DNA of 64,000 bases. It comes from Heteronotia binoei. Taxonomy: Eukaryota. Shown here piece by piece: positions 1 to 64,000 of this stretch. The notes below the pieces were generated by a model. That model did not search any database and was not told the origin of the DNA. It was given only the letters and a program-made list of their open reading frames with translations. The stretch is taken from the NCBI RefSeq assembly GCF_032191835.1, contig NC_083240.1, positions 46,066,001-46,130,000 on the forward strand. Direction: 5' to 3'. Position 1 is the first letter of the stretch. Each line of letters starts with the position of its first letter. The translations under genes and the position numbers were made by a program.

Positions 1-757
1 TTCTACTTTTGGGGTTATTATGTTTTCTAAGGCAAGCTGCGCCACGGCTTCTTCCTGAACGCTGGCTATGCTAAGCAACACCAAGAAGCCAGCTTCAGAG
101 AGATTGTGTTGCATCCAGTAATTTATACAGAATCTTTCAACAGGAAGATCTGGCAGATCCTCCAAGAAAGCCACAACCGCTTTGCATGATAAGGGGCACA
201 GCTTCTCTCAGAGGTTTTTTTTTCTCTCCCTTCCCTCCCCCCCCCCCCCTTTCCCCTCTTTCTCTTGCACTGGTGCCTATTTGGAATCCAACTTTCATTC
301 CTGTTTCAAAATAACTGTAATTATCTCTAATTGCCATGATTATTTCAGTGTGGATTTGGGGGGGGGGGTTTACTATGGGGAAACGGTGCCTGTTCTTCAG
401 CCAGTCGGGTGCCGGAAACTGCCGCCCAAATGCTGAGATTGTTTTGTATTTTATGCAAAATGCAGATGAGGTGCATGCAGCCTGGCGACCTGCGTGAGGC
501 CAATGCAATGTGTCACTTGTTTCCCCTGCTCTCTGCCTGGAGGAAGGCACAAAAAGGGTGTCTCTGGCAGCCCCCGAATGGCTTGCACAGGGGTGAGATC
601 AAGATGGGCTGCCGTGTTAGTCTGTCTGCAGCAGTAGAAAAGAGCCAGATTCCAGGAGCACCCTCAAGACTAACCAAACGTGTGGCTGCTTTTGGGAGCC
701 GCAGGTATCTGAAATAAGTGTGCAGTGACTTTTACAAAGGGTGACTATAATATAGTG

Positions 758-1065
758 CAGCGGTGGCCAAACTGTGACTCGGGAGCTGCATGTGGCTCTG
801 TCACACATGCTGTGTGGCTCTTGAAGCCCCCAGTTGGCCAGCTTGGAGAAGGTATTTGTCTCTTTAAATCACTCCTCCAAGACAAGCCAGCCAACGGCTT
901 GGAGAACACATTTAAAATTAAAGTTGCTTTCTTTCCACCTCTCCCTCCCCTATTTATTTTCCTTCCTTGCAGCTCTCAAACATCTGACGTTCATGTCTTG
1001 CAGCTCTCAAACATCTGACATTTATTCTGTATGGCTCTTTCATTAAGCAAGTTTGGCCACCCCCG
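758..1065. mobile_element. hAT-type non-autonomous DNA transposon (MITE)
   Basis: Termini CAGCGGTGGCCAAACT...AGTTTGGCCACCCCCG; 8-bp TSD ATATAGTG/ATAGAGTG (1 mismatch); same family at 32802 and 37848. Confidence 0.75.
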
Positions 1066-1983
1066 ATAGAGTGGGTTCCATGCAATGAAGAGGCGAGGTG
1101 GTAGTGCTCATAGCTCTTTTTATTCAGCACAGCATAATATAGGGCTGCACTCGAAGACTGCAGACTGGGCCAATTTATATACACTCAAGGTTCCTGCTCT
1201 AGCATGTTCGTCAACCGTTCAAACCAGCAGGGGACCTGTGATTGGAACAGGACAGCAGGGATTTGGATCCTACTGTCCGTTGTTCTCGAGTCCCCCAGGC
1301 TCAGTCCTGCAGGCTCCAATGGGCCAGGCAAGAACACTGTTCGTTATACGCATTTCTGATCACATATACAACAGTGACCCTCAGCTAGGCCTTGCTGGAA
1401 AGATGCCGGATGGTGGCTAATGGTTGACCACTGGCCTCTTCCAGTTCCTCTGTTCAGGAAGAGGATGGGTTGTAGCAGACATATTGACATCTTCAGCAGA
1501 AACCGAGAGCATCCTTCCCGGGCCTGGCTCTTCATTCCAGGGCACAGTGGGCAAGAGGCTGTGGCAGCCCCAAGGCCAATGCTGCACCCATTGCCCCTTC
1601 CACATTCACAGATGGGCAAAAAGCAGGGGGGGGGGCTGTTGTGCCACAATGGCAGCTCACCTGCTGGGTAAGAGGGAAGCAATGGCTGCTAGAAGCATCC
1701 CTGAAGTCGGCTGCAGGCCAGGGGCTGGCGACGGGGCCTCCCCAGCAGGGTCACAGGCCTCAACCTTCCCCCACAACACTGGCCTCACATGGCTACAAGA
1801 AGTGCAGCGTTCTTTATAGAGGCGCTCTGATATCATAATATTGAGATTATGAGAGACTCGCTCTTTGGAAATTAAGGAAGCTGAAATCAGCCTTTGGAAA
1901 TGACAAAGAATGAATTCTACAAGTATTGCAAGTTTGCAACATTCTTTATTACGAGACCAGCACTGGCATTTTAACCAGCCTGG

Positions 1984-2231
1984 AGGAGGAGGAGGAGGAG
2001 ATTGGATTTATACCCCACCTTTCGCTAGCCAAAGGAGTCTCAGGGTGGCTTACAATCTCCCTCTTTGTGAGGTGGGTGGGGCTGAGAGGGCTCTCACAGC
2101 AGCTGCCCTTTCAAGGACAACTCTTGCAAGAGTTATGGCTGACCCAAGGCCATTCCTGCAGCTGCAAGTGGAGGAGTGGGGAATCAAACCCAGCTCTCCC
2201 AGATAAGAGTCCGTGCACTAGACCAAACTGG
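1984..2231 (-). mobile_element. tRNA-derived squamate SINE with L2-like 3' tail
   Basis: Reverse complement of the copies at 30172, 34185 and 61544. Confidence 0.8.
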
Positions 2232-5200
2232 TTTGAGTGGTGAGATTATGTCAACGATGCTTGGAAACTTCATGAAGTCTTTCAGTGACGGACTTTGAAT
2301 TTTTTGAATAACCGTTGAACTTAACTTGGCTTACGCATTTCAGCACTGAAAGATGTATTTTGCATCTTAATAATATTGTAAATTGTACTTATTAAGCATG
2401 TTTGTTGATGCTGTTGAACCTCGGTGTTTATAATAATACAGGAAGTGGCTTTTCAACCATTTAAAATTGTCAGTATATTTTGTTAATTTTTCCACAGTTT
2501 GGATTGTTGGTATTTTCTCCATGTCAACTGATGCCTGTAGCCTGCAATCAGCCCTAAGTCCAGAGATCTGTAAACCCCCGGCTTTTTATAAATTTATTGT
2601 ATGGTTTTCCTTCGTGAGCCGCCTCAAGGAGGTCTCCGGGGGAGGCAGCATGTCAATGCTCTGAATAATGAAATAAAAATTCTCAAGTGGAAGTCCGGAT
2701 TCTGATGCGAGTCGCCAGCCTCAGAGGCAGCCACATGAAATCGATTCTTTAGTTGTAGCTTTACTAGTACAACAGCCTGCTGGTCTTGTCCAAGTTGTCC
2801 AGTGGCTAAAGCATGATGGGAGAGACCCCCCCCCAACTATCCCAATTTCCATCATTCAGAGGTAGGTTGTCCCCTCCCCTCCAATGCCCTGCTTTTGTCT
2901 CCTTCCCCACCCAAGGCATACAACTTGCAAATAAACATTGCAATGCGGTCACAATCACCTGTGCCATAGCAACTAGGCATTTTTTTTGCCAACAATCATC
3001 TCCTCCTTTTGTCTGTTTCAATGAGGTCTAGGACAGAATCAACCTAGCTCATGGACTGAGGCACCAAACCCTCTGAGGCAGAAGCTGTGTCTCACGAGAC
3101 AAGGCAGAAGCAAGCAGGGCTCTTTCTCTCTGATTTCCATCTTACTAAAAAAAACCCCGCACACACAATTCAATGGCTCTGTTGTGGGCAGGGCCGGCTC
3201 GGCCACTAGGCAAACTAGGCAGTTGCCTAGGGTGCTGGGAGGATGGGGGCACCAAATTGTGCTCCCCATCCCCTCCCGGTGCCCCAGGCAAGCACCTCAT
3301 TTGCCTGCCTCCTTCGTCTGCCGGCCGCTACCGCCGCCCACCCCTCCGTTCCCTTCCCTTTGCCTCTCCCCGGTGATTCCATGCCGCCCCCGTGCCTCCT
3401 CCCCTCCCCACCTCCTCCCCCTCCCTCCCTCCCTTCCCCACCCCACGTCAATTTCAGTGCCAGAACCGGTTCTAAGCAGCAGAGTTTGTGAAGAACATCC
3501 TGAAGAACAGGGAAGTGCCTGCAAGTCCAATTCCAGAAGATGAATTCCAATAAGGACAATCAAAGGATAAACACGTGAGAAATCCCAGGTAATGGCAATC
3601 TCGTTTTGGCCACCTTTGTCAGTGAACACGTATGAAGCACTGTTTGTACACATAGATGGTATTAATTCCAAGATAAAGTTTTTAAAGTCAAACTACACGA
3701 AGATCATCCAAAAAAATCAATAGAAAGTAATCTGATCATGGGCTGGGCACCGTTCGGTCTGCAGAACACAAATAATACAAAGATCAGTTCCTTGGAGGCA
3801 ACTAGAATTTCTAGTTGCCTCCAGGGACTAGAATCCCACTGATCTCCCCCCGCCCCAGCTCCACCTTCCCTCCCCGCTCCTTTCCCAGATGGAGTTAGCA
3901 ACCCTATAAGGCGTTCCCCTGTCAAGCATCTCCAGAAAGGATTGGGATCAAATGCAGCTACATCATTTGGTGGATTGACTGCACACAATTTGCATTCTCT
4001 TGAGAGCTGCCTTCCTTCGGCAGGTGCTGGTGAATACCGTGTGGCTTGTTCTCATGAAGCATGATGATTAGTCTCCTTTGAATGTATTCCCTTCGCTGGG
4101 GCCTGACAGCCATTTTAGAAATGCAAGGCAATTTGAGTGAGGGACTTGAGCGTTCCTTTGAACTATGTGGCTGCAATGGCTCAGAAGCCTTTTGAAGCCT
4201 GCCACTGGAGGCATTTGCATGAGCAGTGCAAGTCTTACCACGTGCGCGCACCACTGGCAAAACCGTTTCATCACTTTTGCAGAGCAGGTATGCAGGGCAC
4301 TTTTTTGTTGACAAAGCCCAGCAGGACTCATTTGCATATTAGGTCACACCCCCTGACATCACCATTGTTTCACATGGGGCTTTCTTGTAGAAAAATCCCA
4401 GCAGGAGCTCATTTGCATATTAGGCCACACCCCCGACACCAAGCCAGCCAGAATTGCATTCCTGTGCGTTCCTGCTTAAAAAAAAAAGGTTATGTGTTTT
4501 GTGTGTTTGTGTGGCTATTTGTTGTGGATTTGAGCAAGGCATGGGTGGCATCCAAGGGCAACGGCAAAGACAGAAGGACAGATGTAACCCTGACTCAGTC
4601 TGATGGGCATGAGCACAATGTGCCTAAAATTAAATTACTTTGATGTCTTCGATTTCAGTTCAGCCTGTCTGGGTTGGGATGTTTGGCTGGTGTGCTCCCC
4701 CACGCAGCGCTTCAGGCTCACATTTTGATTCTGCTCAAAGAGCTGAGGGGAGCCTAGATGGTCCTCCTCTCTGTCTGCAAAATAACCTCTTGATTTAACT
4801 TCAGAATCCACACTCTTGATGACTATATATGCCACCCGAGCCCTGCTCACATCTCACAGCGAAAACACCCACATCCTGCCTGTACGTATGTACATTCTGT
4901 TTGTAAAGAAGAGCCAATGCGTGTTCACTTCATGAATGAAAGCAAGGACCAGGACCTAGATAAACGTGGGGTTTGTATCTGGGCTGGGCAAGTTCCTGCT
5001 GGAGGGGTAATGGAGCCCCTGCTCCTAGCTGGCCCTTGTCACAAGTGCTCAGCTGGATGGGGGCAGAAAAGTGTGTGTGTGTGTGGCATCCCAATGCATT
5101 CACATCACTTCTGGTATGACTGGAAGTGATGTCAGCACAGGTGATGCTCTAGCATTCGGCCAAAACTATGGTAAAACCATAGAGTGTTGGCCAGATGCTA

Positions 5201-5699
5201 GAATCACTGTCAAGCCCCCCATCTCCTGCCTGTTGCCACCTACATACCGCCAACCGTATTTTTCTCACATGCATTGCTGCAACATAACCAGGACATTTTT
5301 TGAGCAGGAATGCACAAGAATACAGTTCTGGCTGGCTTGGCATAAGGGGGTGTGGCCTAATAGGCAAATAAGTTCCTGCTGGGCTTTGCCTACAAAAAAG
5401 CCGTGTGAAACAATGGTGACATCGGGGGTGTGGCCTAATAGGCAAATGAGTTCCTACTGGGATTTTTCTACCAAAAAAGCCTTGAACATGATAACTAGTC
5501 AGTGAATTAAGAACTATAGTACCGTACACAGATTTTATGTGCTTTCATTGTAACTTGTTAACAGGACTAGTGTCTTAGGCCCTACCTGTGCAGAGAGCTG
5601 ACAGTGGCCCCAATATAACAACCAAAGAGAACACATGACCACAGACAGTTGAACATTTAAAAAAAAAAACCCAACTTTGTGCTTCATTTTTATTTCCTG

Positions 5700-6000
5700 T
5701 TATAAATAATAATAATAATAATAATTTTTTATTTCTATCCCGCCCTCCCCGCCAGAGCAGGCTCAGGGCGGCTCACAACATAATGATACATTACATCGGT
5801 TTTACATAATAAAAACATAAAAACATAATTAAAACAGTTATAAATTATTAAAATTAACATAACAGTGTGGCGTTATAGAACATTTCCAGCAGCATAACTA
5901 GCTTTGTCACTGATTCTGTCACTAGTTGATATAAACAACAACAACAACATTGTATTTATATCCTGCCCTCCCCACCGAAGCAGGCTCAGGGCGGCTAACA
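5700..6000 (-). mobile_element. Two short L2-type 3' tail fragments with (AAT)n/(AAC)n tails
   Basis: ATCC(C/T)GCCCTCCCC...GCAGGCTCAGGGCGGCT matches the 3' end of the L2 at 23290-23330. Confidence 0.6.
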
Positions 6001-6564
6001 GCATTTCATACAATAAGTTATACAATGGGTATTAAAAACAACATTAATCTTAAAACATTCTAGTTATAAGTTAAAAATCAACATTTCTGGTGCTATTCTA
6101 TTGGCAAATATGATGGCAAGTCACAATTATAGCATTGGAAGGGGGGAGCTGAAACAAAAAAACCCATAAATATGATGTGTAGTTTTGTGGGAGAGAATTT
6201 CACAAAGAAGGAAAAACAACACTATTTACCTATTTGCTTCTGGGCACAATTCAAAATGCTAGTTATTAAATCTTGTAATCCGGGGACAGGGTACTTAAGG
6301 CTCAATCATCATCTATCATCTTTTTAAAAAAAAAATCCTGCCCTTTCTCCACGGACCTTGACCTGCCACAGAGAGAATTTCTTCCACTTGTTTGCTTATG
6401 AACTTGCTCATCAAATTTTTTTTCCTGAGGCCCTTCTTGGCACAGGGAAAGTATCAGATGTGAAGGAGCTCTATCAGCAGCGGGGCCTTTTTTATGGTAG
6501 CCTCTGCCGGGGCTTCCTGGGAAGGGAGAGTTATTCTTGAGTTTCCAGGTTGGGTTTGCTACTG

Positions 6565-6748
6565 ATCTTCTTCGTGGTCTCTGTGCATCACACTTGTGGG
6601 ATACTGCGCCTGCGCGGGTCCCCGATCGGTATCTGTAAGAAGCCCGGGAATTTTCCGCGGTCGGCGCCACTGGGCATGCGCAGGCGTCCCATTGCGCACG
6701 CCCAACGGCGCCACCGCGGTAATCCCGCCAGTTCCTTTCTGACCGCTG
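6565..6748 (+). repeat. DIRS left inverted terminal repeat
   Basis: Reverse complement of 12388-~12570, nearly identical over most of its length. Confidence 0.95.
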
Positions 6749-7034
6749 CGCGAAGAAGCTGCGTTTTCATCGTGTTCCCGGTCGGTGAGCTTCGGGGTTT
6801 TTCACCCTTTTTTCCCCCTTAGCCTCTGTATATATATTAGCCTGTTTATTGTTTTTTCTTAGAATAGTAGTTAGTTCTTAGTAGTTAGCTAGTTAGTTAA
6901 AAAAAAAAAAAAGTTGTTTTTTCTCAGGGTGCGTGTCGCGGGGTTTGTCCTCCGGGACTCCCCCCCCCCCTGCTCCCCAAAAATTTTTCTCCTCTCAGAG
7001 GACTCTGAGAGGACCCTCCTAGCGACCACTGTCT

Positions 7035-9287
7035 ATGGACAGTCGCTGGGGTTTCTTCAAGAGGTGCCAGGCCTGCGGGAAGAAGATCGCCCCTCCCGAC
7101 GGCCATTCCCTGTGTCTTCTTTGTTTGGGAGAGGCGCACCGCGTGGAGACCTGCCCACACTGCCAGCACTTCTCCAAACAGACAAGGAAGAACAGGGCGG
7201 CAAGACTTTCGGCAGCGCTAACCGCCTCGGCACTGAGACCTCCAGTTTCGGCTTCGGTACCGAAAATGGCAAATGCCCAACTGTCGACGGGTCCATCGGT
7301 CGATGCCCCCGTAGTCGACACGGGAACGCCGAGAGATCAGCACTCGGCGAAACGGTCCCTCGAGCTATCGACCGAGAAGCCGTCGAAGAAGCGACGCGAG
7401 GAAGCGGGCCGCGAGTCCTCCAAGAAGGAGAAGAGTAAAGAAAAGAAAAAGCGACCTCGCTCCTCTCCTCCGCCACCGGACACGGCGGCATCGACCGCCA
7501 CTGAGCCGCGCAGAAGGGTTCCTCCCTCTCCGCTCCGCAGCCCCTCGACTCCAGCGGTCGGCGCGCATACGTCGCACAGCCCTACAACTCAGCGGGCTAG
7601 CGTCCATCGGCCGCGCAGTCCCTCAACTCCGAGGGCTAGCGCTCATCGGCAGCACACCTCGCCGATCCTCGACCCGAGCGCTAAGGGGCAGCACATTCCA
7701 GCACCAGAAGTGGAGATCGACCTAACCCGTCGATCCCCTTCGGTGGCCTCTCGTCGGAGGAGCATCGACTCGGCATCGGACGTCGAGCCCCTACCATCGG
7801 CTGACGAGGCGACGCCTGCAGCGCCCAAGCGACCGAGACAAGGGGACCCATCGGTCGAGCGCGTGAGGCGAACCGACCCATCGGTCGAGCGCGTGAGACG
7901 AAGGGACCCATCGGCCGACCCGCGCCGCTTCCCATCTATGCCCCCCTGGGAACAGCACAGATGGCAGCCTTCGTATCCCTGCTGCCCGCCTTACCACTGG
8001 TACCAGCCACCGGAACACCAGGAATGGGAGCGTCGGTCCGATACGTCCTCCTTCTCTAGGACATCACACCGACCCAGGCAACCATCGGCATCACTCTCGA
8101 TCCCGCCGGAGGAACGCGCCGCCGCGACAGACCCCCCGACCCGACCGCTGACGCCGATCCAGCAGAGGGAGCCAACACCACCTCTGTCGACACACTCGGA
8201 CTGTGAAGAGTCCGAGCCATCGGGTTCGGAGAGCGACGAGGGGAGGACCTGGGAACCCTCGCCCGACCCAAATACTGCGGAGGACCTCCCGGTTTCACCC
8301 TCCGAGGACCTGAGCTCCTATGCGGAGATGATCAAGAGGATGGCATCGACCATCGCTTTACCCATCTCGCAACCCAAGCCAGTGGTGGACGATAGCGTCT
8401 TCGATATCGTCCAACGCGACGCCTCCACAGCCATAGCCCTACCGATGACCAGGGTCATGTTGCAGGCACTCAAGGACCCATGGAAAAAGCCATCATCGGC
8501 ACCGGTGTCCTCGAGGAAGTTGGATCACATATACAAGATCCAGGAGGCGGGGGCTGAGTTTTTATTCACTCATCCAACACCCAACTCAGCCATCGTCTCG
8601 TCTTCCTCGAGGTCGCGCAAGGTGCATTCTGCCCCCCCTGACAAGGAGGGGAAGAAACTAGACTCCATGGGCAGGAAGATCTATTCTGCAGCATCCTTGG
8701 GTGCCAAGGCCTCCAACTACACAGCCTGCATGGCGAGATATCAATACGCCATGTGGGAACAGTTGTCCCCGCTCCTATCCGCCCTGCCTGAGGACAAAAA
8801 AGCGGCTGCCAAGAAACTGCAGCAGGAGGGCCTGAAGGTGGCCAAGCAGCAATTGACAACTGCAAAGCACCTAGTGGACGTCTCTGCCTCACACATCATG
8901 TCCGCTATCGCCATCCGCAGGCACTCCTGGCTGAGGTCCACCGCCCTGCAGCAGGACACCAGGGCACTTATCGAGGACCTGCCGTTTGAAGGGGACGGGC
9001 TCTTTAGTTCCACTACAGATAACGCCCTGCAGGAACTAGATAAGAACCTTAAGATCTCCAAGAGCCTGGGAGTGCAGGCACCCTCCAGACAGCCCAGGGC
9101 TAGACAGTGGAGTAGATCCTGGACTAGGAAACCCTCCCACAAGTCGTCCACAGACCAACAGTGGCGCCCACGCCGTTCGCAGCCCGACAAGCAGGCCTAT
9201 TCGGGCAATAACACTAATAGGGGGCGCTACACCACCCAGCATTCAGGCAAACCTAAGGGTGCCCGCCCCTCCAAGCAGGGACTTTGA
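7035..9287 (+). CDS. DIRS ORF1 (Gag-like), 750 aa, intact
   Basis: ATG start; N-terminal Cys/His finger (CQAC...HSLCLLCLGEAH...CPHC); Pro/Ser/Arg-rich middle; C-terminal region typical of vertebrate DIRS ORF1 (LAP2alpha-like). Confidence 0.9.
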   Translation: MDSRWGFFKRCQACGKKIAPPDGHSLCLLCLGEAHRVETCPHCQHFSKQTRKNRAARLSAALTASALRPPVSASVPKMANAQLSTGPSVDAPVVDTGTPRDQHSAKRSLELSTEKPSKKRREEAGRESSKKEKSKEKKKRPRSSPPPPDTAASTATEPRRRVPPSPLRSPSTPAVGAHTSHSPTTQRASVHRPRSPSTPRASAHRQHTSPILDPSAKGQHIPAPEVEIDLTRRSPSVASRRRSIDSASDVEPLPSADEATPAAPKRPRQGDPSVERVRRTDPSVERVRRRDPSADPRRFPSMPPWEQHRWQPSYPCCPPYHWYQPPEHQEWERRSDTSSFSRTSHRPRQPSASLSIPPEERAAATDPPTRPLTPIQQREPTPPLSTHSDCEESEPSGSESDEGRTWEPSPDPNTAEDLPVSPSEDLSSYAEMIKRMASTIALPISQPKPVVDDSVFDIVQRDASTAIALPMTRVMLQALKDPWKKPSSAPVSSRKLDHIYKIQEAGAEFLFTHPTPNSAIVSSSSRSRKVHSAPPDKEGKKLDSMGRKIYSAASLGAKASNYTACMARYQYAMWEQLSPLLSALPEDKKAAAKKLQQEGLKVAKQQLTTAKHLVDVSASHIMSAIAIRRHSWLRSTALQQDTRALIEDLPFEGDGLFSSTTDNALQELDKNLKISKSLGVQAPSRQPRARQWSRSWTRKPSHKSSTDQQWRPRRSQPDKQAYSGNNTNRGRYTTQHSGKPKGARPSKQGL
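7845..7916 (+). repeat. 30-bp tandem repeat in ORF1 (DPSVERVRR x2.5)
   Basis: GACCCATCGGTCGAGCGCGTGAG recurs at 30-nt spacing. Confidence 0.9.
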
Positions 9288-11182
9288 CTTTTCTGTCCCA
9301 CGCATCGTCGCCCCTGCCCGCTGCACCATCCGCCTCCGCCCCTTCCTCCCTGCCTGGGAGCAGGTCTCCTCAGACAGGTGGGCTCTCTCCATCATCAAAG
9401 AGGGCTACAAATTAGACTTTGCTCAGATTCCAAACCAGTCCGTGGTGGTTACCACCCCCCCCTCCCCACCGCTGCTGGCAGAGGTGGCCACCCTCCTACA
9501 GAAACAAGCCATAGAGGAAGTACCTCCAGAGGACAGTCCCGGGGGTTTCTACTCCCGTTACTTCCTGGTTCCCAAGAGGGACGGGGGACTGAGACCCATC
9601 ATGGACCTTCGGAATCTGAACAAGTTCATCCTATACCGCAAGTTCCGGATGTCCACACTGCAATCCATCCTGCCCCTCATCAACCAAGGCGATTGGATGG
9701 CCACCCTAGATCTCAAGGATGCCTATTTCCACATCAGCATCCACCCAGAGTTCAGACGGTTTCTAAGGTTTGCGGTAGGCCCACAGCACTTCCAGTTCAC
9801 GGCCCTACCATTCGGACTTTCCACAGCACCCAGGGTGTTTACAAAAATGATGAGCGTAGTGGCTGCCCACCTCAGGCTACAAGGGGTGATGGTCTTCCCA
9901 TACATAGACGACTGGCTCCTGGTAGCCAGTTCAAGGGAAAGCCTATCTGCTCACATCACGTCCACGCTACGCCTCCTGGATGCCCTGGGCCTACAGGTCA
10001 ACCTAGAAAAATCGAAACTCACCCCATCAAGGTCAGTGCAGTTTATAGGAGCAGTGCTGGATACAAACCTGCACCGAGCGTTCTTACCCGCCCAAAGGGC
10101 AAAAGACATTACCAGCTCTGTACAATTGCTCCAGAGGCAGGGATGGGGCACAGTCAAACAGATCCAGCGGATGCTGGGCCTGATGGCAGCGACGACAAGC
10201 GTGCTTCTCTTCGCGAAACTGAGGATGAGGAACATGCAGCTATGGTTCCTACGTCAGTTCCGCCCAACCAGGGACTCACCTCGAAAGAGGTTCACTATTC
10301 CCCCCATGGCGCTCCACTCGCTTCACTGGTGGGGGTCAAAGGACAACATCTGCCAAGGAGCGCCCTTCCACCTTCCGGCCCCCACAGTGACCATCACCAC
10401 GGACGCTTCCCAGTGGGGATGGGGCGCTCACATGGAAGGACTGTGCGTGGGGGGCCAGTGGCCACCCAAGCTGGCCCTGCAACACATAAACTACCTGGAA
10501 CTGTTAGCAATCCACTTTGCTCTGCGTTCATTCCGCCCGAAGCTGACAGGGAAGACGGTGGCTCTGCTCACAGACAACACCACCGCCCTGGCATACATCA
10601 ACAGACAGGGTGGAACAGTGTCCCGTCGCCTTTGCGCACTGGCAATGGACTTATGGGCGGAATGCATCCAGCAGGACATCTTCGTCAAGGCCGCGCACCT
10701 CCCAGGGGTCCTCAACATACAGGCGGACTCCCTGAGCAGAGGGGGGGCCTCACCGCACGAGTGGGAACTCCAGTGGCGCTTCCTGCAGCCAGTCTTCCAG
10801 CTGTGGGGTTACCCTCAGCTGGACGCCTTCGCCACAGCACACAACAAGAAGTGTCCCAGGTTCTGCTCCAGAGGGGGTGCCGACCCGGCATCCCTCGGGG
10901 ACGGCCTTCTCATCTCCTGGGAGGGCCGCTTCCTCTATCTCTTTCCGCCCCTCCCCCTTTTGACGAGGGTACTCAACAAGATAGCCAGGGACAGGCCACG
11001 CTGCATCCTAGTGGCCCCCTGGTGGCCACGTCAGAACTGGTTCTCCTCCCTACTACGCATGGCAGGGAGGAACTTCTACCACTTCCCAGCGGACCCAGAC
11101 CTCCTGTCATCTCAAGGGGGGGCTAGTGCTGCACCACAATGTGCCACACCTGAAACTGACAGCGTGGCTCATAGACCCCTAG
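9259..11182 (+). CDS. DIRS ORF2: reverse transcriptase, RNase H, DNA adenine methyltransferase-like domain
   Basis: DLKDAYFH, YIDD, TTDAS..GWGAH, HINYLEL, TDNTTA, ADSLSR, DAFA, YLFPP. The native end LKLTAWLIDP* (TAG 11180-11182) is reached only if one G is removed from the run 11116-11122; start codon uncertain. Confidence 0.9.
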
Positions 11183-12201
11183 ACTTCTCCAGCAGGGTCC
11201 AGGAAGTCCTACTAAATAGCAGAAAACCCTCTACCAGGGCTTCCTACGATAGAAAGTGGAAGAAATTCTCCAACTTTCTGGCCGACCGGCCAGGCACACC
11301 ACAGAGGGCAGGCCTGCCGGTAATCTTCGACTTCCTATTGTCTCTAGTCGACGCAGGCCTAGTCTTCTCGTCCATCAAGGTCTACTTGGCAGCAATATCT
11401 GCCTTTCACGACCCTGTGGGCGGATACTCAGTTTTCGCCCACCCTCAGTCCAAAAAGTTTATGAGGGGACTATTTAGACTACATCCACCATCTAGACCTC
11501 CCACTCAGCTGTGGGACTTGACTCTGGTCCTAGACATGCTAACCAGGCGTCCCTTTGAACCTATGGCCACGTGCTCTCTGCAGCTCCTGTCCTGGAAGAC
11601 TGCCTTCCTCGTGGCCATCACCTCTGCTCGTCGCGTGGGGGAACTCACGGCGATGCGCTGTGACTACCCCTACCTAGCTTTTACAGAATCTGGTGTCTCC
11701 CTGGCCCCAGATATCAACTTCCTCCCCAAGGTACCCTCCCAATTCCACCTCAATCTTGAGGTCTGCCTACCCACCTTCTTCCCTAACCCCTCCTCGGACG
11801 AGGAGCGGAGGCTGCACTCCCTAGACGTCAGGCGTGCCTTACTCTTTTACCTAAAGCGCTCTAAAGCCTTTCGCAGGGACCAACAGCTGTTCGTCTCATA
11901 TACTTCGCCCAGGCTAGGGTCTAGGATCTCTTCACAGCGATTCTCGAAGTGGCTGACGGAGACCATCAAGACCTGTTACCTCCTAGCAAAGAGGCCGCTG
12001 CCAGGACCTGTTCGCGGACACTCCACCAGAGCAATGGCGACATCGGTGGCGTTCCTGAAAGGCGTCTCCTTGGCGGACGTCTGCAAAGCTGCCACCTGGT
12101 CCTCCCCGCATGCCTTCATGAAGCACTACGCGCTGGACGTGCATGCTCAGCAGAGGACTCGGTTGGGGACTGCGGTGCTGCAATCTGTCGTCTCCGGTTG
12201 A
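11123..12201 (+). CDS. DIRS tyrosine recombinase domain
   Basis: TSARRVGEL (catalytic R), GHSTR (HxxR), FMKHY (catalytic Y); open to TGA 12199-12201. Confidence 0.95.
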
Positions 12202-12240
12202 CCGTCTTCCCACCTCCAGGTATGCCTTGCTTGCTAATCT

Positions 12241-12334
12241 CCCACAAGTGTGATGCACAGAGACCACGAAGAAGATAGACAGGTTGCTTACCTGTAACTG
12301 TAGATCTTCGAGTGGTCATCTGTGCAGTCACACT
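12241..12334 (+). repeat. DIRS internal complementary region (ICR)
   Basis: 12241-12276 is the reverse complement of the left terminus 6565-6600; 12277-12334 is the reverse complement of the right terminus 12542-12599. Confidence 0.95.
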
Positions 12335-12387
12335 ACCCGCCCTCCTTCCCCACTGCTGACGGTCTCCCTCTTATGGGGGGCTTTTTT

Positions 12388-12603
12388 CAGCGGTCATGAA
12401 GGAACTGGCGGGATTACCGCGGTGGCGCCGTTGGGCGTGCGCAATGGGACGCCTGCGCATGCCCAGTGGCGCCGACCGCGGAAAATTCCCGGGCTTCTTA
12501 CAGATACCGATCGGGGACCCGCGCAGGCGCAGTATCCCACAAGTGTGACTGCACAGATGACCACTCGAAGATCTACAGTTACAGGTAAGCAACCTGTCTT
12601 TTC
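12388..12603 (-). repeat. DIRS right ITR plus right extension
   Basis: Reverse complement of the left ITR, followed by a unique extension complementary to the ICR. Confidence 0.93.
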
Positions 12604-12830
12604 GTTTCCGACACACTCCTTGGGTCCTAGTTGTCTGAGAAGAAAGTCATCACAGGTATGAATATTTAGAATAAACAAGGGAAGAGGGGCAAGGGATGTT
12701 TTGTGAGGCTTGTAAACTGAGATTGCGGGGAAGTTAGTTCCTCTTTGAAGAAGCACCTGCTTCAAGGAACAGAGGAGCGAATCCCCACACAGGAAGAACT
12801 GAGGCCTCTTGTCTGATCAGCAATTTGTGT

Positions 12831-13463
12831 AAGGTTGCCAAGTCCAACCCCAGAAATATCTGGGGACTTTGGGGGTGGAGCCAGGAGACTTTGGGGGTGG
12901 AGCCAGGAGACACTGGGGTGGAGCTAGGGGGAAACGGCTCCGGGGAGCGTGGCGAGCCGCCCCGCTGCTGCCGCCTCTTCTCCGCTCACCGTGGCTGCTC
13001 CTCCGAGATGGGCTCAGGCTAAGCCCATCTCGGAGGAGCAGCCACGGCGAGCAGAGAAGAGGCGGCAGCGGCGCGGCGGCCTTGGCCACTCCGCCTCTGG
13101 GGTGGAAGCGGAGGGGGGGTGGAGCCAAGCCAGGGGCGAGCTGCAAATCCGGGTCCTAGAAGGGCCCGGATTCGCGGCTCGCCATGCTCCTGGCCTGCCT
13201 CGCCCTCCCCTGCGCTGCTGCCGCCTCTTGGCTGCTCCTCCGAGATGGGCTCAGCCTGGGCCCATCTCGGAGGAGCAGCTGCGGTGGGCGGGGAGAGGGC
13301 AGCAGCGGCGCGGCGGCCTCGCCTGCTCCAGGAGCGGGCGGCTCGCCATGCTCCCCAGCGCCGTTTCCCCCCTCCCCCCGCTTCCGTTTTTTTGGGGAGC
13401 GGGGGAAGAGGATGGAAATCCTGGGGTCCCCCGCCAGGGCAGGAGGGTTGGGAAGCCTAAATT
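12831..13463. mobile_element. GC-rich member of an abundant (A)GGGTTGCCA-ended repeat family, with internal palindromes
   Basis: Starts AAGGTTGCCAAGTCC...GGGGGTGGAGCCAGGAG; related copies on - at ~14870-15180 and ~16880-17431; shorter relatives at ~16244-16436 and ~40858-41086. Confidence 0.6.
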
Positions 13464-14176
13464 TGTGGTATGTTCTGGGGACTGTCTCCCTGGCTGTGCT
13501 TTATGCAAGGCTGTGAGTGCCGACTGAAATTCCCAGCAGAGAATTCTGGTTCAGTTTTGGACTTCCTCTTTGGATATATAGGCAGAGCAAAGTCCATCAC
13601 CCTTAAGAAGCAGATTAAAGCAGAAGGAAGGCAGGAGGGGAACAGGAAGACCAAGGAAAGTCTTTTGAAAAAGAATGGAGGAGCTGTGCAAACAGATGGG
13701 GCCCGCTGATCATTTTCAGGCCCGGGAGGGTTTCACACAGCAGGGGCCTAGCAGGGCCTTCTACTGGCTGCCACCGCTCTAGGCGGGGTCTGCATGGGAG
13801 GGCCCAGAGCACCCAACCACCCTTGTCTTCCTTATTAAGAAATATCTCTTAACTATGACCAGGGGTCGTTTTGTAGAAAAATCGGTGGTGGAGCTCATCC
13901 AGGGATTGTTATGAAGCTGCAATACTATTCAATGGACAAGGAGGTGGAACTCTCAGAAAGGTTCAGGAGCTGTGCTCCTGTGAGCTCCCACTGAATCTGA
14001 GTCCTGACTGTGACCAATGAGACATGAGAATCCAGGCAAGTATAACAACAACAGTTTATTTACAGTGACAAATAATAAGCAGGTAAAAACAGGTGAAATA
14101 TATATACAGTAAGGAAAAGGAAAGGTCCCCTGTGCAAGCACCAGTCGTTTCCGACTCTGGGGTGACATTGCTTTCA

Positions 14177-14447
14177 CAATGTTTTCACAGCAGACTTTTT
14201 ACGGAGTGGTTTGGTAAAGGTTGGTGCAAATAAACAAAAGCCCTGACACATTTAGCTGTACAGTCCCTACTCTGATACCAGAACTCACCCCTTGGGTAAG
14301 GGATCTCTTTGGAACAGGAAGAGATCCCTTACCCAAGGGGTGAGTTCTGGTATCAGAGTAGGGACTGTATAGCTAAATGTGTCAGGGCTTTTATTTGCAC
14401 CAACCTTTACCAAACCACTCCGTAAAAAGTCTGCTGTGAAAACATTG
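14177..14447. repeat. Near-perfect hairpin: 133/129-bp arms, 9-nt loop
   Basis: 14177-14309 is the reverse complement of 14319-14447, with 1 mismatch and a 4-nt indel. Confidence 0.95.
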
Positions 14448-14609
14448 GAAGAGCACTCCTTCTCTGTCTGCAACCTCTCTAGACAGAGAACCTCCCTGCC
14501 TGCAGCCTCTCCAGGAAAGAACACACCCTGTCTGTGCTTGGCCCTTTTTATGCTCTCCTCCCAGGTCCCACCCCTCTCTGGGCTAATTTCCCTCCAAAAC
14601 CTTGCCACC

Positions 14610-14791
14610 CAGTCAGGGACAGAGGAGATTCTGGGAAATGTAGGCTTTCTTTAGTAACTTCTAGGCAGGCTTCTCTGGAACTTGTAGACCTCACTAAGCC
14701 CAGTCAGGGACAGAGGAGATTCTGGGAAATGTAGGCTTTCTTTAGTAACTTCTAGGCAGGCTTCTCTGGAACTTGTAGACCTCACTAAGCC
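14610..14791. repeat. 91-bp direct tandem duplication
   Basis: CAGTCAGGGACAGAGGAG...CTCACTAAGCC twice, starting 14610 and 14701. Confidence 0.95.
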
Positions 14792-17759
14792 TAGGATCCC
14801 GACAGAGGGACATGTTCTTAATCCTGTTTCCCCTCTGGAATGTGCACTCTGGGGCAAATGAACACTGGTTGCATACCTGGTAGAGGCACCAAATTTTCAG
14901 CATAGCATTCAGTGCCTTTTTTCAAAACACCCTCCAAGTTTCAAAAACATTAGACCAGGGGGTCCAATTCTAGGAGCCCCAAAAGAAGGTGTCCCTATCC
15001 ATTATTTCCAATGGAGGGAAGGCATTTAAAACGTATATGGTCCCTTTAAATGTGATGGCCAGAACTCCCTTTTGAGTTCAGTTATGCTTGCCACAACCTT
15101 GCTTCTGGCTCCACCCCAAAGTCTCCTGGTTCCACCCCCAAAGTCCCTAGATATTTCTTGAATTGGACTTGGCAACCCTACGCTACGCATTGCGTCAGGC
15201 AAGCTTTCTGGCTAGCATGATACATAAAATGTATTAAATAAGCCCTTGCATAAAGGGAAACAAAAGCCTTTGCAGCTTGGGTAAACAAGATGGGCTCTGC
15301 TGGACATCTAAGAGATGACTGGGAGGGATGCCCGACAAACCTCCCTTGGGCAGAAGTGGAGCAAAGCTGCCCCCAAAGTGGTCGCCCTCAAATTAAGTCA
15401 CTGGATCAGAGAGGGGGGGTGGGTGCCCAGCAGTCCATGCATGTCCTCAGTGTGGGTTGCCGTGAATGAAAGAAAGGCCGCCTGCAGAGTTATATTTATC
15501 CAGATTAAAATTAGCCTGATGGAAAATCTCTGCGATGGGAAAGGTGCCCATATGCCATTCCTCGGTCCCTTGGCATCTTTCCTGCCTTGCAGAGCAGACA
15601 CGAGCCCAGAAGTGGCAGTTCAGCCAGGAAGGCAGCACCTCCGTTAAAAAAAAAAAAAGTCCAACAGAAGAAGGAATGATGACAAATGCCCTGCCGTCCC
15701 AAGAAGCTGTGGGTGTGCCACACAGCACAACTGGAACCCAGCTTGGGAATGCCTGCCTCAAGGCCCTCCTCTCGCATGACAAATTACAATTTAAAAGGTA
15801 AGTGCCAAATTAAAATGCAGGCCTCCCACACGCCAAAAAAATAAAGACAGCCGCTTGTCATCTGTGAGTCAGGGCTGGGAAATGGTACTTGTTGAAGGAT
15901 TCCCATTCCGCTCAGCCGTTTGTTCGTTCCGGAGCCTGGACTGCCGCGGTGGAGCACAGAACAGGCACCTGAAATGACAGGAGGCTGTGGCCTTGCAAGC
16001 GCCAGGCCTCCTCCAGAGACTCTTTGTGGCTCAAATGTGGCCAGTTTAGCAGAGACAGTTCTCAGCCATAGCCCGTGTCCCATGGCTCACTTGTGATTCA
16101 TCCATCTTGGAAGGAAGGGTGGGAAGAGAGCCCTGCATAGGCTGGAATCATTAGTGAGCCAACCTCAGTCTTGCCTGGGCGACTTTTAAAAACCTGTTAC
16201 TAGAGTCTCCATGATCTCGCAGCACAGTGGGCATCACAAATAGGCTTGCCAACCTCTAGGTGTGGGCTGGAGTTCTAGAATTATAACATCTCCAGACGAC
16301 AGAGATCAGTTCTCCTGGAGGGAATGGCAGCTGTGCAGGCCAGACTGCTGAGCCCCCTCCCCTTCCCAAACTTGACCCTCCCCAGCCTCCACTCCCATAT
16401 CTCCAGGAATTTCCCAAGCCAGAGTTGGCAACCCTATCCGGAGCGGCTGCAGAACCTTGGAAAAGCCACCATGACCCCTGACCTGCTTTGGCACAGCTGG
16501 GCCTGTCTGCTCCCTTGCACAGTGGAAACCAGGTACAAAGAGAGAAATTGTAATCGTAGGTCATAAATAGTCCATAAAGTGCAAAATCATATTGTGTTGA
16601 CCTTTTTTTTTTTTTTAATTAACCAGTTCAGTTTTTCATATAGGCTTCCCAAACCTCCCACTCTGGCGGGAGACTTCTGGGTTCGCAGATTCATCTCCCG
16701 CTCTTCAAAACTCTGGAAGTGGGGGTGGGGGGTGGAGGGGGGGAACATACCTTTAGGCTTCATGTTGTAGAGCTCCTGAGCCGTCTGCAAAATGTCTGCC
16801 CCTTTAAGGCTGGGCAGGAAGCAGGAAGCAGAAAGGGCTTCTGAGAACGGCCCCTCCCTTCCTTTTGCTTTCGTTTTCACAGGAAGTAGAGTTGTCCGGA
16901 GGAAGATCTGGTAAGTGTGTGTGTGAGAGGGAGGGGGCAGGGGATTCCCTAGTTTGGAGGTTCTCCCCCCCTTTAGAAAGCGTGGGGGGGGAGGGAAATG
17001 TCTACTGGGCACTCTATTATTCCCTATGGAGAACGATTCCCATAGGGAATAATAGGAAATTGATCCGTGGGTATTGGGGGCTCTGGGGGGGCTATTTTTT
17101 GAGGTAGAGGCACCAAATTTTTAGTATAGCATCTAGTGCCTCCCCCCAAAATACCCCCCCCCAAGTTTCAAAACGATTGGACCAGAGGGTCCAATTCTAT
17201 GAGCCCCAAAATATGGTGCCCCTATCCTTAATTATTTCCTATGGAAGAAAGGCATTTTAAAAGGTGTGCTGTCTCTTTAAATGTGATGGCCAGAACTCCC
17301 TTGGAGTTCAATTATGCTTGTCACATCCTTGTTCTTGGCTCCACCCCCAATGTCTCCTGGCTCCACCCCCAAAGTCTCCTGGCTCCACCCCCAAAGTCCC
17401 CAGATTTTTCTTTAATTGGACTTGGCAACCCTATTTTCATATGGTTTTCAGTGGGCATAGTCAGCAGCCATTTCTGGCATCCTTCATCACGAATAATCTA
17501 ACATAATCATGATGGATTGGGGACATTATGCCCCTAGAAATTTAATATTTGCTGCACTCAAGGCATAGATGGAAGTTCCAGAAGTTGTGAAAGGACAATC
17601 CTCGGGAACTGTGGGTTTGTTATCAGTGTCATTACATTTCATTTGGATGTGATGACTCTGACATCAAGAGTGGTTGATTTTGAACTGGTTAATTTTGAAG
17701 AGTCGACACTATACAATTTTGCACTCTATGGACTATTTATTGTATTATGAATTATGATC

Positions 17760-17951
17760 CGTGTTCCCTCTAAGCGGAGTTAGTGTGAGCTAGCTCACAA
17801 ATTTTTAGCCTCCAGCTCACAGATTTTTGTCCTAGCTCAGGAAGGATGGCCCCAGAGCACACTAATTGATGCAGTGGCCCACAGCTTGAATGCCAGTAGC
17901 TCACAAAGTAGAATTTTTGCTCACATGACTCTGCAGCTTAGAGGGAACATT
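17760..17951. mobile_element. MITE with TIR (CA)GTGTTCCCTCTAAG
   Basis: Ends CTTAGAGGGAACATTG; further copies at ~18717-18931 and ~57053-57222 (SRSF1 intron 2). Confidence 0.65.
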
Positions 17952-19695
17952 GATTATGATTACAATTTATTAATTTGTACATGGTTTACACAATGGTTGC
18001 AGTTTTTTCTCACTGACTTATTGTGCCCCCCCCCTTTTCTTTTTGGCCCTTGCCCCGTGGGACGGAGCCCTCAGGCAGTGGAGCCCCCTCCAAGCCCCCT
18101 CCCAGATGAGTGACCATGGAGGTCAGCCAGCCAGCCAGAGGTGGGAAGCCATGCACCATGAAGAATTCCCCAAGGTGGAGTTGACAGCCCTATGAAGTGG
18201 GGCAGCAGACACATACTGATGGACTGCATGTGTTACATGTGAGGTTGCCAGTCTCCGGGTGGATCTTCCAGAATGGCTGATCTCCAGACTACCTAGACCA
18301 GTCTTCATGGAAGAAAAAGCCATTGAAGAGGGTGAACCGTACAGCATCTCCTACTGAGGTCCTTCCCCTCTCCCAACACCGTTCTCCTTAGGCTCCACCC
18401 GCAGATCTCCAGGAATTTTCCCAATGGGGCAAATAGCTCCCCAGTGCTTATGGTTGCCGTCCTACAGGTAGGACTTGGAGAATGCCCAGAATTACAACTG
18501 ATTTCCAAACAACAGAGATCTCTCCCCCTGGAGAAAATGGCTGCCTTGGAGGGTAGACTCTATGGCATTGTATCTGGCTGAGGCCCACCCTCCCCCTCAC
18601 TAGACTGCGCCCAAAGTGTCCAGGAATTTCCCAGCCTGGAGCTGGCAACCTCACCAGTGTCCTTGGGTAAGGCCTATGTTTTCTCATTAATACAAATTAT
18701 CTCCATACTACAGAGCACTGTTGCCTCTAAGCTGAGATAGCGTGAGTTAGCTCACAGATTTTTAGCCTCCAGCTCACGCGTTTTTGTCTTAGCTTAGGAA
18801 GGAAGACCCCAGAGCATGATCATTGATGCAAGAGCTCACAACTTTAATGCCAGTGGCTCACAATTTTAATGCCAGGAGCTCACAAAGTTGAAGTTTTGCT
18901 CCCAAGACTCTGCAGCTTAGAAGGAACATTGAGATCTGTTCCCCTGGAGAAAATGGCAGCTTCAGAAGGCAAACTCTATGAAATCCCTCCACAAATCCCC
19001 CCTTCCACAGGCACTGCCCACAGACCTTTAGGAATTTCCCAGGGTGCAGTTGACAACCCTTGAAGTGGAGAAGAACTGTAAACACTGTAATGTGCAGTTA
19101 AGCCTTCATTTGGCGTTTTTACAAATTAAAAAAGCCAGCCACTTGTCACAACAATTAAAATTTACCTAGCAGTTTAGTAAAACCAGACACGGGGAAACAA
19201 AATATTAAAGGCATGTTCACATCAGAATCCACAGAATAGTAAAAGTATTTGCAATCACTACAAAGTAGGTGTGGCGGGCCTCCAATTTTATGGTCTTACT
19301 ATAGAGTTTCTGGCAATTCCTAGAACTGCTCAATGTCACTTCTGGGTTTTGCCAGAAGTGATGTCATGGCATACATGACACAGCACACCCCCTTGTGTTA
19401 CTGCCTCCCAAGCTGCAACTAGTGGCAACCCTAAAGTTACCACCCACTAGGTTTGCCAGTCCCAGGTCTGGGGGTGGGGCGGGATCCTTTGGTTTTTCAG
19501 GCTCCTCCCCACTGCCAGCCAGCTGGCCAGCAAGGGGAAGTCCTACCCCAACAGCCACCATGTGCCTTCAGACAAGGGCAGGTTTAGAGGAGGCTTGCAG
19601 CTGTTTGTGTTTCTGAATGTGTGTGTGTGCCTTTAAATCTCAAGAAGAAAGCTGCAGGGGGATGGGGTGAGCAGACAGAACCAGGTGGCTCTCAG

Positions 19696-20170
19696 TATCA
19701 GACACTGGAAAGTTATCATGATAATATGATGCTGGATTTAAACTGTGGTGAACTGCTTAGCTTAACTGACTCCATTTTCTAGCATATGTTACTAACCTCA
19801 AGGAGAAACCTTGCATATCAAAGTAGAAGTATAGTTGCTGCTAACAATAGTGTGAATTCCTGTCCCTGATACTAACAAAGGCAACATCCCTTTGAAGATA
19901 AAATGCCTCAGGGAAGGCCAGTTGGGCCATCCCTGTGAGAATGAGAACCACAAAGAGATAAGAGAAAACAACCATGTGAAATGTATCACTTCATTGTGGG
20001 AATGTAGATGTGTTTAGAAACCTTTGATGTACAACTCATTAAAATATCTATGCTCCGAGGGAAAAGTATCAGTTCCAATCTTGCTGCGCTCAGAAACTAT
20101 GAACTATCAAATAAAGTTTTAACATTGCAACAAATGGAGTCTGCTTAATTTGAAGTTCCATTGTCTGACA
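19696..20170 (+). repeat. Gypsy 5' LTR
   Basis: TATCAGACA (TG mutated)...TGTCTGACA; AATAAA 20110-20115; about 15 differences from the 3' LTR by eye (~3%). Confidence 0.95.
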
Positions 20171-20222
20171 TTTTGGAACTGATCCAGTACGGGTTTATCC
20201 GAACTGGCAACTTTTAAACTGA

Positions 20223-21821
20223 ATGGCTGCCAAATTTCCGGATAACGGAGAACCCACCGAACCTGTGGAGGAGCCGAAGACGCCCCCTGGAGTCACCGCT
20301 ACCCAACGAAAAGGGGGGTCCCCGCTACACTTCCAGATGCTTCTCATCACCCCGCAGAAGTGGAAACCCCGCACCTCAACCACCCTCATGGATGAGGCGG
20401 CGGGACGGTACAAAAACATATTCGCCAGACCGGATACCGGCGTGGAGGGCATCCTGAGAAAAGAGGATGCCAAGGACGGTCGAGGAGGTGGCCCGGACCG
20501 AGACGATGGCAGAGCCCCGAGGGAAGAAGAAAGCATTGAACAGTTGAGAGACGAGATGTGGAACTGGGTGAAGGCGATCCGGAACGAGATCCAGGCCAAC
20601 GTGGTGCACATCACCCGAGAGGTGCAACGGCAGCTGGACCAGATGCGAGAACAACCGCGGCCCGCGCCTGACCAGCCAGCACCTCAACCTGATCCACCGG
20701 TGTTGCAACCCGACCCGCCGGCACCACAGCCCGATCTACCAGTGCTGCAGCCCGATCAGCCAGCGCTGCAACCAGATCCGCTGGTAGTTCCACCAAGGGG
20801 GGCCAGCCGAGCCGCCGGCACCGCCAGCCCCTGTGGGACCTCCGGTGGTTCCGGGCCCAATCACGCCACAGATCCCAGCGGCGCCGCCAGCATGGCCGAT
20901 CGGGCCATTTGCCCCACAACCACTAATGCCAGGGCCCTGGGGTGGAGGCAGGGGCCAGGGGCTAGACATCACCTTCGATGGCGACCCGGAGGAGGTGGAG
21001 TATTTCACCATCCAGAGCAACAGCTACATGCACTATTGGGGGAACACCTTCCCCGATGAGCCCAGTCGGGTGGACTACTTGGGGTCGAAGTTGAAAGGAG
21101 CAGCTAGATGATGGTATGTGAGTTTGTATGAAAGCCGGGCCCCTGAGTTAACCAATGTGGAGGGCTTCCTGCAAGCGATGCTACATCAGTACGGGGATCC
21201 TCTCCAAGAAGTGAGGGCCCTCACAGCCCTGCGCGACCTGCAACAAGGATCAAGGTCGGTGAGGGAGTACACAGCCGACTTTAGAGCACACTGCGCTAAA
21301 GTCCGAGGCTGGAACGAAAGGATGAGGATCAAAGCCTACCAACGGGGCCTCAACACGAGCCTCCTAGACCAAGCGTTCCATCAGGCGCGACCGACTACCC
21401 TGGTGGGATGGATACAGCTGGCGGGGGAGGTTGAGACCAACATGAGACACATCGCCCTGCAGTGACAGCAACAACAAGGGGCGAAAGGGGGACGTGAGGC
21501 TCGGCCGGGGACCAAACCTGAGCCCAAGAAAGTGCCGACTCAGGGGAGAACCCCCAAGTTGACGCCAGGCCGGAAATGCTTCCAATGTGGTGATCCGGGG
21601 CACCTAGCCGCCAACTGCCCGGAGAAGCCTTGAGCCCCCCCCCCCTTGACCTCGAAGCCGACCGCCGCGGGGCCAAAGAAAATACCGGGAAAGCCTAAAG
21701 AGCCCAATCGGGGCAGTGCTGCCACATTGTTGGCGCTTGCCGAGGATGTTATAACTATCAACGACTCAGGGGAGGAGTCGTGGGAACCGGAACCGGCGGG
21801 AAACGAGAGTGACCTGCACTG
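20223..21821 (+). pseudogene. gag: Gypsy gag (frameshift plus several TGA stops)
   Basis: Retrotransposon capsid-like segment (FDGDPEEVEYF...LGSKLKGAA), LQQGSRSVREYTADF, CCHC knuckle CFQCGDPGHLAANC at ~21578-21619. Confidence 0.88.
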
Positions 21822-23230
21822 AAGGGTGCCGGACGGCAGGTCGTGGATTTGACTGCACCACTATGAGTGAGAATAACTGGGGCCCTACTATTTGTACCAG
21901 TGACATTGTTGAGCCCAAAACTGAAACGATTCATGCATGCCCGGGCCCTACTCGACTCGGGCTGCACCCGCAAAATCATAACCCCAAGGCTAGTAGACGC
22001 CCTGGGGTTGTCCCAAACTCCCCTCCCCCACCCAATCCAATTCGAACAGATGGACAGGACTGCTATCAGGGGAGAACTGTGCACAGAGGAGACCCAGGGG
22101 CTGCCGGTGGGAATTAAAGAGCACTGGGAGGTGGAAGTCTTCGTCATCGCCCCCTCTTCCTCCTTTGATGTAGTGCTAGGGGTGGGTTGGCTGGCCCGAC
22201 ACCAGCCGGACATACAATGGGGGGAGCAAACAATAGACTTCACCGACCAACGGTGCACCCACCACCATTGGCAGGGACAGTGGAGGCCAACGCCACCCCC
22301 TAAGAATGAAAAGATATGTGTATCGGTGGAGGAGGTCCGATCAATCCCAAAGGAATATCGAGACCTGCGCAAAGTGTGTAGTGAGGAGGAGGCGAATGAG
22401 TTACCGCCCCACCGGGACACCGACTGGGCAATCAAACTGATCCCATGGCAGGAACTGCCAAAAGCAAAGCTGTACTTAATGGGGTGGGCGGAGAAGGCAG
22501 AATTACGAAAGTTTATTGACAAGAACTTAAAACGGGGGTTCATTAGGCTGGCTACCGCCCCGCACGCCGCCCCGGTCCTCTTCCAGAAGAAGAAGGACGG
22601 GAGTCTTAGGCTTTGCACAGACTTTTGCGGGATAAACGGGATCTCGATGTCCAATGCCTATCCCATCTCACTGATAAGAGACTTGCTAAGCACGTATCCG
22701 AGGGGTCCGTTTTCACAAAACTGGACCTGAGAGACGCTTATTTCCGAGTCAGGATCAAAGAGGGGGACGAATGGAAAACGGCTTTCAATACACCTATGGG
22801 GCAGTTTGAGTATTTGGTGATGCCGTTCGGACTACAAGGGGCCCCCCGGGGTCTTTATGAACTTTATAAATGAGGTGCTCAGGGAATATCTGTACAAGGG
22901 GATGGTGGTGTACCTCGATGACATTATTATCTATTCGAGAGATCTAGCCTCCCACATTCCACTGGTCAGGAAAGTACTCTCTACCCTGTACCAGCACAAG
23001 CTGTATGCGAAGCTATCCAAGTGTGAATTCCACCAAACGGAACTAGACTACCTGGGCTTCCGTGTGTCCGGGAAGGGATTAGCGATGGACCCAGCCAAAA
23101 TACAAGCAGTGTTAGACTGGGAGCCCCCGAGGACACGTAGACAACTCCAATCGTTCCTCGGGTTCGCTAATTTCTACAGGGGGTTCATTCAGGAGTTCGT
23201 CCAAGTAATGTTGCCCCTGACAGACTTACT

Positions 23231-23279
<49 letters not shown>
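23231..23279. repeat. (ATC)n microsatellite, the L2 tail
   Basis: About 16 ATC units. Confidence 0.95.
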
Positions 23280-23280
<1 letters not shown>

Positions 23281-25578
23281 CAATTTTATTTATATCCTGC
23301 TCTCCCCGCCAAAGCAGGCTCAGGGCGGCTAACAACACAAGTCAATACATACATTGTACAGTATTTAACAGTACTAATTTAAGAGTTTAATTAAAATTCT
23401 AAAATAATAAAATTAATATAAATATGTTGGTGCTATTATACAGATGGTAAGTTTGCTTAGCAGTCTCTCTCTTTAGTCAGTGAAGGCCATTCGGAAGAGG
23501 ATGGTCTTGCAGGCCCTGTGGAACTGTTCAAAGTCCCGCAGGGCCCGCATTTCTTCTGGAAGCTGGTTCCATAGCTGTGGAGCCATAACAGAGAAGGCCC
23601 GAGTATGGGTACTCTGTAGTTTAACCTCTTTTGGCCCGGGAATAGTCAGCAGGTTCTTCCCTGCTGATCTCAGTGTTCTCTGGGGTTCATACAGGGAGAG
23701 ACGGTCCTTAAGGTAGGCAGGACCTCGGCCATATAGGGCTTTAAAGGTAATAACCAGCACTTTGTAATGAATCCGGTACATAACTGGCAGCCAGTGCAGT
23801 TCTCGCAGCCCCGGCTGTATGTGCTCCCACTTTGGGAGCCCCAACAACAGTCTGGCAGCCGCGTTCTGCACCAGCTGCAGCTTCCGAGTTCGGCACAGAG
23901 GCAGCCCCATGTAGACGGCATTACAGTAATCCAGTCTCGAGGTGACCGTTGCATGGATCACTGTTGCCAGGTCCCGGTGCTCTAGGAAGGGAGCCAACTG
24001 CCTTGCCCACCTCAGATGAAAAAAGGCTGACTTGGCAGTGGCTGCTATCTGGGCCTCCATTGATAATGAAGGCTCCAGCAGGACTCCCAGGCTCCTGACT
24101 CGGCACGCTGCTTTCAATGGCTCCCCGCCAAAGACCGGGAGAAACATTTCCCCTCCCAGAGCGCCCCGACCCAAGCAAAGGACCTCTGTCTTCGCTGGAT
24201 TCAGTTTCAGCCCGCTCAGCCTTAACCAAGTTGCCACGGCCTGCAGTGCCAGGTCCAAATTCACTGGGGCGCAGGCAGGCCAGCCACCCATTAGCAGATA
24301 GAGCTGGGTATCATCTGCATACTAATGACACCCAAGCCCATACCTCCTGGCAATCTGGGCAGGGGACGCATATAGATATTAAATAGCATCGGTGAGAGGA
24401 CTGCTCCCTGAGACACTCCACAATGTAGTGTGCGCCTCTGAGAGAGCTCACCCCCGATTGCCACCCTTTGTCCCCGATCCTTGAGGAAGGAGGAGAGCCA
24501 TTGTAGGGCCGACCCCCTAACCCCAACATCGGCGAGGCGGCGGGTCAGTAGCCAATGGTCGACCGTATCGAACGCAGCCGACAGGTCTAACAGCATCATC
24601 ACTGCCACACCACCTCGGTCCAGATGCCGCTGGAGGTCATCCGCCAAGGCGACCAGGACTGTCTCCGTCCCATGACCCGGGCGAAAGCCGGACTGGCAAG
24701 GGTCTAGGATGGAAGCGTCATCCAGGAACCCCTGCAACTGCAATGCCACTTCCCTCTCTATAATTTTACCTAAAAATGGTAAATTCGAGACCAGTCGGTA
24801 GTTTGCCAATTCGGCAGGGTCTGCTGTACTTTTTTTTAAGAGGGGATGGACCAAGGCCTCTTTTAAGGGCGTGGAAAATGCCCCTCCAGGAGGGATCTAT
24901 TTATGATGTCCTGTAAAGGACATCTGAGCTCCCTCAGGCAAGATTTAATTAGCCAAGAGGGGCATGGGTCCAGATCACAAGTTGTTGGGCGCGCAGAGTA
25001 GAGAATTCCGTCGACTTCCTCCAGGCTGAGCGGGTCGAAGTGATCCAGGACTAAACCAGAAGACAGGCACGGAGCCTCCAGTTCATGTACTGTATCCAGT
25101 GTGATGGGCAGGTCCTGGCGGAGCCACGTGATTTTGTCTGCAAAAAAATTCGCAAAAGCCTCACAGCCTATTTCTAATTATCTAACATTTGGTCTGCCCT
25201 GGGGCAGTGCAGTTAAATCTCCAATTATTTTAAACAATTGTGCCGGGCGCGAATTTGCAGACGCAATCCTGGCTGCAAAGTAATCTTTCTTCACAGCCTT
25301 GACTGCCATCTCATAAGACCTCATAAACGATCTATAGGATGTTCTCGTTACAAGTGCACCGCCACTGCCTCTCTAGTCATCTAAGTCCTTGTTTCAGCTG
25401 GCGTAACTCCAAGGTGTACCATGGAGCCAGCCTCAAACGAGGGCGTAGAGGACGTCGAGGTGCGATCTCGTTGATTGCCCCGGACAGCCGATCTTGCCAG
25501 GCATCAATCAGGGCATCAAGGGAATCGCCAGGGATCCCAAAGAGCCGTCTGGAACTGTTCCGGGTCCATCAGGTTCCT
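23232..25578 (-). mobile_element. 5'-truncated L2 LINE inserted in Gypsy pol
   Basis: L2 RT motifs (DLSAAFDTVDH, QGAVLSPMLFNIY, SRLDYCN, LQLVQNAAARLL); (GAT)n tail; 6-bp TSD TTACTA at 23226-23231 and 25579-25584. Confidence 0.95.
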
Positions 25579-27637
25579 TTACTAAAAACAAAAGGGAAGG
25601 GGCCGGAAGCCCAAAAGCCCGGGGCCCAACTGCCGTGGACGCTTAGGTGCCAAGCGGCTTTTGACGAACTCAAGAGACTGTTTACTAGCGAACCAGTACT
25701 CGCCCACCCCGATGAACTAAAGCCCTTCGTGGTCCAATGTGACGCTTCTAATGTAGCCATCGGAGCCATATTAATGCAGAAAGACGAGGAGGGGAGGTTG
25801 AGACCTTGCGCGTATATCTCCCGAAAGTTCTCGCACGAGCAGCGCAACTGGTCAGTCTGGGACAAAGAGGTGTTCGCAGTAACGTACACCTTAAAGACTT
25901 GGAGGTCCTGGCTAGAAGGGGCAAGAGTACCATTTGAAATATGGACTGATCATAAAAACCTAGAAGCGCTCACTGGACAGAGGAAATTAACAGCTAAACA
26001 AATTCGGTGGGCTGGATTTTTCGCGAAATTCGACTTTATCCTCCGGCACATCCCCGGTTCAAAAAACTTCTTAGCAGATGCCCTTTCCCAATTGCCGCAG
26101 CATGAGAGCCAAAGAGAAGAGATCATAGACTCGATTATTCCCCCCTCTGCAATCGCGGGGGGAGTGACCACCCGTTCCGGGAAAAAAACGGGGCAGATGG
26201 AACCTTGGGGGGGTAATTGGCTAGTTGAAGAGACTGAAAAGGAGGGAGAGGGGAGGCCAGAAGGGATTGTGAAAGGGGAAGGAGGTTTCTGGTACTACGA
26301 GGGGAAACTGTATGTGCCCAAGACCCTCCGCTCTGAAGTACTGCAGCACTGCCAATGCAGCAAACTGGCGGGTCACTTTGGCTATGTAAAGACGTTACAC
26401 TTGGTTAATCACCAGTTCTGGTGGGCACAAATGAAGAAGGACATTTCTGAATTCGTGGGGTCATGTCCGGTTTGCATCATGGCCAAGCGGAGGGGGCGGG
26501 GAACTGCCAGGACTCCTTCAGCCCATTCCCACAGCCACCAGACCGTGGTTGGTGGTCTCAGTGGACTTCATAGTGGAGCTCCCAGCCTCACAGGGGAAAA
26601 CGGTGATTTTAGTGGTGGTAGACACTTTCTCAAAGCAGGCGCATTTCGTTCCTTGTAAGCAACTCCCCACTTCCAAGAAACTGGCTTACTTGTTTTTCCA
26701 ACATATTGTTAGCCTACACTCATTCCCAGACAAGGTCATTAGCGACTGCGGGCCGCAGTTCATTGCCAACTTCTGGTGGAAGTTTTGCAAAATGGCGGCC
26801 GTAGAACAGGGACTAAGATCCGCCTACCACCCCCAGAAGGACGGACAGACGGAACGTGTAAACAGTCTTCTCGAACAGCATTTAAGGTGCTATGTAAACT
26901 ACCAACAATCCAACTGGGTGGAGCTACTCCCTTTTGTAGAGTACGGGTACAATAACAGCTTGCACAGCTCCACCAAAGCCTCACCGTTTCAAATAGTGAA
27001 TGGCTATGAAGGAAAGCCTTTCCCGTTACTACCAAGTCCCGAGGGGACAGCGCCACCTACCTCTTGCCAGCAATGGTGGGAAGACATAAGAAAAGGCTGG
27101 GCAGCTATTCAGGAGAATTTGGAAATAGCCAAAAGAGACTACAAAACGTATTTTGATAAAAAACACTCCCCAGAGTGGGACTTCAAGGTGGGGGAGAGTG
27201 TGTTTCTATCTACACAGAATCTGCCCTTGCCACACACTTGTAAAAAACTGGCGTACAAATTCCTGGGACCGTTCAAAATTAAACGGGTGATAAATAAAGT
27301 GACTGTGGAATTGGAGCTGCCTAAAATGTTTAGTAAAATTCACCCTGTTTTCCATTGCAATCTTCTTCGGAAAGACCCCGGAATTACGTCATGGCACCCC
27401 CGCCCCCCAGAACCCACTCCTATTCAAGTGAAGGGTCAGAGTCACCATGAGGTGCAGGAGGTGCTGGACTCAAAAATAAAAAGGGGAGTACTGTACTATC
27501 TAGTCCGCTGGAAATACTTCCCTCCAAGCTGCGATGAGTGGGTCAAATCATCAGACCTCCGGGCTCCCTTTCTTCTAAAGAAGTTTTACCTACTGCACCC
27601 AGACAAACCCCGAGCAAGAGCTTAGGGGGGGGCAGTA

Positions 27638-28112
27638 TGTCAGACACTAGAAAGTTATCATGATAATATGATGCTGGATTTAAACTGTGGTGAACTGCTT
27701 AGCTTAACTGACTCCATTTTCTAGCATATGTTACTAACCTCAAGGAGAAACCTTGCAAATCAAAGTAGAAGTATAGTTGCTGCTAACACTGGTGTGAATT
27801 CCTGTCCCTGATACTAACAAAGGCAACATCCCTTTGAAGATAAAATGCCTCAGGGAAGGCCAGTTGGGCCATCCCAGTGAGAATGAGAACCACAAAGAGA
27901 TCAGAGAAAACAACCGTGTGAAATGTATCACTTCATTGTGGAAATGTAGATGTGTTTAGAAACCTTTGATGTACAACTCGTTAAAATATCTATGCTCTGA
28001 GGGAAAAGTATCAGTTCCAATCTTGCTGTGCTCAGAAGCTATGAACTATCAAATAAAGTCTTAACATTGTAACAAATGGAGTCTGCTTAATTTGAAGTTC
28101 CATTGTCTGACA
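27638..28112 (+). repeat. Gypsy 3' LTR
   Basis: TGTCAGACA...TGTCTGACA, preceded by a G-rich PPT (27624-27637). Confidence 0.95.
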
Positions 28113-30171
28113 TTCAGTCCCTCCGTTTGTTTGGAGGAAGATTCCAGCCCCTGGGCTGTTCTTTCATTTTCCTATTAGTCTGAACCAGGGCTTTTTTTTT
28201 TAGCAGGAATGCAGTTCCGGCTGGCTTGGTATCATGGGTGTGGCCTAATATGCAAATTAGTTCCTGCTGGCTTCTTCTACCAAAAAGCCCTGTGTGAAAC
28301 AATGGGGATTTTAGAGGGTGTGATTTTATATACAAATTAGTTCCTGCTGGCCTTTTTCTACCGGAAAAAAAAAGCCCTGGAAAAGTTGGTTGAAATACAG
28401 CAGATGGTTATATTCAGCAACGTGAGTAAATTGCCCCAGTGAGATCACAAAAGTGTGTGCTTGCTAATTGTGTTTATTTTGGCTGCTTTCTGAGAACGTG
28501 TGAGTGTATATTCACTTGCATTTAGTGTAAGTTTAGCCACTGGGGATGAGGAAATGAAGACTGTATTCAGAGGAACTGCAGTGCTCGATTTTTATTTATT
28601 AATTTTAGGGAATTGGAAAATCTCCTGGCTCCACCCCCAAAGTCCCCAGATCTTTTCTGAGTTGGACCTGGCAACCCTACCACCCACTTCATTTCAGCAC
28701 ACAGGATTCAGAGTAGGGCCTCTGGCGAAGCTGATACCTGTTTCACAGGCAAGAAACAAGTCTTGAACTACTGATAACACAGTGGCAACAAAAGAAAGGC
28801 TTTTCAGCCTGCAGGCAGAACTCTGTTTGAGTAAGTGGTTCTCAGCTCAGCCTTCGCCTGGATGTGATCTCTACTGCAGATATCACAGTAGGATTGTTTC
28901 TAAAAATTGTTCATGAGCTCATCAAGGCAAAACTGATTTATTTATTCGAAGCTGCCTGGCATCCTTCTTCTTCTTCCCACGTAAACTCCGAGGCGCTACT
29001 CAGCTCTTACTGAACACCCATATGCTGCCACTGTTGACAGTGTGTTGCCCAAAATTATTCTCTGAAAATAATACTGTAGTATTCAGGCAACGGCAGAGCT
29101 GTCGCACTGTAACAAAAGGAGCAAAACCTGATCTAAAGAGAGATGCAGCACTTGCAGAGCGGGGTGGAGGTGGTTTGAGGGCACTCTTTTGACACTTTTC
29201 TGTCCAGAGATTGGGAGAGTCAGTACATTTTCAGCATTAATAGGGTAACCAGCTCCAGGTTGGAAATTCCTGGAGATTTGGGGGTGAAGTTTGGGGGAGT
29301 CAGGGTTTGGGGAGAGGAGGAACTTCAGCAGGGTATAATGCCATAGAGTCTACCCTCCAAATCAGCCATTTTTCTCTAGGGGAGCTGATCTCTGTGACCT
29401 GGGGATCAGTTTTAATCCCAGGAGATCTCCCGACACCACCTGGTAGGTGGCAATTCTATCAGCAAAGTTCAGTTTAAACTTTGTGGTAGTGTGATAGGGA
29501 AATGACCTATATATGGTTTAATAAATACGACCCACAGGGCCCAAGTATTTAATTTCTGCCTATCAACTGCATATTGCAGATAGGGTGTGAAGAAATGCAT
29601 TTTCTCCAGGGAGGTTGGCAAGGAGCAAAGCCTCCACTTTGCATTTTAAAAGTTTTTAAAACTCTTTATCTGGGCAGAGAAATCATCTTCCCTCAACCCA
29701 TCTTCATACAATGCTAATAGAGCTAGAGAGAATGGGGTGGTTACGCTTCCCCCTTCTTGTGTGTGTGTGTATTCTCAGTCATGTAGATTTGAAGAACACT
29801 ATTAATCACATGTTTTTTTTTAAATTACATGGAAATTAACTATGTGCAGAATTTAAAATGCGCAGCAGCATCCTAAGCAGAGTTATAACTTCCAAGCTTG
29901 TTGCAAAGGGATTTAATTCCACTTCGGATATCATCGGTACTCAGTTAATGCCAGAATAAAGTCTGCCATTTCCAACTGATATGGACGATGATCTCAAGAA
30001 ATGGACATACACCAGCAAGAAGCCATCAAGTGTGGGGTAGCTAATGGGCCTGAGGAGATTTCACATTATTGCCTTGTGGTCCAGAGAATGAACCTCACAA
30101 CCTGAATCTCAGAACCCAAACTTGTATCCCAGTAGCCTTCTGTAAGCCATTGTTTCATAGTTTATGTTAGT

Positions 30172-30446
30172 GCCAGTTTGGTGTAGTGGTTAAGTGTGTG
30201 GACTCTTATCTGGGAGAACCGGGTTTGATTCCCCACTCCTTCATTTACAGCTGCTGGAATGGCCTTGAATCAGCCATAGCTATCACAGAAGTTGTCCTTG
30301 AAAGGGCAGCTTCTCGTGAGAGGTCTCTCTGCCCCACCCACCTCACAGGGTGTCTGTTGAGGGGGAAGAAGATAAAGGAGGTTGTAAGTCACTCTGAGTC
30401 TCTGATTCAGAGAGAAGGGTGGGGTATAAATCTGCAGTCTTCTTCT
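30172..30446 (+). mobile_element. tRNA-derived SINE
   Basis: A box TGTAGTGGTT, B box GGTTTGATTCC; same family at 34185-34420 and 61544-61814. Confidence 0.85.
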
Positions 30447-31259
30447 ACTACTGCACAAGATTGAGGTAGTGCTGTGGTTCCCAACCTTTCTGGTGTGATA
30501 AAAGAGAGAGAGCGGCACACGCAAATTAATAAAACAGTTTTTTAAAACCCCAAACCCACCAGTTACTATTTTCACTGGCTTCCCACCCAACCACAACCTG
30601 GAGCCACAGTATTTAGGAAACACTGGTTCAGTTGTTCTCAATAGTAATATGGATGGACTTTGTACCCTAAGAATTTTGACCTGTGGGTTTCTTCACAAGA
30701 GACACAGACAGGAAGCACACCCAGCCCTCCAACCTACGGGACAAGGAACACCCAATGAGGACAATACTCCCCCCCTCCTTCCTGGCAGTGGGGTTAATTC
30801 AGTTCAAAGAATCACCACCGCTCTGGCAAAATCACCCTGAGTGTGTTGTGGTTTGCTGAGGCAAACATATATGGGTTCTTTTCTGAAAAAGGGAGACAGA
30901 CAGATGCCTTGAATAATTTGGGTGTTGACAGAAAGGGGAGTACAGTTAATTTTCCAGTTGTCAAAATAAAGACAGTGAGTGTGTGTCGTTAATTAAACAA
31001 GCAGAGACCTGTAATGGAATGTTGGGAGCATTTTTAATTGTTCCACTCAGCATCTTTCAAGGGACATCTCCCCATTTTTGCTTCTTTAATTATTTGCTGC
31101 TGCTCCATATTTTTTTAGACCTGATTTTTTTACACTTGCACTCTGTTTTTATGGCTGGTGGTAGTTTTAATCAGCAGATTAGTTTCATTTTAATGCTGCT
31201 CATTTTAATTGTGGCGATATTATTTATTTAAAACATTTTCATGCTGCCTTTCTACCCAA

Positions 31260-32322
31260 CAACAATATACACAACTCAATCGTTATAGTGACAAATTACT
31301 ATGTAAAAAAGTGCATAGACAAAACACAACACTTAATTCATGAAATGTCTTCCACGAGGAGTCCCGAAGTGCAGGCTGTCGACTTTAAAAAGTCCTGCTT
31401 CGATTGACACCCTTCCAGCAAAGGGGGCTCCATAGATTTTCAAAACTTTAATACAAAATATGAAAATTACATCCTCTTATAAAAAGGAGTTGTGATCTCA
31501 GCTCCAATATGCTTATATCTAACCACAATGCTCACAAGACGTCCCCATTCAACGCCGCTCACTGGTGATCTTTCCAGTGCGTTGCTTACTGCTAAACTAT
31601 GATAATGAAACAATAATAAAGCAAGGCATAAGCCACTTCAACGGAGACATAAAATTTTACTCCCTTTTTTGCATGAGCATTGTGATATTATTGTATAAGG
31701 GTATGTGTGTAAGTATGTTAGTGACCTCTCCTATGTAAGAACAGGTATTGTTGATTACAGCTTTAAGAAGGTTTGGGTGATGGCAGCAGTTTGCCTTCAG
31801 CAGCCTTAGAGCATTATGCCAATTTGGAATCCTCCTGGAGAAGTTACATTCCCACCCTATCTTAAAAAACAGTAGGTATCATTCTGAGAAAGGGAGTAAA
31901 ATTTTATGTCTCCGTTGGCTTATGCCTTGTTTTATTATTGTTCCATTATCATAGTTTAGCAGTAAGCAACGCACTGGAAAGATCACCAGTGAGCGGCGTT
32001 GAATGGGGACGTCTTGTGAGCATTGTGGTTAGATGTAAGCGTATTGGAGCTGAGATCACAACACCTTTTCTATAAGAGGATGTAATTTTCATATTTTGTA
32101 TTATAGTTTTGAAAATCTATGGAGCCCCCTTTGCTGGAAGAGTGACAATCGAAGCAGGACTTTTTAAAGTCGACAGCCTGCACGTCGGGACTCCTTGTGG
32201 AAGACATTTCATGAATTATGTGTTGTGTTTTGTCTATGCACTTTATTACATAGTAATTTGTCACTATAACGATTGAGTTGTGTATATTGTTGTTCCTGTA
32301 GTGACTTCTCTCCTGTTGTTAC
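31260..32322. mobile_element. Foldback insertion with ~405-bp inverted arms and 14-bp TSD
   Basis: 31258-31666 is the reverse complement of ~31889-32294; GCCTTTCTACCCAA at 31246-31259 and 32323-32336. Confidence 0.88.
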
Positions 32323-32801
32323 GCCTTTCTACCCAAGGCAGTTAGCATGAAGCCATTTAAACATCTGAACGTATTGCTTTTCATTATTTTCTGGAAGCCT
32401 CATTAAAAGCCTCCTGGATGATAGCATGAGGTAAAAGAAACAGAAATAAATAAAAATAAAACAAAGCAGCTTGGAACTCATCTAACTCCACCGTTCACGA
32501 GCAGATATGCTGCAACTCCTGTTCAAACTATTAAGCTGAATGTCAGGGCTTAGAGTTAAAAGCTGATCTCAGTAGCCAGAATGGAAACATCATTGAGACT
32601 CAGTAGTTTTGTATGGAGACCAGCCTCACAGTTGATAACCTTTCTGGTCTCCAGATGAGATGCAAAACCAGTGCATCGCCTCATTCGTTATTCAGCTGCA
32701 AGTACTGCGGATGTATTTCCTTAATGTCTTGTCTCTATTCATGTGGAAATAAGGCAAAATACCTCCTGTGGGTGGCTACTAAACATGTAAATAGTATAAA
32801 G

Positions 32802-33043
32802 CAGGGGTGGCCAAACTGTGGCTCTCAAAGTTCCCACCAGCCTGTTGGCCAGCTTGGAGAAAGCATTTGTCTCTTAGTTACTTCTTCAAGCCAAGCCAGC
32901 TAGCGGCTTGGAGAATACATTTAAAGTTGTCCTTCCTTCCTTCATTCCTCTCTCAAAAGATCTGATGTTCATGTCTTGCAGCTCTCAAATATCTGATGTT
33001 TATTCAGTGAGGCTCTTATATTAAGCAAGTTCGGTCACCCCTG
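32802..33043. mobile_element. hAT MITE
   Basis: CAGGGGTGGCCAAACT...TCACCCCTG; perfect 8-bp TSD GTATAAAG. Confidence 0.9.
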
Positions 33044-33734
33044 GTATAAAGCAAAAGAAACAGTCAATGGGGACTGCTTCCAAATGGATTTCCTTTCTCT
33101 CCTTTTGTTCCCAAACTGGAGGTGGGAGAAAAAAAAGAAAACTCATCCTGGTTGGGGAATTACCAATCCCCAGCTCCTTTCCCTTCACTTCTTGACTTCC
33201 GTGGTGGTTTGTTTTTGAGGGGAGCTGATGCTGCTCTCAAGACAAGCATTACCTGTTGGATTCCTTTGTTTGTGCCCCCACACTCAATTTGTATGTTCGC
33301 AGGTCTCCTTTACTTTCTCCTCACAAGGAAGCTTCCAGTGCAAAGTGACCCTCAACATGTCATTTTCGTCTTCCTCACCTTCAAGTCATCCATATTCCAG
33401 TTACTAAAAGAGACTGTGTCATTCTTGAGGCAACAAATCACAGACTTAAGTGGGTTTTTAAGCACTTTCCTCGATGAAGAAGCAGCAATCTGGGAAGTCT
33501 GTGTTACACGGTCTGCTGCCCTCTAGAGTGTAATTTATGTGCAACTTAATTTCAACAGGACTGAATATTCAGCAGAACGACAGACTCTATATTATGCAGA
33601 GCACGAATATCCGGGAAACTTTTCTGCTCAGAGCTCAACTGCCTGGCCAGTCAAGAAAAGATTGCCGTTTTATTGAGATCTCAACACGGGCCGTTTCCAC
33701 AAACTCCATTTGCTCCTCGTAGAGAGATCCCGGT

Positions 33735-33930
33735 AGGCAGCCGTGTTGGTCTGAAACAATAGAACAAAGCAGTAGACAAGGGCACCTTTAAGACCAACTA
33801 AGTTTTATTCAGAAGGTAAGCTTTCGCATGTTCTTAAGCAGCTGAAGTCTACTTGAGAGCACACGAAAGCTTACATTCTGAATAAAACTTAGTTGGTCTT
33901 AAAGGTGAACTTGTCTACTGCTTTGTTCTT
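33735..33930. mobile_element. Penelope-like pseudo-LTR fragments in inverted arrangement
   Basis: GAACAAAGCAGTAGACAAG...AGCTTTCG mirrored by CGAAAGCT...CTACTGCTTTGTTC; same sequence family as 36825 and 54760. Confidence 0.65.
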
Positions 33931-35717
33931 CAACTTACTCCTGATCTTCTTGGCAGTAAATCTACAAGTACTGGAATCGGTTTAGGGAGGGTTCTTCTGC
34001 ACATCTGCCCTCCCCAAACCAATTCCAGTACTTGTAAGTCAGGAGTAAGTCAGTTTATTTTCTTCTGCGGTCTGCAGTCCCCAACCTTTTTGGCACAAGG
34101 GACCAGTTTTGTGGGAGACAATTTTTTCATGGACCGGGGGAGGGGGGGGATGGTTTCGGGATGATACAATTGTGCACTTTATTCTGGTGTGGTGGTGAAG
34201 TGTGCGGACTCTTATCTGGGGGAACCGGGTTTGATTCCCCACTCCTCCATTTGCAGCTGCTGGACTGGCCTTGGCTCAGCCATAGCTCTTGCAGAGCTGT
34301 CCTTGAAAGGGCAGCTGCTGTAAAAGCTCTCTCAGCCGCACCCACCTAACAGGGGGTCTGTTGTGGGGGAAGAAGATAAAGGAGTTTGTGATTTGGAGTG
34401 GAGGATATAAAGCCAATGTCTTATTGTTACTATTATTAAGGCAGGGCTTTTTTTGAGCAGGAACGCAGTTCTGGCTGGCTTGGTATCAGGGGTGTAGCCT
34501 AATATGTAAATGAGTCCCGGCTGGGCTTTTTCTACAAAAAAAGACCTGTGCAAAACAATGGTGATGTCAGGGGATGTGGCCTAATATGCAAATGAGTTCC
34601 TGCTGGGCTTTTCCTACAAAAAAGCCCTGATTATTATTATTATTGTAATATATAATGAAATAATTATACAACTCATGGCCCGGTTGCTAACAGGCCACGG
34701 ACCGGTACTGGTTGGGGACTCCTGCCTTAAGTAATCAGGATTTTAAGGGGGAGTGCTGTAGTGTTGCCAGCCTCTAGGTGGGGCCTGGAGATCTCCCGCT
34801 TTTACAACTAATCTCCAGCTGGCAGAGATCAGCTCCCCTGGAGAAAATGGCTGCTTGGAAGGGGGGACTCTGTGGCATTGGCCCATGCTGAGGCCCCTCC
34901 CCTCCCCAAGCCCCGCCCTCCCCTTGATCCACCCCCCTCCCAAAGTCTCCAGGTATTTTCGAACACAGACCTGGTGACCCTCGAGTGTTGTCATCATCAG
35001 TGGCATCGCAGCACCCCCCCTTTTATTTTTCCACATGCTTATATCAATATATTGATATTTTAATGGCTTAAAAAATGAAACCACAATGATGGCAGTCTAG
35101 TCATCAGAAAAGGGGCTGAAGGTGGGTGCAAAGAAATTATGCATGAGGGAAAAGGCAATTCAAAATTGGCCTCCAGAAAAAGACTGGGGTAAACATAATC
35201 TCAAAAGAAGCAGGAAGAAATGGGGGGGGGGGGGGAGATAGAAAGCTAAACAGAAAGCTAAGAGCACAAAAATATGCATGGAAATGAGGGGATAAACGGA
35301 AGAATTACAGGGCCAGAACAGAAGAGGGAGAAACCATGTGGAACAGCCCAAAGTTCAAAACTGGACTGCAGATATTTTCCTTGCCCTTGTTCTCGCACTA
35401 GTTCCTCCTGTTGTCCCTGCCCTCTGCTCACTATCTGCACAATCCACCTAAGAGAAAAAAAGAGATTACTGTGGGAAGGCTGGAAAGGGCAAGAGAAGGT
35501 AGCATCAAAGGAAGGAGTGAATTATTAACTGGGCGGGAAGGATGAAGGCCGGGCTGCTGTGGCCAGAGGGAGCAGCTGAGAAGGATGTCATGAGCAGGGG
35601 GCCAGGGCCCAGAAGCATGGCAAGGGGGGGGGAAGCAATTTGGGATGCAGCTGTCAGAGAGGGGATTTAAAAGAAAGAGTGGGAGCTTCAAGCCTGAATA
35701 CTAAAGGGGAGCAAACT

Positions 35718-35934
35718 GTGCTGCTGCTGCTGCTGCTGCTGCTGGTGGAAAGTGTGATCAAGCTGCAGCCAACTTACGGTGACCCCGTAGGCTGGGTTTT
35801 CAAGGCAAGAGACAAAACAGAGGCAGTTTGCCATTGCTGACCTCTGCGTGGTGACCCTGGACTTCCCTGCTGCAGGACTCACCTTGCTTAGCTTCTGAGA
35901 AGGTCTAGCTAGCCTGGGCCATCCAGGTCAAGAC
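35718..35934 (-). mobile_element. 5S rRNA-derived SINE fragment with (CAG)n tail
   Basis: Minus strand contains 5S-like CTCAGAAGCTAAGCAAGG; not an rRNA gene. Confidence 0.6.
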
Positions 35935-36137
35935 AAGGGAAGCTACACAGTCTATTTATCACATTATGATCCAACACTTCCTTCAAAGAGCGAAGGAAGC
36001 ATATATCCCTTTTATCCTCCCAACAGTCCTGTCAGGTAGGCTGAGAAAGAAGAGGGGTGAGTGTGTGTGCACACACCTGGAAGTCACAGCGACCTCTAAC
36101 ATTAGCCTTGGCATTCTCCCTTTGAACCTTGTCCCTT

Positions 36138-36359
36138 GGGAGGGACGGTGGCTCAGTGGTAGAGCATCTGCTTGGCAAGCAGGTGGTCCCAGGTTCAATC
36201 CCCGGCATCTCCAACTCAAAAGGGTCCAGGCAAGTAGGCGTGAAAAACCTCAGTTTGAGACCCTGGAGAGCCGCTGCCAGTCTGAGTAGACAAGATTGAC
36301 TTTGATGGACCGAGGAGGGTCTGATTCAGTAGAAGGCAGCTTCATATGTTCATATATGT
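36138..36359 (+). mobile_element. tRNA(Ala)-like SINE (Squam3-like)
   Basis: A box TGGCTCAGTGG, B box GGTTCAATCC, tail CATATGTTCATAT; 3' part also at ~53181-53290 on -. Confidence 0.8.
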
Positions 36360-36940
36360 CTGAAGGAGGATAGCAGAGGAGTATTGTCATTATAAAATTC
36401 CACATAACCAAGGAACAGAAGGGGAAGTACATTTGTTAAAAGTTTTAAATGTTACTTTAAAAAACAACAACTGAGCAGGCAGAAACTGGAGCAAACTGAG
36501 AAGTCCTCACAGCCACAGTGTCTGGGTCGCTGACTTCCTCTCTTCGTCTCCAGGACTCTGAGCCCCTCCGCAGAACACCAGACCACTCAGTCAGGCTTTC
36601 TGCTGTCTGGAGTCATCTTGCTAACTAGGCCAGTCCTCCTGCTGCTGCTGCTGCCCCCTGGTGTTCAAATTAATTATCTGGATTTCAGCTGCTGTGTTCT
36701 CTTGTCGCTTTGTGCTTCCCCCGCTTCCTCGGGTGGGTAGGAAGTTCCAGGAGATTCCTCTTTTTTTCTTGCTTGGTTGTCCTGGAAGTAGATAGTGTTG
36801 ACAGCTTACCGGTTTTTTGAATTCGAGTCCAGTGGCACCTTTAAGACCAAGTCCAATATAATCTCAAGGTATAAGCTTTCACGTCTGTGCACACTTCTTT
36901 AGATACACTGAAATGGAAGTTACCAGCCCATACATATAGG

Positions 36941-37138
36941 CAGGGCTTTTTTTGAGCAGGAACACACAGGAACGGAGTTCCGGCTGGCTCGGCTTCAGGG
37001 GGTGTGGCTTAATATGCAAATTAGTCCCTGCTGGGCTTTTTCTACGAAAAGCCCTATGTAAAACAATGATGATATCGGGGTGTGTGGCCTAATATGCAAA
37101 TGAGTTCCTGCTGGGCTTGTTCTACAAACAAAGCCCTG
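36941..37138. mobile_element. hAT MITE (CAGGGCTTTTT family) nested in Penelope
   Basis: TIR CAGGGCTTT/AAAGCCCTG; perfect 8-bp TSD CATATAGG; related copies at 28186-28379 and 34442-34629. Confidence 0.88.
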
Positions 37139-37847
37139 CATATAGGTAGCATATCTAATTAGCATACAGCATAATGAAGGTGTTTAACAGATACAACGAC
37201 CAAACAGAAATAACAAGCTTAGTTTACATGGTCACCATTTGTTTGGATTTAATTTCAGAGAGAAACATAGTGAAGCAAATAAATATATCAAAATTGGAGA
37301 ATGATGTGTAAATGTACCCTTCTTAATTGTGGGATGCTGAGAGTAATTAACTGAGTCCCTGTTGTTAAACTCCATCCATCTCCTCTCAAGCATGGAGGTA
37401 ACTAACAGCATCCTTTTCTTTAAGGTGGGGTGATTGATTACGCAGTGTTATATCTCCTTTGTCACCAGACCAGAGAAATACATTCTAATCTACCATTCCA
37501 AATTACATTACATACTACTATTCATTGTATTACATTACAATCACTGTTCCAATCTACTATTCCAGTTAATAAACACACTAAAATGGATAGCCCTTCTTGG
37601 TGAACAGACATAAGGCCTGAATGAGTTTAGCATATGTAGTGAGATAAGAAATCAATATCCCTGTTAAATCCCATTAAGTCCAGGGCGGGGGGGGGGGGGA
37701 GTGTCCTTGTTTTAAGTGTTGTAACAAGTTGTAATTCAGCAATTTCCCTTTCCCTTTTTTAGTCTGTTCCTGAAGTTCCTTTGCAATAAAATGGCTACTT
37801 TGAGGTCACCCACTGAATATCTGGAATGTTAAAGTGCTCTCCTACAG

Positions 37848-38161
37848 CAGGGGTGGCCAAACTTGCTTAAAGTAAGAGCCACATAGAATAAATGTCAGAT
37901 GTCTGAGAGCTGCAAGACATGAGCGTCAGAGGAAGAAAGGGAGAGAGGGAGAGAGTAAAATAGAGGGGGAGGGAGAGGTGGAAAGAAAGCAACTTTAAGT
38001 GCATTCTCCAAACCAGTGGCTAGCTTGGCTTGGAGAAGTGATTTAAAGAGACTAATACCTTCTCCAAGATAGCCAACAGGGCAGTGTGGGCTTTGAGAAC
38101 CACACAATATGTGTGAAAGAGCCACCATATGGTTTCCCAAGCCACAGTTTGTCCACCTCTG
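37848..38161. mobile_element. hAT MITE nested in Penelope
   Basis: Same family as 32802 in opposite orientation; TSD TCCTACAG/TTCTACAG. Confidence 0.8.
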
Positions 38162-41100
38162 TTCTACAGGTTTCTCAGTCTTGTAAGTCTTAATGTCTAA
38201 TTTGTATCCATTTATCCTTTTGCATAGGGTTTAACCTACTTGTTCTAGGTAGAGAATGGAAGGGCATTGTTGGCATTTAATAGCACATACAAAGTTAGAA
38301 GAACAAGTGAATAAGCCTGAGATCATGATCACTGGACCTAACAACATGGACTACGCCATCTTGTCCTGCTAAATGTGAAGCTTTTAATCAGGAAATATCC
38401 CAAACGTTGCACTTAGCACCTATGCACAGAAAACGTTGCTTAGATCTTGCCTTTAGATAATGTTGTTCAGGTTCATCCCTTGCCTACCCTTGAGGCGCAC
38501 GGTGTCAAGTTCCCTTCCCATTATCTCTGTCTCTGTGTTTCTTCTAGGCCTCTTTGATGTAAATTGTGGAATGTGTACTCACAGTAATGCTAGGAGCTGG
38601 GAATTATCTTGGTACCAAAGTCATTGCTCACTCCCTTGGATGTTGAGAGCTTCGTAGTGAATGTGTGTGTGCAACCTGTAGCCCCTAAATTTGAACTGTC
38701 TTCGCGCCCTAAGTTCAGGCGTGCTTTTAACGACCATTGCAGGAGTATATAATCTGAACCTGTGCCATTGTGTAGTCCTTTGACACTGCTCGGCAACAAG
38801 TCAGTGTCTGTGTATCCAGATCCTTACAATAAATACTCTTCCAATTCCAGGGAGTGTCACTTTTATTGTAGGAATATTGGGAACTTGACACACAGCAAGT
38901 GCATAGGATTTGCAACATAATGCTGTTATTTGCCCCCCACTTCTAAGTGGTGAGAAATTCCAGGGCAGGATTACTGAGGGTTTTTCCAATTGGCCAGAAA
39001 AGCACAGGAATAAGCACAACATACTGGAAGCAAATACACTCTTATGACGGCACACCTGAGAATCCCACATCACATTCTCATAGAGCAGCTATTGCAATGC
39101 CTCCCCCACTTCACAACTCCAGCTTCCCTCCAGGATCCCAGCAGCAAACAACGTCATCCTGTGCCTTTGCTCTACTGCCACTAGGAGCAGGGGTGTCACT
39201 CCCAAGCTCTGACACATATTCCATCCCAACTGCTGGAGAGGGGGTCTGGTGAGTTCCCACTAAAGAAATATCCTAGATTGTTAAAAAGCTATCAGCGTAA
39301 CTGAGGATAATCTCCCAAGGCCTGTAACCACACACAGAAACAGAAAATATGGCTTGCTCTCCCCCAGCAGAGTTCAGCATGCAGCCCATTTCCAGCTCCC
39401 TTCTACACCTGCTTTAATGCCTCCCTACTTCTTGTTTCAACAGCCTGGTGTGTAAAAGTCTTGAGTTAGAGGATACTGACAAGCCTCCCAGTTATGTCGT
39501 CAATAATGGTATTTTAGGCAGCTGTTCAACCAAAGATCGGCTGCAGAAGCAGCTAAAAGCCATAATGCCCAGATGCGACCTCTTCTTCCTCTGGCCTCAT
39601 CAAAGGTATGCCTATTTTCCACCCCCACTCCCCATCAGTGCCTACTAGGGATGGGAACAAAATGTGGAAATGGTGGTTCATTTCATTCTGTGGTTTGTCC
39701 AGTTTGGTGGCTTGCTTTGTTTTGTGTGGTTTTTTTCATTTTCTGAACGAATTGTGGTTCATTGGTTCGTTTTGTTTGGGAGGGCGAGAAAGCACCAGCG
39801 CACTGCCGATGTGCCTAGTGTGATGACATCACCCGGCTGCTGCTCTTGCACCAGGCACATTTGCTGGGGTGACGTGTCTGGCATGATATCGGCACTTCCA
39901 TGTGATGTCATCACACTGAACACATCGTGGCACGCAAGGAGGATCCCCTGCTGATAATGACACAGACGAACCACCCATAAAACAAGTTGCTTCATTTTGC
40001 GAGTTGTGCATAACATGAGCACCCGAACCAATTCGGAACAAACCACAAATCAGCTATTTTAGGCACGAATTGCGATCTGTGCTTTGATTTCCCCCTACTC
40101 TTCCTATGTCCCTTCTATAAAAACAGGAAACTGAAAGCAGGCTGTGATCCAGTTGCAGTGGCTGAAATATGCCCTTCTAAGCTCACTGAAGGCCAAGTGC
40201 AATTCTGTCCAGGACTGTACTATCGGTGAGAGAAGGGAGCTTCTTGCTGGCACTGGACCCAGGTGTGATGGAACAGTGGGAGTCTTTGGCTGCTTCCTCT
40301 TCTCCTTCTGACCGGGATACGGACCAGGCGCAGTGGACTGGTGCCTGCTAAAGACGCCCTCGAGTAGTACCAATGCGATGGACATAATGATTGGTGGTGC
40401 CCATTTAAGCCTGCCAGCTTGCTTTGGTTTCTTCTTGCTGCTCACTTGCGGGATTCATAAACACAGATGGCTCCGTGCCACTCCGCATGGAAGTGCTTCG
40501 AGGAGTTTTAAATGCTGGCTGGCAGCCTGGTTTCTGTGCTAATAGCTACTCATCATCACCGCTGCTGGGGAGAGACCAGAAAGGTTAGGATGGATTTCCC
40601 TCAGAGAACTTCCTCACAAAGACACCTTCCCCCCTCCCCCAAAAAAGATGCATTGCAAAGCCAGCTTTGAGACTGGGGCTGCTTGTTAGACAAGCTACAT
40701 TACATCTCAGGGGGGGAGCCTGTGCGGAGTCAGTCGGCAGGATGTCAAATGTGCTGAGTCAATGGAGGCCTGTTTCCTGCATGTGGCTGAAAGGGGGTGT
40801 TTATCTAATTGTCATTACTAGATTTGGAAGAATGAGCAATAGTGCTCTTGAGCCCTAGGGTTACCAACTCCAAGTTGGCACATTCTTGGAGATTTTGAGG
40901 GTGGAGCCTGAGGCAACAGGTGTTTGGGAAGCCAAAAGCAGTGTATCATGCTACAGAGTCCATTGTCCAAAGCAGCCATCTTCATCAGGGAATTATCTCT
41001 GTAGTCTGAGGATCACTTGTAATTCTAGGTGAACTCTTGGCCCCACTAGGAGATTGTGTAACCACACTAGGAGATTGACAACCCTAAACTCTGTCCAGCC

Positions 41101-42472
41101 TGGATCCTGACATCTTGTAAGGAGCATATTACTGGCTCCCCAACATCCATCAAAAATTAACCACTGACTCCAGGCTCCCTTCCTCAGTTGCTAGAAGGGG
41201 GAGTCCAGTCCATTTGTTAAGAAACCATTGCTGGAGAAGAAGAATAGGGCCAACTATCGTTTCTCATTTGCCCTTTCTGGGCAACATAATTCAGGGCCGA
41301 ATCATGCATTACATTTAACTGGTGGATGCCATGGGGACTTGCAGTCAGACAGGAGCTGTAAGCTCCCTGTGGGAACTCACTTCCACAGCACCACACAGGG
41401 TTGCCAGTCTCCCTGGAGATCTCTCAGAATTACAACTGATTTCCAGATAGCAGAGATAAATACCCCTAGAGGAAATGGCTGCTTTGAGTGGGCCATTATA
41501 TGTGGCTGAAGTCCCTCCCAAGGCTTCACCCCCAAATCTCCAGGAATTTCCCAATCTGGGGATGGCAACCCTGGTGCTATGTGTACCCAGTTTGAATAAG
41601 AACAGTGATGTGGGGAAAATGGGGGATTCTGCTTTCCCTCCTTTGCCATTTTCCCAACCTAGAACTGCCAGGGGGGCAATATTTTCCTGACAGGGGGCTG
41701 CATGAGCACTGAATCCTGGGCTTTTCTGCATTCTCATTTTCCTCACTTGTGCATTGCTGTTGCTTTGGGGCAGAGAGAAGGTTCAATTTCCCTCCAGTGG
41801 TCAATTCAATGTTATGTTGCTTTATGTCTGGCATACCCTCCTGCAGATTTCAACTGGACATAGAGCTATGTAATATCGAATCAACCACAGGGAGTAAAAC
41901 ATGTACAGAACGGTGTGTGTGTGTGTGTGTAGTAAGGGAAATGAGAATCTGGAAAAGCCCACTGTAATAACTTGGCCCCACCTTAATGGTTGCAGAACAG
42001 GACTTCCAGGATAAGTCATTTGTTCTACACCTTTGTCACTCCTACCAAGCTGTAGCTGATAATCTGCATCTGAATGGACATACGATGATGCCTTTTTGAG
42101 GGGCTTCTGATTTTATTGGACCTTTGATATAGTGGCCCATGCTGTCTTGTTGAGATGATAGGAGACAGGAGGGGGTATCAAGGGATGTGATTTGAATTGG
42201 TTGAAATTTTCCTCACGGATCAGACACAAAGGGCTGCTGTTGGAGACCAACTGTTCTCTGTGTGGGACTTTTCCCATGAAATTCCATAATGTTCAGTCTT
42301 ATCCCCTTTATCTCTTTGTAAAGCCCTTAAGTTAAAAAAATTGTTTTTGGAGTGTTTCTTTGTCCAAAGCACCTAGTGCTGCTTTAGCGATCCTGAGCCA
42401 GTCTCTGGCTAACGTGGCTGAATGGATAGGAGTGTATGTGTGATGCTGGTTGGGAAGGATGAGCTCTTGAAA

Positions 42473-42857
42473 TGAAAGGGGGAGCACTGTTGTTTAACTC
42501 TAGTTCTGAAAACACATGCGGTTGTTAGGGTAACTAAGTAAGAAAATGTTAACTGTAACAATAGTTGGAAGGAGAGAAAAGGGGCGGGGAGATTAGGAGT
42601 GTTATACTTTAAACTTGCGCGCGTTGGTGCTAGGCAGATTGTGAGGGAACCCAACAATTGGTGGGCTCCACGAGGGCTTGGCTAAGGTATATAAGATCTG
42701 TGCTGCGACACAGAGGGCGGAGTCGACGGGTGGAATTCTTCTATCCGGGCTCCCCGTGCCTTGCAAACCACGTTTTGATTAAACAATCCTTGTTGGACCC
42801 TCCCGTGTATGAGTCATTGTTCGACATACAACATCTGGATAGGCTCTACACATGAGA
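42473..42857 (+). repeat. ERV 5' LTR (385 bp)
   Basis: TGAAAGG start; TATATAA ~42687; ATTAAA 42778; about 8 substitutions and 2 indels vs the 3' LTR by eye. Confidence 0.93.
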
Positions 42858-42860
42858 ATT

Positions 42861-42877
42861 TGGTGGCAGAGTGGGAT
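42861..42877 (+). promoter_or_regulatory. Primer binding site, tRNA-Leu-like
   Basis: TGGTGGCAGAGTGGGAT resembles the complement of the tRNA-Leu 3' end (TGGTGGCAGCGGTGGGAT), imperfect. Confidence 0.65.
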
Positions 42878-43135
42878 ACGCATCTTCCTAACGGGGGCCA
42901 TCTCAGCGGTTCAGGGGAAGGCCTCTCACAGGCCCTCGGACCATTTGTCCTTTTAGAGGGATAATCTCCCTCTGACCGCTGCGCAGACCACCCAAGGTTG
43001 ACAAGAACCATAGAGGGTCCTCCAACAATTGTAGAGGCGCCAGGACTCGACCAGCGACGGAAAGTTGGTGAGCGGGCGCCAGCAAGGACAACCAGCGACG
43101 GAAAGCTGGTGAGTATCTTGGTTAAACTAGACACA

Positions 43136-44822
43136 ATGGGTCAAAAGGGATCCAAAAATAAGGAGCGCCGGGGAGACATACCCAAGGGGCAGGAGCAAGG
43201 GACTGGTAAGCCGGTAGTACAGGGGTGCCAGCGGAAAGTGGAGTTCCCTGTGGGAACCCCCTTGGACCGCATATTAAAGGCTTGGGAACGATTTAAAGAT
43301 TATGGCCCAACCAAAGAACAACTGGTTAAGACGTGTTTAGAATGGCCGGCCATCCAAGATCTTCCGTACGGACATCATTGGCCAAAATATGGTACCACTA
43401 ATAAGGATAATTCTGGGTATGAGGCAATACTGGCTGAAGTTGGAACCGCGCCCGGAGGTTCCTTTTAATTTAGAGTGTGTTGCTATCTGAACTGATTTTG
43501 CGAAAAACCCCTTTTCCACCGCCATTACAATGATGGCAGTTGAAATAGAAGAAAATGAAGAACCCCCTGTGTGGGATCCTAACGACCATGTTATAGGGAG
43601 AAGGCGCCCTCTGCCTTTACCAGAGCCCCTTGTGTCAGAGCCCGCCGAAAATAATGGCCAACCAATTAATTCTCCCCCACCATATGCTCAGGAGGCAACA
43701 CCACAGGGAGCCACCTCTAGAGGTCGAGGAGCATATGCCGAGGTGTCCGATCTTTTAAAATGAACAGAAGAATGGGGCCGCCAGGAGGGGGGAGGAGAGG
43801 GGAGGACAAGATCAGAGGTAAAAACAAGCAAGGTTCATGCTCATTTAGCAGACGGTGTGCAAGAACCTGGAAGAGACTTGTTGGCCCCCCTCAGGCAAGT
43901 TCCAATGGGAGAAGCGGTGGGGTATGTAAAAGTTCCATTAACTAGTACTGAATTACAAGCTATGAGAAATCAGTTGCCTCCCTTATCTGAAAATCCAATA
44001 TTGTTCAGGACAAAACTGGATGGCTTATGATGCACATAATAAAACAAGTGGCGGGAAATGAGGAAGCAGCCCAAGCACTTTCAACTGCTAGGAAACATTG
44101 GGTTAAAGGGGCTGGAGATAGAACAGATGAAGGAGCCCTGGTGGTTCTTCCTGATGGCAATCCACCAAACCTAGATATTCAAGTAGCTGCTGGACGGACT
44201 TTTTGTTCCCAATATAGGGGAATGTTATTGGATGGGTTGGTAAAAATGATTCCCCCAGTGGTTAATTTTCATAAGGCTTTTGGAGAACCCCAAGGCTCAG
44301 CAGAACCCCCTTTTCAGTTCCTAGAAAGGTTAAAGAACAATATGACCGCTTTTACAGGGCTAAATCCCGAGACAGATGAAGGAAAGGTAGTCTTGAAGTT
44401 TCACTTTGTGGAACAAAGCAACCCAGATATAAAGAAAAAGCTACAGAAGTTAGATGGTTTGCTTACAAAGCCCCTGACAGATCTGGTGGTAGAAGCACAG
44501 AAAGTTATAGCCCGAAGAGAGGCAGAGAAGGAAGCAAAGACAGTCAAGTTAATGGTACAGACAGTGAGGGAGGTACAGAAGCAGGAAGACAGAGAGAGAA
44601 GAGGAGGTTGGAATAACAGAAAGAAAGGAATGCGAGGGAGGGGTTCCCGCCCCCCTCCCATGGGAGGGGCAGAGGGACTCAAGAGAAGAGAGGGGACCCC
44701 TGCCCAAGGATGTGTGCAAGTATTGCAGGATGAGGGGACATTGGGGAAGAGAATGTCAAAACAGAGATAAGGAAGAGTGGGAAGGACATAGGGTGGCAGC
44801 CATGTATGAGGATGGAGAATAG
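43136..44822 (+). pseudogene. gag: ERV gag (stops and frameshifts)
   Basis: MGQKGSK myristoylation start; PPPY; MHR-like QGSAEPPFQFLERL; CKYC..GHW...C knuckle; TAG 44820-44822; splice donor GTGAGT ~43109. Confidence 0.92.
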
Positions 44823-47800
44823 GGGTGTCATGGGCTCCTATATTCGGGACCCAGCCCCAAAGAGCCCTTGGTAAAACTAAGGCTGGGACCGAAAAGAGAG
44901 AAGATGTTATTTCTGTATGATACTGGGGCTACAAGATCAACATTACAAAAGTTACCACTAGGTGTCAGATTGGGGCCACTGAGTGTTAGAATGCGAGGGG
45001 TCAAAAACAGACCATTCCAAGCACCCATCACTGAGGAAACTGATGTAATATACCCAGGAAGGAAAGAGACAGTACGACATATGTTTGCCCTACTGGGGAG
45101 GGAGGGGATGAATTTGATGGGGAGAGATTTGGCTGATAAGATAGGCACCATGAATATTATAAAGGAGGGCCGATGCATAGTGAGTTTAGCAGCACTATCA
45201 GAAGAAAACCAAGGAGAAATTTCTCTCAAAGTATGGGCGGCCCCAGATAATCCGGGCCGGATGGACGTGGCCCCAGTTGAGGTTGTATTACAGGATACTC
45301 GGCCCATTTACCAAAAACAGTATCCGATAACAAGAGAACAGCAGACGGGTATCTATCCAGTTATAAGAGAATTGTTAGCTCAAGGATTGATTGAGCCCTC
45401 CACTTCTCCCTGGAATACCCCCATTTTGCCAGTAAAGAAACCTGATGGAACATATCGCATGGTGCAGGACTTGAGAAAAATTAACAAAGTGGCATTAATC
45501 CGTTCCCCTCTGGTGGCAAACCCACACGAAGTTATATCCACCATAAAACCAACATCTAAGTGGTACACAGTGATAGACATTAAAAATGCCTTCTTTTCAG
45601 TGCCACTGTCCCCAGACTCTAGGCCAGTCTTCGCTTTTCAGTGGCCACATCCCCACACCCACCAACCAGCCAGGTGGCAGTGGACAGTGTTACCCCAAGG
45701 ATTTGCGGAGAGCCCATCAATTTTCTCCAAAACCTTATGGGAGGTTCTAAAGGAGTTCCCAGTCCCGAGAAATGGCCCTACGTTGTCCACTTATGTGGAC
45801 GATCTCCTGATTGCGGGGGAAGTAAAGGAAGAGGTCAAAGAATTAAGTGTGGCCCTTTTGAATTTCTTTGGAGACCATGGGTTGAGGGTGTCAAAAAACA
45901 AACTGCAGTTCGTGGAACCTATGGTGAGATATTTGGGAATAGTTCTTGCAGAAGGAACCCGGTGTGTCCCTCAGGAAAGGATTCAGGGGCTGCTGGGATT
46001 GACCCCCCCCAAAAAAAAACAAAGAAAGACCTCAGCGGGTTATTGGGAGGTTTTAATTACTGCCGTTTGTGGATAAATGGATTTTCTCAGCTAGCTGCAC
46101 CACTGTATGCCAAGTTAAAAGATGTAGAACCAGATAGAGTACAATGGGGAAAGGAAGAGGAAGGGGCTTTGGCACGATTAAAGCAAGGGGTCATGCAGGC
46201 ACCGGCTCTACATCTCCCACGGTTTACTGAACCGATTCATTTAGCCGTGGATGTAGAAAAAGGGGTGGGGAGAGCGGTAGCCTTCCAAGAGAGAGGTGGG
46301 AGGCATTGCCCCCTAGGGTATTTTTCTAATACACTAGACCCAGTGGAACGAGGATGGCCGACCTGCTTTCAATCTTGTGCAGCTGCAGTAAAAGCTCTAA
46401 CGGCGGCAAAACAACTATTTTGGATGGGACACTGGATAGTACACACAGTGCACAACATTAGGGGCTTGCTGACACAAGCAACAAACCAGCACCTCTCAGA
46501 TGCCAGATTATCAAAAATGGAAGTTTTGCTAGTATCCCCTGGAGACCTGACCCTGGTAACAGACTCCTGCCCCAATCCACTTCTAGCCTTGGTGGGCTGG
46601 GAGAGGTGCAAGGGAACACATGATTGCATTCAATTGGTTTCACTTCAGACTAAGGTACGGGAGGATTTAGAGGAGACACCCATACCGGGAAGTGAGGTGT
46701 TTTATATTGATGGAAGCAGCCGGGTAATAGAGGGGAGGAGAGGGACTGGGTATGCGGTGGTGGAAGGTTAGGGATTTACAGTGGTTGAAAGGAAACCCCT
46801 TCCCCAGCATTGGTCTGCCCAAACAGCAGAATTATATGCACTGAACCAAGCCTTGAAAAGAAGCCGAGAAAAGTCTGTTACTATATACACAGATTCCAAA
46901 TATGCTTGGGGAGTAGTCTACACTTTCGGTAAATTGTGGAGAGAGAGGGGACTGATATCAACCAGGGGAAAGCAACTGGTACATGAAAAATTAATAAAGG
47001 AAGTATTGGAAAATCTCCTTCTCCCAGCTCAAATAGCGGTGGTGCACATATCAGCCCACCAGAAAGGAAATTCTGATAATATAAAAGGGAACAACAAAGC
47101 AGACATAAAAGCAAAAAGGGCCACAGAGGAGTTAATAGTGGGAGCCTTGGTCCCTGTCTTACCTTCAATTCAGCCTGAAACACCTTTGTCTTATACGGAG
47201 GAGGAGGCCCAGATAGCCAAAGATGAAGGGGGAGTTGAAAAGGGTGGAAAAATATTCATTCAAGATAGGTTGTGGTTGCCAGAGGCCATGGCCTGGTGGG
47301 TGTTCAGAAAACTACATGAGGGAGGGCATTGCGGGGTAAAAGCACTGATAACTATCTTTCAAGAGAAGTACCTCACCAAAAGCCCATGGACGATTGCACA
47401 ACAGGTGTTGAAAGGATGTGAGGAGTGTATGAAGGTGAATAAGATTAACAGACCAAGGGGAGAGAGGGGGGGGGAGACCTTTACCAGTACGGTCATTCCA
47501 GCATGTACAAATGGACTACATTGAAATGCCTAGAGTGGGAAGGTTGAAGTATGTCTTAGTCCTAACTGATCAGCTCACAGGGTGGGTTATGGCTTTCCCT
47601 ACAACATCAACTTCTGCCACTGTAACAGCAAAAGTAATATTAGAAAAGGTGATTCCAGAAATGGGTATAATAGAGACGATGGACGCTGACAGGGGTCCTT
47701 CATTTGTTGGGAAAGTATTGTCAATTACCCTCAAAGCTCTAGGGATTGAGCTAAAACATCATACCCCATGGCACCCCCAATCTAGTGGACAAACTGAGAG

Positions 47801-48406
47801 AATGAACCAGACCTTGAAAAAGGCAATAAAAAAACTGGTTTTGGAAACCCATTTGCCTTGGACAAAAGTATTACCTCTAGCATTGTTTGGAATTAGGACA
47901 AAGCCTCGACAAGGAATACAGCTGTCTCCTTTTGAAATGTTATATGGGTTCCCACTATGGAGGGTGATGCCCGATACAGCTGCAGACAATTTACACTTGT
48001 TAAAAGATACGTATGTACGTGAATATGTGCTGGCTTTGTCCTCTCTCCTTGTCTCATAGGGAGCAGGGACTCATACACCTCACTCCACCATTGGAGGCTT
48101 CTGTGCACAGATATCAACCTGGGGACTGGGTGTACATCAAGAGATGGAAAGAAGAGACCCTCCAACCAAGTTGGGAAGGTCCTTTCCAGATTCTGCTAAC
48201 CACTGAGACCGCAGTAAGAACTGCAGAGAGGTTGGACACATCATACTCGCACCAAGAAAGGGGCAGAACTGGAAAACTGGACCAGCCAGCCAGTAGAAGG
48301 AGAACCCCTGAAGCTGCGATTAACAAATGTGGGAACTAACCGACCCAGACAACCCAGAGTGGACCTCAGTGCAACGTTTCTTGACAGTATCTTCAGCGTG
48401 GCCTGA
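44823..48406 (+). pseudogene. pol: ERV pro-pol (PR, RT, RNase H, IN), disrupted
   Basis: YDTGA, LPQGF, YVDD, FYIDGSS, HHCC, QMDYIEMP, WEGPF; frameshifts near 46010, 47465, 48055 and 48230; TAG at 46769. Confidence 0.96.
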
Positions 48407-49401
48407 TGAGTGGATCACAGAAGAGCTGACTCTCTGGAAAGGACCCTTGTGCTGTCATTTGAATTTCTGGCTTGTGGGACAAGCCTCAACTGCACCCTTA
48501 TTCCCTACTTTGTTTGATTTTATGGCAGGCAGACTCTTGGTGAAAGATCCAAGCTTGAATCTTTAAATCCCTTTATGGTCAGGGACCTGCCTATCTACGG
48601 GACCGCCTTTCCCCATATATCCCCCAGAGAGCACTGCGATCAGGGACAAAAAATCTGCTGTCTGCCCCTGGCCCTAAAGAAGCCAAGTTATGCATAACGA
48701 GATCCAGGGCTTTTTTGGTGGCAGCACCAGAACTTTGGAACACCCTCCCAGAAGCTATAAGGGCCCTGCGGGATTTGTCGGCGTTCCGGAGCGCCTGTAA
48801 GACTGAACTGTTTAAACAGGCTTTTGTGGTTGATTGAAAAGGGGCTGCCACCGGACATCCTACAGAATGCTGGCGATCATAGTCAGAAGTCAATACCGCC
48901 TATATTGGATTGAAACAGCGCTAATAGTTTTAAAATTGATAAGTAAATTATGGTTTTATATGTTTTATTGAATTGATTGTTTTTATGATGTTGTAAGCCG
49001 CCCTGAGTCCGCTTGCGGAGAGGGCGGGATATAAATGTAAAGTAATAAATAAATAAATAAATAAATAAATTTATAAGGAAAGATATCGATTTGCAAAAAC
49101 AGGGAGCACTCCTAGAATTTGGAAGGTTTGGGTGGTGAGTGATTGGGAGGATGGTGAGGCTAGGGGGTTGCACCCACATGAGGATTGAAATACTGGGTGG
49201 AATACCCTGAGCTATTTCCAACCAGACAACTGGGGAGAAAGTTGTGTAACCCTTGTGCACCTGAAGGGGAGGTTACGGTATGGCAGGGAGGGGGAAATTG
49301 GGAAGACTGCTGGGATCCCTATGGGCAATGGTTTTATTCTCAATCGTTCTAGGAGGATGGGAGCAGAATATTTGGCACAAAACAATGAATGCCATAATTA
49401 A
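48327..49401 (+). pseudogene. Candidate ERV accessory gene between pol and env, split by L2
   Basis: 79 codons + 38 codons rejoin in frame across the L2 TSD; TGA 49186; then 70 further open codons. Confidence 0.5.
48566..49069 (+). mobile_element. L2 3' fragment with (TAAA)n tail inserted in the ERV
   Basis: LYGQGPAYLRDRLSPYIPQRALRS parallels the L2 at 23473-24291; TSD TTTA at 48562-48565 and 49070-49073. Confidence 0.88.
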
Positions 49402-50710
49402 AGAAGCCAACCTTACAACTTGTTGGGCCTGTGTGCACCCTCCCTCTTCAGGAGGGAAGGGATGGCCCATGATGGTTACTGCAGTACTTTCTCTTTATGG
49501 ATGGAATATGACATGGCTGCATGCTGCAATTAACGGTTCCAGAATTCCGAAGAATCAAGGAACCATCCCCAAGGATAAAGACCAGATCTTATTAACTAGA
49601 CAGGACTTATGGCCTGAGGCACAAGTGTGTTTCCAATGGCATAATCAATCAGAATATCATGTCATTAGTGATGGTTCTCCCTCTGGGCTTAGAGTGAGAA
49701 GGGCTTTAGTAGGTGACTATCCGAAGTGCAACTTAACAATTAAAGTGGGACCCGGGATAGAAAAAGGAGCCAATGGAAATAACTGGAGCACCCCTTTTTC
49801 CATTTATACAGACGGGTCGAACCAAACCCCAGTTATACAATTATACTCACAGAAGGGGCCTCAGTTGTTCTTTGGGATACAAGAACGAATTTATATGAAT
49901 CACGGGGAATACTTATATGGATTACCATCAGGAGTTTTGTGGATTTGTGGAACATGGGCAGGAAAAATATTACCTAGAGTATGGAATGGAACGTGTACGG
50001 TGGGAACAGTTGCCCCAGGGGATATTGCCTTTCATATTAAACACCAAAGCCTAGAAATGTGGGATTCACACATGAAGTGGCAGAGGGTGAGAAGAGAGTA
50101 TGATGAAAGCAAGGGGTATGATCTAGACAATACGTATCTGTCCGAAGGGGAGAGGTATGTCGCCATCACGTTTTGGGGTGTAGGGATAGCATGGAATGTG
50201 AATACAATAAGGAGGTTAAGCTATACAGTAGAAAAACTGGCAAACACAACTGCAAAAACTGTACAAACCTTGCAAACAGAAATTGAATCCTTAGGGGCAG
50301 AATTGTATCAGCACCGCTTGGCTTTGGACTATTTGCTTAGTGCTCAAGGAGGCTTATGTATTTGGCTAAATATAACCTGCTGCCATTGGATAAATGAATC
50401 AGGTAAGATAGAAACAGATGTGAAAGTCTTACAAGGTATAGGGATACAGGTACGACAAATGTATTCAGAGAGTACATGGAATCTTTGGGATTGACTTACA
50501 AGCTGGTTACCTAACTTCAGTTGGTTAAAGGGTTTGTTCACTGTTGTTTTAATTATTTTATGAATGGGGGTTTTGGTTTGCTGTTGTATGCAATGCTTAC
50601 CAATATGTATTAGCTTTATTAAGGACTTGAAGCCAAAAACACAAGTAGTTATGGTTTTACAGCAAACACCACAAGTAGAATATGAGAGCATCATTATAAG
50701 TTCGAACTAG
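49280..50710 (+). pseudogene. env: ERV env; 404-aa open ectodomain, TGA at 50492 and 50561
   Basis: Signal peptide, CWAC (CxxC), furin site RVRR, ISU HRLALDYLLSAQGGLC, CX6CC; hydrophobic anchor lies beyond the first stop. Confidence 0.93.
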
Positions 50711-50743
50711 AGAAACAAGGTTAGAAATAAAAAGAGGAGGGAC

Positions 50744-51122
50744 TGAAAGGGGGAGCACTGTTGTTTAACTCTAGTTCTGAAAACAGGTTGTTAGGGTAAC
50801 TAAGTAAGAAAATGTTAACTGTAACAATAGTTGGAAAGAGAGAAAAGGGGCGGGAGATTAGGAGTGTTATACTTTAAACTTGCGCACGTTGGTGCTAGGC
50901 AGATTGTGAGGGAACCCACCAATTGGTGGGCTCCACGAGGGCTTGGCTAAGGTATATAAGATCTGTGCTGCGACACAGAGGGTGGAGTCGACAGGTGGAA
51001 TTCTTCTATCCGGGCTCCCCGTGCCTTGCAAACCACGTTTTGATTAAACAATTCTTGTTGGACCCTCCCGTGTATGAGTCATTGTTTGACATACAACATC
51101 TGGATAGGCTCTACACATGACA
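50744..51122 (+). repeat. ERV 3' LTR (379 bp)
   Basis: Preceded by PPT AAAAGAGGAGGGA; ends ATGACA, followed by TSD GAAA. Confidence 0.93.
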
Positions 51123-52186
51123 GAAAGGCACTGCACTTTTCACATATGAAGAGGTGCCCTCAATGACTCATTTAAGAGCCTTAGGTGTTACACTGGAACC
51201 AGCATTATCTGCCTGGTCACCTCTCTTTAGACCATGTGTGTGTCTCTTTCTAGGCCCACAAAGTCTCCAGCATGTTTCCTTGTATCTTAAGCACATCTGT
51301 CCCTCTAAAGCATGTCTGCCCTCTTCTTCAAGGGAGAGCTTCTTCAAGTCATAATCTCCCAAAACGCTTTCACTGTAAATTCACCAGGGAGAAAAGGCCT
51401 GGCCAATCTAGTAACTGTGAGGCTGAAAGGTCAGTGCCAATTCTAGGAATGTATTCACTGCCGTACACATGTCTATTCACCAAACTCTGCAGCTTAGAAT
51501 TTGGAACTGAGGGTGAGAGTGGCTTTTTCTTCTGACCAAACCACCTGTAAGAGCAGTATGAGCTTAATCCGTTTTGCACACATATTCATATTTTTCTGCA
51601 TACAGAATCATTCCCACAAGCATACAAAATCATCTATACATCATTTGTGGGTGGCACATATCAGCGCAAGACCATGATGTTCAGCTATCAGCAGAAAAAA
51701 GTCAGGGGCCTGTGAGAAAGTTGGAAATAAATAAGTTGGAATGTCCCCCATATTCACACAACCCCCAATACTCTCCTCTTTGGTATTTGATAAATTCTTG
51801 GGGGCTTGAGCAAATTAATTCCTCCCCCAATGATGATGCGGTTCTCATTGGATCGTTTTTTAAAAATATATTTTGTTCTGAGTTGAGCCACATTGTTCAG
51901 TGTACCTAGTGAGTTCCCCAGGTACACAGAACCCCCAATTTTGCTGCTCTCATGATTGGCACAGGCTATCTTTATTGTTAGAGTTTTTTTTTTTTAAAAA
52001 AAGCCTTGCTATTGTGTGAATGTAAGTGCACAGAAAAGAAATCAGGTTGTTTACCAGGAACAATTGTAAGATGCCAGTAAGCTTGGGTTTCTTACTGAAG
52101 TCTATACTTAACAATGATGTGCTCTCATCTCTGTGATAAGTGTAGGGTTACAAAACATGTATCCCAACAGACGTTTTCACATTATG

Positions 52187-52930
52187 TGTGTGTGTGTTGA
52201 GCTGTCAAATCACTTCCGACTTATACCACCACTATGAATTGATGACCTGCATAATATCCCATCATTAACAGCCTTGCTCAGGTCTTGTAAACTGAGGGCC
52301 CTCGCAGCTTCCTTTATTGAATCAACCCATCTCATGTTGGCTTTTCCAGGGGCTTTTGTCTTCTCATAATGTGACCAGTTTAGTCATTTTAACTTCTATG
52401 GGGATTTTATGCTTGATTTGATTTAGAATTCACTTTTTTTGGAAGTCTGTGGTATCCATAAAACTTTCTTCCTGTCAGCTTTCTTCTCTGTCCAAGTTTC
52501 ACATATGTACATAGTAACAGGGTGGTATGGATTATCTTGACAGCCAGCTGCACATCTTTACACTTAGGAATCCTTCATGGCTGCTTTTCCCAGTCTCAAT
52601 ATCCTTCTCATTTCTTGGTTGCAGTATCCCTTTTAGTTGATGAAGGATGTGAGGAATAGAAAATCTTAAACAATTTCTTGTCAACCTTAAAGCTGTGTAA
52701 TCCCCCAGTAATTACTTTTGTCTTGATGTTCAGCTATAGTCCTGCTTTGGCACTTTCTTCAACTATCACCCATAGTTATTTCAAGTCTTCATTGTTGCCT
52801 GCCAGTAACGCAGCATACTCTGAATATCTCAGGTTGTTAATGTCCCTTCCACCAGTTTTCACTCCTGACACCTTTGCTGATTGGAAACCATTCTGTTTCT
52901 TCACATTCTGTCTGAACAAAAGCCTCTTGT
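52187..52930 (-). mobile_element. RTE/Bov-B-like LINE fragment
   Basis: (CA)n tail; minus-strand RT remnant GVKTGGRDINNLRY...LNIKTKVI. Confidence 0.75.
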
Positions 52931-53549
52931 CCAGCGTAGGGGTTGCACATCAAAACAATCAGATGCTATAGCACACCCATTTTTAAAACCAACCACAGCT
53001 TTTTATGATCAGCAGTCAAAAGTTTTGCTATAATCTATGAAACACACAGATTTTCTATGGATGTTCTCTGGTACACTCCAGCATAAGAACATAAGAGAAG
53101 CCATGTTGGATCAGGCCAATGGCCCATCCAGTCCAACACTCTGCGTCACACCGTGGCCAATATATGTGTGTGTATAGATATATATGAACATATGAAGCTG
53201 CCTTATAATGAATCAGACCCTTGGTCCATCAAAGTCAGTATTGTCTACTCAGACTGGCAGCGGCTCTCCAGCATCTCAAGCGAAGGTTTTTCTCCATATT
53301 TTTATCCAATCCCCTCTTAAAGCTGGCTATGCTTGTAGCCGCCACCACTCCTGTGGCAGTGAATTTCATGTGTTAATCACTCTTTGGGCAACCAAAGTAA
53401 ACTTGCAATATAATGTCTAGCGATTCTTTTCTTACTCCAGCTTGAATGTACAGCATTTCTCATTCACATGTATAATTACATTTCCGCTGTAAAACCTACA
53501 ACGTTTACATTTAGCCCGCAGCCTGGAAAGTGCGGCACTGCTTGGAATT

Positions 53550-54218
53550 TATTTCCACTAAATGGCACCCGATGAGGGTGAGGCGTTGTCGCCTCCACTC
53601 GCCCCTTTAGCCCATTGGCCGGAATGCATTGTGGGAATCTTCCTCTCCTTGGCGCCACGGCGTTCTGCGCGCGATGCATTGTGGGACTCCGGGCTCCTCC
53701 TACCGTGGCCGGATCTCCTTTGCGTGGCGTTTCAACGGTCCCCCATTGCTCACAGCGTATTGGAAGCTTCGCGGGTGAGAAACGCTAACTTTGTAACCGG
53801 ACCCACGAGGCCTCCTCCGCTTCTTTTCCCTACCTTTCGTGCGGTGAGCGCCTCAACGCGGAAAACCAGACTTTGGTAGACTATTTTTTTTTTTAAAGCG
53901 TGCTTCCGAAAGGGCGCATGCGCAATTTAAACACGAAACGACCACGTAACACTCACAGCCGCCGAGCCGCTTCACCGCAACTGAGGAGCGCGGGAGGATC
54001 CTTGCGCGAGACAGGTAAGCCCGCGCGAGACGGGCGCCATTTTGTGGCGGTTGTTAGGAGGGAGAGACAGAGGAGGAGCCGCCTGTCCCGCGCCTCGACT
54101 TTGCTTCTCGTCCTCGCCCGCCCCGAGTCGCCTCCTCGCGCGGGTCCTTCCTCCGGCTCTCCGCCCTCTTCCTCGCGCAGCGGCCGCCCCACCAACCGCA
54201 GCCATTGCAGACCTCGCC
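53550..54218 (+). promoter_or_regulatory. SRSF1 CpG-island promoter / 5'UTR
   Basis: CpG-rich; TGCATTGTGGGA x2 (ZNF143/Staf-like) at 53625 and 53675; GCGCATGCGC (NRF1-like) 53914; CGCCATTTT (YY1-like) ~54036. Confidence 0.8.
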
Positions 54219-54412
54219 ATGTCTGGAGGCGGCGTGATCCGCGGCCCGGCCGGGAACAACGACTGCCGCATCTACGTGGGGAACCTGCCGCCGGACATCC
54301 GCACCAAGGACATCGAGGACGTCTTCTACAAGTACGGCGCCATCCGGGACATCGACCTCAAGAACCGGCGCGGGGGGCCGCCCTTCGCCTTCGTCGAGTT
54401 CGAGGACCCCAG
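54219..54412 (+). CDS. SRSF1: Serine/arginine-rich splicing factor 1, coding exon 1 (RRM1)
   Basis: [40 protein letters not shown]...FAFVEFEDP; donor GT 54413; 194 nt. Confidence 0.98.
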
Positions 54413-54559
54413 GTGAGGCGCCCCTGAGATCCGCCTGCAGGGGCGGGCAGCGCTGCCGCAGCCAGAGAGCCCCACCGAGTTCCCTGCCTCATCGCGACGG
54501 AGGCGAGCACGTGGACACCCCCCCCCCCCCGCTGATAGAGCCCGGGCAGCCCTCTTGGT

Positions 54560-55030
54560 CGGGAGCCACAGAACACCGCAGGAGCACCTTGAAGGCCAAC
54601 GGAGCTTCTTGCAGAATGTCAGGCTTCGCGTGCATGCCCGCTTCTTCAGATGCTTGGATGGGTTGCAGTCACGTCCAAGCGCGCATTTCCTTTCTTGCAA
54701 AACGCAAACGCTTGGACATTGCTTGTACTTGCTCAATAGGCGTGCACACAAAGACTTGCATTCTGAATAAAACTTGGTTGGTCCTACTGGACTCCTGCTT
54801 TGTTCTACTGCTTCAGACCGACACGGCTGCCCGCCTGGATCTATCCCGGATGGAGAGACCGCCGCCCCTGGGCCTGTGGGAAATGCTCTCTTGATAGGTA
54901 ACTGGATAGAGGGATCCAGGCGGGCAGCCGTGTTGGTCTGAAGCAATAGAGCAAAGTAGGAGTCCACTAACATCTTTAAGACCAACAAAGTTTTATTTCG
55001 AATGTCAGCTTTCATATCCGTACACACACA
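54560..55030. mobile_element. Penelope-derived inverted pseudo-LTR pair in SRSF1 intron 1
   Basis: ~54762-54846 is the reverse complement of ~54903-55010; same sequence family as 33735 and 36825. Confidence 0.7.
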
Positions 55031-56684
55031 CACTCCCCATTGCTATTTGTGTTTTCTTCTCCTTCCCCTGCAACTGGTGGGCAAGGTAAAATGGGAAACG
55101 CAGACCACTGACATCTTTGTGAATCTATTTCTTCTCCCTTTTAAAGCTGCCTGAAGCCACCAGCTGATGATGTATTTTCTGGAGCTGCTCATTCCACAAA
55201 CTGCACGAAGGATTCCTTTTCCTTTGTCTGCTCTGGGATCAATCACCCACTAGCTTGTCTGCAAGCCTGTATGAACTTGACTCAAGGGAGCTAGTGTGGT
55301 CTAGTAGCTAATGTTGCAGTCCTGCATATACCCTTATTTGGGAGCAAGTACCACTGCAGCATGACCGACTTGCAAATAAATATGCCATGGGTTGGGGTTG
55401 CATGAGATTGTCCAAAATAATACTTAGCTCAGTGCAAAAACAAGATATGGACTAAAGCATGATTCAAAGGTTAATCTTTTTGTCTCTGTGGCGCTAAAGT
55501 TTACCCTGGTTTCAGGTAAGCACTGGGTCCAGAAGCAGCTTTGTGGTTAAGGTATAGGTAGGAATAAACTAAAAGTTGATTGAAAAGGCATTTCTTAGTA
55601 AGGACTCACTCTAGACAATGGCCTATAGCTGCCATAAAGAACCCAGTGTGAGGGATGAGATAAGTATTGTTAAATAAGCTCTCCTGAGTTCAAAAGTGAA
55701 ATGGACTCTTGTTAAATCAGCATGTGCACTGAAGATAAAAGCTCTGTCTTCCTGCTCTGCTGTTCTTTCCCCTTAGGATGACCCAATAAGCTCGTTCAAA
55801 TGTTTTTGTACAGAGGATTTTTGCTGCTTCTCTTCCTCTCATTGCCATGTAAATGGCTGTACACTGTGGTGGGGGAAAGCGTGCTGTACTCTTTGTTTTG
55901 GTTAAATCCACTTGGTCACGTTGAAAAATTGTAAAAATAGTATTGTAACAGCCATGTGAACAACTAGCATGTGAAGTAAGGACACAAATTACCTGATTAA
56001 TGAATATGTTATTGTCTTGGGTTCTATTGTCTCCTCTCAGCTTGTGCTGCACTGGAGTTAAAGCATTGTCTTGTTACATAAACTGAAGTAACTATCTTTG
56101 TGGAGTTGGCGTGGGGTTCTCTCATGTATGAGTCCGGTATTACGCATTTTTAAAAGTCATACAATTTTTCAAGCTTCTTAAAAAATCATATATAGCCTTT
56201 CTGAACCAGCTTTGCATACATTGCTCTGTTTCTGATTAAGTTACTTTTCCCCCACCACATATCTCCCCCTTTAGCTAAATTGGGTGAGAGTCTGTGGTGA
56301 GGACGTGCATTGCTTACTGCCCAAGCTTGTGGATCCAGTACTTCCACCAGCAATCCTTATTAGGCTTGTGATAGGATTGATCCATGGGGCTGATGGAATA
56401 TTGATCCGTGGGTTGATGTCCTGATAGGGAAGGGCAAGCAAGAGAATTGTTCTGGCTTGGTTTCCCCCTATTACAACGTTTGTTCAAAACCTTTCCGTAA
56501 GGTTCATAAACTTCATGTTCTCGTTAGACTTGCTCCTGTAGGCTTCAGTTACAGGAAGAGCTGCAGAATGCTGCCTGGAAACAAAGGCCAAATAATTTCA
56601 CATGGAGAAAGTGCTGCAATAACAGCCAGATATTAGCAAACCTATAATTTGTCATCAGTGTGGTTCTTTGTGTCATTTTTGTAG

Positions 56685-56869
56685 GGATGCAGAGGATGCA
56701 GTGTATGGACGGGATGGATATGATTATGATGGGTACCGTCTGCGAGTGGAGTTCCCTCGAAGTGGCCGGGGCACTGGCAGAGGAGGCGGTGGAGGAGGAG
56801 GTGGTGGAGCCCCAAGAGGCCGATATGGACCCCCATCTAGACGCTCAGAGTACAGAGTGGTAGTATCAG
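56685..56869 (+). CDS. SRSF1: SRSF1 coding exon 2 (Gly-rich hinge)
   Basis: [61 protein letters not shown]; AG/GT ends; 185 nt. Confidence 0.98.
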
Positions 56870-57635
56870 GTAAGTTACCTATACAATTGAAAGAAAATGA
56901 CATTGGTTGAGGCCTGCTTTGACATCAGGTTTTAGATGAGGTAGTGAGGATGTAGAACTACTGGGTTACTTTTTATGTGCATTTTAATGAGTGTATTCAG
57001 GTTGCACATTAGTTTTGAGCAACTGTATTTTGTAAGTAGCGCAGCTTGTCACCAGTGTTCCCTCTAAGCTGAGTTAGTATGAGCTAGCTCAGTTTTTTAA
57101 GCCTCTGGTTCACACATTTTTGTCTTAGCTCAAGGAAAATGGCCCCAGAGCAAGCTAATTTATGCAGTAACTCACAAAGTTGATTTTTTTGCTCACAAGA
57201 CTCCACAGCTTAGATGGAGTTTTGCTTGCCACCCCGCATATCCTAGCTTTCAGTTTTTACAAACTGATGTTTTGTTCTGCTGGAACAACTTACAAGCATG
57301 TTGATGGTAGCTGGATGATTCAATGCCCAGTGGAGCTCTCTGTCTTTGAGTTTTCTGTCTTCTGCTATCAACATTCTTCATATTTGGTCCTTGCCAAAGC
57401 AATCTTAAATGTTGTAAACATAATTGAAGTAAATATATTACAGATTCTCATTTGCATACATTGTTGCAAGAGAATACCTTGAAATTAGTGCAGAACTTGA
57501 TTTCCACACCAAGCTTTTGCAGTCCTGCTCTTATTCTTTATATGTACTGTGAGGATTAAATGAGACTGTGAAAGGTGCCCATCTCACCTTACTAGAATTC
57601 CACTAGAAATAACTTGCAACCTGTCTCTTGTTCAG

Positions 57636-57808
57636 GACTGCCTCCCAGTGGAAGCTGGCAGGATTTAAAGGATCACATGCGTGAAGCAGGTGATGTATGT
57701 TATGCTGATGTTTTCCGAGATGGAACTGGTGTCGTGGAGTTTGTACGGAAAGAAGACATGACCTACGCAGTGCGAAAACTGGATAACACTAAGTTTAGAT
57801 CTCATGAG
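57636..57808 (+). CDS. SRSF1: SRSF1 coding exon 3 (pseudo-RRM2)
   Basis: [26 protein letters not shown]...[10 protein letters not shown]; 173 nt. Confidence 0.98.
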
Positions 57809-58063
57809 GTAGGTTTTCTGCTTACGTTTTGACCAGAATTGGATGCGCAGGGCTTAAACAGTAGGATTGAAGGTAAGGAGGTGCAGTCTCTTTGTTTGCA
57901 GCTCTGACAAATGCAGAAAGCTAGTTGGGTAATATCCCATGTTAAGATTTTATGCCAGGAGATGAAGTATGTTTTCTCTTGGTTCTTGTAAAAATGTCAG
58001 CATGCCTGCAAAGATGGCTTAAAAACGTAGACCTTTCAATCGAAAGTTGTGTCTGTTTGCTAG

Positions 58064-58258
58064 GGAGAAACTGCCTACATCCGTGTTAAAGTTGATGGTC
58101 CAAGAAGTCCAAGTTATGGAAGATCTCGTTCTCGCAGCCGTAGTCGTAGCAGAAGCCGTAGCCGAAGCAACAGTAGGAGTCGCAGTTACTCCCCAAGAAG
58201 AAGCAGAGGATCTCCACGCTACTCTCCCCGCCACAGCAGATCACGTTCTCGTACATAA
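58064..58258 (+). CDS. SRSF1: SRSF1 coding exon 4 (RS domain)
   Basis: [25 protein letters not shown]...SRSRSRT*; 195 nt; total CDS 747 nt = 248 aa. Confidence 0.98.
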
Positions 58259-60130
58259 ATGATCCTTAATGGTGCTCTTTTTGTAGAAACACCCCCCCCC
58301 CATGTTGTATGCAGTTTTCCTTTACTCAGTGCAGTTTTTTTTTAATTCAAGCTGTTTTGCTCAAATTGGCTAAAGTGTTGAATTGCATTCTTGTATAATA
58401 TCCCTAGTGAGTATTTGCTCCTTAACATCAACATTCCCTCACATCTTTGATAAACTGTATTTTAACTGGTGTCATAGACAAGGATTTTCTCCATTTAGTT
58501 CTAGTTTGCCACCCACACTCTTCCAACTGTGGTATTGCTGTGTAAAATGTCTGTGTTCAGCTATGGTTTCTACAGGCTGGGGATGTTGGGGGTTGTTTGG
58601 GTTTGACTTGTCTCTTCTGGGGGAGCTTACATTTTATCTTGCCTTTTCGTGTGTCTTTCTGTAGACATATCTGAAGAGATGGATTAAGAATGCTTTGGAT
58701 TAAAGGATNNNNNNNNNNNNNNNNNNNNNNNNNNNNNNNNNNNNNNNNNNNNNNNNNNNNNNNNNNNNNNNNNNNNNNNNNNNNNNNNNNNNNNNNNNNN
58801 NNNNNNNNNNNNNNNNNNNNNNNNNNNNNNNNNNNNNNNNAGAGCTTGAATTTTCATGCTTATTACCTTGTCCCACCATGTTTTGGCTAGGATTCTAGGT
58901 TATGATTGCTTTAGTCATCTAACTATCATGACAGCATTTGTGTCTAGTTGTGCCATTATGGCTCTTCCAGGCCCAAGGGGTGGGGGAATATTGACTGGCT
59001 TCAATTGCCAGTTGATTACAAGTGCTATCCATTGGAAAATGTTTAAGTGCAGGTTTCTTCAATCCTGTGGGTATAATCTCAATACTGCTAAAATCTGCAT
59101 GTCCTCTGTGTGACTGATATAGCATTGCTGTTTCACCTTCTTAAAAGTAACTGAATGAAAGTTGGGAGGTGGAAGAAACACCCCGTGGTGGGAATTCCTT
59201 TGCAGTCTGCCCCCTTTCCCTTCATGATAAGTCAAGAGTTGACTCACTGGCACGTTTAACACTTCAGTTAACTTTTATTAACCTTCCAGACTGGAGGACA
59301 GTAATGAGCTTTTAGTTTTAGACGTGCAGTAGGCGGATAGCTTTAGCAACAAGTTTTTGCAACTTTAAACTTTTTGCAACCACAAAACCTGTAATGCACC
59401 ATATAGTAACAAATATGTTGGCATTATCAGTTGTCCTGTGTAAATGTTTCCTCCAAATGATAAACATTGCTAAAAATAAGCTTCACAATTCAAAAGCTTG
59501 TCTTGGGGAATTGATAGTTATCGATGCCTGTCTTGATTATTCCGAGGCAGACATAACTGATCATTCCCCAGAATCCTCTTTTTCATTATAGTATCTAACT
59601 TTTTGCCTCCTCTTTTTTGGTTTTGCTGGTTATAAAGGTTTGGATTGGAGAGGGCTCACTGGATCCCAATCCTTGGAGCTGGATCATTGGATTCAAATCA
59701 TATTGTGGATAGGATAGGGAGGATCAATTGCAAGGATTCATGGAGCGGGATCAAATTACCAGGAACATAGGAGTGGATTCCTGCCCCAACCAAACCGCAC
59801 TCGTGTGGATTTTTGTTCAACTCAATTGGCTATTCCAAAGAATTTTTTTTCTCCTATTTTTGACGATTGGAGCCCTTAAGATGCACGATGGAGTTTTCAT
59901 TTTTTGGTAAAAGGAGCAAAGCGAGGACCTGGAGAGGTACGCTGGAGCATTCTCCTTGGAAGGATTCAGCACGAGTAGATGGTAAATGTTGAAGGGGAAA
60001 AGGGGGGGTTTTGTTTTAAAACATAAGTCGTTTCTCTAAATTTAAAGACAAAAAGAAATTGGAGTCTAAGATTAAGTAGGCTTTCAATTGGCTATTGCCT
60101 CTTTCTTTTGACTAATAAAATTTTATAAAA
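58259..60130 (+). promoter_or_regulatory. SRSF1 long 3'UTR with cryptic splice acceptors and polyA signal
   Basis: Acceptors at 58664 and 59637 (branch CTAAC 59595); GGA-rich block 59638-59990; AATAAA 60114-60119. Confidence 0.8.
58709..58840. other. Assembly gap (132 N)
   Basis: Run of N. Confidence 1.
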
Positions 60131-62594
60131 AAGTGCATGGTGTTTTGTTGTGTGAAGTAATTCCTTCTTGCATTGTCTTGTGCTGTGATGAATCCAGTTC
60201 TTAAGCGCCTCCTGAGAACTGGCGTAAGACTGGGCTGCATGGCCCGTCCTTCTGCTTGTGCTGGATCACGGGCAGAGTAGGCCTGTGGGGAGCAGGCTGG
60301 TGGGCTGAGAGTGGCCCTTCCCTCCAGAACATCTCTGACCCTTCTACACTCAGGCATTCAGCTGATCTGTAGTGTGGTATAGACTGATGTTCAGCCTTGG
60401 CAAGCAACTGTTGGTAAGTAATGGGTTGTGGATGAGCATACAAGGTAAGAGTTTCCAACTTCTCTGGATCAGATGCTTTAGCCTCTTGCAAATGGTTCTT
60501 AAGTGCCATAACCTATTAATGGTCTCATCTCTTAAAAGTAATTCAGAGAACGGTGTTCTTGAGAAATATTTCTTGAGAGTACTTGACTGAGGCTACTCTA
60601 CACACTCCAGCCTCCTAAATGCAACGTTATCAGTGTAGGCACTCAGTGTCCTTGCGGGGAGCCATAGAACTCCCAAGAGCCCTCACAAAAGTACTAAGAC
60701 AGTGATAGGCTTTTGTGGGTTACATTGGTCATCAGGCCAGTTGGCTGCTGAACTCTGTTTTAAGGGGCTGTTCCATTAACTCAGGACATACACAGGGCAT
60801 TGCATCACTGCAGCTTCAGGCAGGGGTGTCATGACAACCCCCCACCTGAGTATTGATACAGCAGCCACAAGTGGTAGCAAGTGTTTATATTTGTAAGTCC
60901 TTTTGGTCATGTTTGTTAGCTGCTACTGCACTTAAATTGGCACCTCAAAGATCCCTGCCATAAGCAAGCTAGCAGCTTTTGAACTGGTTTAGACCAGCAC
61001 ATGGAAGTAATATGTTGATTAATAGAGTATTGTAGAATTTGTATTTGATTAGAAAATGGCTGTCTTTAGCTTAAGTTTTCAAGCTGTAAATTACAGTTAA
61101 GCAGAACACAGTGGAAAATTCAAAACAAAGCGACTGTGTAGCCAAACAAATCACTTAGTATCTCAAACAAGTTTACTTGAATCAATTTCTATACAAAAGT
61201 ATCCTATGCAATTCAGAGTGCCCAAAGGCACCTCATAAATAGTCTCAAAGTCCAAAGAGTCCTATAAAAACCACTAAGGTGTGGTCAACCAAAACTGTTC
61301 CAAAACCGAATGGAGTGGTGGAAATGTGTTCAGAGGATGACTGTGACACAGCGTACCACAGCACTCCTCTCCACCTTCCGAAGCACGAAGATAAGTAGAA
61401 GCTCTCAACATTCGCCAACTTGGCTTGCACATTTCAAACAACTGCCCAAGGGCAGTTCCAACTTTTTCAAGAGAAAAGCAATAAAAACATCCTTTGTACT
61501 GCATGTAGGGAAACGTTTCTACAGTGGCTCACACTCAAGGAGAGCCAGTTTGATGTAGTGGTTAAGTGTGCGGACTCTTATCTGGGAGAACCGGGTTTGA
61601 TTCCCCACTCCTCCACTTGCACCTGCTGGAGTGACCTTGGGTCAGCCATAGCCCTGGCAGAGGTTGTCCTTGAAAGGGCAGCCGCTGTGAGAGCCCTCTC
61701 CAGCCCCACCCACCTCACAGGGTGTCTGTTGTGGGGAAGGAAGGTAAAGGAGACTGTGAGCCGCTCTGAGACTCTTCGGAGTGGAGGGCGGGATATAAAT
61801 CCAATATCTTCTTCAAGGCAAACGCTCCTGGGGGACCAGTTGGGCTCCTTCTCACGGTGCTTTGTGGAGTGCTGAAACAACCATGGGAGAATTGTTCCAG
61901 CACTCTAAAAGGTGTGTTGGGGGCGGGGGGAGATAGGCAGCTTGACACGCTGGGCATGATCAAATTGTTCTTGCCAATGGTGTCAGTATTACTGTGATGT
62001 CTAGTTCGGCTCTTAGACTCTTAACGGTTAACTTGCTTGTTTGGTCAGTTGCTAAAAATAGTGGAAAGCTAAATATTCGCATTGGGGAGATGAGCAGGCT
62101 TGAGGCAAAGCAGCTTCAGGTATGTAATTATGTTGCTTCATGAGCTGCGTAATAAATACCTTGGCCTGAAGCAAAGGGTTGCCAGCTTTGTGAGGTGGGT
62201 CACTGGATCATGCACCCTGGAGGATGGCACTTGCTGCAGAATAGAAATTGCAGCCTTGGATAATTGGCTGGCAACCAAGTTACTAGTTCAAAACAAAATG
62301 TGCTACTAGTTGCATCATGGAGTAGTAGCTGCTTTACATCTAGAAGATCCCAAGTTTAAAAAGGATGGCAGGTAGCAAGTGCTGGGAAGGACTCCCCACC
62401 TTGTGTCCTGGGGAGCTGCTGCCCATTTGGAGCACTGAACTAGACCAGTGGTGTGACTTAACCAGGGCACTTCCATGCATGGGATCAGGAATTGGAGGCT
62501 CAATGCGCCCTGCAAAAATAACATAAGAGAAGCCATGTTGGATCAGGCCAATGGCCCATCCAGTCCAACACTGTCGCATAGTGGCCAAAAAAAT

Positions 62595-62631
<37 letters not shown>

Positions 62632-64000
62632 TGGCTAAATAAGAAAGATCTGTCAGCTGACCCTTCATGCAAATGTGTAGGGCATCAGTGGTGACTCATT
62701 GCAGCTGCCTTGGAAATTCTAGGGCCTTGGCCTGCTGTGCTGATCTCTCAAAAATAGCCTTCCCATTGGGTTAGATGCTATTATGAAAATCACCTTTTAA
62801 TATAAGCTCATTCTGAAGTGGTAGAATGGACCATGCCGCTTGAGTGTCTGGTTGGTGAATTCCAGAGTAAAGCAAATTTTGTAGCAATTTGTGTGTCTAG
62901 TTTTGCTACAAGTTTCTTCAGGCAGTTTCCACTTTTGCCCTTGCCAATTATCCAAAAATTTACCATCTGCCTGCTATTGATTCCTTTCCCATCTCCCCCG
63001 TTTCCTGTTACATCTGGCGCAGGGGGAAATATGGATCTAGGCAATCCAGGGCAAAATTCACCTGTGCCACAAATCAACAGTGAGGTCTCAGATTGTGGAG
63101 TCTCCTTGCTCATCTAAGGATAACATTTGCCTACCTTTACAGGGGTGCTATAAGAATTGTGGAGAATGTGTGAAGCAGTGTAGATGTCGAGAGGGATGCT
63201 TCTGCCAGGCGAATCCCAGCGGAACCTCCAGTACTTGCAACTTGGAGGAAGCAAAGTACAGAAGCGTCATTGCCATGGAGTTCAATGGTCTCGTAAATCG
63301 TTACCCTTTGGCATGTTGAGGTGCTGCTTTTAGAGTTCAGAGGAGAAATCTATTGTGTGGAAGGCAGACAACAGCTTTCTGAATGCCTTTTCAACTGCAT
63401 TACCTAGTATTTGTTAATCTGTTGAACTGTGGGGTGGGAGTGGCCATGTTTTAACTGTTTAGAAAAACCAAAAATAAAGTAAAAAAAATAAGCTCTGGCT
63501 GCAGTTAAGTTTAATCTCACCTCTAATTTCCAAAGCAACTAACTAGGACATAGGAACAACTCTTAATGTTGTGGCTGTAAGGCTCTTTTTCAACCTGAGG
63601 GCCAGTGTGCAAAAGCCTCAGGGAGGGAGGTCATGTGAAGTTTGTGCAGTTCATGCACAAACTCCCAGCCACACAGACAATGCATCTCACCACTTGAATT
63701 CCCCACCCTTGATGGCTTAAACTTAGGAGAGAAGGACAGTGAGGCAAGACTGAGCAAGATGTGACTTCTCTGGGTCACACGGTGAATTCGACAATAGACG
63801 TGGTCCTTGGATACAGGAAAGCCAAGTCCAGTTCAGACTTTAAAACCTGGTTTTTTATTCCATCCCCTTGTCAGATTAAAATAGCATATTTTTACATACT
63901 AGTAGTGCTTATAGATACTACTTAAAAATGCTATTTTAATTTTAGTAGTATGCATGCTTGTAGATAGCCCCGTGGCACTGTGGTAAAGCTGCAGTAGTGC

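Follow-up and report, generated by a model that had tools for sequence, protein, structure and literature searches.

Between the end of pol and the start of env, a provirus in the window (the whole 64,000-nt stretch analysed here) holds an interrupted open reading frame, termed ORF-X. The locus raises the questions of whether ORF-X is a gene, in what kind of virus it occurs and what it may have done for that virus.

The provirus and its core genes

42473..42857, plus strand: 5′ LTR; the LTR pair has a 4-bp target duplication, GAAA, outside both LTRs
43136..44822, plus strand: gag, with Gag_p30 (Pfam), stops and frameshifts; its final stop is in frame with pol
44823..48406, plus strand: pro-pol, with RVP, RVT_1, RNase_H and rve (Pfam) and frameshifts
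49280..50710, plus strand: env, with TLV_coat (Pfam); gamma-type with a short SU and CX6CC, interrupted by early stops (50492, 50561)
50744..51122, plus strand: 3′ LTR, the repeat of the 5′ LTR

The provirus is 8.65 kb long, and its LTRs show 9 mismatches over 380 aligned nt. A primer-binding site at 42861-42878 presumably corresponds to the 3′ end of tRNA-Leu, and a similar primer-binding-like site directly follows the LTR in L090, a sister-family provirus. The gag and pol genes share one frame with a single stop between them (44820-44822), a layout also found in L090 (gag 668-2590, pol 2594-6121). All three core genes are broken in the window copy. The Gag_p30 capsid, the MLV-type integrase C-terminus and the gamma-type Env with CX6CC were all found, and by these characters the window provirus is a class I, gamma-like retrovirus. 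When compared with solved structures, the L090 RT scored 199 bits against MLV-type, 84 against foamy and 74 against HIV-2 RT, in a comparison run on an RT that is 46% identical to that of the window and with a match list that held no epsilonretrovirus RT, so that these scores do not separate gamma from epsilon.

Elsewhere in the window, an exon encoding an RRM that looks like that of SRSF1 follows some 3 kb beyond the 3′ LTR (54180-54416, plus strand). A second LTR element (19698-27939) has 300-nt repeats that are 98% identical, a Gypsy-like pol and a chromodomain-like end.

ORF-X in the window

48327..48565, plus strand: ORF-X piece 1, 79 codons with a weak-context start codon, containing CxH; 96% identical to the uninterrupted L002
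48566..49073, plus strand: LINE insertion, 508 nt, 5′-truncated, with a (TAAA)n tail and a TTTA target duplication
49072..49238, plus strand: ORF-X piece 2, interrupted at 49186-49188 by a stop with no counterpart in the two closest copies
49239..49352, plus strand: ORF-X piece 3, in another frame, with CxxC and CW; runs into the start of env and ends in the stop 49350-49352

As the initial annotation had described, an ATG at 48327 overlapping the end of pol opens 79 codons, and env starts ~950 nt later. The env frame, from 49280, begins with a hydrophobic leader. The 3′ end of pol (pol-frame stop 48404-48406) overlaps the first 26 codons of ORF-X, which at its other end extends 73 nt into env. 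Three lesions break the frame: the 508-nt LINE, a frameshift near 49238 and, between the two, the stop at 49186. Copies of TTTA flank the LINE at 48562-65 and 49070-73, and the closest copies, L002 and L003 (94-96% identity), have neither the insertion nor a stop at the position of 49186; both the interruption with its TTTA duplication and the stop had been correctly recognised as lesions. The inserted sequence had also been rightly identified as a LINE. It is the 3′ end of a high-copy family (4260 candidates, of which 40 were scored besides itself, at 96-98% identity), the longer copies of which carry RT and endonuclease domains; the family may belong to the L2 clade, as the initial annotation had it. 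A minus-strand LINE (~23300-24900) that interrupts the Gypsy-like element resembles this family.

The 3′ part of the gene differs from the first description, which had added 70 further codons up to 49401 and obtained a product of 188 aa. Near 49238 the window copy has one nucleotide fewer than L002 and L003, and the family profile scores the frame of 49239-49352 at E=1e-11, against E=0.98 for the frame claimed before. Since the homologous frame ends at 49352, the last ~55 codons of the 188-aa reconstruction are off-frame, and together with the frameshift this gives an ORF-X of ~172 codons; in L002, ORF-X is one open frame of 172 codons. The reconstruction was therefore right about the gene and wrong in the C-terminal third of the peptide. 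The high His content ascribed to the product does not hold, with only 1-6 His per ORF-X protein. Judged by its lesions, the window ORF-X is a dead, thrice-broken fossil copy of an accessory gene.

The ORF-X family across the genome

DNA searches of the host genome (2.63 Gb) with ORF-X returned 40 and 22 matches, and 32 loci were read; in six of these, 172-174 codons are open, with ATA as the first codon in one. A protein search gave at least 86 matches from 131 candidates, at least 24 of them covering at least 160 residues without an internal stop. The intact proteins are 172-197 aa long and share 35-62% identity with that of L002. When 20 loci picked for divergence were mapped, an integrase was located upstream of ORF-X in 16 and an env downstream in 10, the others being decayed or deleted. 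All opened matches, a minority of the 86, lie in a retroviral context or beside a second frame, ORF-Y, except L085, whose flanks have no retroviral match.

ORF-X occurs in two pol clades (RT ~46% identical, integrase core 55-58%) and precedes two env types whose SUs hardly align. One young family comprises 13 copies with 96-100% protein identity, some of which have long open gag, pol and env. In L095 (6438-8291, plus strand), a deletion joins the first ~97 ORF-X codons in frame to env, leaving an open frame of 618 codons. Whichever env type follows, its start codon lies within conserved Cys/Trp codons of ORF-X, and the place differs between the two types (L090:7034; window 49280). Six near-identical proviral copies (L006, L009-L011, L015, L016), located 21-26 kb apart at G000:C2:17.67-17.80 Mb, carry the same ORF-X frameshift in all six and are probably a tandem segmental duplication.

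Selection on ORF-X

Pairwise dN/dS (Nei-Gojobori) was calculated for 16 pairs of natural copies at codons outside the pol and env overlaps. It ranged from 0.10 to 0.48 in the 11 estimable pairs, dS being saturated in the other five, and an excess of synonymous changes was detected at P<=2e-4 in 15 of the 16 pairs. The exception is the young pair L090/L093 (dN/dS 0.48, 11 differences, not significant); the other three pairs with dS <0.5 gave 0.14, 0.15 and 0.25. The +1 and +2 frames of ORF-X contain 5-12 stops in all 11 copies, and profile comparison of ORF-X with the two env types was negative (probability 0.04% and 2%). Taken together, the selection, the stops in the alternative frames and the negative env profiles indicate that ORF-X is a protein-coding gene of a replicating virus. 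The initial annotation had proposed to give up the gene if uninterrupted copies were disrupted, selection were missing or the segment aligned to a degenerate env; we found stop-free copies, purifying selection and no alignment to env. As far as sequences can tell, ORF-X is almost certainly a real accessory gene, located between integrase and env and kept under purifying selection across distant lineages.

The ORF-X protein

ORF-X proteins are acidic (net charge -2 to -11) and have no hydrophobic segment (maximum KD19 0.6-1.2, against 1.8 in the env leader), N-glycosylation sequon or signal peptide; from its composition, the protein looks soluble. Trp makes up 7-10% of the residues. C42, C138, C159, W12, W25, W37, W99 and W160 are invariant in the 10 full-length rows, and H44 and C141 are kept in nine of them. 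The structure model (pLDDT 76, pTM 0.77) predicts an N-terminal helix, five consecutive strands and then a Cys cluster in a small C-terminal part, in which a zinc site formed by the CxH, the CxxC and a distal Cys probably ties the domain together. None of 36 ORF-X rows matched Pfam (E<=5), the ORF-X profile matched no PDB sequence (E<=10), and a fold search with the model gave no match. Only two distant, unnamed relatives were found. No degron or ligase-recruiting motif was recognised in ORF-X.

Expression signals

43106..43114, plus strand: splice-donor-like site (GT at 43109) in the leader, where 42850-43400 contains three sites of this kind
48040..48059, plus strand: acceptor-like site in integrase, a pyrimidine tract then AG|GGA; a homologous site is found in 16 of 25 copies
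48510..48528, plus strand: second acceptor-like site, inside ORF-X, AG in 17 of 23 scorable copies; candidate env acceptor

The sister-family leader holds a site matching the donor-like 43109, and the site at 48059 is the best candidate acceptor for a predicted subgenomic mRNA. The two acceptors suggested earlier are not supported: the one at 48189 falls on the Gln codon of GP(F/Y)Q, which reads AG in 4 and AA in 7 of 11 comparable copies, and the one at 49266 lacks a pyrimidine tract and is missing in L017 and L024. Splicing from the leader donor to 48059 would place the start codon of ORF-X first or nearly first. Read from this site, it is the first AUG in four of six window-clade copies; the window has one extra AUG ahead of it (48144) and L007 has three. 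The ORF-X start has a pyrimidine at -3, a weak context, in every copy listed.

AUG counts were compared with those expected from the protein sequence and codon usage of each copy. Between the internal site (48528) and the env start, four AUGs were observed in eight copies against 35 expected, and the upstream part has six against 22. The controls are not depleted (pol 8 against 6.4, env 8 against 9.8), and ORF-Y has four against eight. The depletion is not significant in every single copy (P 0.003 to 0.32; L087 2 against 3.5), and the copies are related. The weak start and the AUG depletion suggest a bicistronic X/env mRNA, on which ribosomes skipping the ORF-X start would reach env through a nearly AUG-free frame. 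In complex retroviruses, accessory proteins come from a spliced subgenomic mRNA, of which the acceptor-like sites and the AUG depletion would be indirect signs. The internal acceptor-like AG is missing in 6 of 23 copies, and its absence from one of these, L093, which has an open env frame, favours leaky scanning as in HIV-1 vpu/env. The second acceptor may serve env as well in some lineages.

Exchange between lineages and a second orphan frame

ORF-X diverges faster than pol, with 35-37% identity against 46% for RT and 58% for the integrase core. The ORF-X genes of L083 and L084 are nearer to the window clade than that of L090 is, although the integrases of L083 and L084 group with L090. That split has support of 100/100, most other branches being weak, and the disagreement between the ORF-X and integrase trees points to exchange between lineages. 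L152, L153 and L154 are very young recombinants (LTRs 99.8-100% identical), with the 5′ part from one lineage and ORF-X from another; almost all of their env is gone, no gag match is found and pol is in pieces, yet ORF-X is open. Within this env-deleted group, ORF-X is under weak selection (dN/dS 0.18-0.71; 5 of 15 non-independent pairs reach P<0.05). L159, L160 and L161 are non-autonomous elements (LTRs 97-99.7% identical) that retain gag and a full-length env match and have deleted most of pol and most of ORF-X. Being open in env-deleted elements and largely deleted in env-retaining ones, ORF-X is independent of Env and dispensable in cis.

L090:6130-6552, plus strand: ORF-Y, an orphan ORF between the pol stop and ORF-X; also in L093, L099, L087 and L146
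L089:3504-3827, minus strand: divergent form of ORF-Y, 108 codons

The window lineage is without ORF-Y, and sister lineages carry it besides ORF-X. ORF-Y encodes a basic protein (+9) of 141-144 aa, has 30 genome matches and no database match, and is under purifying selection (dN/dS 0.21-0.28, 3 pairs). ORF-X and ORF-Y have a common motif, PxxWxxxxCxxC (score 24.8, where 60 column shuffles reached at most 20.9), with a profile match probability of only 9-32%. That the two frames may be paralogues is a lead.

Possible function of ORF-X

Accessory genes usually point to host defences that the virus had to overcome. On balance, we lean towards ORF-X encoding a trans-acting counter-defence adaptor, a non-enzymatic intracellular protein that would act against a host antiviral or silencing factor and work like lentiviral accessory proteins without kinship to them. 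The fast divergence, the exchange and the retention without env fit a trans-acting, exchangeable and Env-independent factor, the profile of retroviral counter-defence, and antagonism of a restriction factor seems the most plausible function. No signature of deaminase-type hypermutation was seen that would name the host target. More tentatively, and with rather more doubt than confidence, ORF-X and ORF-Y could be a duplicated, exchangeable zinc-binding pair of an undescribed fold that neutralised an antiviral factor of non-mammalian vertebrates. With such a pair, these viruses would have solved the Vif/Vpx problem independently, and the pair would still be intact in proviruses of recent integration.

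RNA-binding retroviral regulators are not known to be acidic, and the charge of ORF-X therefore speaks against an unlikely alternative, in which it is a regulatory or replication cofactor of the virus (Rev/Rex/Tat/Bel1-like, or a virion or reverse-transcription helper). Its maintenance across two pol clades, its possible zinc site, its retention by mobile env-deleted elements and the basic ORF-Y next to it would suit such a role. A cofactor, on the other hand, would be expected to remain with its partner, and ORF-X seems to swap pol lineages. It is more improbable still that ORF-X manipulates proliferation, survival or signalling of the cell in the manner of the walleye-virus accessory proteins, possibly as a captured host gene diverged beyond recognition. 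Host-gene capture at the pol-env position is known from the KIT-ligand of CrocERV29 (PMC4299795, available text), but neither Pfam nor PDB nor the fold searches link ORF-X to a cellular protein, and the matches opened, a minority of the 86, are in retroviral context or beside ORF-Y, L085 excepted.

We consider it very improbable that ORF-X shares a very distant ancestor with lentiviral Vif, or with foamy-virus Bet, and was picked up by a gamma-like virus. The position, size and Trp-richness are shared, and the predicted helix, five strands and Cys cluster loosely recall Vif as outlined in the available text of PMC4144255, which also places the origin of APOBEC3 in placental mammals; this origin, the missing BC box (as defined in the available text of PMC4172784) and HCCH, the negative charge and the absence of a Pfam match in 36 rows oppose homology. 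It is hardly credible that a decayed fragment of env, or a side effect of overlapping signals, accounts for the frame. ORF-X does stand where a gamma-type env normally starts, it contains a CxxC and it is fused in frame to env in L095, but the env profile probabilities, the missing signal peptide and selection measured outside the overlaps largely refute this. For the favoured adaptor, natural intact copies mean that the protein can be used as bait for its host partner and its structure solved. Retroviral restriction outside mammals is little known.

Comparison with known systems

The likeness to Vif drawn in the initial annotation is borne out for position, overlapping the end of pol and before env, and for size (~190 aa); the proteins are also small, Trp-rich, apparently soluble and probably alike in having a zinc site. 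The backbone of ORF-X viruses is gamma-like and the protein acidic, unlike lentiviral Vif, and the resemblance fails for BC box, HCCH, charge and Pfam family. Lentiviral Vif acts by bringing in Elongin B/C and a cullin, through which a deaminase is degraded. The HCCH zinc motif belongs to primate Vifs only; none of seven ORF-X proteins has it, CxH...CxxC...C being present instead. The BC box (S/T)LQ(Y/R)LA, common to lentiviral Vifs in the available text of PMC4172784, is also absent from all seven by strict or loose pattern. Among the top 50 fold matches per search with the model no Vif chain is listed. That Vif has no sequence homology to ORF-X, as first stated, agrees with the Pfam and PDB searches; Vif itself combines an alpha/beta domain with a zinc site (PMC4144255, available text).

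HIV-1 Vpu is a small membrane protein, and ORF-X differs from it in being apparently soluble and unrelated. Like vpu, ORF-X is an accessory frame with a weak start, upstream of and overlapping env, on what would be a similar mRNA; for the bicistronic vpu/env mRNA, leaky scanning is described in the available text of PMC2657110. Teleost foamy-like ERVs carry orphan ORF-1/ORF-2 between pol and env, with dN/dS of 0.13-0.19 for ORF-1 and ORFs of 1263-1335 nt in DrFV-2 and PpERV-1 (PMC5210030, available text). ORF-X is similar in position, unassigned function and purifying selection; by their description, the fish elements are set apart as foamy-like (class III) with much larger ORFs. CrocERV29, a reptile ERV that keeps its core genes, likewise has an extra pol-env gene, which in the accessible part of PMC4299795 is a recognisable captured host mRNA, KIT-ligand, whereas ORF-X has no detectable host source.

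In WDSV and WEHV, orfA, orfB and orfC are located before gag and after env. These epsilonretroviruses are class I viruses with accessory genes, like the ORF-X viruses, and ORF-X and ORF-Y may likewise be a paralogue pair; two of their accessory ORFs are cyclin D homologues (PMC4299795, available text), and ORF-X has no cyclin match. Gammaretroviruses have few or no accessory genes (PMC9967133), and anamniote gamma-related ERVs show the typical simple layout (bioRxiv 2021.11.23.469661), according to the available text of both sources. ORF-X is not described in the available text of PMC9723728, PMC8278194, PMC8922424, PMC1224870, PMC4144255 or bioRxiv 2024.07.05.601823, nor was it found by a term search of PMC6001957, and searches of the freely accessible literature gave no description. 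With intact, selected copies at hand, the suggestion that a class I virus carries a hitherto undescribed accessory gene between pol and env stands. An orphan pol-env ORF as such has precedents; the ORF-X family and its presence in gamma-like viruses are apparently new. Among retroviruses, the gamma-like ones are the textbook case of a simple genome, yet one selected orphan gene is found in the window lineage and two in its sister lineages, and the viruses of this group probably possessed a means of handling the host that has so far gone unrecognised.
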